Shown: positions 1-64,000 of the stretch, in pieces | Position numbering within the stretch: position 1 is the stretch's first letter | Layout of the letters: the number at the start of each line of letters is the position of its first letter | Origin: Clostridiaceae bacterium | GTDB lineage: Bacteria; Bacillota; Clostridia; Acetivibrionales; DTU013 | Direction: 5' to 3' | Length of the DNA: 64,000 bases | Assembly: GCA_012519745.1 (NCBI GenBank) | Contig: JAAYPO010000081.1 | Span: 5,096-69,095, forward strand | Notes under the pieces: model-generated | Seen by the model: the letters and a program-made list of their open reading frames with translations, nothing else | Database searches by the model: none | What the model was told of the DNA's origin: nothing | Made by a program: the position numbers and the translations under genes

Positions 1-325
<325 letters not shown>

Positions 326-367
326 TTATTTGTTCTACAAAAATAATAAAATTCCTGCTGCTGCATT

Positions 368-395
368 AAAAAGGGAACATATTATGTATGCTCCC
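368..395 (-). terminator. Rho-independent terminator or attenuator between tsf and pyrH
   Basis: Minus strand reads GGGAGCATA-cataa-TATGTTCCC followed by TTTTT. The stem is 9 bp with one G-U pair. Confidence 0.6.
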
Positions 396-403
396 TCATT
401 AAT

Positions 404-1051
404 TTAACCGCCGATTTGCTTGGCCACTTCTTCAGCGAAGTTTTCATCTTTCTTTTCCAATCCTTCGCCTCTCTCAAAGCGGGCGAATCTCCGGATGCTT
501 ATGTTCTCACCGATCGCTGCGATCTTTTCTGTGACCAGCTGTTTGATCGTCTTATCGGGATCCTTGATCCAGGGCTGCTCCATCAGGCAGATCTCCTTGT
601 AGTACTTCTCGATCCTTCCCTCGACCATCTTCTCGATTATCTTCTCAGGCTTGCCTTCGTTTCTGGCCTGTGCCCTGAGGATGTTCATCTCTTTTTCAAG
701 CACGTCAGTGGGTACTTCCTCTCTTTTGACATACTCGGGCTTTGCAGCCGCTATCTGCATCGCTATATCCTTGACGAACTGCTTGAATTCCTCATTTGCA
801 GCAGCAAAGTCAGTCTCGATATTGACCTCTACAAGCACACCTATCCTGCCGTTGCCATGTATGTATGAATCAACAAGTCCTTCAGCTGCGATCCTGCCGG
901 CCTTCTTTGCTGCCGCGGCAAGTCCCTTTTCCCTCAAAAGCTCTATAGCCTTATCCAAATTGCCCTCAGCATCGGTCAGAGCTCTTTTGCAATCCATCAT
1001 CCCCGCACCGGTTCTCTCGCGGAGTTGTTTTACCATTTCAGCTGTAATCAT
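404..1051 (-). CDS. tsf: Translation elongation factor Ts (short form)
   Basis: [25 protein letters not shown] is the EF-Ts UBA-like N-terminus. GGAGG lies 7 nt upstream of the ATG at 1051. The track start at 1069 (TTG) overlaps this RBS. Confidence 0.93.
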
Positions 1052-1200
1052 CCATATTCCTCCAAACAATAATAATCATATTATTGGCCATCTGATCGGC
1101 CCTTATTCTCAAACTGTTACATATTATCCCCCGGCTCCGTTCCCGGAACCGGGGTCATTTTCGATATCGCCAAGCCAGGTCCTCTCACGGACCACCGGGC

Positions 1201-2013
1201 TTATTGCTCTGCTTCCGCTGCCGGGCTTGCTTCTGCCTCTGCTGCAGGGCTCACTTCTGCTTCCGCTGTGGAAAGATCCTCTGTTTCGTTGATCTTCTCC
1301 TGGGCCTCAGGGCTTTCGTCGGACATTGATTCGCCCTGGCGTCCTTCGACAACAGCATCGGCCATTTTAGTTGCGATGAGCTTAACTGCTCTGATAGCAT
1401 CGTCATTACCGGGAATGACATAATCGACCTCATCAGGATCACAGTTGGTATCGACTATGGCTACCACTGGTATACCAAGCTTTCTTGCTTCGAGTATTGC
1501 ATTTCTTTCTTTTCTCGGGTCAACGATGAAAAGAGCACCCGGGAGCTTTTTCATGTTCTTGATACCGCCAAGGTACTTCTCGAGCTTTTCCATCTCGGCC
1601 TTGAGCTTGATGACTTCCTTCTTCGGAAGCACTTCAAACAAGCCATTCTGCTCCATGGTCTCCAGCTGGTTGAGTCTGCTGATCCTCTTCTGGATGGTTT
1701 TGAAGTTGGTGAGCATTCCGCCCAGCCATCTTGCGTTCACAAAAAACTGACCGCTTCTTTCGGCCTCTTCCCTGATGGAATCCTGCGCCTGCTTCTTTGT
1801 GCCGACAAACAGGACATCGCCGCCGTTCATTGCGACCTCTCTTACAAAGAAATAAGCTTCTTCAACTTTTTTTACTGTTTTCTGCAGGTCGATGATGTAG
1901 ATGCCGTTTCTCTCCGTAAAGATGTATTCGGCCATTTTGGGGTTCCATCTCCTGGTCTGGTGTCCGAAATGGACGCCTGCTTCCAGAAGCTGCTTCATTG
2001 AAATTACAGACAT
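1201..2013 (-). CDS. rpsB: 30S ribosomal protein S2 with an acidic Ala/Glu/Pro C-terminal extension
   Basis: [27 protein letters not shown] is an S2 signature. GGAGG RBS present. The tail carries AEAE(V/A)SPAAEAE repeats. Confidence 0.95.
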
Positions 2014-2117
2014 AGATATATCCTCCTTAAGTTTATACCACCACGGCTGTCATCCGGACGGAAGACCCATCGGCACTTATCCGCGCGTCCAACCGTGTGC
2101 GTATTTTATCGTTAGAT

Positions 2118-2146
2118 AGTATAACACACAGCAAAATAATTATCAA
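2118..2146 (-). promoter_or_regulatory. Sigma-A type promoter of rpsB-tsf
   Basis: Minus strand reads TTGATA, a 17 nt spacer, then TATACT, about 100 nt upstream of the rpsB ATG. Confidence 0.5.
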
Positions 2147-2199
2147 TCATTTAATATGAGAAAATGTTTGTTCAGCTTTTAAATGCCCAACCGTTCTGT

Positions 2200-3147
2200 T
2201 TAGGGCTTGTGCGCCTGAATGTAGGCTGCAGTCTTTCTTATCAGCCAGTATATATCAGTATCATCAGCCGCCTTCTCTACCCATTTTTGGGGTTCCCCGA
2301 TGATTTGGGGCACCGCTTTGTTCAAGATATCTACATATCCCTGGATCTCCACGATTTTTGCCGGTGGTTTACCGGGTCCATTGTCTGTTGTCGGATCGGG
2401 CGTCTGGTCTGGTTGACCAAGCTGCAGTATCCTGCCATATGTGCCGACGATTTTTGCAAGCTTATCCTCTGTGTTGACAGCCATCTCCCAATGCGAACCA
2501 TGCTCTACTATAAAAGGATGTTTTATCCCCATCTGGACCGGATTTCTGATTATCCCGAAATAGTCGGTCTGGGGATTGCCTGTCGAAGGCTTCGTCGCAG
2601 CTCCTCTAAACCTTAGCCCGATAGCCCGGGCTATTTCACCTCCGATATATTCTGCGATCTGCTTATCTCCAGGATGTCGGACGCTATAGAATACGATAAC
2701 TCCCGCGGCTGCCTCAGGAGCGTTTGTATGCAGGCTGATCAGTGTGTTGACACCAGCGTTGGCAGCAAGTTTGGAGCGCTCTGATAGTGTTATATTGCTG
2801 CCGGTTGTTCTTGTCAGGAATACGCCATATGCTTTTTGCAGCATGAGGCCCAGCTGCAGCATCACATCCCCTTCTCTGTATGTTCCCGGTCCAACATTTG
2901 CCCCTGCATGGTGACCGGGATCAAATCCCACTTTACCAAAGTTATACATAACGACTGCATCCCCATCTGCCGGAATTTTACGGCAGATAGTATGCCCACT
3001 CCCCTCTTCGCTGACTTTAATATCCCTATTCAAAATATTCAATACCAGTATTGTTGGTTCACGACATTTACCCCAACATTCTTCCAATGGATTGCAAAGC
3101 AACATCTGACGCTGTTTCATTTGCAATAGAAAAAAGGGAGGGAACAT
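2200..3147 (-). CDS. N-acetylmuramoyl-L-alanine amidase (Amidase_3 type) with an uncharacterised C-terminal domain; start uncertain
   Basis: GFDPGHHAGANVGPG...DVMLQLGL...NTLISLHTNA matches the Amidase_3 zinc-amidase pattern. No good RBS at the 3147 ATG, so an internal start (e.g. MYNFGKVGFDPGH, near 2949) is possible. Confidence 0.7.
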   Translation of the reverse strand: MFPPFFLLQMKQRQMLLCNPLEECWGKCREPTILVLNILNRDIKVSEEGSGHTICRKIPADGDAVVMYNFGKVGFDPGHHAGANVGPGTYREGDVMLQLGLMLQKAYGVFLTRTTGSNITLSERSKLAANAGVNTLISLHTNAPEAAAGVIVFYSVRHPGDKQIAEYIGGEIARAIGLRFRGAATKPSTGNPQTDYFGIIRNPVQMGIKHPFIVEHGSHWEMAVNTEDKLAKIVGTYGRILQLGQPDQTPDPTTDNGPGKPPAKIVEIQGYVDILNKAVPQIIGEPQKWVEKAADDTDIYWLIRKTAAYIQAHKP

Positions 3148-3151
3148 TGAT

Positions 3152-3372
3152 CACGTCTGGATGAATTTGCAAGTAAGGGCAGTGCCATGAAATCCTAGTG
3201 GATGAATTTGCAAGTAAGGGCATTAATTGTGATATACAATGGAGACATAATGTAAGGTATCGCGATTTATGTAATCTTTTTATGGATTATATGCAACAAA
3301 ATAGTTCATTACCCTACCCTTTCTTGAAAAATCATCCACTAGGATTCTCAACTTGCATTTTAGTCCACCCGG
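3152..3372. repeat. Dispersed repeat element, copy A (canonical orientation)
   Basis: Two direct arms TGGATGAATTTGCAAGTAAGGGCA at 3158-3181 and 3199-3222 (41 bp phase). A conserved core follows. An inverted arm CTTGAAAAATCATCCACTAGGATT lies at about 3323-3348, plus a degenerate second inverted arm at about 3352-3370. Confidence 0.85.
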
Positions 3373-3435
3373 ATAAATAGAAATGGACTGTACCTGTAAT
3401 TAGCGTTTCTCCTCTCTGTGGGATCGGATATGGAT

Positions 3436-3475
3436 AAAAAAAAAGAGGATGACCTTGTGTGGATCGGTCATCCTC
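3436..3475 (-). terminator. Rho-independent terminator of the 3499-4848 gene
   Basis: Minus strand reads GAGGATGACC, an 11 nt loop, GGTCATCCTC, then T9. The 10 bp stem is perfect. Confidence 0.85.
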
Positions 3476-3498
3476 CTGTCTCACTGTCCTAACTGTGC

Positions 3499-4848
3499 TT
3501 ATTGTCCTTCGGGTCTGTTGCTGATATCAATGGCCATGTCGCCGGAACCCAGTGAATTTTCCGGCCTGTTTTCACCACCCACAGCCATATTCTGGGCCTT
3601 CGCCCCGATGTTTGCCGGAGAGATCTGGTTGAGGTTATAGATATTGCCTACTGAATCCATATCCTTCTCAGAAACAGTATTGGCAACGATCTGACGCCCA
3701 TCCAAAAATCCCCGGATACCCTTTATTATCTCATCGAGGACAGCATCTGATTTATTCATATCCATAACATAGCGGGCTCTTTCAAGGTTGTAAGGACCCG
3801 TACATGCAAATGTGCAGGACGTGATCTCTGAAACGATCAGCCAGGGTGTGAAGGAAGTTCTGACAACAACGTTTTCACTTCTGGTCGAGTCGGTTATTGC
3901 CATACCAACGGATATTTTCGATTCCGTATAGGTGCCTTCCCCTTTAAAATGGATCAGGATGCTCTTGAAGTTGATTTCAGCCCATACGATATGGGCGATA
4001 TTTATGGCAATGGTTCCAAAGGACCATAAAAGCAGCGGAACAAAAAATGTTTCCATGATCGATGCGAACGAAGTCAGATCGGGCAGATCCCTGTTCTTCA
4101 GGAACAGCAGCAATGCAGACAGGCATACGAGCAGATGACCGTAAGCAGAGGTCACCAATCTCAGGATCGAATAGATCGCCGGGAATTTTATCTCCTCATG
4201 GATCGGCTGGGTCTCCTGGATGGTATCACCTTCAAAGCTGCCTTTATCGGTGCTTCCCTCCATGACCAGCTGCGGTTTCATCTCACGATATATCCTGTTC
4301 GGTATTTCTTTATATCTCGAATTTGCCATTTCCATGTCAAGACTTCTGAATATGTCTTTCGGATGCACATTCTCCTGCCAATGATCACGGTATTCTGAAA
4401 CCTCTGTCTTCGGATTGAGCATCTCCGCACGTTTCTTTGCTATGAACAGTGCATCGGCAATCGAAACGATCATTAGTATTACAACGAGCAGCAAATAAAC
4501 AGTCGGGTCCAGAGGGGCTTCAGGGATCACTGCCCCTTTCCTCAGCCTCAGCTCACAGATGACCGGAGCAATGACAGCCAGAGCCGTCATGATCAAAACA
4601 CCGTTCAGACTGACGGATTCTATCTTGAGTCTATTGACCCTTTTGATAGAAAGATTGTTAGGCTTCCAGATAATGAGCAATAAGACCGCAAGTATCAGAC
4701 CCATCCATTGCGGATACGATGAATCGGCCAGTTTTGTCAGCCCTACCGAGCCGGATAAAATAGCGATCAGATATATAATAAGGATCATTATGGAATATGC
4801 TGCCTTGTGAGCTATGACATGAACATAGTTCCTGATCGGGTAGGGCAA
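3499..4848 (-). CDS. Hypothetical multi-pass membrane protein (possibly the distal part of a frameshifted larger gene)
   Basis: 449 aa ORF with a TTG start. It has several hydrophobic helices in the N-terminal and central parts and a soluble C-terminal region. I recognise no family. Confidence 0.55.
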   Translation of the reverse strand: MPYPIRNYVHVIAHKAAYSIMILIIYLIAILSGSVGLTKLADSSYPQWMGLILAVLLLIIWKPNNLSIKRVNRLKIESVSLNGVLIMTALAVIAPVICELRLRKGAVIPEAPLDPTVYLLLVVILMIVSIADALFIAKKRAEMLNPKTEVSEYRDHWQENVHPKDIFRSLDMEMANSRYKEIPNRIYREMKPQLVMEGSTDKGSFEGDTIQETQPIHEEIKFPAIYSILRLVTSAYGHLLVCLSALLLFLKNRDLPDLTSFASIMETFFVPLLLWSFGTIAINIAHIVWAEINFKSILIHFKGEGTYTESKISVGMAITDSTRSENVVVRTSFTPWLIVSEITSCTFACTGPYNLERARYVMDMNKSDAVLDEIIKGIRGFLDGRQIVANTVSEKDMDSVGNIYNLNQISPANIGAKAQNMAVGGENRPENSLGSGDMAIDISNRPEGQ

Positions 4849-5249
4849 AAACAGGAATCTCGGAAAAACGCGAAGGTTGGGTTCTTTCTGCCCATCAGCA
4901 TCTGTTCAAGATGCTTTGATTCATACATCACCTCCGGTTCATTGGTAAGTGATTCACTCGGAGCAAAGTTTTGGGACAGGCTTGCCGGTATACCTCTGCC
5001 CACATAAAAACGGAAAATCTTCAACAGCCCGCTAAGAAAATATCTGATCCCGACCCCTAAAAGCAATATACTGATGATCAGGTTCACCCATCCTGCAGTC
5101 GAACCACTATCTAAAATGCGACTCCGGAGCGTCAGCAGCGATATTGCTCCGATAGCGGAACATACAGCTCCACTGGCCAAGGACAGTAGACCTTCCTTTT
5201 TAAAAGGGTTAGGAATATCGATTGAATCTGAACCGTATTGAAATGACAT
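4812..5249 (-). CDS. Hypothetical membrane protein (possibly the proximal part of the same gene as 3499-4848)
   Basis: 145 aa ORF with two hydrophobic segments. It overlaps the next ORF by 37 nt. The downstream ORF's frame stays open upstream to about 4906. Confidence 0.5.
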   Translation of the reverse strand: MSFQYGSDSIDIPNPFKKEGLLSLASGAVCSAIGAISLLTLRSRILDSGSTAGWVNLIISILLLGVGIRYFLSGLLKIFRFYVGRGIPASLSQNFAPSESLTNEPEVMYESKHLEQMLMGRKNPTFAFFRDSCFCPTRSGTMFMS

Positions 5250-5346
5250 TTTACGGCCCCCTCTTATGTAATTAGTACAATTTTACAATACTATTTTATT
5301 ATTGTCGAGAATATTAATAGTACAGGCAACATTTGAGAATTTTCTT

Positions 5347-5354
5347 CATATACT
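5347..5354 (+). promoter_or_regulatory. Candidate sigma-E/K type -10 element (CATATACT) upstream of sigK
   Basis: CATATACT resembles the mother-cell sigma -10 consensus CATACAnT. It lies about 35-40 nt upstream of the sigK start. This is a motif resemblance only. Confidence 0.25.
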
Positions 5355-5380
5355 TATACGGTGACTAATTTTTACGGGAG

Positions 5381-6100
5381 GTGCCTTGTTTGCTGCACTT
5401 CTTATTCACCATGCTGAATGAGGTCCTAGGCAGTATCATTTTTCAACTAGGCTATGTCTCGAATTCAAACTCGTTTCCACAGCCGCTTACAGCAGAAGAA
5501 GAGCAAAAATACATCGAAGCATATAAAGAAGGCAGCGAAGATGCCAGAAATACACTTATCGAAAGGAATCTGCGGTTGGTTGCACATATAGTGAAAAAAT
5601 ACAGCAGCTTCAGCAGCGACAGTGATGATCTCATCTCCATAGGTACCATCGGCCTCATCAAAGCCATATCGACCTTCGATCAGTCAAAGGGTACCCGGCT
5701 TGCAACATACGCTGCCCGCTGTATTGAAAATGAAATATTGATGCAGATTAGATCCACAAAAAAGATACAGAGCGAAGTATCTCTCCATGACCCAATTGGC
5801 ATAGACCGTGAGGGCAACGAAATCACACTGATCGACGTTATCGGAAATGAGACCGAATCAGTTATTGATGAAGTTGAACTAAAAATTCAGGTAAAGCGCC
5901 TGTACAATAAAATGAAGGCAGTATTGAAAAAACGTGAGAAAACAGTTTTGGAACTTCGCTACGGCCTTCTTAACGGAACGAGCAAAACTCAGCGTGAGAT
6001 AGCAGGTATGCTCGGCATATCCAGATCATATGTATCACGAATAGAAAAAAAAGCAATAAAAAAGCTCAGCAAGGAGCTTGAGCCGGAAAGCGGCAGATAA
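5381..6100 (+). CDS. sigK: RNA polymerase sporulation sigma factor, pro-sigma-K (uninterrupted)
   Basis: GYVSNSNSFPQPLTAEEEQKYIEAYKEG...ARNTLIERNLRLVAHIVKKY...LISIGTIGLIKAI...ATYAARCIENEILM...SLHDPIG.D.EGNEI.LIDV...TQREIA..LGISRSYVSRIEKKA matches B. subtilis SigK closely, including the pro-sequence. The start is probably the TTG at 5390, 8 nt after GGGAGG. Confidence 0.9.
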   Translation: MPCLLHFLFTMLNEVLGSIIFQLGYVSNSNSFPQPLTAEEEQKYIEAYKEGSEDARNTLIERNLRLVAHIVKKYSSFSSDSDDLISIGTIGLIKAISTFDQSKGTRLATYAARCIENEILMQIRSTKKIQSEVSLHDPIGIDREGNEITLIDVIGNETESVIDEVELKIQVKRLYNKMKAVLKKREKTVLELRYGLLNGTSKTQREIAGMLGISRSYVSRIEKKAIKKLSKELEPESGR

Positions 6101-6218
6101 AACAACAGGGCACGGGGTCATGATCATCTATCGGTCGATGGTTGAATGCCGGGGATCAAATAGTGAGTAGAAACCGCTGAAAAGGTGATAATCATGATTC
6201 CCCCGTCCCCTGGTATTT

Positions 6219-7532
6219 TTACTTGTCTTCTTCGCCTCTGGCGAGCTTTACATGAGAATCGGCCATCTCATAGCCGGCAGCCTGTGCACAGGATGTGTTC
6301 AGATCGAGAGCAGTCACTGCTGCCGCCGCTATCTCTGCCAGTCTCATAACATTTCTGTTATCGTCCACGCTCTTGCCGAAGCCTCCGCAGCCGATCAGCC
6401 TCAGGGCTTCCTTTGAGGTACCGAACATCGTACCTCCTCCAATGGTAGCAAGCTCCATACACGGCAGACTGACCATGAAATGGACACCATCGTCGGTTGC
6501 ATCAGCCTGTATGAAACAGCTTGAAGAGGATATGACATGAGCCAGATCCTGACCGGTAGCCGCATAAAACGCTGCGATAGCATTTGCCGCATTCACATTG
6601 AAGCCTGCGATAGTACCGCTGTAGCACGAGCCCAGATAGCATTTGTGGAAGACTACCTTTTCGACGCTTCTTGGGTTCACGCCTTTTTTAAATACGGCAC
6701 TAAGCACCTCTGTGGGGATAAACACCTCTGTCTCCACAGCTTTGCCGCGTCCCTTCAGAACATTGATGTGAGCCGACTTTTTGTCGGTGTCAAGATTGCT
6801 GCTGATGGTGATCAGCTTCCAGTCCGGCATCATAGAAAGAATATATCTGGTGATGTCTGCAGAAGCCTTTGTCACACCGTTCATTCCCATGGCGTCGCCT
6901 GTCTTGAACGCCATCCTCAGGAACACCTTCGTCCCAAGCTGGTACGGTTCGATATCCTCGAGGCGTACAAAGGGATCCTTTGACAGCTTTCCAAGCTGCT
7001 CGAATAATACCTTGTCGGTTTTGATCCTCTGGCAAAACTCCTGCGCCTTTATTATATCGGGAGCTTCAATCAAAGGCGCTCTGGTCATACCGTCATAGTG
7101 CACCAGTGTCCTCAGCCCTCCTGCCATGTTGATGGCCTTGATGCCCCGCTGCACTCCGGCAACAAGAGCTGCCTCATTTGTTGCCAGCGGTATATATACC
7201 TTCTCGTTGACATACTGGCCGTTGATCTGGATCGGTCCGGCCACTCCAAAGGGGATCGTAGCCGCTCCGATTTTTCCTTCTATCCCGGTCAGCAGTCTTT
7301 CACCGCCGACCAGTGTGGCATTGTCAAGCCTGGTGTTCTTGATCTGTTCAAGGGATACCCCTGTTGCTTCCTCTACAGATTCACAGCGTATCCTGGCGGC
7401 AGCATCACATGCGTCTGCCACCTTTACAGCATCTGAGCCGAATATCTCAGTGAATACGACTGTCTCCAGATGCTGGCTTTTGATTTCACCGGCTATATAT
7501 TTTGATTTGATATCCTTCAATCGATCGTTCAT
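6219..7532 (-). CDS. Hydroxymethylglutaryl-CoA reductase, soluble, class-I-like motifs
   Basis: IPFGVAGPIQINGQ...YIPLATNEAALVAG..RG and TGDAMGMNGV resemble the HMG-CoA reductase catalytic-domain motifs (GVAGP, ATTEG-like, DAMGMN). No membrane domain. Confidence 0.8.
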   Translation of the reverse strand: MNDRLKDIKSKYIAGEIKSQHLETVVFTEIFGSDAVKVADACDAAARIRCESVEEATGVSLEQIKNTRLDNATLVGGERLLTGIEGKIGAATIPFGVAGPIQINGQYVNEKVYIPLATNEAALVAGVQRGIKAINMAGGLRTLVHYDGMTRAPLIEAPDIIKAQEFCQRIKTDKVLFEQLGKLSKDPFVRLEDIEPYQLGTKVFLRMAFKTGDAMGMNGVTKASADITRYILSMMPDWKLITISSNLDTDKKSAHINVLKGRGKAVETEVFIPTEVLSAVFKKGVNPRSVEKVVFHKCYLGSCYSGTIAGFNVNAANAIAAFYAATGQDLAHVISSSSCFIQADATDDGVHFMVSLPCMELATIGGGTMFGTSKEALRLIGCGGFGKSVDDNRNVMRLAEIAAAAVTALDLNTSCAQAAGYEMADSHVKLARGEEDK

Positions 7533-7600
7533 TTTACCGTGCTCCTTCTTTGATTTATAGCGGTTGAAATGCTGCTTCCCTGATCAAGCCGCCGACTGTC

Positions 7601-8488
7601 TCAGCTGCATTTTTGATGGAGAAGAGTACTCAGTGTTTGTGCATAGCCGCCTGCCGCATTGATCTTCTCTTGATCTATGCCCGTATCGATCCCCATTCTG
7701 TGGAACATCTCAACGAGTACCTCTGTCTGACAGTTTCCTTTCGCACCCGGCGCATATGGACATCCTCCCAGACCTCCGGCGGCGCTGTCAAATATGGTTA
7801 TGCCTGCCTCAAGAGATGCCAGATTGTTGGCAAACTCCATGCCGAAGTACTTGTGATAATGAACCGCAAGATCGGCTGTGGTCAGCTTGTCCTTTATCAT
7901 CTTTGGTATCTCATATGCTGTTATTGGATTGGCCATTCCAGTGGTGTCTCCCAGCGAGATCTCATAAGATCCAAAGCTTTCCAGCGCCAGTGCAGTCTCC
8001 AGCGCAAGTTCCGGTGCCATGTGACCCTCTATGGGGCAGCCGAAAACTGTCGCGATATATGAGCGCACCTTTACTCCATGTTCCCTGGCAGTTTTATTGA
8101 TCCTTTCGATTTCCTTGAGAGACTCCTCCCTGCTCATGTTGAGGTTTTTCTTGTTGTGGCTCTCGCTTGTGCTCATTATGGTCACAACTTCCTTCAGCCC
8201 GCATTCTATAGCAAGCTCAAGGCCTCTCATGTTGGGTATCAACGCATTGTAGACAACTCCCTCCCTGCGTCTGATCCCTGCCACTACAGCCTTTGCATCC
8301 GCCATCTGAGGAACCCATTTGGGATGTACGAAGGAGGTCACCTCTATCCTTTGACAGCCTGCGTCAGTGAGCATGTTTACCAGCTCTATCTTCTTTTCCG
8401 TTGGGATAAACTCCGGCTCAGGCTGGAGTCCATCCCTTGGACCAACTTCAAAAATCGAAACTTGTTTTGGAAAAGCAGTTTTATCCAT
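7601..8488 (-). CDS. Hydroxymethylglutaryl-CoA lyase
   Basis: FEVGPRDGLQ...IEVTSFVHPKWVPQMADA...GLGGCPYAPGAKGN are HMG-CoA lyase (HMGL-like) signatures. The likely start is the ATG at 8488, preceded by GAGGGA. Confidence 0.85.
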   Translation of the reverse strand: MDKTAFPKQVSIFEVGPRDGLQPEPEFIPTEKKIELVNMLTDAGCQRIEVTSFVHPKWVPQMADAKAVVAGIRRREGVVYNALIPNMRGLELAIECGLKEVVTIMSTSESHNKKNLNMSREESLKEIERINKTAREHGVKVRSYIATVFGCPIEGHMAPELALETALALESFGSYEISLGDTTGMANPITAYEIPKMIKDKLTTADLAVHYHKYFGMEFANNLASLEAGITIFDSAAGGLGGCPYAPGAKGNCQTEVLVEMFHRMGIDTGIDQEKINAAGGYAQTLSTLLHQKCS

Positions 8489-8564
8489 GATATATCCCTC
8501 ATTTCCTGCCTGCATACTTTGCCTGTATACCTAGCCTGTATACCTGCACATGAATTTGACTTGA

Positions 8565-9599
8565 TTATGGTATAACTATTGCACGTCCGTTGATATTGTT
8601 GAACTCATCCAGCGCTTTCTGGTAGTCCTCCATTGGCACTTCCATCCCGATATATGCGGACGGGTCCACCTTACCGCTGTTGACAAGCCTCATCAGAAGC
8701 TCCCATGTTTTATACATATGCCTTCCGTAGATACCGGTGATCTTTATCTCCCGGTAGACCACGCGATACATATAGCTGCTGATGGCAAGCTCTGCACCGA
8801 CCATCCCCACATGTACAAGGGTTCCGGCAGTTGCCAGAGCATCGATGGCCTGATTTATGACCTTGGTGTTTCCGGTGAAATCGATGACACAATCGACACC
8901 AACACCGTTTGTCAGCTCTTTTGCGGTTTTTACAAGATCATCCTTCATACCGTTCAATGCAATATCTGCTCCGACCTTCAGACTGTATGCCAGCCTGTTT
9001 TCATTCACATCCATTGAAATGACCTTTACCGCTCCCAGGGCTTTTGCCAGCTCACAGGCCATGAGTCCTATGGTGCCCACGCCCAATATCGCTACGATCT
9101 TGCCGCTGGGTTCTGCCTTTTGCAAAGCATGCAGGGCCGTGCCCATAGGTTCCATGAGCGCCATCTGTTTAAAGTCAGCATCGTCCTGAAGCTTTATGGC
9201 CGAGACCTCAGGAAGCCTGATGTATTCAGCGAAGCAGCCATCAACATTCCGTCCCAGCACTCCCATGTTGTTTGTACAGATATGCTGATTGTCGGTCCGG
9301 CATTCATGGCAGTAACCGCATGGAATGTGAGTTTCGCCGGCAACACGATCTCCGGGCTTGAAATTCTTCACCAGCTTGCCCACCGCCTCAACTTCACCGG
9401 AAAACTCATGGCCGAGAGTAAACGGAAGGCTGTAGTTTGTGGATGCCACCAGCGGAGTCCATTCGAATACTTCCATATCGGATTTGCACATGGCTGCGGC
9501 CCTTACTCTTATGAGAAGATCGTGCTCACCTATCTCCGGTATCGGTATATCGACGATTTCCGCTCCTTCTCCTGGTTTTGTTTTTCTCAAAGCTTTCAT
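8565..9599 (-). CDS. Zinc-dependent alcohol/polyol dehydrogenase (MDR family; threonine or sorbitol dehydrogenase-like)
   Basis: GHEFSGEVEAVG, a CGYCHECR structural-zinc Cys cluster, and a GVGTIGL Rossmann motif. Confidence 0.85.
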   Translation of the reverse strand: MKALRKTKPGEGAEIVDIPIPEIGEHDLLIRVRAAAMCKSDMEVFEWTPLVASTNYSLPFTLGHEFSGEVEAVGKLVKNFKPGDRVAGETHIPCGYCHECRTDNQHICTNNMGVLGRNVDGCFAEYIRLPEVSAIKLQDDADFKQMALMEPMGTALHALQKAEPSGKIVAILGVGTIGLMACELAKALGAVKVISMDVNENRLAYSLKVGADIALNGMKDDLVKTAKELTNGVGVDCVIDFTGNTKVINQAIDALATAGTLVHVGMVGAELAISSYMYRVVYREIKITGIYGRHMYKTWELLMRLVNSGKVDPSAYIGMEVPMEDYQKALDEFNNINGRAIVIP

Positions 9600-9671
9600 A
9601 TCAAATTTCTCCCATGAATCAATATTTGCGCGTCGGACCTCTGCCTCCGCAGTATCTGGCAGAATACCCGG

Positions 9672-10376
9672 CTATTTGTTTCTGGTCAGGGTTTCATCCG
9701 GGGCATATCCGAGCTTTTCATAATGTGCGGATCTGGTGACTATATCATCATCCAGCTGCATTTTTGCAAACTTGATCACTTCTTCGGCTCTGTCTCTTGG
9801 GATAACCAGCACACCGTCATCATCCGCACAAATGATGTCGCCGGGATTTACAAGAACACCCGCGCAGTTGACGGGAATATTGGTTCCGCCAAAGGTGCAT
9901 CTGCCATATGAGTGGGTGAATGTTCTCTGTGTGCAGAAAACATTGGCTTTTTCGAGATTCGTCTCATATGAGTCTCTGCAGCCGCCATCCACTACTGCGC
10001 CTTCAATGCCCCTGATCATCAGGTTCATTGCAATTTCAGAGCCCCATACTCCTCCGCGTATCCCTTCCATATCGATGACCACTACCATATCCTTGGCGTT
10101 TTCCTCATTGATGCCGTCCACAAATCTATAAATGTCGCTGCAGCCCTTTCCAAGCTCTTCGCGCCATTCCTCAACAGTCTTGCATACCTTTACGGCGTCC
10201 TGCTTCGGAAGCAGCTTTACTGTGTACGCAAAGCCCTTGAATTCCATACCAGGGCGCAAGGGCCGCATATTAGCGTTCATGGTGCCTTTGTCCACCAGAC
10301 CTATAGCGTCCATAGCGTCGGAAAGATCCGCACATCTGTACTTTCTCAGTTCGTTTATCAGTTCACTGTTTGTCAT
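9672..10376 (-). CDS. RraA family protein / putative 4-hydroxy-4-methyl-2-oxoglutarate-type aldolase
   Basis: The core ...GGVWGSEIAMNLMIRGIEGAVVDGGCRD... is typical of the RraA / HMG-CHA aldolase fold family. Confidence 0.65.
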   Translation of the reverse strand: MTNSELINELRKYRCADLSDAMDAIGLVDKGTMNANMRPLRPGMEFKGFAYTVKLLPKQDAVKVCKTVEEWREELGKGCSDIYRFVDGINEENAKDMVVVIDMEGIRGGVWGSEIAMNLMIRGIEGAVVDGGCRDSYETNLEKANVFCTQRTFTHSYGRCTFGGTNIPVNCAGVLVNPGDIICADDDGVLVIPRDRAEEVIKFAKMQLDDDIVTRSAHYEKLGYAPDETLTRNK

Positions 10377-10414
10377 TTTTTCTACCTTCCTTTTATGTTT
10401 ATATTAGATAATGC

Positions 10415-11293
10415 CTAATACAGGCTTTCTCTTTCCATCAGCTTTCTCATCACTACCGTGATCGTCATTGCCAGTACAAAGATCAGCACCGCCATGACAT
10501 TTCCATATCCTATATTAAAGTTCTGGAATGCATTCACAAACAAATGCAGCGGCAGCAGTTCTGTGGCATGATTGGGTCCGCCTCCGGTCATTACATAAAC
10601 CAGGTCGAAGGATCTCAATGCTCCTACGGTCTGCAGAATAATGACCATCTTGATGATGTCCCACGACAGCGGAATGACCATATGGCGAATCATCTTCCAG
10701 CCTGTAGCACCGTCAAGAGTAGCGCTTTCTATGACTTCACTGGACATGTTCATAAATCCCGAGTTGAACAGGATCACCTGTATTCCGCAGGAATTCCAGG
10801 TCTGGGCGATTATGATCGCTATCAGCGCCAGCTGAGGGCTTGACAAAGGCGGGATATAATGTGCTCCTGCCCCCACGGCATTCATCAGCGGTTTCAGCAG
10901 GCCCATACCCGGACTGTAGATATAGTTCCATATGAATCCTACTGCTACGGATGGAAGCACTGTCGGTATAAAATAAAGTGTCTTGTACAGACGATATCCC
11001 TTAAGCTGCAAATATATCAGGTATCCAAGAAGGAATCCTATCAATACCTGCAGTGTTGTGGTAGATACCATGAATATCAATGTATTGCCAAGTACCTTCC
11101 AGAACATTTGGGAACCCAGCACAGCCCGGTAGTTATTAAAACCTACAAATCTGCTCGATGCCAGCGTGTCCCAGGTATATGTGCTCATCACCACCGACTG
11201 AAGAATCGGATACAGCACCAGATAAGCATAGACCAGAAACCCCGGCACCAGAAACAGCAGTATGGTACCAATATTCTTCTTCGTTACTTTCAT
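10415..11293 (-). CDS. ABC transporter permease (carbohydrate-uptake CUT1 type)
   Basis: Six-TM permease with an EAA-like loop (ESATLDGATGWKMIRHMVIPL). Confidence 0.85.
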   Translation of the reverse strand: MKVTKKNIGTILLFLVPGFLVYAYLVLYPILQSVVMSTYTWDTLASSRFVGFNNYRAVLGSQMFWKVLGNTLIFMVSTTTLQVLIGFLLGYLIYLQLKGYRLYKTLYFIPTVLPSVAVGFIWNYIYSPGMGLLKPLMNAVGAGAHYIPPLSSPQLALIAIIIAQTWNSCGIQVILFNSGFMNMSSEVIESATLDGATGWKMIRHMVIPLSWDIIKMVIILQTVGALRSFDLVYVMTGGGPNHATELLPLHLFVNAFQNFNIGYGNVMAVLIFVLAMTITVVMRKLMERESLY

Positions 11294-11326
11294 TTCAAGT
11301 CTCTCCCCTTACCGCCAGGTAAAATT

Positions 11327-12220
11327 CTATCCCTTGATCGCGCCTGCGATCATACCTTTTTCTATTTTCTCCTGTGCCAGAATATAAAACACTATGCTTG
11401 GGATAATGGCCATCATTATTCCGGCGGCCAGCTGCGTATACTCGGAATTGTACTCGGTAATAAAGCCCATCAACCCAATAGGAAGGGTCTTCAATGCAGG
11501 CTTGCTAAGCAGCAGCATGGATACAAGCAATTCATTCCAGCTGGCAAGAACAGCAAGTATGGATATTGTTACGATCCCGTCCTTGGTCAGCGGTACAATT
11601 ATTTTAAAGAACAGCCTGAAGACAGAGCAGCCATCAATAAATGCACACTCTTCCAGTTCCCTCGGCAATGACGTCATGAACCCTTCGAGTATAAATATTG
11701 AGATGGGTATCCTGAATGCTGCATAGATCAGGCTCAGTACTCCAAGATTATTGTACTGGTTCCATTTGCCCACCATCATGTACAAAGGAATTATTGCCGA
11801 ATGTATAGGTATCATCATACCTGCGATAGCTATAAAGTATAAAAGCTTTTTCCCCTTGAAGTTGAATCTGGATAAAACAAACGCGATGGGTGTTACAGTC
11901 ACAACTGTGATTACTATGGTCAATCCGGTCACTATCACACTGTTGAGCATATATTTATCGATCTTTGAGCCTTTCCATGCTTTCAGGTAGTTGGAAAACA
12001 TCCACTGCTTGGGAGGGCCCCATGTGTTCATAGTCAGGTCAGCCTGTGACTTCAGGGAAGAAAACAGGAGCCAGATCAAAGGCAGCGCTACGATCAGTGC
12101 AAATACCGTCAACACGATATATATCCATACAAGGGTCTTTTTCTTTTCGACTGCAAGCTGCGGACTTGGCATTACCAGCTCATCCGTGCCGCTCACAGCT
12201 TTTTTAGTTTGATTGCCCAT
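11327..12220 (-). CDS. ABC transporter permease (CUT1 type)
   Basis: EAA-like loop ECAFIDGCSVFRLFFKIIVPL. The likely start is MGNQTKK at 12220 with an AAGGTGA RBS. The track ORF extends to 12298. Confidence 0.85.
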   Translation of the reverse strand: MGNQTKKAVSGTDELVMPSPQLAVEKKKTLVWIYIVLTVFALIVALPLIWLLFSSLKSQADLTMNTWGPPKQWMFSNYLKAWKGSKIDKYMLNSVIVTGLTIVITVVTVTPIAFVLSRFNFKGKKLLYFIAIAGMMIPIHSAIIPLYMMVGKWNQYNNLGVLSLIYAAFRIPISIFILEGFMTSLPRELEECAFIDGCSVFRLFFKIIVPLTKDGIVTISILAVLASWNELLVSMLLLSKPALKTLPIGLMGFITEYNSEYTQLAAGIMMAIIPSIVFYILAQEKIEKGMIAGAIKG

Positions 12221-12316
12221 TCGCTTCACCTTTACTATTTTGGTTTTACAGCCATGGCATACCGGCAAGGCCGGTATGCCATGACCGTATTGTGTCAATT
12301 GATACTTACAGTATGC

Positions 12317-13723
12317 TTATTTCTGTGCCTTGACGTAGTCCTCTGCCGCTTTCTGAACTTCTGCGACAGCCTTCTGGACATCGAACTCACCTGTGATCAG
12401 GCCGGGCATTGCAGTCTGCTTGATAGCAAGGTCAACAGCCGGAGGTGCTATGGTATCCATTGAAGGAATATATGCATCAGCTGTACGGTATGCTTCGATC
12501 AACTGGTTCATAACATCAGAGACATTAGCTTTGTTGTAGTCCACCTGTCCTGCATATACAAATCCGCCTGCTTCCATGATCGGCACGTTGAAATCCGGGC
12601 TGCAGATATTCATTGCCAGCTTGATAGCTGTGTCCTTCTTTGTCTCATCAAGTCCATTCTTTACAAATATGCCTATAACGTTGCCGCCCACTCTTACCTT
12701 AGGATCGCCGTCAGGTCTGTCAGTCATGGCCGGGAAGTCAACACGGGCGATCTTGGCAAGGAATTCAGGTCCTCCTGCCGTAGCAAAGTTGCCGGGCTTC
12801 CATGCGCCTTCGTAGTACATGGCAGCTTCGCCTCTTGCAAACATTTGGTCAGCTTCCGATGCGCTTATTCCAAGTACTCCCTTTGGATAACCGCCGGCAT
12901 CAACAAACGCCTTGAATTTTTCCATGGCTGCTACGAAGCCGTAAGCCGGATCATTCCAGCTGGTCTGCTTGTCGCCGAGGGTAAGAGCCTTGAAGTTGTC
13001 AAGACCTGCGGATCTTGAAAGAAGAGCTGATGCAAGCCATGCAAATCTTCCATCCTTGCCGCCGGTCACGAGTGTTGCTATGCCTTCTTTGTTGGTCTGG
13101 GGAACCAGTGCCAGCAGCTCGTCAAAGGTTTCAGGCACCTTCCAGCCATATTTCTGGAACAGCTCCTTGTTGTAGAAAAGGCCGTCTATGGAGCCTTCCT
13201 GGGGCGCCAGCATTATTTTGCCGTCCTCTGTCGATGCAAAATTGAGTGATGTTTCCGTAAACCACTGTTTGAATTCCGGATATCTCGGATCTTCAAATAC
13301 AGGCTTCCAGTCGATTATCATGTCGTCCTTTATGAACTCTCTGGCATAGCTGAGGGGGCACCATGATACATCCGGAGGATTGCCTGCAGCCATTTCGACT
13401 GTCAGCTTGGTCCTTGCGTCTGCTGTCGGCAGAGCGTCATGAATTATTGTTATGTTCGGGCTCTCTGCCTTGTACTTGGCCATCAGAGCTTCGATCTGGT
13501 CATATGCTGCAGCTCCTGCCGTCCAGGGTGTCAAAAGCCTCAGTTCGATTTTCTCGGTGGTTGCAGGAGTTTGATCTGTAGGAGTCTGACCCGGTGTTGT
13601 CGTTCCTCCCGGTGTGTCGTTTGCCGGCGGGGTATCCTGACGTCCGCATCCGAATACCAGCGCAGATGTCATAACAAGCAGTAAAACCAGGGAAATTACC
13701 TTGAAAAAACGTGATCTTTTCAT
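12317..13723 (-). CDS. ABC transporter extracellular solute-binding lipoprotein
   Basis: Signal peptide plus lipobox (LVFGC), a Thr/Pro-rich linker and a family-1 SBP-like body. Confidence 0.85.
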   Translation of the reverse strand: MKRSRFFKVISLVLLLVMTSALVFGCGRQDTPPANDTPGGTTTPGQTPTDQTPATTEKIELRLLTPWTAGAAAYDQIEALMAKYKAESPNITIIHDALPTADARTKLTVEMAAGNPPDVSWCPLSYAREFIKDDMIIDWKPVFEDPRYPEFKQWFTETSLNFASTEDGKIMLAPQEGSIDGLFYNKELFQKYGWKVPETFDELLALVPQTNKEGIATLVTGGKDGRFAWLASALLSRSAGLDNFKALTLGDKQTSWNDPAYGFVAAMEKFKAFVDAGGYPKGVLGISASEADQMFARGEAAMYYEGAWKPGNFATAGGPEFLAKIARVDFPAMTDRPDGDPKVRVGGNVIGIFVKNGLDETKKDTAIKLAMNICSPDFNVPIMEAGGFVYAGQVDYNKANVSDVMNQLIEAYRTADAYIPSMDTIAPPAVDLAIKQTAMPGLITGEFDVQKAVAEVQKAAEDYVKAQK

Positions 13724-13770
13724 TTTCTACCTCCTAATTTTTATTTAATCCTGATGGATCAAATACACGA

Positions 13771-14208
13771 TCATTTTTCAGTTAAAGTTGCGATATTATC
13801 GTCATCCTTTACTCTGTGCAGGTTTATACCTTTTAATTCAAGCAAAGTTATTTCTGACAGGTATAATACCGTGGTACCATTTTCCAAATGCCCCGTATAA
13901 GTATTTTCCAGATCGGAAATCACCATGTGGAAGTGAGGTTTGCCGTCAACTACAACGCCCTGCAGCGATGCAAGCTCTATCGGCTTTTCAATAGTAAGGA
14001 ATTCATCCACAGGCTCTCTTTCCATACCTGTCACCCGATGGAAAACAGCCTTTTGCAGCGAGCCTATGGCGCTTGTTATGATTGCGTTTTTTATGCCCGC
14101 CTCACTTAAACCTTTTTCGATACTTTCGAGCAGCAAATCACCCCTTTTGAGATTCATAATCAAAACCCTGCCTGTGCCTTCACCAAGGAAACTTACCATT
14201 TGCCTCAT
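13771..14208 (-). CDS. PPC/DUF296 domain protein
   Basis: A 145 aa beta-rich protein (..LIMNLKRGDLLLESIEKGL...SAIGSLQKAVF...GKPHFHMVISD) that resembles the PPC (DUF296) fold family. Confidence 0.5.
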   Translation of the reverse strand: MRQMVSFLGEGTGRVLIMNLKRGDLLLESIEKGLSEAGIKNAIITSAIGSLQKAVFHRVTGMEREPVDEFLTIEKPIELASLQGVVVDGKPHFHMVISDLENTYTGHLENGTTVLYLSEITLLELKGINLHRVKDDDNIATLTEK

Positions 14209-14385
14209 CCTTTCTCTGTCTGCATGGGTATTATGCAGACATCGACCTTATATAATAATTTTAGAAAAAAAACAGAGTACTTAAAATCAACTCTGTTCAG
14301 ATTTCGTTAATTATTTTAATCAGTTTTAAGGAAAATACTCTCCGAAGAAAATCAATATAACTATTTTAATTTTTATAGTAAAATC

Positions 14386-16029
14386 TTAAACTGAAAGATT
14401 CTGTTGATATTCAGTGGGGGTACATCCTGCTATCTTTTTGAAAACCTTGCTGAAATAGCAGGCATTATCGTACCCCAGCATGTAGGATATCTCATAGATC
14501 TTGTGGGAACCCTGCCTGATCAGTTCCTGTGCCTTCTCGACCTTCACCTGGTTCACATACTCTGTAAAATTCATTCCAGTATATTTGGGAAACAGACCGC
14601 TTAAATACCCTGCGCTTATATTGAGGTGATCGGCTACATTTTTCAGATTCACCGGGCCGACACAGTTTTCAAAGATAAATTTTTTGGCCCTGGTGATCAG
14701 TACATGCTTCTCATCCTTATTCTGATCGCTCAATACACGAATAATCCGACTGCGCAGTTCATCAAGCCAGTCCGATATCTCCGCCAGTGTTCTCAGGGAC
14801 CCGACATGCTCAAGTTCGTTATAATCCTCTCCGCCCTTGCCGTTCTTCTTCCTTATGTCTACCAGATGTATGCCGCAAAGCAGCACCAGCTGGCTGCACA
14901 ATTCATATACCCTGCCTTTACTGATCCTTTTGTCGTTTATATCGCTGCGCATCCTGGCAAACAGATTGTTAATGCCTGAAGTGTCCCCATGGGAAACAAG
15001 TCTTGGCAGTTCTTCCTTAAGATCAAAGCTGAAAGCCTCTGTATCCTCATATGACAGGCTTTCATGTCCGCTGTAGTACAAAATGCTTCCGTACCCGCTG
15101 TAAAACATGTCCTCCAGAGCTGTCTCGGCCTGCCTGAATGCCTGGGGCAGATTCTTATAGCCCTTGCATACCCCGCTTATGCCCACTGCCACTTCCAGAT
15201 TCACATACTTCTTTATCATCTCGATAATCGTATCGAACATGGGCTCCATTCGCTGCTTCATAGCTGCATCGTCGGTATCTGCGCCTTCCCCTTCCTCGGG
15301 TGAAAACACGATGACATATTTGCCAAAGGACCACTTGATGATGTGACTTGTAAAAAATTCATTCCCTATATCGGCTATCAAATCGGTCAATGTGTGATCT
15401 ATGAGCTTTATATCCTGTTCCTGGCTGTATTTTTCCCTTAAGGTGTACAGATTTGTCTCAAGTATGCCCAGACGAAGCATGTTCTCGTTGAGCCCGAAGT
15501 CCATCAAGGGCAGCTTGTCTTCTATATTGACCCGGTCCTCAAGAACATTTTCTATTATACTTTTTAAAAATACCTGCCTTATGGCAGAGAGGCTCCAGTA
15601 ATCATAGCTTACCCTTTTTACCTCGGGTTTTTTCTCATCGCCCGAAAGGATCACTTCCCTGACTTTTTCCAGCACCTCCTGCAGTGACTCGCTGCTTATG
15701 TTGAGCTTTAGTATATAGTCCCACGCGCCAAGCTTCATAGCCTTTCTTACCAGCTTAAATTCATTGTAGCTGCTCAGGACTATCACCTGGAGGTTTGGGT
15801 TATGCTCTTTTGCAAGGCGCATCATTTCTATCCCGTCCATTTTGGGCATCACGATATCCGTAATGACCAGTTGGGGATCGTGCTGCTTTATCAATGACAG
15901 TCCATTCTCACCATTGCTTCCCTCGGCTACGATCTCAAAGCCCAGCGATTTCCAGTCGACAAGTGACTTGATGCCTACCTTCACCAACGTTTCATCATCA
16001 ACCAACACAACCCTTACCAAATACAACAC
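14386..16029 (-). CDS. Two-component response regulator, REC + AraC-type HTH (YesN-like)
   Basis: REC domain (VLVDDE...DLVITDIVMPKMDG) and a C-terminal AraC HTH (..YLSGLFPKYTGMNFTEYVNQVKVEKAQELI..). Confidence 0.9.
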   Translation of the reverse strand: MLYLVRVVLVDDETLVKVGIKSLVDWKSLGFEIVAEGSNGENGLSLIKQHDPQLVITDIVMPKMDGIEMMRLAKEHNPNLQVIVLSSYNEFKLVRKAMKLGAWDYILKLNISSESLQEVLEKVREVILSGDEKKPEVKRVSYDYWSLSAIRQVFLKSIIENVLEDRVNIEDKLPLMDFGLNENMLRLGILETNLYTLREKYSQEQDIKLIDHTLTDLIADIGNEFFTSHIIKWSFGKYVIVFSPEEGEGADTDDAAMKQRMEPMFDTIIEMIKKYVNLEVAVGISGVCKGYKNLPQAFRQAETALEDMFYSGYGSILYYSGHESLSYEDTEAFSFDLKEELPRLVSHGDTSGINNLFARMRSDINDKRISKGRVYELCSQLVLLCGIHLVDIRKKNGKGGEDYNELEHVGSLRTLAEISDWLDELRSRIIRVLSDQNKDEKHVLITRAKKFIFENCVGPVNLKNVADHLNISAGYLSGLFPKYTGMNFTEYVNQVKVEKAQELIRQGSHKIYEISYMLGYDNACYFSKVFKKIAGCTPTEYQQNLSV

Positions 16030-16045
16030 CTCCCCGCCCGAAGCA

Positions 16046-17818
16046 TCAGAGCTCTTTATGGATCAGCACCTTTACTGATGTATACTCATTGTATCTGCTC
16101 TCGACAGATATTCCGTATTCCTGGCCGTATATCAATTTGATTCTTTCATTTATATTTTTAAGTCCGACCCTGTTGTACTTGTTGCTTTCACTGTCAGTGG
16201 CATCCAGTATGCTGCCAAGGCGTCCCTCCGGTATCCCCGCACCGTTATCCCTGACCTCTATCACGATATCTTCACCGGCAGACATGACTGACACCTCTAT
16301 CATGCCCATGCCGCGCTTGCCTTCAAAACCATGGACGATGGCATTTTCAGCGATCGGCTGCAATGTGAATCTTGGGATGCGGTATTCCTCAAGCCCCTCC
16401 TCCACAGTATAGCTGACCTGGATCATGCCCTTTTTTCTCACCTTCTGGATATCGATATACTTATCCAGAAGATACAGCTCCTCTTTTATAGTGATCCTGT
16501 CGGCCTTGCCTTTGGAGGTTTCCTTTAAAAGGACACCCAGTGCTGTGGCCGTTTCACTGATCCCTTCAGCCTTCTGGAGCATGGCCATGACCTTGATGGA
16601 GTTGAGCACATTATATATGAAATGCGGGTTGATCTGATTCTGCAATACTTTGAATTCCAGCTCGCTCTTTGCTTTTTCCTCGTCCTTTATCCTGTTCATA
16701 AGTAGCTCCACATTCGATGACAGTTTATTCATTCCCTTGCCCAGTATCCCCATCTCATCGTTCCCCTCCAGAGCGGGATCAGGTCTGAAATCGCCTCCGG
16801 ATATCCTGTCCATATGCGCCAGCAGCCTCCTTATAGGCTTTGTTATGTTAGTAGACAGGAAAGCGCTGCACAAGATACTCACCGTCAGTGAAATAAATAT
16901 GATCACAAAAGCCATTTTAGCTGCTGCGCCTTTTTGTGACTCTATTTGCCTGTAATCCACCAGCTGAACTATCCTCAGGCCGGAATAATCAGATTTTTCA
17001 TGGACTGCAAGGACCTTTTTATCCTTGAAATAGCCTACGGTCTCGCCTGCGTCACCCTTTATCAGCTCAAAAAGGCCCTGTTCCTGCATATTTTTCGCTA
17101 AATACTGCCCCTGGCTGCTATAGACGCACCTTCCCTTTTCATCGAGGAGAAAAATAACATCTCCCTCTGTCAGATCGAAGCTCTTCAGGCTGTCCCCAAT
17201 GACATCCGGTGAAAACGCCAGCATCTGCCAGCCGATCTTTTTTCTGCTGTCGGAAAAAATAATGGAGCGTGCAATGGGAAGAAAATAGTCGGATGCCCTC
17301 ATCCTTGACAGGTTGTCCTCAATGCCGTTAAAAACAGCCACTATCTCGTCCTTCCCCTGGATAAACCAATCCTTCTGATACATTTCAGCGTAATCCAGAT
17401 AATCGGTCTCTATGCCGAAGGTCAGCTGCACTCCATTATTGCCCCTTATCACCAGCGAGGTCACATAGCCGCCGATGGACGAGCTTGTTATCCTGTCTTC
17501 GATGACTTTCAGCGCTGTAGAAATATCAAGGTTATAGTTATGTGTCTCATTCCTATAGTCCCTGACCAGGACCTTGTCAATGTTCCTGTTTATGAATATC
17601 CAATCAGAAAGAGCGCTGCATTGAGCAAGCTGCTTATCCACATTGCTGAGCAGATATCTGATATTGCTTTGTGTGTTTTCCACAGCCCGTTCTTCCAGCT
17701 TGCTCTTTGTATAGTTGTAATAATAGGCGATTATGAAAAATGATACTAATGCCAGGATTATGGAAAACCCCACAATTATCTTGTCCTTCAGTGTGTTTAG
17801 GCTAATAATTCTCTTCAT
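16046..17818 (-). CDS. Sensor histidine kinase (YesM-like: TM, sensor, HAMP, His_kinase, HATPase)
   Basis: QINPHFIYNVLNSI (His_kinase family H-box) and NAIVHG...DNGAGI...GLKNINERI ATPase motifs. The likely start is MKRIISLN at 17818. Confidence 0.9.
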   Translation of the reverse strand: MKRIISLNTLKDKIIVGFSIILALVSFFIIAYYYNYTKSKLEERAVENTQSNIRYLLSNVDKQLAQCSALSDWIFINRNIDKVLVRDYRNETHNYNLDISTALKVIEDRITSSSIGGYVTSLVIRGNNGVQLTFGIETDYLDYAEMYQKDWFIQGKDEIVAVFNGIEDNLSRMRASDYFLPIARSIIFSDSRKKIGWQMLAFSPDVIGDSLKSFDLTEGDVIFLLDEKGRCVYSSQGQYLAKNMQEQGLFELIKGDAGETVGYFKDKKVLAVHEKSDYSGLRIVQLVDYRQIESQKGAAAKMAFVIIFISLTVSILCSAFLSTNITKPIRRLLAHMDRISGGDFRPDPALEGNDEMGILGKGMNKLSSNVELLMNRIKDEEKAKSELEFKVLQNQINPHFIYNVLNSIKVMAMLQKAEGISETATALGVLLKETSKGKADRITIKEELYLLDKYIDIQKVRKKGMIQVSYTVEEGLEEYRIPRFTLQPIAENAIVHGFEGKRGMGMIEVSVMSAGEDIVIEVRDNGAGIPEGRLGSILDATDSESNKYNRVGLKNINERIKLIYGQEYGISVESRYNEYTSVKVLIHKEL

Positions 17819-18044
17819 ATTGTATGTTCCTTGTAGATATGGCCCAATATGGTACAATTTACACAAACTAGTTTACATAAAGTTTAAATCATGCTTCAAT
17901 TATATTGTTTTCCGGTCAAACTGTCAATTTAGCATATAGTCTGCTAACGACAGGTCTATTGATATATATGTATTATGTTGACTTCCTATTCTCTCTAATA
18001 TAAAATAAAATTGATAAAAAAAGAGATACATACATATATTATTA

Positions 18045-18123
18045 CCGCTTGCCATTGCCATTTACCATTTACACTTACCATGTGCCATTTGCCATGTGTC
18101 ATTCACCATGTGCCATTTGCCTT
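18045..18123. repeat. Imperfect heptanucleotide array (RCCATKT, about 10 units) in a divergent promoter region
   Basis: gccatt gccattt accattt acactt accatgt gccattt gccatgt gtcattc accatgt gccattt. An 18-nt block, accatgtgccatttgcc, is repeated 28 bp apart. Confidence 0.8.
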
Positions 18124-18164
18124 TCTTTGATTATGCAATCAAATTCAATCAGGAGGAAAAACCG

Positions 18165-19076
18165 ATGACGGAATCCATAAAAAAATATTTTAAGGTCGGA
18201 ACTATCCATTTTATGTCATATCCACAAACAATGAAGGGAGAAGGCCCCATAGCAGAGACTCTTATGAAGATCCTTTGCGACGACTATTTTGATGCCGTTG
18301 AGCTGACCTGGATCAAAAGCGACGAGGTAAGGAGTCAGGTGAAAAACATGCTGGACGAGTCCGGCATAACTGTTTGCTACGGAGCACAGCCAAGGCTCCT
18401 CACCACGGGATTGAACCCGAATGCCGCCGAGGAGGCAGACCGGGCAAAGGCTGAGGCAACTCTCATGGAAGCGCTGGATGAGGCTGAATACCTGGGCGCA
18501 AAGGGAATCGCCTTCCTGGCTGGCAAATATGATGAAGAGAAAAAGGAGCATCACTACAACCAGCTTCTGAAAACAACGAAAAACCTGTGCAAATATGCCG
18601 CCACAAAAGGAATGAATGTTGAAATAGAGGTTTTTGACTATGATGTGGACAAAAAATCACTGATAGGCCCTGCTCCTCTTGCAGCCAGATTTGCAGCCGA
18701 GATACGTGAATGCCATAACAATTTCGGTCTGCTGATAGATCTGTCCCATATCCCCCAGACCCACGAGACCAGCCGATTTGTGATCCAGACACTGAAGCCT
18801 TACATCACACACCTCCATTTCGGCAGCGCCGTTTTGGGAGATCCGTCCATGGAAGCATTTGGAGACACACATCCCCGGTTCAACTTTGCCAATTCGGTCA
18901 ATTCAGTGAATGACCTGGCCAACTTCCTGCAATGTCTGAAGGATGAGAATATGTTCTACCGGAAGGACCCCATGGTGCTTTCTTTCGAAGTAAAGCCGTG
19001 GAAGGATGAAAACCCCGAGCTTGTGCTGGCCAACACAAAGCGCGTTCTCAACCGTGCATGGGCGCTTGTGGACTAA
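18165..19076 (+). CDS. Sugar phosphate isomerase/epimerase family (xylose-isomerase-like TIM barrel) protein
   Basis: AGGAGG RBS 7 nt upstream of the ATG at 18165. The length, the pattern (..LIDLSHIP..) and the context fit. The family assignment is tentative. Confidence 0.6.
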   Translation: MTESIKKYFKVGTIHFMSYPQTMKGEGPIAETLMKILCDDYFDAVELTWIKSDEVRSQVKNMLDESGITVCYGAQPRLLTTGLNPNAAEEADRAKAEATLMEALDEAEYLGAKGIAFLAGKYDEEKKEHHYNQLLKTTKNLCKYAATKGMNVEIEVFDYDVDKKSLIGPAPLAARFAAEIRECHNNFGLLIDLSHIPQTHETSRFVIQTLKPYITHLHFGSAVLGDPSMEAFGDTHPRFNFANSVNSVNDLANFLQCLKDENMFYRKDPMVLSFEVKPWKDENPELVLANTKRVLNRAWALVD

Positions 19077-19126
19077 ATGAAGAAATCGAGAAGCAATAAC
19101 GTATTAAGAAAGCGGAGGAATCTTGA

Positions 19127-20086
19127 ATGAAGATAGTAATTTTAGACGGATATACTGAAAATCCCGGCGATCTCAGCTGGGAAGGCTTTGAGTCTCTCGG
19201 CGAGCTTGTGGTCTATGACCGCACAAAGCAGGAGGATATTATTCCGAGAATAGGAAATGCTGAAATAGTGATAACTAATAAAACCCCCCTGGACAAAAAA
19301 GTATTTGAAGCCTGTCCATCAATAAAATATGTCGGTGTCCTGGCTACCGGCTATAATGTAGTTGATATTGAAGCTGCAAAGGAAAGAAACATACCGGTCT
19401 CCAACATCCCCACATACGGTACTGCAGCTGTTGCTCAATACACATTCGCTTTGCTGCTGGAGATATGTCACCATGTAGGAAAGCATAATGATGCCGTCAA
19501 ATCAGGGAAATGGACTTCCTGTCCCGATTTCTGCTTCTGGGATTATCCACTTATCGAGCTGGCAGGAAAAACCTTTGGGTGTATCGGTTACGGAAGGATT
19601 GGCCAGAACGCCGGAAAACTGGCCCAGTGCTTTGGTATGAAGGTAATTGCCTATGACGAGTACCAAAACAAGGAGCTTGAGAACGAGAACATGCGGTATG
19701 TCGATCTCGACACACTTCTTGCAGAGTCAGATGTGATTTCACTGCACTGCCCTCTTCTGCCGTCAACAAATGGCATCATCAACAAGGATACCATTGCAAA
19801 AATGAAAGATGGCGTGATAATCATAAACACATCCAGAGGCCCGCTGATAGTGGAAGAGGACCTCAAAAAGGGACTTGTCGATGGCAAAATATATTATGCG
19901 GCCGTGGATGTGGTATCGTCAGAGCCCATCTCGGAAGACAACCCGCTGCTGACAGCGCCTAACTGCATCATCACACCTCACATCGCATGGGCGCCGAAGG
20001 AGAGCCGCAAACGGCTGCTGGACATAGCAGTCAGCAACCTGGAAGCCTATCTGTCCGGCAAGCCTGTCAATGTTGTCAACGGCTGA
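19127..20086 (+). CDS. D-isomer-specific 2-hydroxyacid dehydrogenase (glycerate/hydroxypyruvate reductase-like)
   Basis: GCIGYGRIGQ NAD-binding motif. INTSRG...D and TPHIAW catalytic motifs. Confidence 0.88.
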   Translation: MKIVILDGYTENPGDLSWEGFESLGELVVYDRTKQEDIIPRIGNAEIVITNKTPLDKKVFEACPSIKYVGVLATGYNVVDIEAAKERNIPVSNIPTYGTAAVAQYTFALLLEICHHVGKHNDAVKSGKWTSCPDFCFWDYPLIELAGKTFGCIGYGRIGQNAGKLAQCFGMKVIAYDEYQNKELENENMRYVDLDTLLAESDVISLHCPLLPSTNGIINKDTIAKMKDGVIIINTSRGPLIVEEDLKKGLVDGKIYYAAVDVVSSEPISEDNPLLTAPNCIITPHIAWAPKESRKRLLDIAVSNLEAYLSGKPVNVVNG

Positions 20087-20089
20087 GCC

Positions 20090-20270
20090 GCTGCGGCCGT
20101 TGGGCCGTTGGGCTGCTGGGCCGTTGGGCCGCTGGGCCGCTGGGCCGCTGGGCCGTTGGGCTGCTGGGCCGCTGGGCCGCTGGGCTGGCTTGGCCGTTGG
20201 ACCGCTGGGCCGCTGGGCTGCTGGGCTGATGGGCTGGCTTGGCCGGCTGAGACGTTACAGCAATTAGTGT
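20090..20270. repeat. GC-rich 9-bp tandem repeat array (about 20 units; consensus GGGCCGYTG)
   Basis: Directly visible periodicity. It starts just after the TGA stop at 20084-20086. It is flanked by a 14-bp direct repeat TGAGCCGCTGCGGC at 20084-20097 and 20283-20296. Confidence 0.9.
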
Positions 20271-20324
20271 TTTCAACCACTTGAGCCGCTGCGGCAGCTA
20301 ATGATAATTGTATAGCATGAACAC

Positions 20325-20372
20325 AAAAATCCGTCTAAGAGATAACTCCAATTTCTCCTGGACGGATTTTTA
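20325..20372 (+). terminator. Hairpin with flanking A- and T-runs (possible bidirectional terminator)
   Basis: AAAAATCCGTC, a 24 nt loop, then GACGGATTTTT. The loop is large, so confidence is moderate. Confidence 0.45.
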
Positions 20373-20580
20373 TTATGATTTACAGGCAAACTTGACCGAC
20401 TTCCACGGCTGTGAAACTACAGTGTTCAGAAATTCAAGTAAAGTGTGCTTTTTAGGAAATAATTATGAAATTTTTCCATGAATCGTATACATAATAGTGG
20501 TGCATGGAGGTATATGTTAACTCATCATTGGGAAATAATACACTAAACCTGCATTTTGGAACAATGCGAAACGGAAATAA

Positions 20581-20982
20581 TTATTTCCCGATCATACCGA
20601 CTGCCTCGTCGATATACTGCTGCAGTGTCAGCTGAGGCACACCTGCAATCTGGATATTGCATTTGTTTACGGGAATGAGCACCTTTTTTGCCGGGCTTTC
20701 GGCAACGGCCGCAGCCATGGCGGGTGTCAGCTCGCCCAGCATTGAGTTTGCGGCAACGATACCGATGGCACCCATAATGATATCAGCTTTCGATGAATTG
20801 TATACGATAGCATTCTCGCCGGTGGCGCCCTCATCAGCACCGGCCTTGAGCATGGCAGCGGTTGCCAGAGTATTGGTCCCAAGCGCTGTTATCACGACTG
20901 TTTTTCCGTATCTCTCCCTCAGGCTCTCTACTATGGCGCGGCCCATCCCGCCTCCCTGGCCGTCAATTACCGCGATTTTCAT
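20581..20982 (-). CDS. Conserved hypothetical protein (DUF3842-like)
   Basis: The MKIAVIDGQGGGMGRAIVE... N-terminus is as I recall for DUF3842 proteins of Clostridia. The family recall is not verified. Confidence 0.5.
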   Translation of the reverse strand: MKIAVIDGQGGGMGRAIVESLRERYGKTVVITALGTNTLATAAMLKAGADEGATGENAIVYNSSKADIIMGAIGIVAANSMLGELTPAMAAAVAESPAKKVLIPVNKCNIQIAGVPQLTLQQYIDEAVGMIGK

Positions 20983-21071
20983 AGTTCCCTCCACACCTTG
21001 TAAATCAACCAAGTTTATAACGCATCGTTATTTCATTATATCAAAAAACATATAGCAAAGTCATCAGCTTA

Positions 21072-22244
21072 TCATGCCGTTATTTCCCCTGCCTTTTTCA
21101 AAGCGACCTTTGTTATTGCCGGCCCAACCATCTCATATATGAATGTGGCACTGAGAATGACTGCACGTATTGTCTGCCCATACTCGGGAAGCATCTGTGC
21201 CGCCATGAGCGAAAGGCCTATGGCAACACCTGCTTGCGGAACAAGCGAAAATCCAATATATTTTCTGACTGCTTCAGGTGCTTTCATTATCATGGCACCC
21301 AAGGAAGCACCGCCTACCTTTCCTATGACCCTGCAGACAATATAAAGGATCCCGATCAATCCGATTTTCGGCAGAACCGTTATGTCAAGCTCCATTCCCG
21401 ATACAACGAAAAACATCAGGAATATGGGCGGAGTAATACTGTCAGTCAGCTTGAGTATGGAATCACCGGACTTGCTGACATTGACCAGCATTGCTCCCAG
21501 CGACATGCAAATCAGCAGCGGAGACAGCCCCAGCATCGTCGCCAGCGAGCTGCCCAAAAACACGAATCCGGCTGTTATTATGAGTCGGTTTGATTCCTTC
21601 TTGAAAAATCGCAGTGGAATAGTGAACAGCACACCCAGTATGAAGCCTGCTAACAGTGATCCAAGTATCTCGATGAATGGCTTTAAAATTGAAATGGCAA
21701 GCGATACTTCACCGGGACGCTGCATCATATTGACTATTGCTACTGAGAATCCGAAAGCTATAAGCGCAACCGCGTCATCCAGTGCGACTACACTCAGAAG
21801 AGTGTTGGTAACAGGCCCCTTTGCCTTGTACTGCCTGACCACCATAATAGTTGCCGCCGGTGCTGTCGCTGAAGCGATCGCTCCCAGCAGTAACGAGATC
21901 TCTATGCCAAAGCCAAACAGTGTAAGTACCAATGTGACTACCAGAGTAGCAGCCAGTCCTTCCATGATCGCTATGACTATCGGCATCATACCGACTTTTT
22001 TCAGGTAGCTGAGCTTGAATTCAGATCCTATGGAAAACGCTATAAATGAAAGCGCGATCTCGGATACCAGCCCCAGACCCTCTACCAGATCCAGCGGGAC
22101 CAGCTTCAAAACATATGGGCCTATCAATAGGCCTGCAATGAGGTATCCTGTCACATTCGGCAGTTTTAACAGCTTTACGGCACGACCAAATATAAGCCCT
22201 GTGAACAATATCAGTGCCAGATAAAAAAGTGTATTCAGGTGCAT
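21072..22244 (-). CDS. Cation:proton antiporter (CPA1/CPA2, Na+/H+ exchanger family)
   Basis: 390 aa with about 11-12 TM segments. N-terminus LPNVTGYLIAGLLIGPYVL is typical of Kef/NapA-type exchangers. Confidence 0.8.
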   Translation of the reverse strand: MHLNTLFYLALILFTGLIFGRAVKLLKLPNVTGYLIAGLLIGPYVLKLVPLDLVEGLGLVSEIALSFIAFSIGSEFKLSYLKKVGMMPIVIAIMEGLAATLVVTLVLTLFGFGIEISLLLGAIASATAPAATIMVVRQYKAKGPVTNTLLSVVALDDAVALIAFGFSVAIVNMMQRPGEVSLAISILKPFIEILGSLLAGFILGVLFTIPLRFFKKESNRLIITAGFVFLGSSLATMLGLSPLLICMSLGAMLVNVSKSGDSILKLTDSITPPIFLMFFVVSGMELDITVLPKIGLIGILYIVCRVIGKVGGASLGAMIMKAPEAVRKYIGFSLVPQAGVAIGLSLMAAQMLPEYGQTIRAVILSATFIYEMVGPAITKVALKKAGEITA

Positions 22245-22247
22245 ATA

Positions 22248-22586
22248 CTATAATTCAACTCCTTCTGCGCTAAGAACAGGCAGCGTGAAAATAACAGCAG
22301 AATCGGGCTTTGACAGGTCTCCAACCACTTCGCGTATGATCTTCTTTGCTTCCTCCGTTTTCTCTTCTCTTAGTGCCATAAATAATGTTTTGCTCTCTTT
22401 GCGGTCAGGGTCGATAAGCATCCGCAATGTACCGAAAAACGGAAGATCCTCATTGCTTTTTGTCAGTTCGCGAACCATCCCTGTACTGTTCAATATTGTT
22501 GCTCCGCAAATACCCTGCTCCATCAGCCTTTCAAGCAGAGTGTCGAGAACCTCGACTTTGTTCAATACCATAACTAACAACTGCAT
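22248..22586 (-). CDS. Small P-II-like protein coupled to the antiporter gene
   Basis: 112 aa with a beta-alpha-beta N-terminus (MQLLVMVLNKVEVLDTLLERLMEQGICGATIL). A 3-nt gap separates it from the antiporter gene. The family call is tentative. Confidence 0.45.
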   Translation of the reverse strand: MQLLVMVLNKVEVLDTLLERLMEQGICGATILNSTGMVRELTKSNEDLPFFGTLRMLIDPDRKESKTLFMALREEKTEEAKKIIREVVGDLSKPDSAVIFTLPVLSAEGVEL

Positions 22587-22743
22587 CTAATTCACCCCAA
22601 AATCAAAAATAAAGGATTATGCTTTCAACTTCAAAAGTATAACCCTTTATCCCCAATAATGCAAATTATGCTTGCTCCTGCATGATAACATAGATCTACG
22701 ATCTGTACGCCTTCAGCAGTCTGAGCTATTTCTCGTATTCAGG

Positions 22744-22766
22744 GAAAAGACTGGGGTTTCCCCACA
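22744..22766 (-). terminator. Short GC hairpin plus T-run downstream of the PBP gene
   Basis: Minus strand reads TGGGG-AAA-CCCCA followed by GTCTTTTCC. Confidence 0.45.
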
Positions 22767-22814
22767 GAGTATAAAAATCTGATATATTCAATTGAATAGC
22801 CTGGGTATTACATC

Positions 22815-24656
22815 CTAATACCCCTTCTCCAGCATGCCTTTGGCGATCTCGGCGAACACGGGGGCGGCGGACTTGCCGCCAAGGCGGCCGTCTTCGGCGA
22901 AGACGGCTACGGAGTAGCGCGGCTCGGCGGCAGGAAAGTAGCCTGCGAACCATGCGTGGACGATCTCCTCCGAGCCTGTCTCCGCGCTGCCGGTCTTGCC
23001 GCCTGCACCGCCATAATACCCCATTACAGCTTCGGTGCCCGTACCATTCAGTGTCACAGCCTCCATCAGCTCTCTTATTTTGTCCGATGCCTCCTTTGAA
23101 ATAATTCGTTCGCCCTCGCTTTTTTTGATTTGTTTTACAATGCTGCCGCTGCTGTCTACGATGGAATCCACTATATTCACCTTGTTTTTGATGCCGCCAT
23201 TGGCTATAGTCGCTGTCATGTCAGCCACCTGCAGAGGCGTGGCCAGTATCACACCCTGACCGATGGCCATATTGGCTATATCCGCGCTGCTGTAATATGT
23301 ATCCATATCGGGAAGATTTCCTGATGCTTCGGGGACTCCCTGCTCTGAAATGCCGGTTTTGCCGCCGAGCCCAAACTTCCTTGCCATTGCTGTCAAATTC
23401 CTATAACCGATCTTTTGACACAGCTCAATAAAATAAGAGTTGCATGAGAGGGCAAACGCCTTCTCCAGATCTACATCACCATGCCCTCCCTGAAAATATG
23501 AATAGCACTTGAAGATCAGACCGTTTATGTCCACCGCCCCGGTGCAATAATAGTGATCCGGATCATCAAAGCCATGGTAACGGTCGTAGACTCCGAAATC
23601 ATACGGCTCGTATACAAAAGGCATGGTTCCGTATGAGTATCCGTCAAAAAACCTGTATTCATCGCCGGTCTCATTCCCGTGATGTCCTAAGCCGTTCTCA
23701 TTCCTGCCATTGCTCGAACCGCTGCCATCCGCACCGGATTTATCGATATCACCAATTACTATAGTCTCCTTATTCTCAAAGTAAGCGGCAGCATCGATTA
23801 TCTTGAATATAGAGCCCAGATTGTAAGCTGCTGTCGCTTTGTTGAAAAGCTCCTTATCATTGCTGTCCAGATATCTTTCAACTGCGTTCTGGTCAAAGTC
23901 GGGCATGCTGGCCATAGCAAGGATATCCCCTGTAACCACATCCTCCACCACCACTGCACCGGATATCCCGCCATTTTCCATAGCCTCCTCGACTATTCTT
24001 TGTACATGGTAATCCAACGTGAGCTTCACATTCAGCCTTCTGTTGCCGTCGGACCAGCTCTTGAGCTTGTATCCGAAGCCCTTGATGGGTTTCTTCGCCG
24101 CATCGGTCACCGTGCCTATTTCAAAGACGGCATTGTCCCTGAGTACTTTTTCATATGCCTTCTCAATGCCTGCCTGCCCTATCTGGTCGCTTCTGTTGAT
24201 GTAACCCATGACATGCTTTGCCAAAGCTCCCTCATCATATCGCTCCACTGAGTTGATCATGGACACCCATTCTACATTCAGACCTATTACTGCATCATGG
24301 CCTGCTTTATCAGTCTCTATCAAAAACGGTTTGCTTTTTGACGTCACACCATTTAGTATGTCAGCATCAACACCAAGGGCTTCGCAGACTCTTCTCCTCT
24401 CAGTATCGGACTGAGGTATATAAGCTGTCTTTATAAGGGCACTATATTTCTCTTTTCTGTTGGTGAACGGGATGCTGTTGCGGTCCAATATGTTTCCTCT
24501 GATCCTCTCTATGGCAGTGCTGGACACTCTCTGTCTGAAGGCCGCCTCTTCCAGTGACCTGTCGGGCACGAACTGGATGATGGCCACTCTGAGGATCAGC
24601 AAAGTAAAAATGAACAGTATGGTGCCTCCCATAAAATATATCCTTTTCGCAGACAA
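22815..24656 (-). CDS. Class B penicillin-binding protein (transpeptidase; SpoVD/PbpI-like) with an internal insertion
   Basis: N-terminal TM and a PBP dimerisation region. SxxK (GSIFK), SxN (SCN) and KTG (GKTGSAE) motifs. Confidence 0.88.
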   Translation of the reverse strand: MSAKRIYFMGGTILFIFTLLILRVAIIQFVPDRSLEEAAFRQRVSSTAIERIRGNILDRNSIPFTNRKEKYSALIKTAYIPQSDTERRRVCEALGVDADILNGVTSKSKPFLIETDKAGHDAVIGLNVEWVSMINSVERYDEGALAKHVMGYINRSDQIGQAGIEKAYEKVLRDNAVFEIGTVTDAAKKPIKGFGYKLKSWSDGNRRLNVKLTLDYHVQRIVEEAMENGGISGAVVVEDVVTGDILAMASMPDFDQNAVERYLDSNDKELFNKATAAYNLGSIFKIIDAAAYFENKETIVIGDIDKSGADGSGSSNGRNENGLGHHGNETGDEYRFFDGYSYGTMPFVYEPYDFGVYDRYHGFDDPDHYYCTGAVDINGLIFKCYSYFQGGHGDVDLEKAFALSCNSYFIELCQKIGYRNLTAMARKFGLGGKTGISEQGVPEASGNLPDMDTYYSSADIANMAIGQGVILATPLQVADMTATIANGGIKNKVNIVDSIVDSSGSIVKQIKKSEGERIISKEASDKIRELMEAVTLNGTGTEAVMGYYGGAGGKTGSAETGSEEIVHAWFAGYFPAAEPRYSVAVFAEDGRLGGKSAAPVFAEIAKGMLEKGY

Positions 24657-24773
24657 GTAAAAGCCCCCTTCAACGGTATTACTAGAATTCTTGCCGTTTG
24701 AAAGAGGCCATATTCACAAATTGCTGCTTCTCAATATATCATTGCTTAGACTATTCCTGAAAGGAACCGGACC

Positions 24774-26012
24774 CTATTGGCTCTTGCGCCTGAGCATGGC
24801 ATACGGTTCAACAGGCTCCATGGGCATGTATACCGTCATCTGTGGGTGGGGAGCAGCGTCAATGTCCTCACCGTCCTCATTCTTCATGGATGTCACCTTG
24901 TGGATGTCAAATGGCCCTTTCGGGCTGACCACCTCCAGCTCGTCACCAATGACAAACCTGTTCCGCTGCTCGATGGTAGCAATTCCTGAAGCACTGTCAT
25001 ATGAGGTGACCAGACCGACAAAATCATACTCTCTGATATAGGAGCTGGACTCATATATCTGCCCCCTGCCGCTGGGCTTTTCGTCAAAAAAGCCTGTGGT
25101 GTACTCCCTGTGGCTTGCCTTGGACATCTCTTTTATCCAGGACTTATAAAATACATATCCTTCCGGGTCGGCAATATAGGAGTCCAAAGCCTCCCTGTAC
25201 GCTTTCACCACCGTTGCCACATAGTAGGAGCTCTTCATCCTGCCCTCTATCTTCAGGCTTGTGATACCGCTGCCTATGATGTCCGGCAGGCGGTCTATCA
25301 GGCACAGATCCTTCGAGTTGAATATATATGTGCCCCTCTCATCTTCATACACAGGCATGTATTCTCCCGGCCGTTTTTCCTCCACCAGATGGTACTTCCA
25401 TCTGCAGGGGTGGGCACAAAGTCCTCTGTTTGCATCACGGCCTGCCATGTAATTGCTCAGAAGGCATCTGCCGGAATAGGATATACACATCGCTCCATGG
25501 ACAAACATCTCAAGCTCAAGGTCCTTCGGAACATTTTTCCTGATCTCCCTGATCTCACCGAGCGAAAGCTCTCTGGCAAGTATGATCCTCTTCACACCCT
25601 GACGGTGCCAGAATGCTGCGCTCCTCCAGTTGGTGTTGTTTGCCTGGGTACTCAGGTGCAGCTCCATATCGGGTGCCACCTGGCGCAGCATGTCAAAAAT
25701 ACCGGGATCCGAAAAAATAACGGCATCCGCTCCCATGTCCCTCAACTTCCGGATATATTCAGGCATACCGTCGAAATCCTCATTGTGAGGGATAATATTC
25801 ATCGTTACATATACCTTTTTGCCCCGGCTGTGGGCAAAGCTGATGCCCTCCTTCATCTCATCTGAGCCGAAATTGCCTGCAGAAGCTCTCAGGCCGAATT
25901 CCTCTCCCCCCAGATATACCGCATCGGCGCCGTATATGATCGCCATCTTCAGCTTTTCAAGATTGCCGGCAGGCGCCAGCAATTCGATCCTGCCCGTTGG
26001 TCGCACGCTCAT
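24774..26012 (-). CDS. U32 family peptidase-like protein
   Basis: ELLAPAGN...AIIYGADAVYLGG N-terminus and U32 core motifs. It lies in the conserved mltG / O-methyltransferase / U32 neighbourhood (yrrL-yrrO in B. subtilis). Confidence 0.85.
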   Translation of the reverse strand: MSVRPTGRIELLAPAGNLEKLKMAIIYGADAVYLGGEEFGLRASAGNFGSDEMKEGISFAHSRGKKVYVTMNIIPHNEDFDGMPEYIRKLRDMGADAVIFSDPGIFDMLRQVAPDMELHLSTQANNTNWRSAAFWHRQGVKRIILARELSLGEIREIRKNVPKDLELEMFVHGAMCISYSGRCLLSNYMAGRDANRGLCAHPCRWKYHLVEEKRPGEYMPVYEDERGTYIFNSKDLCLIDRLPDIIGSGITSLKIEGRMKSSYYVATVVKAYREALDSYIADPEGYVFYKSWIKEMSKASHREYTTGFFDEKPSGRGQIYESSSYIREYDFVGLVTSYDSASGIATIEQRNRFVIGDELEVVSPKGPFDIHKVTSMKNEDGEDIDAAPHPQMTVYMPMEPVEPYAMLRRKSQ

Positions 26013-26668
26013 TTGTCCATCTCCGTTTCCCTTCGCTTGTATGACAGAGCCACTCCATCACCCACAGGCAATATGCTTGTATCCAGCATGGGATCGCTGC
26101 ATATGCTGTCCAGGAATGACCGCATCCTGTTGACTATTGTTTTCTTCCTTCTGACCACCGGCTCATCACCGGCCACCATCCCCTTGTAAAGTACGTTGTC
26201 ACACACCAGAAGCCCGCCGTCTTTCAGCATTCTCAGGCATTCTGGCAAAAACTCCGGATACTGTCCCTTTGCTGCATCCATGAAGATCATATCGTACTTT
26301 TTGTCCAGACACCTCAGGACCTCTGCCGCATCTCCGGCTATCACAGCGATAGTATCTGCCAACCCGGCTCTTTTAATGTTTTCATGGGCTTTTATGACCA
26401 TCTCTTCGTTGCGCTCGATGGTGTCGATCCTGCCTCCGGCTGCCAGTATACCTGACAACAGTATGGAAGAATATCCTATAGCCGTACCTATCTCAAGTAT
26501 CCTGCCCGGTTTTACCAGCCTGCCCAATACAATGAGCAGACTTGCGGTCTCGGGCTTTATGATCGGCACATGATGGGCCGCCGCATATTGTTCGAGTTCA
26601 AGCAGCAGCCCCTCTCCGGGTCTCAATATTTTTCTGACGTAATCATTTGCTCCATCCGGTCCTTGCAT
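26009..26668 (-). CDS. Class I SAM-dependent O-methyltransferase (YrrM/TrmR-like)
   Basis: ILEIGTAIGYS SAM motif and DMIFMDAAK. A 4-nt overlap with the U32 gene. Confidence 0.8.
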   Translation of the reverse strand: MQGPDGANDYVRKILRPGEGLLLELEQYAAAHHVPIIKPETASLLIVLGRLVKPGRILEIGTAIGYSSILLSGILAAGGRIDTIERNEEMVIKAHENIKRAGLADTIAVIAGDAAEVLRCLDKKYDMIFMDAAKGQYPEFLPECLRMLKDGGLLVCDNVLYKGMVAGDEPVVRRKKTIVNRMRSFLDSICSDPMLDTSILPVGDGVALSYKRRETEMDK

Positions 26669-26714
26669 GGTATCCCTTTCAAAATAAAGAGGCTGCCGCG
26701 GGCAGCCCCTGATA

Positions 26715-27896
26715 TCACTTCTGTGAATACTTCTTTATGTTTGCCTGATGCTCCTTGAAGGTCCTTGCAAAGGCATGCCCCCCTGTGCCATCCCCCTTGG
26801 CCACATAATAGAGGTAATTTGTACTGTCGGGGTTCACCGCAGCCTTTATCGAAGCTTCGCCCGGGCAGCTTATCGGTCCCGGAGGAAGGCCTTCATACAG
26901 GTAGGTGTTGTACGGGTCATCTATTTCCAGATCCTCATAAAGCACTCTGTCCTTGTAGGAGCCCGTTTTATTCAGCAATATATACTGTATCGTCGCATCG
27001 ACCTGCAGCTTTCGTAATGTCTTATCCTTGTTGGTCAGCCTGTTGTAGAGGACGCCTGCGATAATATGGCGGTCATCCGGGTCCCTTGCTTCCCTTTCTA
27101 TTATGGATGCCATGATCACGACCTTATCCATTGTCATTTCCACAGGCAGATCGGCCATCATATCCCTGTACTGCTGCTTGAATTTCTTGTCGAAATTGTC
27201 CAGCATCTTTGTGAGTACTTCGCGGTTGCTTGCATTATAATCGTATTCATAGGTGTCCGGGAACAGGTATCCCTCAAGTCTGTATTTCCTGTCAGGCAGT
27301 CCCTTGAGGAAATCGTAGTCAAACTCCTCAGTGTTGGCTGCTTTTATGAACGCTTCCTTGTCCTTTATTATCTTGTTGTTGTAAAGTATGTCCACTATCT
27401 GAGTAAAGGTCTTGCCCTCGGGTATCATGACCTTCCTTGTCACCGCATTGGAGGAAAGCACCCTCATCATCTCATCATAGGTCAGATCCTTCCTGACTAT
27501 GTGTGTGCCAGACTTGTATGTTCCGTCATATCCATTGATCTTGGAGAGCAGCTTGAATACGGTCTCATTCTGGATCAAACCGTTTTCCATAAGCTTTTTG
27601 GCTATTTGGGTGGTAGAGGCGCCCCTCTCCACAACAAATTCCACACCCTGGCTTTCATCAATGACTATCTCGGGACGTGTGCTGGCATCCAGATAATTCT
27701 TCATCACGTAGTCATATGAAATAGTGGCGCAGACCACTCCTACAGCTATCAGAAACACAACTACAAACAGAAATATAGTAAACCGTTTAAGCTTTTTATA
27801 CTTCTTTTTTTTCGGCGCTTTGGCAGACTTCGTGCTCTTTTTGACTGCACCTGCAGTTTTGGCTTTTCCTTCACCTCTTATATCCTGCCAATCCAT
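26715..27896 (-). CDS. mltG: Endolytic murein transglycosylase MltG (YceG-like)
   Basis: N-terminal TM and a YceG domain (..LEGYLFPDTYEY.., ..ASIIEREA..). AGGAGG lies 7 nt upstream of the ATG at 27896. Confidence 0.88.
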   Translation of the reverse strand: MDWQDIRGEGKAKTAGAVKKSTKSAKAPKKKKYKKLKRFTIFLFVVVFLIAVGVVCATISYDYVMKNYLDASTRPEIVIDESQGVEFVVERGASTTQIAKKLMENGLIQNETVFKLLSKINGYDGTYKSGTHIVRKDLTYDEMMRVLSSNAVTRKVMIPEGKTFTQIVDILYNNKIIKDKEAFIKAANTEEFDYDFLKGLPDRKYRLEGYLFPDTYEYDYNASNREVLTKMLDNFDKKFKQQYRDMMADLPVEMTMDKVVIMASIIEREARDPDDRHIIAGVLYNRLTNKDKTLRKLQVDATIQYILLNKTGSYKDRVLYEDLEIDDPYNTYLYEGLPPGPISCPGEASIKAAVNPDSTNYLYYVAKGDGTGGHAFARTFKEHQANIKKYSQK

Positions 27897-27939
27897 AATG
27901 TTACCTCCTGCATAATCCCGACACAATGCCTGATGCCCT

Positions 27940-29760
27940 TTATGCCTTGCTTCTCGATTTTGCCCTCTGCTCGGTGTCGAGTATCCTCTTCCTTAGTCTT
28001 ATGTTCTTGGGGGTTATCTCAACAAGCTCGTCTTCCGTGATGAACTCAAGTGCCTGCTCAAGGCTCAGTACCCTTGGCGGCGTAAGCCTCAGTGCATCAT
28101 CCGAGCCCGATGCCCTCATATTTGTCACATGCTTCCTCTTGCACACATTTACAACGATATCTTCATTCCTTGCATTCTCACCGACTATCATTCCCTCGTA
28201 TACCCTGGTACCGGGAGTTATGAACAGATTTCCTCTCTCCTGGGCGTTGTACAGGCCGTATGTCACTGCCTCGCCATCCTCCCATGCCACCAGCGAACCC
28301 CTTTGTCTGCTGGATATCTCTCCCTTATACGGTTCATGGCCATTAAATATATGATTCATTATACCATTGCCCTTTGTGTCGGTCAAAAACTCCGAACGGT
28401 ATCCGATCAGGCCTCTTGCCGGTATCTTGAATTCCAGTCTCATGTAGCCCTCGGCAGCTGAGTGCATGTTCACCATTTCCGCCTTACGGCTCCCGAGCTT
28501 TTCCATGACAACGCCCATAAACTCTTCGGGTACATCTATCATAAGCAGCTCTATCGGCTCGTAATCGACTCCGTCCACATCCTTCATTATGACCTTGGGC
28601 TTGGAAACCTGGAACTCGTAGCCCTGCCTTCTCATTGTCTCAATGAGGATCGACAGGTGCAGCTCACCTCTGCCCGACACCTTGAAGGAATCAGCAGTTT
28701 CAGCTTCCTCGACCCTAAGACTTACATTTGTCTCCAGCTCCTTGAACAGTCTGTCCCGCAAATGTCTGGAGGTCACATATGTGCCCTCTCTTCCGGCAAA
28801 CGGGCTGTTGTTGACGCTGAATGTCATGCTCAGGGTCGGCTCGTCAATATTGACAAAGGGCAACGGCTCAGGAGCCTCCACATCACAGATCGTCTCTCCT
28901 ATATTTATCTCACCAAAGCCTGATACCGCCACTATATCGCCTAATTCAGCCCTTTCGCTTTCAGCCCTTCTCAGCCCTTCAAACTTGTAAAGCTTGCTGA
29001 CCTTTGACTGGTAAACTGTTCCGTCCCTTCTGCATATGACTGCCTGCTGTCCGGTCCTCATGCTGCCTCTGTCGATCCTGCCGATGGCGATCCTGCCGAC
29101 ATACTCATCATAATCAATATTGGACACCAGCAATTGCAGCGGTCTGTCCATTTCACCTACAGGTGCCGGTACATAATCGATGATCGTCCATATCAGAGGT
29201 TCGAGATCCTTCCTTTCATCGTTCAGATCCATTACCGCATATCCGTCTCTTGATGAGGCGTATACTACCGGGAACTCCAGCTGGTCATCATCGGCACCCA
29301 GTTCGATGAACAGCTCCAATACTTCATAGATGACCTCTTCTGGTCTTGCCTCCGGTCTGTCGATCTTGTTTACCACTACTATGGGTTTGAGATCGAGCTG
29401 CAAAGCCTTCCTCAACACGAATCTGGTCTGGGGCATCGGCCCCTCGAAAGCATCCACAAGCAGCACGACTCCATCCACCATCTTCAGCACACGTTCCACT
29501 TCTCCGCCGAAATCCGCGTGCCCGGGAGTGTCTACGATGTTTATCTTCAAACCCTTGTAATTGACTGCAGTGTTTTTTGCAAGTATCGTGATGCCCCTCT
29601 CTCTTTCAAGGTCGTTGGAGTCCATCACACGTTCCTGTACCTGCTCATTGGCTCTAAAAATACCGCTTTGGCGCAGCATGCCGTCTACCAGAGTTGTTTT
29701 TCCGTGATCGACATGTGCTATTATCGCTATATTTCTAATATCCTCTCTTTTATCTGCCAC
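27940..29760 (-). CDS. typA: Translational GTPase TypA/BipA
   Basis: [33 protein letters not shown] and NKIDR G-motifs. The likely start is the GTG at 29760 (GGAAGGG upstream). The track ORF extends to the ATG at 29835, which has no RBS. Confidence 0.92.
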
Positions 29761-29887
29761 GGTGTTCGTCCCTTCCAGTCCATATACCTCTAGTGCATAA
29801 TATATTTGACTTAAAATCGCTTGTATTTGTTGCATTTATACCTGAATTTAGTATAAACCTGCCCGGTCTCCCGAATACAACAAGATA

Positions 29888-29916
29888 AATTTTAAATTAT
29901 AGTATAAATAATGTCA
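29888..29916 (-). promoter_or_regulatory. Sigma-A type promoter upstream of typA
   Basis: Minus strand reads TTGACA, a 17 nt spacer, then TAAAAT. Confidence 0.5.
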
Positions 29917-29983
29917 ACAAAATCAAAATCGCCTGCCCGGCCGGACGGCATAAAAAGGTAACGGCCGGTTCCCCCTGACAAAC

Positions 29984-30255
29984 GACTGTTTTTTCAAATA
30001 AGGGCATCACACCCCTGACCGACTGGATGATTTTCCAGGTAGGGGCATCACACCCCTGCCCAACTGGATGATTTTTCAGGTAAGGGCAGCCATAAAAATT
30101 CTAGTGGATGATTTTTCAAGTAAGGGCAGGAAATCTGGCGATTTTATTGAGCATAATCCATAAACAGAATACATAATTCGGGATATCATACATTATGTTG
30201 CCTTAAAAAGACAACATCTATGCCCTTACTTGCAAATTCATCCAGTAGGATTTTT
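29984..30255. repeat. Dispersed repeat element, copy B (inverted relative to copies A and C; expanded arm array)
   Basis: Arms TGGATGATTTT(T/C)CA(A/G)GTA(A/G)GGGCA start at 30024, 30065 and 30105 (41/40 bp phase), plus a partial arm at about 29986. The core is the reverse complement of the copy A/C core. An inverted arm TGCCCTTACTTGCAAATTCATCCAGTAGGA lies at 30221-30250. Confidence 0.85.
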
Positions 30256-30330
30256 ATTCTTCCCTTTATACAATTAATTTGGCTATCTGGATCCTGCACC
30301 CTTGCCAAATTTGCAGATCCACCCTCATAG

Positions 30331-30355
30331 AAAAGCCCCCTGCAGTATCACAGGG
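30331..30355 (-). terminator. Weak hairpin plus T-run after the HD-GYP regulator gene
   Basis: Minus strand reads CCCTG-tgatactg-CAGGGG followed by CTTTTC. Confidence 0.35.
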
Positions 30356-30392
30356 AGCCGGCGGTACTTCACTTAGCAGGCAGAGAATACAT

Positions 30393-31901
30393 TCATTCGT
30401 AGGTTGCAGCAGTCTCTGTAAGCATCCTGCTGTAGCCGGTGCCATCGATCAGATCCAAAAACACCGGCACGACATATGCGTCGAATTGGGTTCCGGCACC
30501 ATTCAAAAGCTGCTGTCTGGCATCTTCCAGATTCAGCTTGGATCTGTAAAGCCTGTCGGACATCATGGCGTCAAAGGCATCGGCAACCGATATTATCCTT
30601 GCCAGCAGCGGTATTTCATCACCCCTCAGCCTTTCCGGATACCCGGTGCCGTCCACCCTCTCATGATGGCACTTTACGATGGGGACCACATCCTTGAACA
30701 TGGAAACCGCCGAAAGTATGCGGGCCCCTTTGAGGGGGTGCTTCTGTATCTCTATCAGTTCACGCTCGTTGAGCTTGTCCGTCTTGAGCAGGATATCATC
30801 GGCGGTCCCTATCTTCCCGATGTCATGGAAGATGCCGCTTATCCTCAGCGTCTCCAGATCTTCACAGGGTATGCCGATGGCTTCGCCGATCTTTACTGAA
30901 TAGTACGCCACACGGTCAGAATGCCCTCTTGTGTAAATATCCTTAGCGTCCACAGCCTGCCGCAGCGCTTCTATTGTGTCCATGTACCTCAGCTTCAGCT
31001 GATCATAGGTTTTGTTGAGCTCGTCATTTTTCATATTGACCAATGAATGCATAAAGGCATTGTTTACAGACGATGCGGCCTGGCTTGTATATATCTCAAG
31101 GAGCTTTATGCCCTCATCAGTATTCTTTCCCTCAACGTAAATAACGCCGATCGTCTGGTTCACTTCGTTATTGAGCGGGAAGATCACACCATCCTCCAGA
31201 TCTATCCTGCGCTTTGTTATCCTTGCATTTCCGATATGCTCCATCAGGCTTGGGCTCAGCATCTCCATGAAATGGTTTATTTCCGCCCTGTATTTCCCGA
31301 TTCCCTTGAAAATACTCTTGTTTCCCTCGATCAGCCCAGTGGTGTCATCAACGAGTATGAATGCGTTCTCGCTGTCTACAAGAGGCATTATTTCCGTAAG
31401 TATATCCTCGAGTATCATATCGATGGGCTGAAGTGAGTAAATCTTAGGAACAGCCCTAAGAATCTCATTTAGGCCATCCCTGAATTTTCTTATCGTCCTC
31501 ATCTGAGAAATGGATTTGATACCGGATTCCACTAACAGAAGCAGCTGGTCGAACCTGTCGCTTTTTTCACAATAGCCCTGTATATCCAGCGCTCTGATGG
31601 TTTCAAGGGGAGGGGCCAGATCCTTATGACCGGTAAGCAGCAGTATATATATATCCTTATTGAATTCTCTGATCCTTTGAACCACCTTATCTCCGTGGAT
31701 CGGGTACATCAGATAATCCAGGATCATCAGGTCATAGTTCCCATTCCGGACTCTTTCTATGGCTTCGAGAGGATCTATGATGCCTGTAAAATCATATCCG
31801 CTGCGTTTGAGCACAACTGACAGCGAATCTATGATGCCTATCTCGTCGTCCACGACAAGCACTTTATAGTTCAGTGAATCGGCATGTAACTTCTTTCTCA
31901 T
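30393..31901 (-). CDS. Response regulator: REC, GAF-like middle region, HD-GYP (putative c-di-GMP phosphodiesterase)
   Basis: REC (VLVVDDE...DLMILDYLMYPIHG). HD-GYP (HSDRVA..., FHDIGKIG, HHERVDGTGYP, ...VADAFDAMMSDRLYR). The start ATG overlaps the kinase stop (ATGA). Confidence 0.88.
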   Translation of the reverse strand: MRKKLHADSLNYKVLVVDDEIGIIDSLSVVLKRSGYDFTGIIDPLEAIERVRNGNYDLMILDYLMYPIHGDKVVQRIREFNKDIYILLLTGHKDLAPPLETIRALDIQGYCEKSDRFDQLLLLVESGIKSISQMRTIRKFRDGLNEILRAVPKIYSLQPIDMILEDILTEIMPLVDSENAFILVDDTTGLIEGNKSIFKGIGKYRAEINHFMEMLSPSLMEHIGNARITKRRIDLEDGVIFPLNNEVNQTIGVIYVEGKNTDEGIKLLEIYTSQAASSVNNAFMHSLVNMKNDELNKTYDQLKLRYMDTIEALRQAVDAKDIYTRGHSDRVAYYSVKIGEAIGIPCEDLETLRISGIFHDIGKIGTADDILLKTDKLNERELIEIQKHPLKGARILSAVSMFKDVVPIVKCHHERVDGTGYPERLRGDEIPLLARIISVADAFDAMMSDRLYRSKLNLEDARQQLLNGAGTQFDAYVVPVFLDLIDGTGYSRMLTETAATYE

Positions 31902-33925
31902 TTATCCTCCTCCTGATTGCCGTATGTTATACACGGTATGGATATGAAAAACGTTGTACCGCATCCTTCCTTTGTAATGAAAGACATATTGCCCCCAAAC
32001 CGTCCCCTTATGGTGGCATAAGACATATAAAGGCCCAGTCCCGTACCGTTTTTGCCCTTGGTGGTTATCATCTCCTTGAACAGCCTGTCTGCGACATTTT
32101 TCGGTATTCCTTTCCCGTAATCCTTGAAGGTGAACTCCACATTGTCACCGCTTCGAACTATTTCCAGGTCAATGGTTCCGTTTTCTCCATCGTATGCCTG
32201 CATTGCATTGATAATGATATTATCAAACACCTGGACCAGATTGTTGACTTCTCCTTTGATCTCAGTGCTGGCATCAACATGCGAGTTGATTTTTAATATA
32301 CAATGGTACCTCTTCAACTCATGCTTCAGCAGCAGTTCGACACGCTTTATTACCTCATCGACAGTAAATTTGACACTGTTTGTGGATATCATCTGTACAG
32401 CCTGTCCCTTTACTGCCGATATGACATCCGACATATATGCGCAGTATGGCTTCATTTTTTCCAGCCAGGTCAACATCTCTTTTGCGATCTCTCTATGATC
32501 CTGGTCTGTTACGCTCCTGTCGCCGACGGAGTCCCTGTACTCGTATGCCAGATCCTTGAGAGCCTCTATCCCGCCTGAAATAGACATTATTGGTGTCTTG
32601 AGATTGTGTGCGATGCCGCCGATCAGCTGCCCCAGGGATGCAAGCCTTTCCTGCTCTATCAGGATCGCCTGCTGCTCCTTTATCGCCTCGATACTGCGTT
32701 TCTCAAGATTCTGTATTTTATTGAATGCAATAACAAGATCCCCTATTTCATCATTGGATGTTATCACCAATCTTTTTTCGAAGGTCTGATCAACGCCCGA
32801 TGCAATTTCCTCCAAATTCTGAGTTACTCTGGAGATATCGTCTGTAAGGGTCTTGGCAAAGTAAAGTATGACAATGAAATTTATAACAAACAGCGCCGCA
32901 AAGCTGATAGCAAAAAAGGTAAGTGTTTCATCGGAACCAACCAGGTATCTGGCTCCAATCACCCAAATCTGGTCATCTATTAAAACTTGCTTGGCGATCC
33001 CCTGTGCATCTACTCCATAATAGTCAAATACATGGCCATCTGTACTTAACGCGATCTCATTCATATGCTTGATGAAAAATTCACTCAACTGTGGAAATCC
33101 ACTGTTTGTGATAATCTGGCCGTCTGAAGGTGGTATAATAAAAACCTCATCGCCTTGACTGACTAATACAATTTTGTCCAACAATCCGACAATATCATCT
33201 TTTGTTTTGATATCCCTTTCCAGCGCTTCTGTTATTTCGTAATCATATAATTTAAAGATGATCTCACCTTTTTCTTTAATAAGTCTTGAATAACCAATGA
33301 GGGATACAAACAGCAATGCAACTATGAATATCGGGATCAACTGTATAATAATCTTAACTTTTAAAGATAGCTTGGAATTGTTTTTATATTCATGAAAACT
33401 AGTTTTCAACAGGATCCTGACATATATTTTTTTTGTGAAAATATATGAAAACGTTGCTATGAGAGTCCCCAGTGAAAAAAACATGATCCAAAGCTTAAAG
33501 GTAACAGTAGTAATATTCTTTGTAGATATGGTTATTATCGTAATTATAAAAACACTGGGCAAAAAGCTTTGGACAATATATGCCACAACCGGAAACTGTA
33601 TGCACCTTATTCTTATTGCTTCAATTTTGCTAAGATCTTTTGAGTATATCGTATTGTCAAAATTATATAGGCACCTTAAGCTGTAGCATAACCAAATATT
33701 TAAAAATATAATGGTCAATAAGGTAATCAGTATATACTGCTGTGTGTATTTTGTATTTTCAAGTTCCCATTGAAATTGAGTATCATAAGTAAACTGAGGA
33801 TAATTAAGAATAAGAGGAATCAATTTGTAGAAAAGCAACGACACAACAACATTACATAGATCATGAATAAATAGTATCTTGAGAATAACTGTATTTGCTT
33901 TAATTAGCGATTTGATCCTATTCAT
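31898..33925 (-). CDS. Sensor histidine kinase with a multi-TM N-terminal region and a periplasmic or extracellular segment
   Basis: H-box GGIAHNLKTPIMSI. N, G1 and G2 boxes (NIIINAMQA, DYGKGI, GTGLGLYMS). About 6-7 N-terminal hydrophobic helices. It starts 5 nt after the NRPS stop. Confidence 0.88.
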   Translation of the reverse strand: MNRIKSLIKANTVILKILFIHDLCNVVVSLLFYKLIPLILNYPQFTYDTQFQWELENTKYTQQYILITLLTIIFLNIWLCYSLRCLYNFDNTIYSKDLSKIEAIRIRCIQFPVVAYIVQSFLPSVFIITIITISTKNITTVTFKLWIMFFSLGTLIATFSYIFTKKIYVRILLKTSFHEYKNNSKLSLKVKIIIQLIPIFIVALLFVSLIGYSRLIKEKGEIIFKLYDYEITEALERDIKTKDDIVGLLDKIVLVSQGDEVFIIPPSDGQIITNSGFPQLSEFFIKHMNEIALSTDGHVFDYYGVDAQGIAKQVLIDDQIWVIGARYLVGSDETLTFFAISFAALFVINFIVILYFAKTLTDDISRVTQNLEEIASGVDQTFEKRLVITSNDEIGDLVIAFNKIQNLEKRSIEAIKEQQAILIEQERLASLGQLIGGIAHNLKTPIMSISGGIEALKDLAYEYRDSVGDRSVTDQDHREIAKEMLTWLEKMKPYCAYMSDVISAVKGQAVQMISTNSVKFTVDEVIKRVELLLKHELKRYHCILKINSHVDASTEIKGEVNNLVQVFDNIIINAMQAYDGENGTIDLEIVRSGDNVEFTFKDYGKGIPKNVADRLFKEMITTKGKNGTGLGLYMSYATIRGRFGGNMSFITKEGCGTTFFISIPCITYGNQEEDK

Positions 33926-33930
33926 AATGA

Positions 33931-36900
33931 TTACCCTTCTTTTAAAAAACCTATTTCAATCATATTGCTGATCAATTTTTTTACATAGTTTGATTTAAAA
34001 GTATCGGGCCAGCTTATATCCATTGCTTGAAAAGCCTTCAGCGTTTTCTCATTTCTGGTTTTTATAGAATCATTATACTCAAACCCATTTGAATTGCCTA
34101 TTTCATTGATAATTCCCTCCAGGCTTTGCTGGGCACTTGCATCACTGGAAATATGATTCAGTTTCGTTCTGAATTCCATCTCATCAAGAATTTGTATATT
34201 TGCCAGGTCCAGAGCTTTCAAAATATCAATAAGCGCAGCTAACCTATGCTTTTTATTATACAGATGATAAATACTGTTGATTTGGCCCTTTTTAATAATA
34301 TCGACTATTGACTTGCCGCAGATATCGACCGGAGACATTTCGATTTCGACATTTGCCATCCGTTTTGATATTGCTCCTATCATGATCATTGAATTCAATC
34401 TTCTGCAAAATGCATTCATAAACACATTTTTTTGACAAACACCATCACTATACCTTCCAGTGATGTTTCCCATTCTGTATATGTTTACATCCATCCCATC
34501 GGAAGCTTCCTGCAGTACCAGTTTTTCCGCTTCAAGTTTTGTAGCCAAATAAACATTTTCAAATATATTCTGACCAACAAAAAGATCATCTTCAGTAAAG
34601 TCAGTGACCCCTGTATCATTACCAAATCCATCTGTACCAGAAATGCTTATTGTTGATATATGGTGGAATACCGATTTGGATCTTCTACATAATTTTAGCA
34701 TCTCAAGTGTTCCATTCACATTGGTATCATGGAATTCTGAATATGAGCCGTAGTGCCTGACATTAGCAGCTGAATGAATAATAGTATCAATGCTGCTGCA
34801 TAAAAAGTCATATTTGTTTTCGTCCAGTCCAAGATTGCATTTTGTAATATCACCTCGGAGTAAGAAGATTCTCTCCAATAGTTTTCTGTCAACATCTTTG
34901 AAATAATAATCAATATCATCAGTAATATCATCTTTTCTGACAAGACAATAAACATTAGCATCAGATTCAGCAAGCAAGTAATACAGAATGTGTATGCCCA
35001 GAAAACCTGTCGATCCGGTTAACAGAACATTTTTGAACCTTACCGGGGCTTTGGGCTTTAAAATATCCGGTACACAATGATTGTAGTCATTATTCTTCAG
35101 ATAGTTGATCCTCTCTTGTCTGCTTATCACATTGTCATATAACAGCTCAATTGTCGGATATTTGTATAGATGCTGAGTCTTGATGCCCCAGTTTTCAGTA
35201 TAGGATTTTACCTGTACTTGTATGATATTAAAAGAATCTCCTCCCAAGTCAAAGAAATTATCCTTTATTCCAACTTTAGGAATGCCAAGTACCTCCTGCC
35301 AGATACATGTCATTTTAGCTTCAGTCTCATTTCTGGGCGGCTGATACCGGCTTTCAATTTTCTTTTCATATTTTATTTGCTTTAGAGCATTCTTATCGAC
35401 CTTACCGCTTGAAGTCAACGGCATCTCATCGATCTGTACCAGATTGTCAGGCATCATATAATGAGGTAAAAAAGAGTTGAGAAAATGTTTCAACCTGGCG
35501 ATATCTACCTGTACGTCTGCCGTAAAAAATGCATTAAGCAAGGTGATTTCGCCTTCACATACGCAAGGCAAAACAACTCCATCTTTTATCCCTTCAAATT
35601 TCAGGAGCGCGTTCTCGATCTCACCAAGCTCGACCCTGTATCCATGTATTTTCACCTGATAATCAAGTCTGCCAAGGTATTCGATATCACCATTTGGATA
35701 CCACCTGCCCAGATCTCCCGATCTATACAGTTTTTGCCCCTCGACAAAAGGATTGTCAATGAACCTCTGATTTGTAAGTTCAGCTCTGTTCAAGTAACCT
35801 TTGGCTACTCCTTCACCACCTACATAGATCTCGCCCTTTACCCCTATAGGAACAAGCTGTTGATATTTATCGAGAATATATATCTGTGTTGTTGGTATTG
35901 GTTTACCGATGTTACATGCATTCGAATTAATGATATCTGCTGTAACTTCCTTATATGTAGAATGGACTGTCGTCTCTGTGATCCCATACATATTAACAAG
36001 CTTCACATTGGGATACAATGACTTCCAAGCCTTTAGCTTCGCTGGCTTAAGAGCCTCCCCTCCAAATATGATATATCTTAATGACAGATCATGCTCCTTA
36101 CTATTCAATTCACTGTCCGACAAGTTGTAAAAAGCTGTTGGGATCTGATTTAGTACTGTTGCTTTGTTCTTCCTCAGTAATCTCAGAAACTCTTTAGGAT
36201 CCTGTGCGATAATATGGGGAACTATCACCAGTTTACCTCCATACAGCAACGCGCCATACATTTCCCAAACAGAGAAATCAAAACAATATGAATGAAACAT
36301 CGTCCATACATCGCCGCTGGAAAAGTCAAACTCAAACTTGCTGTTAAATAACAGTCTTACGACATTTTTATGACTTACCTGTACTCCTTTAGGGGCTCCT
36401 GTTGAACCTGATGTATAAATAATATATGCAGTATCTTCAGGTCCGCAGACAGATGCGATTTCAGACACATCTCCGGTATTTGATCCTCTCAGGATATGAT
36501 CCAATATCAAAATGCGGTCAGTATCAAATCCCGTTTGCTCAACCACTTGACAGCTCTTTTTATATTGCGCTTCTGATGATAATAACAGCAGCGGTTTGCT
36601 ATCATTAATAAAATAGCATAGCCTGTTATGCGGATATGAAGGATCAAGAGGAAGATATGTACCGCCGGCTTTCAGAATACCCAAAATGCCGATTATCATT
36701 TCTATGGAGCGGTCAATGATTAACCCTACGATTGTATTTGGCTTAACTCCATTGCTTGACAATATACCTGCGAGTTGTTCTGCTTTCAGGTTCAACTCAC
36801 TGTATGTGATACTTCTGTCATGGTCAATAACAGCTGTATTCTCGGGGTGGGCATTGACTTGATCAATGAACAGCTCATTTATCGTAACAGTTTGTGGATA

Positions 36901-38322
36901 ATCCGCATTAGTATTATTAAATTCTGTCAGTATCCTGTATTTTTCTTTTTCGGACATAATATCTAATCTTGATATCTGTTTATCCGGATTATCTATTCCG
37001 TGCCACAGCAATCTTATTATGTGATCATGCATGAATTCGATCTCTTTAGAATAGAACCTGTCGGTAAGGTAGTCATAATCAATAATAATGCTGCCATCGT
37101 CTTCCCTTTCATTTATATGGATATACAAGGGAGTGACCTGTCTCCCGTTAAAGTGCCATCTGCCCTCATTTTGCAGCATTCCATCATCTTTTGTTATTTT
37201 TGCATTCTGATATGATATCAGTATTTCATAAAGCTCATTTGATCCCATGTTATCCTGTTTGCTTTTTTTGATCAGTTCGTATGGATATCTTTGATGCCTC
37301 AGTATAGACATCCATTCCTGGGTAATTCCCGATACAAACTCTCTGAATGATATTGAATCATCGATATTGATGCTAAACGGTATTGTATTTACAAACAAAC
37401 CACATGTATTCTTTTCTCTGGCATTTAGCCGGTTTAGTACAGGCACCCCTATGACATGCCCGAGAGTGCCTGTAGCTCTGGCAAGATATATTGCAAGCGC
37501 AGACATCAGCAGCGAAACTAAAGTTGTTCTATTACATTGCATGTATTCATACAATTTGACTGCCAGCTTATTGGGAACAGCAAAGGTTTTTCTTTTAGCT
37601 TCAGTACTGAATTGCGTCGATCTGCTTCTGTAAAAGAGATTATTTGTTAACGTAAGGCTGCTGAATCGTGCATCCCAGAAATCCTTGTCGGCAATAAATC
37701 TTGGTGAGCTTAAATACTCTTTCTCTCTATTGATCAAGTCCAAATATGTCGATGTTTGATTATCATAGTCATTACTATTCAACTTCAGATCATTATAATA
37801 GCCCATGATATAGTTGGCAGTCTTCACGATAGACCAGCCATCGGTAATTAAGTGATGGAATTTCATATAAATGCCAAATTCGTCTTCACTGACCTTAACA
37901 ATAGCAAAATAGCACAAATCACATCCCATCAGTTTAAATGGGATCTTCGACTGTAACTCATCCCACTCATACAAGCTTTCTCTTCCTTTTTGACTAAAGT
38001 CAACGAAATCTATTTTGCGATAATCATATTCAGTAAAATATTGGAAAGGCTCACCGTCTATTTCTGTGAAATGCAGTCTGAAACAATCGTGATTCTTAAT
38101 CAGCAGATTTATCGATTTTTCTAACAAACCAATATCGACTTTTTCTTTGATTTTCAAAGTTGCGGCGACAATACCGATGCTGGTACCGGGATACATTTTC
38201 TCAGTATACCAGATACCCAATTGAGGATGAGTCAATGGATAGCAAATAGCATTCTTATTCACAGCTGACACCCCATTATCATTTGTAAAAAATAAATAAC
38301 AAAATAATCCTATAATTAGCAT
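33931..38322 (-). CDS. Single-module nonribosomal peptide synthetase, C-A-T-R (terminal thioester reductase)
   Basis: C: HHLITDGWS. A: YIIYTSGSTGAPKGV, NMYGITETTVH, GEIYVGGEGVAKGYL, YRSGDLGRW, KIHGYRVELGEIE, LPHYMMP, SGKVDKNAL. T: FFDLGGDSF. R: LLTGSTGFLGIHIL plus YLATK. 1463 aa. Confidence 0.93.
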   Translation of the reverse strand: MLIIGLFCYLFFTNDNGVSAVNKNAICYPLTHPQLGIWYTEKMYPGTSIGIVAATLKIKEKVDIGLLEKSINLLIKNHDCFRLHFTEIDGEPFQYFTEYDYRKIDFVDFSQKGRESLYEWDELQSKIPFKLMGCDLCYFAIVKVSEDEFGIYMKFHHLITDGWSIVKTANYIMGYYNDLKLNSNDYDNQTSTYLDLINREKEYLSSPRFIADKDFWDARFSSLTLTNNLFYRSRSTQFSTEAKRKTFAVPNKLAVKLYEYMQCNRTTLVSLLMSALAIYLARATGTLGHVIGVPVLNRLNAREKNTCGLFVNTIPFSINIDDSISFREFVSGITQEWMSILRHQRYPYELIKKSKQDNMGSNELYEILISYQNAKITKDDGMLQNEGRWHFNGRQVTPLYIHINEREDDGSIIIDYDYLTDRFYSKEIEFMHDHIIRLLWHGIDNPDKQISRLDIMSEKEKYRILTEFNNTNADYPQTVTINELFIDQVNAHPENTAVIDHDRSITYSELNLKAEQLAGILSSNGVKPNTIVGLIIDRSIEMIIGILGILKAGGTYLPLDPSYPHNRLCYFINDSKPLLLLSSEAQYKKSCQVVEQTGFDTDRILILDHILRGSNTGDVSEIASVCGPEDTAYIIYTSGSTGAPKGVQVSHKNVVRLLFNSKFEFDFSSGDVWTMFHSYCFDFSVWEMYGALLYGGKLVIVPHIIAQDPKEFLRLLRKNKATVLNQIPTAFYNLSDSELNSKEHDLSLRYIIFGGEALKPAKLKAWKSLYPNVKLVNMYGITETTVHSTYKEVTADIINSNACNIGKPIPTTQIYILDKYQQLVPIGVKGEIYVGGEGVAKGYLNRAELTNQRFIDNPFVEGQKLYRSGDLGRWYPNGDIEYLGRLDYQVKIHGYRVELGEIENALLKFEGIKDGVVLPCVCEGEITLLNAFFTADVQVDIARLKHFLNSFLPHYMMPDNLVQIDEMPLTSSGKVDKNALKQIKYEKKIESRYQPPRNETEAKMTCIWQEVLGIPKVGIKDNFFDLGGDSFNIIQVQVKSYTENWGIKTQHLYKYPTIELLYDNVISRQERINYLKNNDYNHCVPDILKPKAPVRFKNVLLTGSTGFLGIHILYYLLAESDANVYCLVRKDDITDDIDYYFKDVDRKLLERIFLLRGDITKCNLGLDENKYDFLCSSIDTIIHSAANVRHYGSYSEFHDTNVNGTLEMLKLCRRSKSVFHHISTISISGTDGFGNDTGVTDFTEDDLFVGQNIFENVYLATKLEAEKLVLQEASDGMDVNIYRMGNITGRYSDGVCQKNVFMNAFCRRLNSMIMIGAISKRMANVEIEMSPVDICGKSIVDIIKKGQINSIYHLYNKKHRLAALIDILKALDLANIQILDEMEFRTKLNHISSDASAQQSLEGIINEIGNSNGFEYNDSIKTRNEKTLKAFQAMDISWPDTFKSNYVKKLISNMIEIGFLKEG
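33934..35031 (-). other. NRPS terminal reductase (NAD-binding, SDR-type) domain, approximate bounds
   Basis: TGSTGFLG Rossmann motif and a Y..K catalytic pair (VYLATKLEAE). Confidence 0.7.
35128..35331 (-). other. NRPS thiolation (PCP) domain, approximate bounds
   Basis: GGDS motif with the phosphopantetheine-attachment Ser at aa 1030. Confidence 0.7.
35368..36900 (-). other. NRPS adenylation (A) domain, approximate bounds
   Basis: Core motifs A3-A10 as listed for the CDS. Bounds estimated. Confidence 0.75.
36958..38244 (-). other. NRPS condensation (C) domain, approximate bounds
   Basis: YPLTHPQLGIWY start motif and HHxxxDG at aa 156-162 (nt 37837-37857). Bounds estimated by motif position. 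Confidence 0.7.
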
Positions 38323-38393
38323 TATATTGATTTTCCCGAAAAATTACAAGAAAAAGATATGAAATTTTGCTAAAAATTTCACGATATTTGGAA

Positions 38394-40778
38394 TCACTTC
38401 ATTATGACGATTGTTACACCGGATTCACCTTCACCATATTTCCCAAGTCTGAAGCTCTTTACATGGCGATTGGATCTTAAATATTGATGTACACCGTTTC
38501 TGAGCATGCCCGTACCCTTGCCGTGTACGATAGTGACCTCGGAAAGGCCGGCAATGGCAGCATCATCCAGAAACTTTCCAAGCTCCAGGACAGCCTCCTC
38601 CACATTCATGCCCCTTATGTCGGTCTGAGTCGATATGTGCATCGCCTTGTTCATACCTATCCTGCCGGAGCCGATCTTCTGTATTTCCGCAGCCTGATCA
38701 TCCACCAGCTTCAGGTTTGAAACATGTACGTTTATTTTCATGATGCCGGCCTGTATAATGGCCTCGCCGTCCTTGTCAGGGGGATTCACCACAGTCCCCT
38801 TCTGATTCAGATTGATTATCAGCACACTGTCGCCGGGCTTCAGGTTTTCAGGCGGCTTAACGAAGCCCTTTCTTGGCATAAGGTTCTCTGACAAAGAGCT
38901 TTCAAGCTCTCCGATGCTGTTCCTTAACCTGGCTCTTACCTCCATTGCCGCCTTGTTCTGCAGTATTTCATCCTGCTCTTTTGCCGCACGCTTCATCTCC
39001 TCGAGCATGCTCTCGGTGTCCTGCTTCGCGTTGAGCAGGATCCTTCTGGCCTCTTCCCTTGCTTCCCGCAGCAGCCTTTCCTTCTGCGTGTGCAGCTTTT
39101 GCTTTTGCTGCTCCAGTTCCTTTTTCAGCCCTTCGATCTCCAGCCTGTAGCTTTCAGCCTGCAGTCTCTCCTTCTCTGATTCGCTGCGGTTTTTCTCTAT
39201 CTTCATCAATACATCTTCAAACTGTATCTCTTCACCTGATAAAAATTCCCTTGCTCTGTCAAGTATCTCCTCCTGCAGCCCCAGCCTCTTTGAAATGGCG
39301 AATGCATTACTTTTTCCCGGCACACCGATCAACAGGTTATACGTCGGTCTCAGTGTCTCAACATCAAATTCACAGCATGCGTTTTCAACACCTTCAGTAG
39401 TCAGCGCATACACCTTGAGTTCACTATAATGAGTGGTAGCTACAGTGATCGCTCCTGTGTCGTGCAGATTTTCCAGTATAGACATTGCCAGTGCCGCGCC
39501 CTCTGTAGGGTCAGTCCCGGCTCCCAGCTCGTCAAAGAGCACCAGGGACCTGTCATCAGCTTCAGACAATATCTTTACAATGTTCTTCATATGTGATGAA
39601 AATGTGCTCAGACTCTGCTCAATGCTCTGCTCATCACCTATATCGGCGAAAATATCGTGGAATATGCTCAGCTCAGTTCCCTCCGCCGCTGGAACGTGGA
39701 GACCGGCCTGAGCCATCAGTGTAAACAGGCCGACTGTCTTGAGGGTCACTGTCTTACCACCGGTATTTGGCCCTGTGACGACAAGTGTATTGAAGCTTTC
39801 GCCTGCCCAGAGGTCTATAGGCACCACGGTCTTGCTGTCCAGCAGAGGGTGCCTGCCTTTCTTTATCTTGATCCTCTTCTCATCATTGAGCCTGGGACAG
39901 ACGCAATTGTAATCAAGACTGAGCTTTGCCTTGGCAAAAGCAAAATCAAGGGCCGCAAATATTGACATGTTGATCTTCAAAGGCTCAACTATTTCTGCCA
40001 CATCCGATGTCAATTCATGCAAAATACGCTCTATTTCGATCTGCTCCTTAATCTTCAGCTGCTTGATGTTATTATTGGCCTCTACCACAGCCATGGGCTC
40101 AACGTAGACCGTAGCGCCGCTGGCTGACGAATCATGCACCAGCCCAGGAACTTCGTTCCTGCATTCGGCCTTGACCGGCACTACATACCTGTCCCCCCTT
40201 ATGGTCACAAGGGATTCCTGCATAAGCTTCTGATACTTGGAGGAATGTATCATCGAATTGAGCTTTTCCTTGATGGAGTTCTGATGCTCCTTGATCTGCC
40301 TTCTGATGTTTGCCAGGGTATTGCTGGCACTATCGGCAATCTCCTCTTCACTCGCTATTGCAAGATTAATCTTGTCCTCGATACGCTTATTGGAGGTCAG
40401 ACCGGCGATCAGCTCTCCTATGTGATCGTTGGCCTCATTTTCTTCAGAGCTCACGGCAGATGAATAGTTCTTCAGGTTTCTTGCTGTCCGCAGAGTATCA
40501 GAGACCCTTAGCAGTTCGCCGGGAGTGAGCATCGAGCCGATCTCGACCCTTTTCAGACTGCTCCTTATATCATGCAGCCCTCCCAGGGGCGGATTCCCTC
40601 TTCGCAGTATAAAATCCACTGCGTGAGTGGTTTCTCTCAGCATCCTTTCGACCACAGAGTACTGTCTTTCGGGAACGACTTCTTCTGCCAGTTCCTTTCC
40701 CAGCTCCGAGGCACATAAGCTTTTAAGTCTGTTGATTATCTTGTCGAATTCCAGTATTCGAAGCGTTCTCTCATCCAT
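38394..40778 (-). CDS. mutS2: Endonuclease MutS2 (MutS domains plus C-terminal Smr)
   Basis: Walker A GPNTGGKT, DELGAGTDP, a coiled-coil region and a C-terminal Smr domain (..DIRGMNVEEA...VTIVHGKGTG.L). Confidence 0.93.
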   Translation of the reverse strand: MDERTLRILEFDKIINRLKSLCASELGKELAEEVVPERQYSVVERMLRETTHAVDFILRRGNPPLGGLHDIRSSLKRVEIGSMLTPGELLRVSDTLRTARNLKNYSSAVSSEENEANDHIGELIAGLTSNKRIEDKINLAIASEEEIADSASNTLANIRRQIKEHQNSIKEKLNSMIHSSKYQKLMQESLVTIRGDRYVVPVKAECRNEVPGLVHDSSASGATVYVEPMAVVEANNNIKQLKIKEQIEIERILHELTSDVAEIVEPLKINMSIFAALDFAFAKAKLSLDYNCVCPRLNDEKRIKIKKGRHPLLDSKTVVPIDLWAGESFNTLVVTGPNTGGKTVTLKTVGLFTLMAQAGLHVPAAEGTELSIFHDIFADIGDEQSIEQSLSTFSSHMKNIVKILSEADDRSLVLFDELGAGTDPTEGAALAMSILENLHDTGAITVATTHYSELKVYALTTEGVENACCEFDVETLRPTYNLLIGVPGKSNAFAISKRLGLQEEILDRAREFLSGEEIQFEDVLMKIEKNRSESEKERLQAESYRLEIEGLKKELEQQKQKLHTQKERLLREAREEARRILLNAKQDTESMLEEMKRAAKEQDEILQNKAAMEVRARLRNSIGELESSLSENLMPRKGFVKPPENLKPGDSVLIINLNQKGTVVNPPDKDGEAIIQAGIMKINVHVSNLKLVDDQAAEIQKIGSGRIGMNKAMHISTQTDIRGMNVEEAVLELGKFLDDAAIAGLSEVTIVHGKGTGMLRNGVHQYLRSNRHVKSFRLGKYGEGESGVTIVIMK

Positions 40779-40795
40779 CTGCCCAATATACCATC

Positions 40796-41308
40796 CTATC
40801 TGAATTTTCTCATGAGTTTGTTTCTATAATAATCGATAAACAGCGTATACACATAATCGTATATGAAGAAAACCACCTCTGCAGCAATGACCAGCAGCCA
40901 TATAGGGAGGGCAACTGACAGCTCAGGCATAAAAAGGCCGCTGAAGCCCGCAATGGAGATTGCTGCGTTAGCATTGAAATACACGAATTTCAATATATAT
41001 TCTAATGCTAAACGGTTCAACCTTTCAATGTAAAATTTGACTATACCATATAATCCGAAGAATACGACATAAGGGATCACACCGAGCTTATCCGGAAGGA
41101 CGATAAATGAAATAAGGCAGGTGGCTGCATAAAAGATCCACCCTGCCTTGATGCCGTTTTCCATTATTGATATTGAAACAAAAAAGGAGCTTAGCGCATA
41201 TAGCGAGATCCTGTTGGTCGGAAGTATATTCGCCAGCAGCAGGCATATCACCGCAAGCGCCCCTAAAATACCGTTCAGGGCCAGTCGTTTTGCTTTTGGG
41301 GAACCCAT
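40796..41308 (-). CDS. Hypothetical integral membrane protein
   Basis: 170 aa with 5 predicted hydrophobic helices. I recognise no family. Confidence 0.6.
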   Translation of the reverse strand: MGSPKAKRLALNGILGALAVICLLLANILPTNRISLYALSSFFVSISIMENGIKAGWIFYAATCLISFIVLPDKLGVIPYVVFFGLYGIVKFYIERLNRLALEYILKFVYFNANAAISIAGFSGLFMPELSVALPIWLLVIAAEVVFFIYDYVYTLFIDYYRNKLMRKFR

Positions 41309-41372
41309 TTCCTATCCTCCCATAAATAGTACATCCGCGCCTCAGTAATCCATCTGCACTAACAGCCTCATA

Positions 41373-41984
41373 TCAGCAGCAGCCGATAAGGTCTCCGCCT
41401 GCACATTCACAGCAGCAGTCGGAACACCAGAGACATTGGCAAATGGTACACAGATCCGGTTCAAGCCTGTTATATCCCCTGTTGAATGAACTGGTCCTGT
41501 AAGCGCTGTTGGAGGCATTCATCCTGTTCAGTGCGCTTCTGTATTCATAATTGGAGGGATCCATATTCACCGCTCTCTGGATATGCGTATATGCTTCATC
41601 ATACCAGCCCTTGCGCATGAATATCAAGCCTTTGAGATAATACCACTCCGCAGGTCTGCTGCCGCTATTGTCCAGCATGTCCTCTGCTGTATCCACACGC
41701 CCGTTGTTTATATGTGATTTCACCTGGTTGAAATAGTCACTGCTGCCCCAATTCCCGCTTCTGCTGTTTCTGGCATATGAAGCATCCTGCCTCTGCGCCG
41801 CATTTTTCATAAGGTAGTCATATGCTTCATTGATCTCCCGCAGCTTCTCCTCAGCCAGCTTGGACAACGGATTATCCTGGTACTGATCGGGATGATACTT
41901 CTTGACCATTTCCCTATATGCTCTTTTTATTTCATCTTCGCTTGCGCCCTCTCTAATCCCTAAAACATCATACGGATTTTTCAA
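41373..41984 (-). CDS. J-domain protein with a TPR-like region and a Cys-rich C-terminal tail
   Basis: J domain [29 protein letters not shown]. The C-terminus is [25 protein letters not shown]. Confidence 0.8.
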
Positions 41985-42855
41985 TTTTACCGCAACTCCC
42001 TACTTCAAGAATTTTTTCAGTTTTTCTGAGCATTCCCAAATAGATTATATTTTCCAATATATCTTTGTTCATCTTGATATCAAGAAGCTCAAAAGCCCTT
42101 GATATTTCATTGAGCGAATACGTCAGATTGAATTCCACCCTGTCTCGTATCTGCTCCCTGAATTCTCCCAGATCCTGTCCTTCATACCGGTATTGGTATA
42201 TGAGCGGATTGTAGCTGCCCTTCTTTATGTCCTTTTCAAGATCATCATATGCGTCCAGCAGATATATCCACTTCCCAAGGTTATATCCTGTCCATCTCAA
42301 AATTTTCTCAGTCTTTTCATCCGTGCAAAGAGGTCCATATGCCATGACCTCCTCCATCAGCTTTGCAAAAGGCTCGGCGGCCATATCCATCGAAGCACAC
42401 TTCTCCTTCTCCAGCCGCACCAGCTCAGCCAGATGCTCCTGCATTGCGGCACATTTCCTCTCATATTTCCTCCTGAGCCTGTTAAAGGACTTCTTGAGCA
42501 TTATGAGCGCTGAAGCCGAAACAAAGGATCCCTCGTCACGTTTTTTATCTTCCAGATTATAATACGCCAGGATGGTATTAATGTCTGAGGCGTATTCAAT
42601 GACGGCATTTTCATCCACCATATGCCTTTTTTCCAGCGGATGCGCCATACACCGCTTCTTCAGGACTGTGATCCTTTCACCTGATGCCGCCGAAAGCAAA
42701 ATGGCCAGAAATGCGGAGTCATAACTGAGCATAAACCGCTTCAGCTGACCCTGCCGTCTGCCGATGGACCTGCAGACTCCGCAGTAATATGCTCTGAAAA
42801 GTTCGTAATCTTTTATTTTCATCTCCGGCTTTTCCGGAACGATATATCCGAACAT
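41968..42855 (-). CDS. Conserved hypothetical protein (DUF5685-like; MFGY...YCGVC N-terminus)
   Basis: [32 protein letters not shown]. My recollection is that this N-terminal pattern defines DUF5685; this is unverified. A 17-nt overlap with the J-domain gene. Confidence 0.6.
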
Positions 42856-42864
42856 AGGCTCCCT

Positions 42865-43410
42865 TCACTGCTTTTGCCTCTTGATGGACAAATAAGCTCT
42901 GAAATACATAAAGAACGCGAATATCGCAGCTGCAACAGCGATTATGAAAAACAGCTGGTTCAGTGCCAGCCCCAGAATGTTCCACCTTCCGAAGGGCTCA
43001 TCAAACATGAGCATTATGATGGCAAGGTAAAAAATAACCGTTGTCATCTTGCCGTACCAGTTGGCTGAGACCACATAATGATTCTGCTTGTACAGTACCA
43101 GCGCGCCTACACCCATAAGCGCTTCTTTTGCAAGTATGATAAGAACAAGCTCTATAGGTATTATGCCAAGCGAGAATGACAATATCGATACCGCTGTTAT
43201 CTGCATAAGCTTGTCAGCCAGAGGGTCTGCTATCTTGCCCCAGGAAGTGACCAAATTATACTTTCTGGCAATGTAGCCATCCAGAACATCAGTAAGTCCC
43301 CCCACTAAAAACAACACTACAGCTGTAATATAATGACGAGTACTTAGAAAATGAGCAAATACAGGTATTAACAAAAATCGTAATATGGTCAGAATATTTG
43401 GAACGTTCAT
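42865..43410 (-). CDS. pgsA: CDP-diacylglycerol--glycerol-3-phosphate 3-phosphatidyltransferase
   Basis: CDP-alcohol phosphatidyltransferase motif DGYIARKYNLVTSWGKIADPLADK. Confidence 0.88.
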   Translation of the reverse strand: MNVPNILTILRFLLIPVFAHFLSTRHYITAVVLFLVGGLTDVLDGYIARKYNLVTSWGKIADPLADKLMQITAVSILSFSLGIIPIELVLIILAKEALMGVGALVLYKQNHYVVSANWYGKMTTVIFYLAIIMLMFDEPFGRWNILGLALNQLFFIIAVAAAIFAFFMYFRAYLSIKRQKQ

Positions 43411-43482
43411 GGCTCACCACCCATGTTTTTTCTATAGTCTACCATAACTTAACTGCCTTGTACAATCATACGAAAGAACAGA

Positions 43483-43905
43483 TCAAATGTCTTGTACCGA
43501 CCTTTCGATCAGATCATAAAGCTCCGGCATGAATTTTTTGATATTGACAGGCTTCAGCTCCCTGTTCGTCCAGCAGTGCATAGTCTCCCCTTCAGTCAGG
43601 AGCCTTTCTTCGCCTGCCCTGGCCACTTCGTAGTGAAATACCAGCCTTGTGCCTGTATACTCTTTTATGCGGGTCCTGACAACGACTACATCCTCATATC
43701 TGGCAAAACCCTTGAAGCGGCACCTCAGCTCCAGCAGCGGCAGCATGGCCCCCTTCTCCTCTATCATCGAGTACGGCATTCCCATTTTTCTTATAAAATC
43801 AGTCCTTCCGGCCTCGAACCAGACAGCGTAGTTGGAATGGTGCACGACTCCCATCTGATCTGTTTCCGCATATCTCACTACAAATTTTGTCTCTGATACG
43901 AACAT
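43483..43905 (-). CDS. Acyl-CoA thioesterase (4HBT/YbgC family)
   Basis: VRYAETDQMGVVHHSNY hotdog-fold signature. Confidence 0.85.
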   Translation of the reverse strand: MFVSETKFVVRYAETDQMGVVHHSNYAVWFEAGRTDFIRKMGMPYSMIEEKGAMLPLLELRCRFKGFARYEDVVVVRTRIKEYTGTRLVFHYEVARAGEERLLTEGETMHCWTNRELKPVNIKKFMPELYDLIERSVQDI

Positions 43906-44004
43906 TATATCACCTGTATCTTTATAACTATTCTTAAAAAATTAAGCCCGTGTTTTGGATATACACGGGATTAACCTTCTGTACTCGATTTTGGAAAATG
44001 CGCT

Positions 44005-44202
44005 TTAATACCCTTTTTCAATAATGACGCTATGGGCTTCTTCCACTTCTGCCTCCGGAACAAGCACCTCATAATAATTATCATTGTTTTCGTGATTCTT
44101 GCTTATCGGTCTGAGTTTAACGAGAATCCCTTCTTTTGTGAGCAGCTCCTGCAGTGCTGTCGCTATCTCCTTGCTCTGAGCCATGTATACTACTGTCCAC
44201 AT
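44005..44202 (-). CDS. Small hypothetical protein
   Basis: 65 aa ORF with good coding appearance. No family recognised. Confidence 0.45.
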   Translation of the reverse strand: MWTVVYMAQSKEIATALQELLTKEGILVKLRPISKNHENNDNYYEVLVPEAEVEEAHSVIIEKGY

Positions 44203-44224
44203 TCAAAACACGCCCCTTTTTGGA

Positions 44225-44590
44225 CTATTCCCCAGAAATGACTTCACCATGGCGGCATAGTATTCTAGATTTCCCCCTCACTTTTATGGCGGAAGTATTC
44301 TCTGTAAACTGAGCTAGTAAAACCTCACCCTTATCAAGTTTTTCTGTGTGATGGAATTTGGTATCCCTGCCTCTGGTAAGGCCTATAACATTTACTCCGT
44401 TCTCTTCTGCTCTGATCACTACATATTCTCCAAGTATCTTGTCTGATTCCTGATCCAATAAAACCACCTCGAAATAACTATATATTATTTCATTTGAAAA
44501 ATCAACACAATTTGTCCTGATAAATGGTAAAAGCCCCTGTATCAAACACTTTAGTGCTTTATCACTGTTTTTGCACAGGCTTAGAGACAA
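44225..44590 (-). CDS. Hypothetical protein; start uncertain (overlaps the dnaE 3' end)
   Basis: 121 aa ORF. No family recognised. Confidence 0.4.
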
Positions 44591-47500
44591 TTTTCACATT
44601 ATCTTCACCAAAACGTTCAATCAGTTCTCTTTGCAGTGTTTCACACAGTTCAGCCCGATATTCTCCAATTTTGGATCTGGAAACATTTCCCACGCTATCC
44701 GAGCTGCAGAAGATGACAGGAGTCGTTCCATTGAAGTATTGCAATAGGGAAATAACCGATCTCATCATTTCACTGTCTGCTGCAGCATTTGTCTTAATAT
44801 AAACCTTGGCATCATGCCCTTTTTTACCATTGATCAAGGCAGCGGCCTTGTCGATCCCAGCTTGTGCTCCTGCATTCTTCTTTTGGATCATCCTGACACT
44901 ATCACATAGTATTTTGGGCTGTTCTTCTTCTTTTATACTGATACGGCCATCGATAAATACGGCATTTTCGTTGACAAGCAGTTCCTTAAACCTCTTTAGC
45001 ACCGCAGGGAACACGATCACCTCCATGCTGCCGTACAGATCCTCGATAGTCACAAAGGCCATCAGGTTATTGCTTTTTGTGGTTTTTGCCTTTATCTCGG
45101 TTATGATCCCTCCCACAGTCACCATAATGCCGTCGGAAATGCTTTTGGAGCCGGCTTCGGCCATGCTGCCGCCTGCTTCTTCAATACCGGCTGCATTCAG
45201 ATCCGAGCTGTTGATGGTAGCCTGCTCAAGTATTTCCTCTTCGAATTCTTTCAGCGGATGACCTGATACGTATAATCCCAGCATTTCCTTTTCCATTGCA
45301 AGAAGCATCTTCGCAGAAAACTCTTTGAGTTCGGGGTAGTGCTCCTCCAGTTTTATTGTCTGCGCCCTTCCGGGAAATTCAAACAGTGAAAGCTGCCCCT
45401 CCACCTTGCTCTTTTTGTTCTGCTGGGCGCTGTCCAGCAGGCGCTCATATACTGCCATCATCCTTGACCTGTAAACACCCAGTGAATCGAATGCACCGCA
45501 CTTGATCAGACTTTCGACACACCTTTTGTTGAAATCCCTTCCTCCGATCCGTTCGCAAAAATCACCGAAGCTCGTAAAGGGTCCCCCTTCACTTCTTTCC
45601 TGTATCAATTCCCTGACCGCATTCTCGCCCACATTCTTTACAGCGGCCATTCCAAATCTGATCTTTCCATTGACCACGGTAAATCTTATATCACTTTCGT
45701 TCACATCAGGCGGCAGCACTTCTATTCCTGCTTGCTTGCACTCATGGACATAATAGGAGACCTTGCTGCTGCTTCCGAGGAAGCTGTTGAGAGATGCAGC
45801 CATAAATTCCACCGGATAGTAGAGCTTCAGCCAGGCAGTCTGATATGCGACCACGGCATATGCTGCGGCGTGAGACTTGTTGAATGCATAACTGGCAAAG
45901 TCCATCATCTGGTCGAATATTCTGTTTGCGGTCCTTTCATCGACGCCGTTCCTGACAGCGCCCTTTACAATGATATTGCCGGTCTCATCAACTATCCCGT
46001 GGATAAAATTCTCTCTTTCCTTTAGCATGACATCGTGCTTTTTCTTTGACATGGCCCGGCGCACAAGGTCAGAGCGGCCGTAGGAGTAGCCTGCCAAATC
46101 CCGGACGATCTGCATGACCTGCTCCTGGTAAACCATGCAGCCGTAAGTCACATCCAATATGTCTTCCAGCAGCGGATGCTCATATGTTATCTCCTCAGGA
46201 TTGTTTTTGTTCCTTATGTATTTTGGTATGGAATCCATCGGACCCGGCCTGTAAAGGGATATCCCGGCTATGACATCCTCCAGTGACGCGGGCTGGAGCT
46301 CCTTCATGAACTGGGTCATACCTGCGCTCTCCAACTGGAATATCCCCGATGTCTTACCCTCTCCTATCAATGTGAACACTGCGGGATCATCCATATCCAG
46401 CTTGTCGATATCTATCCTGCTGCCGTGGTTCTTATATATAAGGTCTGCAGCATCCCTGATGACGGTCAGCGTACGAAGGCCCAGAAAATCCATTTTCAAC
46501 AGTCCAAGCTCCTCCAGCAGTCCCATGGTGAACTGGGTCGTGACACTTTCATCATTCTTCTGCAGCGGCACATATTCCGTGACCGGCTCCTTTGATATCA
46601 CGACTCCCGCAGCATGGGTGCTGGCATGTCTTGGCATACCCTCAAGGAGCTTTGCCGTATCTATCAGCTCAGCCGCCTTTTCATCCTCGTCATATCTGGA
46701 CCTGAGCTCCGGATTGATCTCCAGCGCTTTATCTATATTCATCCCGATCTGGAAGGGGATCATTTTCGCTATCTGATCCACCTCGGCATACGGTATATCC
46801 AGTGCTCTGCCCACGTCCCTTATTACGGCTCTTGCTGCCATAGTCCCGAATGTGATGATCTGGGCCACTCTGTCCTTGCCGTATTTGCGCACAACATAAT
46901 CTATGACCTCCTGCCTTCTCTCATAGCAGAAGTCGATATCTATATCAGGCATCGTGACTCTCTCCGGATTGAGGAACCTTTCAAAAAGCAGATTGTATCT
47001 CATGGGGTCGATGCTGGTGATACCCAGGGAGTATGCCACCAGGCTCCCTGCTGCAGATCCCCTGCCGGGGCCCACCCGGATGCCGTTATCTCTGGCATAT
47101 TTGATAAAATCCCATACGATGAGGAAATAGTCCACATACCCCATCTGCTTTATGACCGAAAGCTCGTAATCGAGTCTTCGGCGGTACTCCGGATTTGCGG
47201 CTTCAGCTTCATAGCGCCACTTGAGACCATCCTCACACAGGCTGCATAAATATTCAAAGGGTTCGCTGCCGGCAGGAACATCGAATTTGGGAAGGTGAAG
47301 CTGGTTGAAATCCAGTTCAACATTGCAGCTTTCGGCTATCCTTACCGTGTTTTCTATGGCCTCGGGCACATTTCTGAAGGCCTGGGCCATTTCCTCCGGC
47401 GATTTGATATAAAACTCATCCGAGTTGAATTTCATACGGTCTTCATCGGTGATCTTCCTGCCCGTCTGGATACATAGCAGAACCTCATGGGCCCTGGCGT

Positions 47501-48140
47501 CACTGCGCCTGAGATAGTGGGCGTCATTTGTGGCGACCAGCGGTATACCCGTTTCCTTCGATAGCTTTATCAGGTTCTGGTTTACCAGATTTTGCTCTTC
47601 CATCCCGTTATTCTGCAGTTCAAGGTAAAAAAAGCCCTGTCCGAATATATCATTGAGCTCCAGTGCCTTCTCCCTGGCTCTGATGTAGCTCCCTTCCAAT
47701 ATTGCCCTGGGCACATCGCCGGATAAGCATGCACTGAGAGCGGTTATTCCCTTCGAATATTTCCGGAGCACCTCCATATCGATCCTGGGTTTGTAATAAA
47801 AGCCCTCCGTGAAGCCTGCGGACACGATCTTCATAAGGTTCCTGTAGCCTTCATTGTCCCTGGCAAGCAGCACCAAATGGCCCTGGTCGGCATCCCGGCC
47901 GGGCTGCTTGTCAAAACGTGAGCGCTTTGCCGTGTAGACCTCGCACCCCAAAATGGGCTTTATGCCTTTTTTGACCGCTGTTTTATAGAAATCTACCACA
48001 CCGTACATCACACCGTGATCGGTGATGGCAATACTGTCCATCTCAAGCTCCGCAGCCCGCGATATCAAATCATGTATCCGGTTGGCACCGTCCAGCAGAC
48101 TGTATTCGGTATGGACATGCAAATGCACAAACCCAGCCAT
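44562..48140 (-). CDS. dnaE: DNA polymerase III alpha subunit (DnaE type)
   Basis: PHP domain [15 protein letters not shown] plus polymerase core and OB-fold regions. GGGAGG lies 6 nt upstream of the ATG at 48140. The track ORF starts at the GTG at 48161. Confidence 0.95.
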
Positions 48141-48309
48141 ATCATCCTCCCATTGGGACACTCTTCGTCATCAGAGACATACTCCCTGCAGAAGAGTGTC
48201 CCATTACATCTGACGACACTCTTCATCATCAGAGACTTCAGGGACATTTCTCCTCAACCAAAGACCAGCTTCATGCACAGAAGTGCCCTGTACCTTTGCC
48301 CCCTCACCA

Positions 48310-49374
48310 TTATACCTCACAACTGTTGATAATGAAAATGCTTGCCTGCTCAGAAAGGTCGATTTCCCTTGGCAATGCCAGACGCTGCATTTTTTCGTCA
48401 TATACTATGCGCACCAAAGGTCTGGTAGGCATTTTCATGTTTTCCCTGACAACAATGGCTCGCTCCTTTGTATTGAGCAGCACACCTGTTCCCACAGGAT
48501 AAACAGTGACATATTTGACGAAGCTCTCCACTACCTTGGGATCGAAATGATATATGCCCAGAGAAGTGATATATTCGTATACTTCATGAGGCTTTAGCTT
48601 CTTCCTGTAGACACGGTCCGAAGTCAAAGCGTCATAGACATCCGCTATCGCCACTATCCTGGCAAAAATCTGTATGTTCTCACTTTTCAAATGCAGGGGA
48701 TATCCGCTGCCGTCATATCTTTCATGATGTCCCAGCGCGATATATGCAGAAGTCATATTCAGTCTGTCACATTTTTTCAGCATATCATATCCCAGTATGG
48801 TATGCTTCTTGATCTCCTCAAACTCATCTACCGTCAGCTGGGAGGGTTTCTTTAAGATCTCCCTGGGTATGCAGAGCTTTCCGATATCATGCATCATAGC
48901 ACCGATCCCCAGCTCCTTGAGTCTTTCCGTATCAAAGCCTAGTCCGATGCCGGTAATAAGTGAAAGGATGCATACATTTACCGAATGCTCGAATGTATAA
49001 TCATCCACCGACTTTATTTCTGTAAGATTATACAGGATATCACCATTGCTGATGAGCTCATCTATGATTTTATTGACCATTGCTTTAACTTTTTCGACTT
49101 CTTCAGTCACAGAAAAATTATAGCCGGTCATCATTTTTTTAACCAGGACCACTGCCTCATTGCGAGTTTCATCATTGACCACATCATTCACTTGGATACC
49201 TTGGGAAATGTCATCCTCCAGATATACTTCAGAAATACCGCGCTTTCTTAGCTGCTCAACATAGCTCTCTCTCAGCTCAACACCCTTTTCAAGCAACACG
49301 CCGCCGTCAGAACTGAATATCGTCCTGGCCAGCTTGATACCTACAGGTATTGAGTCGACACTTACTCTGCGCAT
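48310..49374 (-). CDS. HD-GYP domain protein (putative c-di-GMP phosphodiesterase), stand-alone
   Basis: HSVNV..., MHDIGKL, HHERYDGSGYP, IADVYDALTSDRVYR. Confidence 0.88.
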   Translation of the reverse strand: MRRVSVDSIPVGIKLARTIFSSDGGVLLEKGVELRESYVEQLRKRGISEVYLEDDISQGIQVNDVVNDETRNEAVVLVKKMMTGYNFSVTEEVEKVKAMVNKIIDELISNGDILYNLTEIKSVDDYTFEHSVNVCILSLITGIGLGFDTERLKELGIGAMMHDIGKLCIPREILKKPSQLTVDEFEEIKKHTILGYDMLKKCDRLNMTSAYIALGHHERYDGSGYPLHLKSENIQIFARIVAIADVYDALTSDRVYRKKLKPHEVYEYITSLGIYHFDPKVVESFVKYVTVYPVGTGVLLNTKERAIVVRENMKMPTRPLVRIVYDEKMQRLALPREIDLSEQASIFIINSCEV

Positions 49375-49550
49375 CTTATCCTCCGTTTTATACGTCTTGA
49401 CTTTATATCATATTCGACAAAGTAAGATAAAATCCTTCACATATACGAATAAATGATAAAAAATTATCAAATTTATGAATAAATATTCACGGATCCATCG
49501 TACGGGAAATATGTGATTATTTTGTTAATTTATGGTATTATACTGGTACT

Positions 49551-50225
49551 ATGGAATTGCCGGGGGATAACATGATCGGATCGACTGCCGGAAACCTGGA
49601 AAGACCGGGTGTTTTCAACTTAATACTGAGCGGTATCAGCAAAGCGGTCAGAATGATCATTTCATTCAGGCCCAGGGACCTGCTGTCTGAAGACCTAAAA
49701 TATAGAATATATTATTACCGCTCCTTTATTCCTGATCTGTATAGGAGGCATTCGTCACAAAAGACTGCAAATTGCCTGTTTTGCCGCCATCTGGTCAAAT
49801 CAGAATACCATAGATATTGCCTCATATGCACAAAGGGGACTTACGACCATTGTTATCTTCCTCTCCCAGCCATACTGTACGAAGACTCTGCTTCAGCAGA
49901 CAGCTCCAAGACCCTGTTCAAGCCCTGGTACTTCATGAAAACCTGCAGCAGCTTTGAAAGACTGCCCGGGAAGCAGTATGCCAGAAATCTGCGGTTTCTG
50001 CTCTCATCCATCACGATACACAACTATGAGACACTGGAGGGTTTGGAAAATGGTATCCTGTCCGGCAGCAGACCCTGCTATATCTGTGCCTGTGTCGATT
50101 ACGACCTGTACAAGAGATGCAAAAGACAGGGTGATTATGATATTTGTTCACCCTGTCCTATTATCAGGAAAAAGCTTGAGTCTGTCTATGAAAACCACAG
50201 ATCATCCATAAGACCTGCCGGATAA
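49551..50225 (+). CDS. Orphan Cys/His/Tyr-rich hypothetical protein (start possibly the ATG at 49572)
   Basis: This is the only long ORF in an 850-bp gap, open for 224 codons. It has CxxC-type pairs (CLFC, CLIC, CYIC, CSPC). The ATG at 49551 has no convincing SD, but GGGGGA precedes the ATG at 49572. Confidence 0.4.
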   Translation: MELPGDNMIGSTAGNLERPGVFNLILSGISKAVRMIISFRPRDLLSEDLKYRIYYYRSFIPDLYRRHSSQKTANCLFCRHLVKSEYHRYCLICTKGTYDHCYLPLPAILYEDSASADSSKTLFKPWYFMKTCSSFERLPGKQYARNLRFLLSSITIHNYETLEGLENGILSGSRPCYICACVDYDLYKRCKRQGDYDICSPCPIIRKKLESVYENHRSSIRPAG

Positions 50226-50228
50226 CCC

Positions 50229-51968
50229 TCAGTACAAAAGCCCTTTTATTATTCCCGTTACACTTTCTTTAATCTTGTCGAGCTTATTTTGTGCCTTCTC
50301 CATCGATGCTTCGGATACGCCATAATATATCTTTATTTTTGGTTCTGTACCTGAAGGCCTGATGCAGAACCAGGAACCGTCCTCCAATTCGTAATAGATT
50401 ACGTTAGAGGCAGGCAAGTCAAGTATTTCCCCGCTTCCGTCAGCAAACACCTTCCGTTCCTTCGTCATGTAGTCCCTTACGGCTTTCAGCCTGCAGTCAC
50501 CAAAACGGTCTGATTTGCGTGCTCTCAATGACTCCATTGCACTGCCTATCCTTTCGATCCCTTCCTTGCCCTCAAGGGTAAATGATGTTATCCCCTCAAT
50601 AAAATAGCCGTATTTCTTATATACCTCCTGTAGTCCCTCGTACAGCGACATCCCCCTGTTGCTGTAGTATGCAGCCATCTCTCCTATAAGCATAGCTGCA
50701 ACGACAGCATCCTTGTCCCTTGCAAAGGTGCCCGCCAGGTATCCATAGCTCTCCTCGAAGCCAAAAATGTATTTTTTAATGCCGGTCTCATCCAGTTCCT
50801 TTATCTTCTCACCAATAAACTTGAAGCCTGTGAGAACTTCGATCAGTTCTATATCATAATTGGCCGCGATCTTTCTTGACAATTCACTTGTGACGATAGT
50901 CTTGACGACAAATCCGTTTGCAGGAAGGGAGCCCATGGATTTTTTCTGGGAAAGTATATATTCCATCAAAAGACAACCTGTCTGGTTGCCTGTCAGCACC
51001 ACGTATTCTCCTGCCGAATTTCTGACAACCACACCTATCCTGTCACAGTCGGGATCCGTGCCTATTATCAGATCCACATCCTCCTTTTTTGCCAGCTCGA
51101 TTGCAAGCCTGAATGCATCTCTTTCTTCAGGGTTTGGAAATTTGACCGTACTAAACCCGGGATCCGGAAGCTCCTGCTCCCTGACAACAAGCACATCCTT
51201 AAAGCCTGTTTCATCCAATATCCTTCTGACGGGCTTGTTTCCGGCACCATGGATCGGAGTGTAGACTATCTTCATTGAACCGGCAGCCTTCTTCACCTCA
51301 TCCGGGTTCACTCTGAGAGTCTTAAGGCTGTTTATATAGGCATCGTCCACTTCCCTGCCGATCATGCGTATCAGGCCATTTTCCAATGCTTCCTTCTCAT
51401 CCGCAGGCTTTATGGCGGTCAGATCCTCGATGCAGTTGATTTCCCTCAAAACAGCTTCGGAAGCCTCCAGCGGCAGTTGTCCGCCATCCTCGCCGTAAAC
51501 CTTGTAGCCGTTATACTGTTTGGGGTTATGGCTGGCAGTGATCACAATGCCCGCAGCTGCTTCAAGATGCCTGACTGCAAATGAAAGCTCCGGAGTCGGA
51601 CGCAGTTCATCAAAAAGATACGCCCTGATACCATTGGCAGCAAATACTTTTGCAGCCTCCATTGCAAATTCGGGTGATTTGTTCCTTGAGTCATATGCTA
51701 TAGCTATGCCGCGCTCCGCCGGATCACCGGCGTTTTTGAGCAGATAGCCGGCCAGTCCCTGTGATGCTTTCCTTACTGTATATATGTTCATCCTGTTGGT
51801 ACCTGCTCCGATGATTCCCCTCAGCCCTCCGGTACCAAAATCCAGATCCTTATAAAACCTTTCCTCTATTTCATTTGGATCATCTTTTATCTGCTCCAGT
51901 TCCTTTTTTGTTTCTTCATCAAAATAATCGCTCTGCAGCCAAAAATCGTATAATGCCCTGCTATCCAT
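50229..51968 (-). CDS. Phosphoglucomutase / phosphomannomutase family (PgcA-like)
   Basis: Active-site TASHNPKQYNGYK, Mg loop GTDPDCDR, and GEESYG-like FEESYG. Confidence 0.92.
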   Translation of the reverse strand: MDSRALYDFWLQSDYFDEETKKELEQIKDDPNEIEERFYKDLDFGTGGLRGIIGAGTNRMNIYTVRKASQGLAGYLLKNAGDPAERGIAIAYDSRNKSPEFAMEAAKVFAANGIRAYLFDELRPTPELSFAVRHLEAAAGIVITASHNPKQYNGYKVYGEDGGQLPLEASEAVLREINCIEDLTAIKPADEKEALENGLIRMIGREVDDAYINSLKTLRVNPDEVKKAAGSMKIVYTPIHGAGNKPVRRILDETGFKDVLVVREQELPDPGFSTVKFPNPEERDAFRLAIELAKKEDVDLIIGTDPDCDRIGVVVRNSAGEYVVLTGNQTGCLLMEYILSQKKSMGSLPANGFVVKTIVTSELSRKIAANYDIELIEVLTGFKFIGEKIKELDETGIKKYIFGFEESYGYLAGTFARDKDAVVAAMLIGEMAAYYSNRGMSLYEGLQEVYKKYGYFIEGITSFTLEGKEGIERIGSAMESLRARKSDRFGDCRLKAVRDYMTKERKVFADGSGEILDLPASNVIYYELEDGSWFCIRPSGTEPKIKIYYGVSEASMEKAQNKLDKIKESVTGIIKGLLY

Positions 51969-52082
51969 ACCTGTCCTCCAAATGTGCTTTTATGTATAAG
52001 ATTTACTTTGTATTTTACCACAATATATGAAAATAAAGAAAGGGGGTAACAGAATGATTGATATTACAACAACCCAAAAGTG

Positions 52083-52289
52083 TCCTGGTGGATGAATTTG
52101 CAGGTAAGGGCAGCTCAAAAAATCCTGGTGGATGAATTTGCAGGTAAGGGCAGAGATTTCATTATGTTACAGTAACATAATACTCAATATCTCGATTTAT
52201 GTATTCTAATTATGGACCATATGCAATAATATTGCTCTAAACCAATCAGTCATCTTACCCTTAGTTGCAAATTCATCCACTAGGATTTT
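52083..52289. repeat. Dispersed repeat element, copy C (canonical orientation)
   Basis: Arms TGGATGAATTTGCAGGTAAGGGCA at 52089-52112 and 52129-52152 (40 bp phase). A perfect 10-bp hairpin ATTATGTTAC-a-GTAACATAAT. The core is about 80% identical by eye to copy A. An inverted arm TTGCAAATTCATCCACTAGGA ends at about 52286. Confidence 0.85.
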
Positions 52290-52297
52290 AAGCTGTA

Positions 52298-52358
52298 GGA
52301 AAGGGGACGTTTCTCAGCCATCGAAGCCATGCCTCATGCAGAGAAGCGTCCCCTTTCC
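52298..52358 (-). terminator. Long hairpin 2 nt after the spoIVA stop (no clear U-tract on the minus strand)
   Basis: GGAAAGGGGACG(TTTCTC), a 25 nt loop, then (GAGAAG)CGTCCCCTTTCC. The T-run is on the plus side only. Confidence 0.4.
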
Positions 52359-52360
52359 TT

Positions 52361-53839
52361 TTACAATATTATACAGATCAGGCCGCCGCTGCCTTCGTTT
52401 ATGATCCTCTGGAGAGTCTCCTGCAGCTTGTTCTGGGCATCCTCCGGCATCCTCAGCAGCTTGTTGTGCAGGCCTTCACTGACCAGTTCATGGAGCGATT
52501 TGCCAAATATATTGGATTCCCATATCTTTCCCGGCTCGTTTTCAAATTCCTTTAGAAGGTAATTGACCAGCTCCTCCGACTGCTTCTCAGTACCCACAAG
52601 GGGAGCTATCTCCGTCTCAATATCCGCTCTGATCATGTGGACCGACGGCGCCGAAGCCTTCAGCTTGACACCGAAGCGGTTGCCCTGCTTTATTATCTCA
52701 GGCTCATCCAGTGTCATCTCTTCCATCTGTGGAGTTACAACACCATACCCCCTTAATTTGACCTCATGCAGCGCAAACTCCACCCGCTCATATTCCCTCT
52801 TTATCCTGGCCAGGTCCTTCATAAGGCTTATGAGCATGTGCTCGCCTTCAATGCGCAGTCCTGTTGTATCACTGAGCACATTATAGAACAGGTCCTCGGG
52901 AGTATCCACCTCGATGAGCATTTTGCCAACACCGGCGCTGATCTCCGCTAATTCAGCCTTCCTTATGAATTCATACTGGGTAAAGCCTGCCATTGCATCC
53001 TTCGCTTCACGGATCTTCTGCACACCATTCAGCGTATCCCTGATGGCCTGAAGCATATCTACCCTCAGCCAGTGATCCTGCTCAAGGGTCTCCACCCATC
53101 TTGGCAGGTTTATCCCTATCTCGCACACAGGGAACTCATAAAGTATGCGCTCCATTATCGCAGTCATATCTTCACTGTGCATCTGAGCACAGTTGACGCT
53201 GATGACCGGCACCTCGTATTTTTCCTGAAGCTCCAGTCTCAGTCTTTCAGTTTCCTCATCCTTTGGTATGACAGAATTCAACACTATCACAAAGGGCTTG
53301 TTGATAGCCTTCAGCTCACTGATCACCCTTTTTTCAGCTTCTACATAATCTTCCCTGTCAATATCGGTGATGGTGCCGTCGGTAGTCACAACCAGACCTA
53401 TAGTGGAGTGCTCATTGATAACCTTTTGGGTTCCCAGCTCAGCTGCCTGCTCAAAGGGGATCTGGTAATCGAACCACGGAGTGGATACCATCCTTGGCGA
53501 GTTGTTCTCAAGATACCCCAAAGCGCCCTTTACCAGATAGCCTACACAATCCACCATCCTGACCTTTAGCTTCAGGGTCTCGTCCAGAGTAATTTCCACC
53601 GCCTCGTTGGGTACGAACTTGGGCTCCGTCGTCATGATCGTGCGCCCTGTTGCACTCTGCGGCAGTTCATCCTTTGCCCTTTCCCGGCTGTAAACATTTT
53701 CTATGTTCGGTATGACCAACAGGTCCATGAACCTTTTGATCAAGGTTGATTTTCCTGTCCTGACAGGCCCTACGACACCTATATAAATATCACCTTGCGT
53801 CCTCTCAGCTATCTGCTGATATATGCTGTACCTTTCCAC
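52361..53839 (-). CDS. spoIVA: Stage IV sporulation protein A (spore coat morphogenetic ATPase)
   Basis: IYIGVVGPVRTGKSTLIKRFMD Walker A and the conserved C-terminus ...GSGGLICIIL. Confidence 0.95.
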   Translation of the reverse strand: MERYSIYQQIAERTQGDIYIGVVGPVRTGKSTLIKRFMDLLVIPNIENVYSRERAKDELPQSATGRTIMTTEPKFVPNEAVEITLDETLKLKVRMVDCVGYLVKGALGYLENNSPRMVSTPWFDYQIPFEQAAELGTQKVINEHSTIGLVVTTDGTITDIDREDYVEAEKRVISELKAINKPFVIVLNSVIPKDEETERLRLELQEKYEVPVISVNCAQMHSEDMTAIMERILYEFPVCEIGINLPRWVETLEQDHWLRVDMLQAIRDTLNGVQKIREAKDAMAGFTQYEFIRKAELAEISAGVGKMLIEVDTPEDLFYNVLSDTTGLRIEGEHMLISLMKDLARIKREYERVEFALHEVKLRGYGVVTPQMEEMTLDEPEIIKQGNRFGVKLKASAPSVHMIRADIETEIAPLVGTEKQSEELVNYLLKEFENEPGKIWESNIFGKSLHELVSEGLHNKLLRMPEDAQNKLQETLQRIINEGSGGLICIIL

Positions 53840-53969
53840 CCGATAACCCCCCTTAATCTATGGATATGCAAATAGAACGGGATTCACAATTAATATATAT
53901 GTCCGAAAAATCCTATTATTACAAAAAAGATAAGGGGTGGTCATTGGAAATAGAACGGGTCAGAGCATA

Positions 53970-54866
53970 TCACTTCTTCGTTTTTGCTGCGGTAAATATT
54001 CTCAGTATCTTGTGTATGAACAGAATATCGATGGGCAGACCCTTCCACTTCTCCCCGTCGATGCTCAGATGAAAGCTGGCATCACCTTCGATGATGCACC
54101 TTTTCGTCCTGAGCCACTTTACGTTCCTGTCATTTACAAAATCATAGTTCAAAACCTTGAAAAACAGACCTGCCATCTCAACAGGCGGACAGTTTTTGAC
54201 AAGGAGTATGTCCATGTATCCATCTGACAGATCAGCATCGCTGACCAGGTTGGAAAAACCGGCGGCATGCTTTCCGTTGAGGATCAGAAACAGCAGAAAC
54301 TCGTCCTCTACCACCTCGTCATCAGTGGTCAGCTTGAGCCTTACCGGCTTTACATTAGTAAGCTCGCCCAGAGCAGTAAGATAATATGCCAAAGGTCCGA
54401 AATTCTTTTTAAGATCGCTGTTGGTGCTGTAGGAAACATCCACAAAATTGCCTCCGGCACAGGTATTCAGGCAGTATTTCTCGTTGTTGATCAGTCCCGC
54501 ATCTATCTGCGAAATATGGCCGTCGAATATTATGTCCAGGCATTTTCTCATATCACTTGGTATATTGAGACTCCTGGCGAAATCATTACAGGTCCCTGCC
54601 GGAATGATCCCGATTGGAATATCTATACCCGTCTGGAGCAAAATGCTTGCAATGAAATTGACAGATCCGTCTCCGCCGGATATCACCACAAACTCGAAAT
54701 TCTCCTCCGTAAGTATCCTCTCAAGATTTTTGTCGCTGTCTGCGCTCATCCTGAACGGTATGGCCAGCAGGTCCTTTTCAAGGAAACGGCTGACGATATA
54801 ATCCAGCTTTTTCGGCACATTCCTGTTCCCCGACAAGGGATTGTATACTACCAAAACTTTCTTCAT
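53970..54866 (-). CDS. Diacylglycerol kinase family lipid kinase (YegS/DagK-like)
   Basis: MKKVLVVYNPLSGN, VVISGGDGSVN and GIIPAGTCNDFA motifs. Confidence 0.88.
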   Translation of the reverse strand: MKKVLVVYNPLSGNRNVPKKLDYIVSRFLEKDLLAIPFRMSADSDKNLERILTEENFEFVVISGGDGSVNFIASILLQTGIDIPIGIIPAGTCNDFARSLNIPSDMRKCLDIIFDGHISQIDAGLINNEKYCLNTCAGGNFVDVSYSTNSDLKKNFGPLAYYLTALGELTNVKPVRLKLTTDDEVVEDEFLLFLILNGKHAAGFSNLVSDADLSDGYMDILLVKNCPPVEMAGLFFKVLNYDFVNDRNVKWLRTKRCIIEGDASFHLSIDGEKWKGLPIDILFIHKILRIFTAAKTKK

Positions 54867-54970
54867 ATGAAATCCTCCGATTTATTCGTAATACACCTGA
54901 TGGTGTTGTATCTCAATACTCTGCAGTTTTTTGTCAAAAAACTACTTCATCTTGTTTCATCTTACAATAT

Positions 54971-56428
54971 TTAGTATTTTAATTCAACAACAACCGTATC
55001 CTCGTACACAGTGATCCCGCTGACCACTGCTTCTGCCATCTCATGGGTCAGCTCGCCCCTGGAAAACATTGCTGCCGCAGCTTTCCCCAGTGTGATTAGT
55101 TCAGATGAGGAAGCATCTCTGGTCCTGTGGCTTTCCACCTCACCTTCCAGCAATGCCAGCCGTCTTTCCAGCTGCAGGTTCATCCTCTCAAACAGCTGCT
55201 CCGAGATCCTGCCCTCAAGCCTGTCTTTGTAAAGCAGTTCCTGCTGGCGCCGGCCGTATTCCAACTGGGTGCATATTCTCGAATATGCAGCAGTGCGTTC
55301 ATTACTGCCCTGTGATGCTATTCTCTCCTGCAATTCCAGTATCTCCTTGTTATCTTCAAACAACCCTGCCAGCTCGCGGCAAATAGGCGCCACGATATCA
55401 TCCTCATAGACAAAATGGCTGGAGCATACTGCCTTTCCCTTTCTGCAGTAATTACCGCAGACATATGCCGTACCATTCCTGCGTTTCCTGGCGTACATAG
55501 TGCTGCCGCAGTCACCACAGGTCATTATGCCGTTCAATATGTGCCGGCTTTTGTTCCGGCTGATCTTACTGCTGTTCCTTGCATTCCTGAGCCTTTGCAC
55601 CTCTTCATATGCTTCCCTGGATATGATGGCCTCATGAGTACCTTCTGTTATTACCCACTTCTCCTGCGGAAGCCTCCGTGTCTTTTTGCTTTTGAAGCTG
55701 ACCTTTTCACTGACTCCCTGTACCGTATCACCAATATATACGCGGGAACAAAGTATACGTCTGACAGTTATCCTGTTCCACCCCTCACCCCTCGGTGCGC
55801 CGTACCCTTTTTTTTCCAGATATTTCGAAATGGATGAATAACCATGACCGGATATATAGAGAGAGTATATTATCTTTACGATATATGCCTCGGCTTCATC
55901 TATGACCAGCTTGTTTTTTTCAATATCGGACTTTCTATATCCAAAGGGCGCCCTGCCTAAATACTCGCCCCTTTGTATCTTAAAGCGAAGGCATGCGCGT
56001 ATCTTTCTGGAAATATCACGCACGTACCTCTCATTTACCCATGTCTCGATGCCTACGGTGTCATTGTCCACAAGACTGTCATAACGTCCGTCTGCGGTCA
56101 AGAGCCTGACGCCGCACTCCTCGAGGTAATCTATCATCTGCAGTGTCTTGGCATTGTTCCTTCCCAGCCGCGAGAGATCCTTCAGCAGCACCAGATCGAT
56201 CCTGCCGGCGGATATATCCCTTTTCAGCCTGTCCAGACCTTCTCTCTCAAACGCCGACCCCGACACATTATCATCGACATAAATGCCGCAGATCCGGCCA
56301 AGCCGGTTTACAGACACATACTCCAGCAGCAGGTCCCTCTGGTTCTCGATGGACTCATGGTTTTCTCCGCTGTCATCTCTGCTTATCCTGACATAGATCC
56401 CTATATTGCTCTGTCTGCAGTTCCCCAT
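54971..56428 (-). CDS. Large serine recombinase (resolvase N-domain, recombinase domain, zinc ribbon, coiled coil; SpoIVCA/TnpX-like)
   Basis: IGIYVRISRDDS...NQ (catalytic Ser region), DLSRLGRN, GRAPFGY, and zinc ribbon CGDCG...CGNYC. The C-terminus ...TVYEDTVVVELKY resembles the SpoIVCA end. The likely start is MGNCRQ at 56428. Confidence 0.9.
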   Translation of the reverse strand: MGNCRQSNIGIYVRISRDDSGENHESIENQRDLLLEYVSVNRLGRICGIYVDDNVSGSAFEREGLDRLKRDISAGRIDLVLLKDLSRLGRNNAKTLQMIDYLEECGVRLLTADGRYDSLVDNDTVGIETWVNERYVRDISRKIRACLRFKIQRGEYLGRAPFGYRKSDIEKNKLVIDEAEAYIVKIIYSLYISGHGYSSISKYLEKKGYGAPRGEGWNRITVRRILCSRVYIGDTVQGVSEKVSFKSKKTRRLPQEKWVITEGTHEAIISREAYEEVQRLRNARNSSKISRNKSRHILNGIMTCGDCGSTMYARKRRNGTAYVCGNYCRKGKAVCSSHFVYEDDIVAPICRELAGLFEDNKEILELQERIASQGSNERTAAYSRICTQLEYGRRQQELLYKDRLEGRISEQLFERMNLQLERRLALLEGEVESHRTRDASSSELITLGKAAAAMFSRGELTHEMAEAVVSGITVYEDTVVVELKY

Positions 56429-56631
56429 TATATGATGCCCGCTCCCTGGTGCCGCGGGACACAAGCCTCAGCAGCTTCAGCCTGATATCTCCGGCTTTCT
56501 CCCTGCCGGTATGGCAGATCACGATCCTTTTTTGCCGTTTCCTTCTCCCATCCACAGTATGAGGCCTCCCATCAGCACTTCTGATATATGGTATATATAT
56601 ATTTCATGGTATTTGTCCATTAGAAATGATA

Positions 56632-56661
56632 TTGTTCATCTGTGCAGGAACGCTGTATAAT
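56632..56661 (+). promoter_or_regulatory. Sigma-A type promoter of the 103-aa ORF
   Basis: TTGTTC, an 18 nt spacer, then TATAAT, followed by RBS AAAGGAGGG and the ATG at 56692. Confidence 0.55.
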
Positions 56662-56691
56662 ATATCTATTCCGGAAAGGAGGGTGAGCAAT

Positions 56692-57003
56692 ATGTCCAGA
56701 GAGATCCCAAGCATGCTCATGTCATTTTTGAAAACAGCTTTACAGGATGTGGACGATGGTTACGAATACGCCTCGGAATTGAACAGGATCCTTAATTCGG
56801 ATGATTGCCAGGCAGCGCTGTCTCCGAAGGAAATAGATGCCCTTCGGGAATATGCGGATGAGGTGAAAAAGGTAGGCGAGATAAATTACTATTCCACAGA
56901 GAGGATCCGGGAAATCGAGAAGGAGCACTTCGGCGAAAGAGGCATCCCCGGTTATCTGAAGGCTGATCACGGACAGCCGGAAAAACCCGTCTGGCCGTTC
57001 TGA
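56692..57003 (+). CDS. Small acidic hypothetical protein divergent from the recombinase
   Basis: Strong RBS (GGAAAGGAGGG, 8 nt spacing) and its own promoter. 103 aa. No family recognised. Confidence 0.6.
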   Translation: MSREIPSMLMSFLKTALQDVDDGYEYASELNRILNSDDCQAALSPKEIDALREYADEVKKVGEINYYSTERIREIEKEHFGERGIPGYLKADHGQPEKPVWPF

Positions 57004-57004
57004 A

Positions 57005-57400
57005 GCAGGCGGTGACAGGCAGAGGGTCGGTACGACATTCGGACTACAGCAAACATGCGGAAGGCCGGTACTGCATTCAGACATCTGGAACTGGAACAGG
57101 CGGAGGGCCGGTACTGCATTCAATGACTGCAAGCGTTACAGATGCTTCGGTATCACGCAGTTCAAATGAGGCACCAGGCACCACAACCTGCGGCACGGAT
57201 GCCGCAGGCGCTGCGTCCGAGCCACGGATGGCGAGTGACCAGCGCCCTCATTTGAGCAAGTGATGCCGATTAGCAGATGTTCGCGAAGCAGTCTGAATAC
57301 AGTACCGGCCCTCCACCTGTTCTGAAGAAGTCCGGCTGTCGTACCGGCCTTTCGCCTGTCTGCTGCAGTCCGGCCGCAGTACCGGACTGTGGTCGGATCG
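57005..57400. repeat. About 400-bp nested inverted-repeat structure with phased CGGTAC motifs
   Basis: CGGTAC at 57028, 57066 and 57109. The complement GTACCG at 57302, 57341 and 57379 (38-43 bp phase). The arms are mutually reverse-complementary. Inner palindromes include CCTGCGGCA-cgga-TGCCGCAGG (57187-57208) and TCAAATGAGG/CCTCATTTGA. Confidence 0.85.
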
Positions 57401-57406
57401 TCTGCT

Positions 57407-58522
57407 TTATTTGAAAAAGCTTTTCAGCTCGTACATGCCCCACCTGCACTGCAGGTATTTGCCTGCGAGGGCTTTATCAAGCAGCGATTCATGCATGCAC
57501 AGCGATGCTGCAAATGAACGCTTATCAATAAGCTTCAGCGCCTTTGGCCCCTCTCTGAAAAACTCTCTGCGGCATTCGCATATTTTCTGGGCTATAGCAA
57601 AAATGATATCCTCACGCTGCTCCAGGCATTTGATCAGCCACACTGCCCTGCTCAGCAGATCCCTCAGTTTAACACCGCCCTCCTCCCCGTCCAGAGATGA
57701 CTTGACTGCAAATGCTTCAGATATGCAAACATTCGGAAAAGCTTCCCCATTGTATATCACATGAATATCTCCTCTGGTATCCCGGACCATTATATCCGGC
57801 AGTGCACGATTTATCGGCACATTGCTGCAATACTCCCGTCCGGGTATAGGCTCAAGGCTTTTGACCTTTTTAAAGGCCTCCCTGACACGGTTGATGGTCA
57901 ATCCCGTAGCACCTGCCACATATTGGGCATCATCATCGGCGACTGCATTCAGGTAACCGTCCACCACAAGCATGGCGTCAAAATCCTGCCGCTCCATCTG
58001 TTTGAGCTGGATCAGCAGGCACTCCTTCAGATCCCGTGCACATATCCCCGGAGGATCCAGTGACTGCAGTTCCTCCAGCACATCGAGCACCAGGGTCTCC
58101 GGAACATTGAAAAAAGCAGCTGTCTCAGCAATATCAGCTTTCAGATAGCCATTTTCATCCGTGTTGTCTATAAGGAATTCTCCGATACTGTAGCTGGTCT
58201 TGTCGGGACATAACGCTTCAAATTGCAGCAAGAGATGCTGCTTGAGCGAAAGGATCCTTTCCGGTGCTTCTATTACATGATCGTTGATCTGGGAATCATT
58301 TTCATAATCGTTTGTATATGCTGTGTACACATCAGCATATGATCCTGCCAAAGCAGCTTCATCCGGTGCTCCTTCAAGTACGGGATTGGTTTCGAGCTGG
58401 TTTTCGATGTATTGGAAAAGTTCGCCGGAGTTCATTTCAAGTATTTCGATGGCCTGCTTCAGTTGAGGTATGAGCAGAAGCTTCTGTGAACGTACATGGC
58501 TGAAGTCAAAATTATACTCCAA
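57407..58522 (-). pseudogene. rpoN: RNA polymerase sigma-54 homologue lacking the C-terminal RpoN-box segment (truncated or split)
   Basis: Region I: LIPQLKQAIEILEMNSGELFQYIENQLETNPVLE. Core-binding region: ..LDPPGICARDLKECLLIQL. HTH: MHESLLDKALAGKYLQCRWGMYELKSFF. The stop follows immediately. About 65-75 aa, including the RRTVAKYR-type RpoN box, are absent. Confidence 0.65.
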
Positions 58523-58616
58523 GAGCGGTCACCTCGAAAAAAGGGTTATATAGTATTATATAACCCTAAAGGCAACTTTAGTAATGCTGGCAGGCCCTAA
58601 AAAAGCTGAGACAGCC

Positions 58617-59555
58617 TTAAATTCCCATTAGCCTGGCAATTGCGATGGAGAATATGTAAAGCATCGCCATTAAAACATAGAGAACTAATACTGCTATCAC
58701 AGGCCAATGTGTCAACACTGCCTTTACATCCTGACGCGTCTTGGAGATAGGCGGTATGATAACGGCCCTTCCCTCTGTGACCTTCTTGAATGCGAACAAA
58801 AGTCCCACAGTAAATAACAGACTGGGTATACCGATGGTTATTACTCCCATCAGCTCCACGGCGGTCAGAGTGATATTCTCCGGCCGGACATTTCCCCTGT
58901 TGATATATTGAAGGACCTCAGCAAGTGCATTATTCAGAAAGTGAGCCAGTATCCCGGCAAAAATGGAATCTGTCCTCACAACATAATAGCCTATGATCAG
59001 CCCTAAAAATATGGGTCCCAGCAAGTTGGTTATATCAAAATGAAATATTCCAAAAAGTATCGATACTATGACCACCGCCTTGTATGAACCGCGTCTTTCG
59101 TAAGCCTTCAGTAAAAATCCTCTGTGCATCAGCTCTTCACATACCCCAGGGGCAATGCCTATGATGGCGATACCGACAAGAAGCTCTGCCGGGGTGTTTG
59201 GTACCGGTAAGCCTTGGGAGGGGATATCTCCGATGAACTGCAGAAAATAGACTATGATGTTGTTGAACATAGTGGCCGCAAATAAAGCGGGTACAGCTGT
59301 AACGATTATCAATAAGGCCGGAACTAATCCAAGCTTATTCAGCCTGAATGTCTCCTTGAAATCGATTCTTTTCACCAGACAGTATACGATCACGAAGGCT
59401 GCTATCGCAAACTCATTGATCAGCACGATGGTATACATATGGTCATAGACAGCGGTTCCCAGAACAGCGCCCATCACCAGCTGATAAACCAGAAACACAC
59501 CGGCAAAAGCAAAAAACAGCTTGTTTGCACCGGTCAGGGTCAGTTTGTTTTTCAT
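58617..59555 (-). CDS. CPBP family intramembrane glutamic endopeptidase (CAAX protease-like)
   Basis: EELMHRGF, FGIFH and HFLNN motifs. Multi-TM. Confidence 0.85.
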   Translation of the reverse strand: MKNKLTLTGANKLFFAFAGVFLVYQLVMGAVLGTAVYDHMYTIVLINEFAIAAFVIVYCLVKRIDFKETFRLNKLGLVPALLIIVTAVPALFAATMFNNIIVYFLQFIGDIPSQGLPVPNTPAELLVGIAIIGIAPGVCEELMHRGFLLKAYERRGSYKAVVIVSILFGIFHFDITNLLGPIFLGLIIGYYVVRTDSIFAGILAHFLNNALAEVLQYINRGNVRPENITLTAVELMGVITIGIPSLLFTVGLLFAFKKVTEGRAVIIPPISKTRQDVKAVLTHWPVIAVLVLYVLMAMLYIFSIAIARLMGI

Positions 59556-59619
59556 CCGTCAAATCCTTTCGATCTAATAATAGTAATATTCTATTCACAC
59601 AATATCATAAATCATGTTT

Positions 59620-60213
59620 TTATTGATATTGCCCCGGCTTCCATATCTCCGATTCAGTGACCACCATATCCACCCTGATGTCAGATCCATCCGTCGGCAC
59701 CCGCTCCGCCAGCTGCATATCAAAGCAAACGCCTGCTTTCAAGCATCCGGCGGAGAGCTTCGGCAGAAACCTGTCATAATAGCCTGCTCCAAATCCCATC
59801 CTGTTGCAGTGCCTGTCAAAGGTCACCCCGGGAATAACCGCCAGGTCCGCTTCCTCAGGCTCCATCGGCTCCAGTACCGACGGATCGGGCTCCAGTATGC
59901 CCTTAAATCCCGGAATAAGGTCCTTTGTGACATCGCTGATCTCATAGACCGCAAGATGCCTTTCTCTCCCCGGACAGACCATGACCCGCGGAAGCGCGAC
60001 CCTTTTTCCATCCCTTAAGCATTTCTCTATGAAAGGCCTTGTCATCACCTCATTTCCAAAGGACATATAGGCTATGACCACAGCTGCACATCCATATTCC
60101 TTCAGGGAGCATACCCTGCTGAAGATCTCAGCACTTTTTCGGCATACCTCTTCGGCGGTGAGGTGATTTCTTCTCTCTATGTACTTTTTTCTGAAATCCT
60201 TCTTTATATCCAT
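59620..60213 (-). CDS. 5-formyltetrahydrofolate cyclo-ligase
   Basis: VIPGVTFDRHCNRMGFGAGYYDRFL signature. Confidence 0.85.
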   Translation of the reverse strand: MDIKKDFRKKYIERRNHLTAEEVCRKSAEIFSRVCSLKEYGCAAVVIAYMSFGNEVMTRPFIEKCLRDGKRVALPRVMVCPGRERHLAVYEISDVTKDLIPGFKGILEPDPSVLEPMEPEEADLAVIPGVTFDRHCNRMGFGAGYYDRFLPKLSAGCLKAGVCFDMQLAERVPTDGSDIRVDMVVTESEIWKPGQYQ

Positions 60214-60279
60214 ACCAATACCCCGATACTCATCTGCAGATCCTGATGTCCTGATAGTCCGTATGATCCCGGATCCGGA

Positions 60280-60951
60280 TCAGCCCCTTAGCAGCATATC
60301 CTGCAGCGGGTGCAGAACATAGGATGAAAAAAAATACAGGACCGTCAGGATCGATGCGGTACAGACAAATGTCATCAGGTAAAGCTTCCATCCGGTGCCA
60401 ATACCTATTCTGACAAGTACCGTATAGGCCAGTCTGGATATCAACAGCAAAAACCCTGTCACAAAAATCAGCCCCGCAGCTATATACGGAACTAACCCGT
60501 ACAGAAGCAAAACACAAAGCAAAATCCCGATACAATACACAGGCACCAACTCTGCAGGCCTTTTCAGCACCGGTGCTTCATTCCTGCCGTCCAGTCTGAA
60601 ATGGGCCGCCGGGATCAGAAGAAAGGGTATCGGCAGACCAAAAAGCAGACCTGTGAATATCCTGGCTGCATTGTTGGTTTCGATCAATCCCATATATGAA
60701 AGCGCACCATCGAGCATCATAGGGAGCATCAAGACACACATTATCACAGCCCCAACAAGCCCCGGCGGTCTTTGCGCCTTCATTCTGCGAAGCAGCAGCA
60801 GGAAGATGAATGCTGTGAAAATGCCCGCATATATCCCGGTATCCCGGGCGCATACGGGCAAAATCATGCCTCCCGACTCAAGGGACCTCTCAGGGAGCTG
60901 ATGGCATATCAATGAACCTGCCATATTAAAAAAATCTTTTACGATGTCCAT
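60280..60951 (-). CDS. DUF2085-type membrane protein
   Basis: N-terminal CHQLPERS motif. Multi-TM. Confidence 0.7.
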   Translation of the reverse strand: MDIVKDFFNMAGSLICHQLPERSLESGGMILPVCARDTGIYAGIFTAFIFLLLLRRMKAQRPPGLVGAVIMCVLMLPMMLDGALSYMGLIETNNAARIFTGLLFGLPIPFLLIPAAHFRLDGRNEAPVLKRPAELVPVYCIGILLCVLLLYGLVPYIAAGLIFVTGFLLLISRLAYTVLVRIGIGTGWKLYLMTFVCTASILTVLYFFSSYVLHPLQDMLLRG

Positions 60952-60957
60952 AGCTTA

Positions 60958-61656
60958 TCAATAAAACGGAACGCTCTCCCCTATCGTATACAGTAAAAAG
61001 CAACCCAGACACGACAGCACGAACATGGCTATGGCAGCAACAAGAAGCGCAACGCCAAAGGATCTTCTGTCATCATCCCCATCTGAGCTCATGAATACAA
61101 TGGCGGTAATAATGCCGGCTATCTGGCCTATACCGGGCAACAAAGTAAAAAGCATGGTCAGGAAAACCTTGAGCCCATTACTCAGCGGCGGTTTAACGCT
61201 GTTATTGTGATATGCGTGAGGCCGCTGCTGGCGGGGATAGTATGGTCTTTGACCATGATCCTGTCTCTGGCCGTACTCAGGCCTTTGCCCCATATCCTGC
61301 GGCTGCGTCGGTCCGTACATCGGCGGCGTCGGTCCGTACTGAGGCGGTGTTGGTCCGTACTGCGGCACCTGCGCATTATCCTGATTCTCTGCAGCCGGAT
61401 CATTATCGGCTGTGAACTGGTTTTCATCTGCAGCAGGCATATTTTGACCGTCCTGGGGCGGAGCAGTATCAACCCCCTGATCATTGCCGGCATCCCCGGA
61501 CGCGCTGACACCTGAAGTACCGTCCTGCGGCTGCGGCATCCCATATGGTGCATCTACTTTTATCTCAAGTATACTGCCGCAGTATGGACAGCGATTAGCT
61601 TCCGACGGTATGTTCTCGCCACAAAAACCGCACTTTTTCTGAGAATAATTATCCAA
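60958..61656 (-). CDS. Zinc-ribbon protein with a Pro/Gln-rich repeat linker and C-terminal TM helices
   Basis: CGFCGENIPSEANRCPYCGS. PQYGPTPPQYGPTPPMYGPTQPQ repeats. Two C-terminal hydrophobic helices. Confidence 0.7.
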   Translation of the reverse strand: MDNYSQKKCGFCGENIPSEANRCPYCGSILEIKVDAPYGMPQPQDGTSGVSASGDAGNDQGVDTAPPQDGQNMPAADENQFTADNDPAAENQDNAQVPQYGPTPPQYGPTPPMYGPTQPQDMGQRPEYGQRQDHGQRPYYPRQQRPHAYHNNSVKPPLSNGLKVFLTMLFTLLPGIGQIAGIITAIVFMSSDGDDDRRSFGVALLVAAIAMFVLSCLGCFLLYTIGESVPFY

Positions 61657-61749
61657 TGATCTTCCTCCTCACATTTTCACTAAATATGCATAAATTGTAC
61701 TATTCGACTAACTGCTGATAAAACCCTCTTTATTCCAACGAGTTTCTGT

Positions 61750-63576
61750 TCACAGGAAGAGCATGTTGTCGACATATCTCTCCATAAAATACGCAGAAGC
61801 AGAAAGCTCAATATACCGGATCCTTTTAGCAATATCCTCCGAAGTCTTTAGCATGATGTTTGACAGCAGACATTCTGCAGCCCCTGATCCTGACGCATTG
61901 CCTATGGCTGTCACCCTGTCGGCCAAGCTCCGCGGCAGCAGACCTATCCTGGCTGCACTGCTGATGTGTATACTGCTTCCGAATCCTCCTGCCAGATAGA
62001 CCCTGTTTATTTGATCATACCCGATGCCCGCACTGTGGAGCAATGTATCTATACCTGCCGCAATAGCGGCCTTTGCATTCTGGATCTCCCTTATATCCTT
62101 CTGTGTTATAATAATGGATTCCCCGGTGCTGCTCTCATTTTCACCCGCTATCACAAAGGATCTCATTTTATCGATATCGGCAAGCCGTTTGCGTGTTTCA
62201 TCGGGCAAGCTGTCCCAATTACTGCTTCCCGCAAGCTTTCCCGTCTCATCGACGACTCCCTCGTCGAGCAGAACAGCAATGGCATCGATTATCCCTGACC
62301 CGCATATACCGGCCGGAGCGTCATTCCCTATTACTGTATATCCATAATCGGGACCGGCTGCCAACGAGTCGATGGCACCTGTAACTCCTCCCATCCCGCA
62401 TCGCAGGCCTGCTCCCTCAAATGCAGGACCGGCTGCTGTGGAACAGGCCATCAGCCATTCCCTGCCTCCAAGTACGATCTCCCCGTTTGTTCCGATATCT
62501 ACCAGCAATGAAATACCATCCCGCTCATACATACCGCTGGACAAAACAGCCGCAACTGTATCTGCTCCGATATACGCAGATACACAGGGAATGTCTGTCA
62601 GTATGCCGTTGCTGTTGATCGCTATCCCGCCTTGGGCAGCCGACAACTGCAACAGCCCGCAGGTCACAGGTATAAAGGGCGATATGGCCAAAGCAGAGGC
62701 ATCGAGGCCATTCAGCAAATGAAGCATAGTGGTATTGCCGCTGAATACCGCATGATATATTTCATCACAGCTGATGCCTGCATCGCCGGCGAGACTTTTT
62801 AAAAGCTCGTTGATGCAGTCCGTTATCAGCTCTCTCATCTCGATCAGATTCTCCTCAGATTGCTTTGTGTGATTGATCCTTGATATTATGTCTGCTCCGT
62901 ATTTCCGCTGTGGATTGAGCATAGAATCCACAGCCTTCAGATCACCGCTGTTCAAATCATATAAATAAGCAGCCACAGTGGTGGTGCCAATGTCAAAAGC
63001 TGCTCCAAACAAGCTGCCGGAAGTATCCCCCGGTTCTGCCGAAATAAGCTTTCCATCAGCTTCCACCACAGTCACCTTATAGTCCGCATCTCTCAATACA
63101 GAGGGCAGCCGCCTTAGCAAAGGCTGCATATCCGAGCCAGCTGTCATTCCTGATCCAGCAAGCAGTCTCTCCATGTCAGGCGTCTGATCCTCAATATCCG
63201 GCGGTGTCAATTCGATGTATTTCTTTCGCACTACAGAGCAGATGTCGATATCTCTTTGCACGCCGGCAGTTATTATGACAGCTTCGTTTTTACTGTCATC
63301 TGTGTAAACCATCGTATCAGAGGTCACAGTACAATTGCATGCAAGCCTGTATCCCCTGCCCAGCATGGAGCTCCCAAGCAGGAGCCTCTCGTTTTCTGAG
63401 GGTCCGCCTTCGATACCGCTGACCCTCACACTGCACTTTCCGCAGATACCCTTGCCTGCGCATGGGGTATCTATGGATATACCGCTTGTTCTGAGGACCT
63501 GTAGAAGATTGTCCCCGTCCTGAGCTTCCACACTGAGTACTCCGTCCCTCTTATGTATCTCGACCCTGTATGCCAT
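61750..63576 (-). CDS. 2Fe-2S ferredoxin-domain / ASKHA-fold protein (corrinoid reductive-activase RACo-like, DUF4445 type)
   Basis: N-terminal plant-type ferredoxin pattern CAGKGICGKCSV...C. ASKHA-like DIGTTTV and DIGTNGE phosphate motifs. GGAGGG RBS before the ATG at 63576. Confidence 0.75.
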   Translation of the reverse strand: MAYRVEIHKRDGVLSVEAQDGDNLLQVLRTSGISIDTPCAGKGICGKCSVRVSGIEGGPSENERLLLGSSMLGRGYRLACNCTVTSDTMVYTDDSKNEAVIITAGVQRDIDICSVVRKKYIELTPPDIEDQTPDMERLLAGSGMTAGSDMQPLLRRLPSVLRDADYKVTVVEADGKLISAEPGDTSGSLFGAAFDIGTTTVAAYLYDLNSGDLKAVDSMLNPQRKYGADIISRINHTKQSEENLIEMRELITDCINELLKSLAGDAGISCDEIYHAVFSGNTTMLHLLNGLDASALAISPFIPVTCGLLQLSAAQGGIAINSNGILTDIPCVSAYIGADTVAAVLSSGMYERDGISLLVDIGTNGEIVLGGREWLMACSTAAGPAFEGAGLRCGMGGVTGAIDSLAAGPDYGYTVIGNDAPAGICGSGIIDAIAVLLDEGVVDETGKLAGSSNWDSLPDETRKRLADIDKMRSFVIAGENESSTGESIIITQKDIREIQNAKAAIAAGIDTLLHSAGIGYDQINRVYLAGGFGSSIHISSAARIGLLPRSLADRVTAIGNASGSGAAECLLSNIMLKTSEDIAKRIRYIELSASAYFMERYVDNMLFL

Positions 63577-63597
63577 TCGACCCTCCAAACTGATATA

Positions 63598-63999
63598 TCA
63601 AGCCTGCTCATCCTGGCCCTTTTCGGGCTCCTGTTCCTGCTCTTCCTGTTTTCTTCCGCATTTATAGCAGTATTCCATATCGATGGCCAGAACCATGCCG
63701 CAGTTGGGGCATGCCTTAACGTTTTTGAGCTCCAGTATCTTCTCTCTCATCTCATCGATATTTGCAATTATCTCATCTATCTTTACGCATTTCTCCAGCA
63801 GCTTTTCGCTTACCATCCTGCCCTCGTTGTAGTCCTCATACAGCTGTCTTCCCATCTCGGTGTAGATCTTTCTGACCTTGTCCTCTTCAGCATTGATGTT
63901 CATGTTCAGTCTTGTGACTTCAACAACGCTGCCTGATATTTTTGCGGCAGCCTTTGCGGTATCGGTCACCTTTTTGGTTATGTTATCCAGTACCGACAT
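63598..63999 (-). CDS. Zinc-ribbon domain protein
   Basis: A coiled-coil N-terminal part, then CPNCG...CYKCG, then an acidic tail. Confidence 0.6.
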   Translation of the reverse strand: MSVLDNITKKVTDTAKAAAKISGSVVEVTRLNMNINAEEDKVRKIYTEMGRQLYEDYNEGRMVSEKLLEKCVKIDEIIANIDEMREKILELKNVKACPNCGMVLAIDMEYCYKCGRKQEEQEQEPEKGQDEQA

Positions 64000-64000
64000 T

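Follow-up and report, generated by a model that had tools for sequence, protein, structure and literature searches.

A locally enlarged TwoAYGGAY-class palindromic hairpin element between a 103-aa ORF and a truncated rpoN in a Clostridiaceae genome

What is the palindrome of about 400 nt that separates two convergent genes at this locus, and which of its parts, if any, is likely to matter? In the stretch of DNA analysed here (64 kb; hereafter, the window), a long imperfect palindrome with three units of 38–43 nt per arm occupies positions 57005–57400. It starts 2 nt past the TGA stop codon (57001–57003) of a 103-aa ORF and ends 7 nt short of the rpoN stop codon (57407–57409). An earlier note on this DNA had described the arms, units, CGGTAC positions, centre palindromes and boundaries of this block, all of which are present, and had proposed several possible roles: a recombinase or accessory-protein array (an att-like end), a long structured RNA, a replication or single-strand origin remnant, or a bidirectional terminator. 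Anatomy and family resemblance together identify the block as a locally enlarged, palindromic hairpin element of the TwoAYGGAY class, and on the best reading its functional part is the 170-nt centre. No evidence was found for an origin remnant.

The left arm (57005–57124) consists of direct units at approximately 57014–57051, 57052–57094 and 57095–57124, each with the consensus ACAGGnGGAAGGCCGGTACnGCATTCAGACT, and the repeat search placed the unit starts at 57014, 57052 and 57095 (spacing of 38 and 43 nt). The right arm (57294–57400) mirrors the left, with units at approximately 57294–57322, 57326–57360 and 57364–57400 (repeat starts in the same search: 57282, 57321 and 57359), and its outermost unit forms a local hairpin of its own that is followed by TTTATTT. 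The motif CGGTAC occurs at 57028, 57066 and 57109, and GTACCG at 57302, 57341 and 57379. Searches for direct and inverted repeats showed that the arms pair with 75–93% complementarity. The unit consensus, about 32 nt long and derived from 28 units of seven genomes, has by inspection no internal dyad beyond CCGG/GTAC. With up to one mismatch allowed, the window contains GGCCGGTAC 16 times, about three times the expected 5.5; six of these occurrences lie inside the block. The local rise in GC content noticed earlier is real (0.565–0.615 in the block, 0.40–0.525 in the flanks). RNA folding, which the earlier note had suggested as a check, placed a 416-nt stretch at −245 kcal/mol on the + strand and −236 kcal/mol on the − strand, whereas its shuffles reached about −151 ± 5.5 kcal/mol (z = −16; 0 of 100 as stable). 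An 83-aa ORF at 57012–57263 was rejected as coding, being destroyed in relatives by inversion and by changes in unit number. BLASTN with the block gave no match in either the phage or the plasmid collection. Among viral contigs, the exact 20-mer of hairpin H1 (described below) matched once, in an unrelated coding sequence, and the 120 single matches to a degenerate unit pattern are chance-like and uninformative. No sigma-70-like promoter was found in 56400–57700.

The centre (57125–57293, 170 nt, sense strand +) resembles TwoAYGGAY with an extended closing stem, P1. In gathering mode the Rfam scan returned no match, as the block does not reach the threshold of 43 bits for TwoAYGGAY (RF01731); in E-value mode this family was the only relevant match of the scan (57145–57271, + strand; 32.8 bits, E = 0.016), and the alignment placed both ACGGAU loops and the closing stem. 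With its own covariance model, R1, the centre scores 122 bits. The inner P1 stem (57162–57255) is formed by TCAAATGAGG at 57162–57171, which pairs with CCTCATTTGA at 57246–57255, and it encloses two hairpins, H1 and H2; from 57162/57255 the P1 pairing runs outward to 57005/57400. H1 (57187–57208) is a perfect palindrome, CCTGCGGCA-cgga-TGCCGCAGG, that folds as CCUGCGGC-ACGGAU-GCCGCAGG with the GGA-bearing loop at 57195–57200. In H2 (57209–57245) the lower stem leads through a tandem G.A internal loop to the apex GCC-ACGGAU-GGC (57221–57232), with its loop at 57224–57229. Weinberg et al. (2010, PMC2864571) defined TwoAYGGAY by two hairpins with AYGGAY loops and described its P1 as ‘often very large’. 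The block agrees with the family in that AYGGAY stands in both tip loops, one of the hairpins has a tandem G.A internal loop and a long P1 surrounds both. It differs from the family in its score (32.8 bits against a gathering score of 43), in a P1 of about 190 nt per side that includes arms of one to three tandem 40-nt units with a CGGTAC core, and in a core that is inverted between close relatives; neither inversion nor unit arms have been described for the family. TwoAYGGAY has no established function, and a 2025 preprint still calls it ‘relatively unexplored’.

Comparisons among relatives show which part of the palindrome is constrained. The centre is 91–96% identical across six genomes (the window and five relatives), although the dS of the adjacent truncated rpoN is 0.61, 0.89 and 1.12 against the genomes compared for the centre, so that the centre is far more conserved than the neighbouring synonymous sites. 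In the six-genome alignment, seven pairs of the inner arm stem carry compensatory double changes, and one U.G pair is kept in all six genomes. One-sided changes leave a G.U pair on the sense strand in 16 cells of this alignment of only six related sequences, against A.C in five. In 22 of 25 copies of the 180-nt core it is the sense strand that gives the more stable fold, and its mean advantage over the antisense strand is 6.6 kcal/mol. Thirteen Clostridial copies extend the pattern: nine of 27 pairs in P1 and H2 are compensatory, including those of the H2 lower stem, and the inner P1 shows A-U to C-G and U-A to C-G compensatory changes in other Clostridial copies. Among the same 13 copies, invariant positions cluster in H1 and the H2 apex, and the length of the joining region varies. 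The base pairs expected of TwoAYGGAY are thus backed by covariation, in a sample that is small and made up of related sequences. These data provide moderate evidence for a single-stranded, strand-specific structure with the tip as its crucial part, and the comparison shows an apex that is apparently under constraint on arms that turn over yet stay complementary. Of the roles suggested earlier, a long structured RNA is the one that gained support from the TwoAYGGAY-like centre, the covariation and the sense-strand bias in wobble pairs and folding. The arms would remain complementary through compensatory change or gene conversion.

Syntenic loci in other genomes were reached through orthologues of the nearby serine recombinase, of which there are many. 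They share the order CAAX protease / rpoN / 103-aa ORF (convergent) / recombinase / diacylglycerol kinase / spoIVA, which persists down to about 50% recombinase identity. At most loci the spacer between the stops of rpoN and the 103-aa ORF holds a plain hairpin of 44–100 nt or unrelated sequence; in the 27 syntenic loci surveyed, the block was confined to a close clade and the rest had simple hairpins or unrelated spacers. Within the clade, unit number and core orientation vary. There are three units per arm in the window and L125, both with the same core orientation, and two per arm in L044 (same orientation as the window) and in L001, L002 and L030 (core inverted). One unit per arm is found in L003 (same orientation) and in L134, L135 and L137 (inverted), whereas L127 has one to two units on one arm and three on the other (inverted). 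The sole assembled arm of L128–L130 and L133 has two units (same orientation). The three CGGTAC units per arm seen here are tandem duplicates of one unit, about 40 nt long. Their derivation from an ancestral terminator stem is speculation; a CGGTAC hairpin lacking the centre (an ‘empty site’) was sought in the nearest outgroups, L004, L267 and L268, which showed only unrelated hairpins.

Given these spacers, the block could be simply an overgrown bidirectional terminator or RNA-stabilising hairpin, with GGA loops of no specific role. The same position in relatives holds plain GC-rich hairpins of 40–70 nt, either strand of the block folds into an extremely stable hairpin, and a terminator-like site at 57368–57398 (+ strand) has its hairpin followed by CGTCTGCTTTATTTG; the − strand has no adjacent U run. 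However, a terminator has no need of a 170-nt apex kept at such identity, nor of two invariant GGA loops that are common to copies in another phylum, and the plain hairpins of the relatives differ freely in sequence, unlike the centre. We therefore regard termination as the sole role of the block as improbable, and our verdict is that the block is more than a terminator. The bidirectional terminator of the earlier note survives as a plausible secondary role, in keeping with the plain hairpin that most relatives have at this position.

The gene content around the block bears on the proposals that involve recombination. A large serine recombinase with Resolvase, Recombinase and Zn_ribbon_recom domains is encoded at 54971–56428 (− strand), followed by the 103-aa ORF (56692–57003, + strand), a transcript of which would run into the block. 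This ORF is 58–89% identical in relatives and has no Pfam, NCBIfam or PHROG family; searches of PDB sequences returned nothing significant (best E = 0.11), and its confident helical AlphaFold model (pLDDT 82.6) found no PDB match with Foldseek. A JGI ‘MazG superfamily’ label carried by some members could not be confirmed. On the other side lies rpoN (57407–58522, − strand, 371 aa). The earlier note had placed its convergent stop correctly, 7 nt away, but the gene is truncated: about 72 codons are missing from its end, the protein ends ...YELKSFFK and the RpoN box is absent. Its product covers positions 5–88 of 160 in the Sigma54_DBD profile and 2–363 of 434 in TIGR02395.

Some features would fit an array of recombinase sites at this place, whether an att-like end or an accessory-protein array that serves the adjacent serine recombinase. 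The block abuts the rpoN truncation point (57407), where a recombination junction is plausible, the YFF-codon core is shared by an orphan 3′ half of rpoN elsewhere, and six phased units recall the multi-site ends of transposons. Large serine recombinases require just two short dyad sites (PMC12286644), whereas the units have no dyad: beyond CCGG/GTAC, ACAGGnGGAAGGCCGGTACnGCATTCAGACT shows nothing of the 40–50-bp imperfect dyad around a central dinucleotide that marks serine-recombinase att sites. Unit number varies from one to three per arm and is asymmetric in L127, and the core family is found without recombinases. Moreover, orthologous recombinase loci with the identical rpoN truncation have no block; across the 27 loci, block and recombinase did not co-occur consistently, and recombinase, 103-aa ORF and truncated rpoN stand together in many block-free genomes. 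Taken together, the absence of a unit dyad, the variable and asymmetric unit number and the orthologous systems without units leave the att-array idea unsupported, and we consider it very improbable. The earlier note had itself said that a generic intergenic repeat unrelated to recombinases would count against the idea, and this is what the core proved to be. As judged from these locus comparisons, the block is shown to be independent of the recombinase, which does not appear to act on it.

The truncation of rpoN poses a related question. The truncated gene has a dN/dS of 0.08–0.15, indicating purifying selection, and the truncation is shared by loci at which rpoN identity is no more than 38–83%; some relatives have an intact rpoN abutting the 103-aa ORF. 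No RpoN box was found in the 64-kb window, and among the loci compared the rpoN 3′ half was present only in the seven with an intact rpoN. Three proteins that are C-terminal fragments of rpoN were traced: two are adjacent two-ORF splits in other lineages, and one is a true orphan half that starts ...TGA TTG AGA TAC TTT TTC and follows molybdenum-cofactor genes. A large serine recombinase beside a gene cut at a fixed codon recalls the neighbourhoods of skin/SpoIVCA, SPbeta/SprA and gin in gerE (PMC5595907, PMC5499854), and, as in skin/SpoIVCA-type elements, the cut gene (here rpoN) is still under purifying selection. Among the interrupted genes named in the titles and abstracts considered, rpoN does not occur. 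Differences from those systems are that the recombinase side here holds core genes (dnaE, typA, a penicillin-binding protein gene and spoIVA) and no prophage, that the rpoN 3′ half is not found within 57 kb, and that the palindrome is dispensable for the arrangement of recombinase and cut gene. Recombinase-mediated restoration of sigma-54 is possible as a hypothesis. The restoring junction, if it exists, would lie at about 57385–57430, which is beside the block and not within it.

Within the clade, the core of the block occurs in both orientations. Between L044 and L001, 227 bp comprising the centre and the inner units aligned on the minus strand with 96% identity, with the outer unit and both gene flanks on the plus strand, and strand calls by the R1 model agree with this alignment. 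In the window the corresponding invertible segment, the inner unit pair plus the centre, is 57095–57322 (about 227 bp). Compared with the window, L003 and L044, the segment runs the other way round in L001, L127 and L134. Similarity of the centres does not track orientation (the L044 centre is nearest to that of the inverted L001, at 96.5%, and for the window centre L003 and the inverted L134 tie at 95.3%), implying that inversion occurred more than once. Over 5 kb of flanking sequence L127 and L128 match at 99.1% identity, but their cores point in opposite directions and their arms are very dissimilar.

Such a pattern invites comparison with invertons. On this view a site-specific recombinase, perhaps the large serine recombinase next to the block, would turn the 227-bp core around between the inverted arm units in a programmed manner and so toggle which of the two convergent transcripts bears the sense RNA. 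The likeness to hin/hix, fimS, the RecV switches of Clostridioides difficile and gut invertons lies in a short segment in two orientations, bounded by inverted repeats (here ~28–45 bp), with a recombinase gene nearby (0.6 kb from the block). Both orientations occur among close relatives independently of sequence similarity, including the two strains with near-identical flanks, and Logan contigs repeatedly terminate within the core. Against this, independent assemblies agree on a single orientation within each strain group (window and L125; L001, L002 and L030; L134, L135 and L137; L128–L130 and L133), so that, in contrast to hin/hix, fimS and RecV switches, no mixture of orientations within a strain was seen among assemblies. 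The segment is intergenic and contains neither a promoter nor a coding junction that its inversion would change, internal dyad symmetry of the kind found in serine-recombinase sites is missing from the units, and the recombinase with its neighbourhood is conserved in many element-free genomes. A few inversions over a dS of about 1 are also within reach of rare recombination or of template switching in a long hairpin. A programmed inverton is accordingly an improbable reading. Still less probable is a composite switch in which the recombinase flip would append a CsrA-titrating hairpin to the mRNA of either the 103-aa ORF or the truncated rpoN, the CGGTAC units being recombination or accessory sites, at the edge of a segment whose rearrangement restores sigma-54. 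Because each strain group has one orientation and the segment has no promoter, we read the flips as rare events; they look like the result of rare recombination or template switching between the arms and not like a fast switch. The 227-bp core has been inverted several times in evolution, probably by recombination between the arms, and in L001-type genomes, with the core flipped, the sense RNA would come from the side of the truncated rpoN.

The core of the block also has relatives far from this locus. A search of the reference genome collection located the exact 20-mer of H1 in 39 stretches, about 24 of which are true copies with H2 and the closing stem; a search of approximately 0.8 Mb of related loci with model R1 added no copies to those found through the 20-mer. 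Clostridial genomes carry five copies in Ruminiclostridium MnB_11, three in OH_SBB_121 and two in SRP192927_co8_254, Gammaproteobacteria carry them as well (five in one MAG), and the 64-kb window holds one. The published family, too, is found in Clostridia and Gammaproteobacteria, where a genome holds several copies that have no fixed relation to neighbouring genes. One of 18 related loci scanned, an Alteromonas copy (L028, 44.4 bits), passes the RF01731 threshold, so the Clostridial set represents a sub-threshold variant. The Clostridial copies form palindromes some 330 nt long that are sharply bounded and lie in unrelated flanks; their arms are long, and no multi-unit arms were found in them. 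Two copies in SRP192927_co8_254 are 98% identical in different flanks, which points to recent mobility. Flanking genes of the copies are ordinary ones with no family in common, and the orientation of the copies relative to these genes is inconsistent.

This dispersal gives rise to the main rival of an RNA reading, a MITE-like selfish repeat. Under it, the element would be a non-autonomous, MITE- or REP-like palindromic repeat with no host function, the arms serving as terminal inverted repeats and H1 and H2 being read as single-stranded DNA by a transposase or recombinase acting in trans, and conservation would reflect recent spread and not host selection. A multi-copy, dispersed, non-coding family with sharp boundaries and no consistent orientation fits this well, as do the near-identical pair in one MAG, the several MnB_11 copies located at contig ends and the one copy that adjoins an IS4-like transposase ORF. 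ERIC/IRU, Correia, RUP, BIME/REP and other MITEs offer close parallels, being imperfect, multi-copy, non-coding palindromes of 100–400 bp that are intergenic, often lie at gene 3′ ends where they are co-transcribed, and have size variants arising by internal insertion or duplication. Unlike what such repeats would lead one to expect, the aligned boundaries of the copies showed no target-site duplication, no partner transposase or other gene family recurs beside them, conservation is highest at the apex and not at the termini, and the window has a single copy. The element is also syntenic in every relative that carries the block, so that it was inherited in place, where its centre stayed 91–96% identical at a dS of 0.6–1.1, and its wobble bias favours a single strand. 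A selfish repeat accounts for the dispersal and the random orientation but not for the wobble bias or for conservation in place; we judge it unlikely as the full account of the block, though the strongest of the alternatives.

The loops of H1 and H2 both read C-ACGGAU-G, with CACGGAUG occurring twice and the GGAs 29 nt apart; the centre therefore has, at the sequence level, what is looked for in a candidate CsrA-binding RNA, at least two loop GGAs with an A(N)GGA / CAnGGAUG core at a bridging distance. The SELEX consensus of CsrA is RUACARGGAUGU with the GGA in a hairpin loop (quoted in PMC4347634); H2 of the gammaproteobacterial copies, which reads UACAGGGAUGU, equals this consensus, and the Clostridial loops here match it very closely. 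CsrA binding was proposed for the TwoAYGGAY family by RMfam in 2014 (PMC4333381). The 29-nt spacing would suit the geometry favoured by a dimer of a CsrA/Rsm-type protein. Mercante and colleagues reportedly found in 2009 that a CsrA dimer bridges sites 10–63 nt apart, and RsmE is said to bind an ACGGAU hexaloop in hcnA (Schubert and colleagues, 2007). The features shared with CsrB, CsrC, RsmY, RsmZ and CsrA sites in mRNAs are the loop GGAs, the CAnGGAUG core and the bridgeable spacing. CsrB and RsmZ differ in having 7–22 sites against two in the block, and those of the block are borne by a very long stem, in a 3′-UTR position and on a dispersed, repeat-like element, with CsrA binding putative. 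No csrA was found in the window or in 1.06 Mb of related loci. In Firmicutes, FliW is the known CsrA antagonist, and we know of no CsrA-titrating RNA established there.

The reading that we favour, with middling confidence, is a transcribed 3′-UTR hairpin that displays two CsrA-type GGA loops and also acts as a terminator; here we infer transcription and protein binding, as we do the mechanism of inversion. With its sense strand on +, the element would form the 3′ end of the 103-aa ORF mRNA, its RNA rod of about 400 nt would stop or stabilise both convergent transcripts, and its loops would bind or titrate a CsrA/Rsm-type RNA-binding protein. Several observations weigh against the 3′-UTR hairpin. 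The block scores below the RF01731 gathering score, which only one of the 18 related loci passes, and a role purely in cis would not predict the inconsistent orientation of the family to flanking genes. The multi-unit arm is absent from other Clostridial copies, and conserved units of 32 nt, three per arm, could equally be sites for proteins that bind double-stranded DNA.

An orphan motif ever since 2010, TwoAYGGAY is represented at this locus by an enlarged, invertible, Clostridial sub-threshold form. The syntenic series makes one copy traceable across genomes with a dS of up to about 1, and the evidence for mobility indicates that Clostridial members are palindromic repeats of 300–400 nt, some of them recently mobile. 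Flips of the core in place may explain why the family lacks a fixed orientation to its neighbours. Should the block be no more than a selfish repeat or terminator, it would be an ordinary finding. The match of its loops to the CsrA/RsmE consensus gives a concrete candidate partner, and if CsrA binding holds true, the element would be, as far as we know, a rare instance among Firmicutes of an RNA that titrates CsrA, and it would be one borne by a repeat element.

Between the stop codons of the 103-aa ORF and the convergent truncated rpoN, a palindromic repeat element (positions 57005-57400 of the window) carries two hairpins with ACGGAU loops, H1 and H2, in its 170-nt centre. The 20-nt H1 hairpin, CTGCGGCACGGATGCCGCAG, is identical between gammaproteobacterial copies (L009-L035) and Clostridia copies (window, L008-L044), unlike the remainder of the element, which differs between the two groups. 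This identity across two phyla may mean that the element spread horizontally or that H1 is very strongly constrained, with the caveat that the copies compared were retrieved by exact match to this 20-mer.

Logan contigs from several samples (L125, L128-L131, L133, L135, and L137) end within the centre, near H1 or the H2 loop and not at the repeat boundaries of the element. These breaks could be due to strain variants, to mixed orientations, or to low coverage. In Ruminiclostridium MnB_11, some copies (positions 87-160 of L016 and the contig ends of L006 and L039) are broken directly after CCCGCATT by a ~65-nt insert that has a perfect hairpin of its own (ATACTACATCGCT...AGCGATGTAGTAT) and looks like an insertion nested in the repeat. 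In relatives that lack the element, the spacer between the two stop codons contains unrelated hairpins (L004, L048, L051, L091, and L267), including a perfect 31-bp stem at positions 4183-4258 of L004, and most of these have no U run. Hairpins in this spacer seem to turn over rapidly.

The 103-aa ORF (56692-57003, plus strand) is a member of a ~173-protein family restricted to Acetivibrionales-like Clostridia. It always faces rpoN in convergent orientation and sits upstream of the recombinase, and sequence conservation is higher in this ORF than in the recombinase (e.g., 89% vs 72% in the related locus L004). No family was found for it in Pfam, NCBIfam, or PHROG, some members bear the JGI label 'MazG superfamily', and its confident, all-helical AlphaFold model has no match in the PDB.

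The truncated rpoN (57407-58522, minus strand) lies beside the large serine recombinase (54971-56428, minus strand) and ends at one fixed codon (...ELKSFF); it lacks ~72 residues of the C terminus, among them the RpoN box. The cut point is identical across many genomes (window, L001-L004, L045-L096, L139, L267, and L268), where rpoN identity is only 38-83%, and an orthologous recombinase adjoins the cut gene at every such locus. Purifying selection acts on the truncated gene (dN/dS 0.08-0.15), and rpoN is intact in seven related loci (five distinct sequences). No rpoN 3' half was found within 57 kb; the core genes dnaE and spoIVA are located on the recombinase side of the locus.

In unrelated lineages where rpoN adjoins gap-pgk-tpi (L262, 4827-6240; L266, 4840-6246), the gene calls give a pair of neighbouring ORFs (379-390 aa and 79-81 aa) divided at the same ELKYFF codons inside a T-rich run; a frameshift hot spot or a misassembly could explain the split. 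Locus L265 encodes an orphan 78-aa 3' half with the RpoN box (5990-6240), which starts directly after an in-frame stop (...TGA TTG AGA TAC TTT TTC CCA) and follows molybdenum-cofactor genes located on the same strand. The truncated rpoN of L083 has the same AGATAYTTT core at its end, a pattern consistent with one gene split in two whose parts share a crossover core at the YFF codons. Among the intervening-element papers surveyed by title and abstract, none names rpoN as an interrupted gene. The truncated rpoN may be a sigma-54 gene that is restored by the recombinase.
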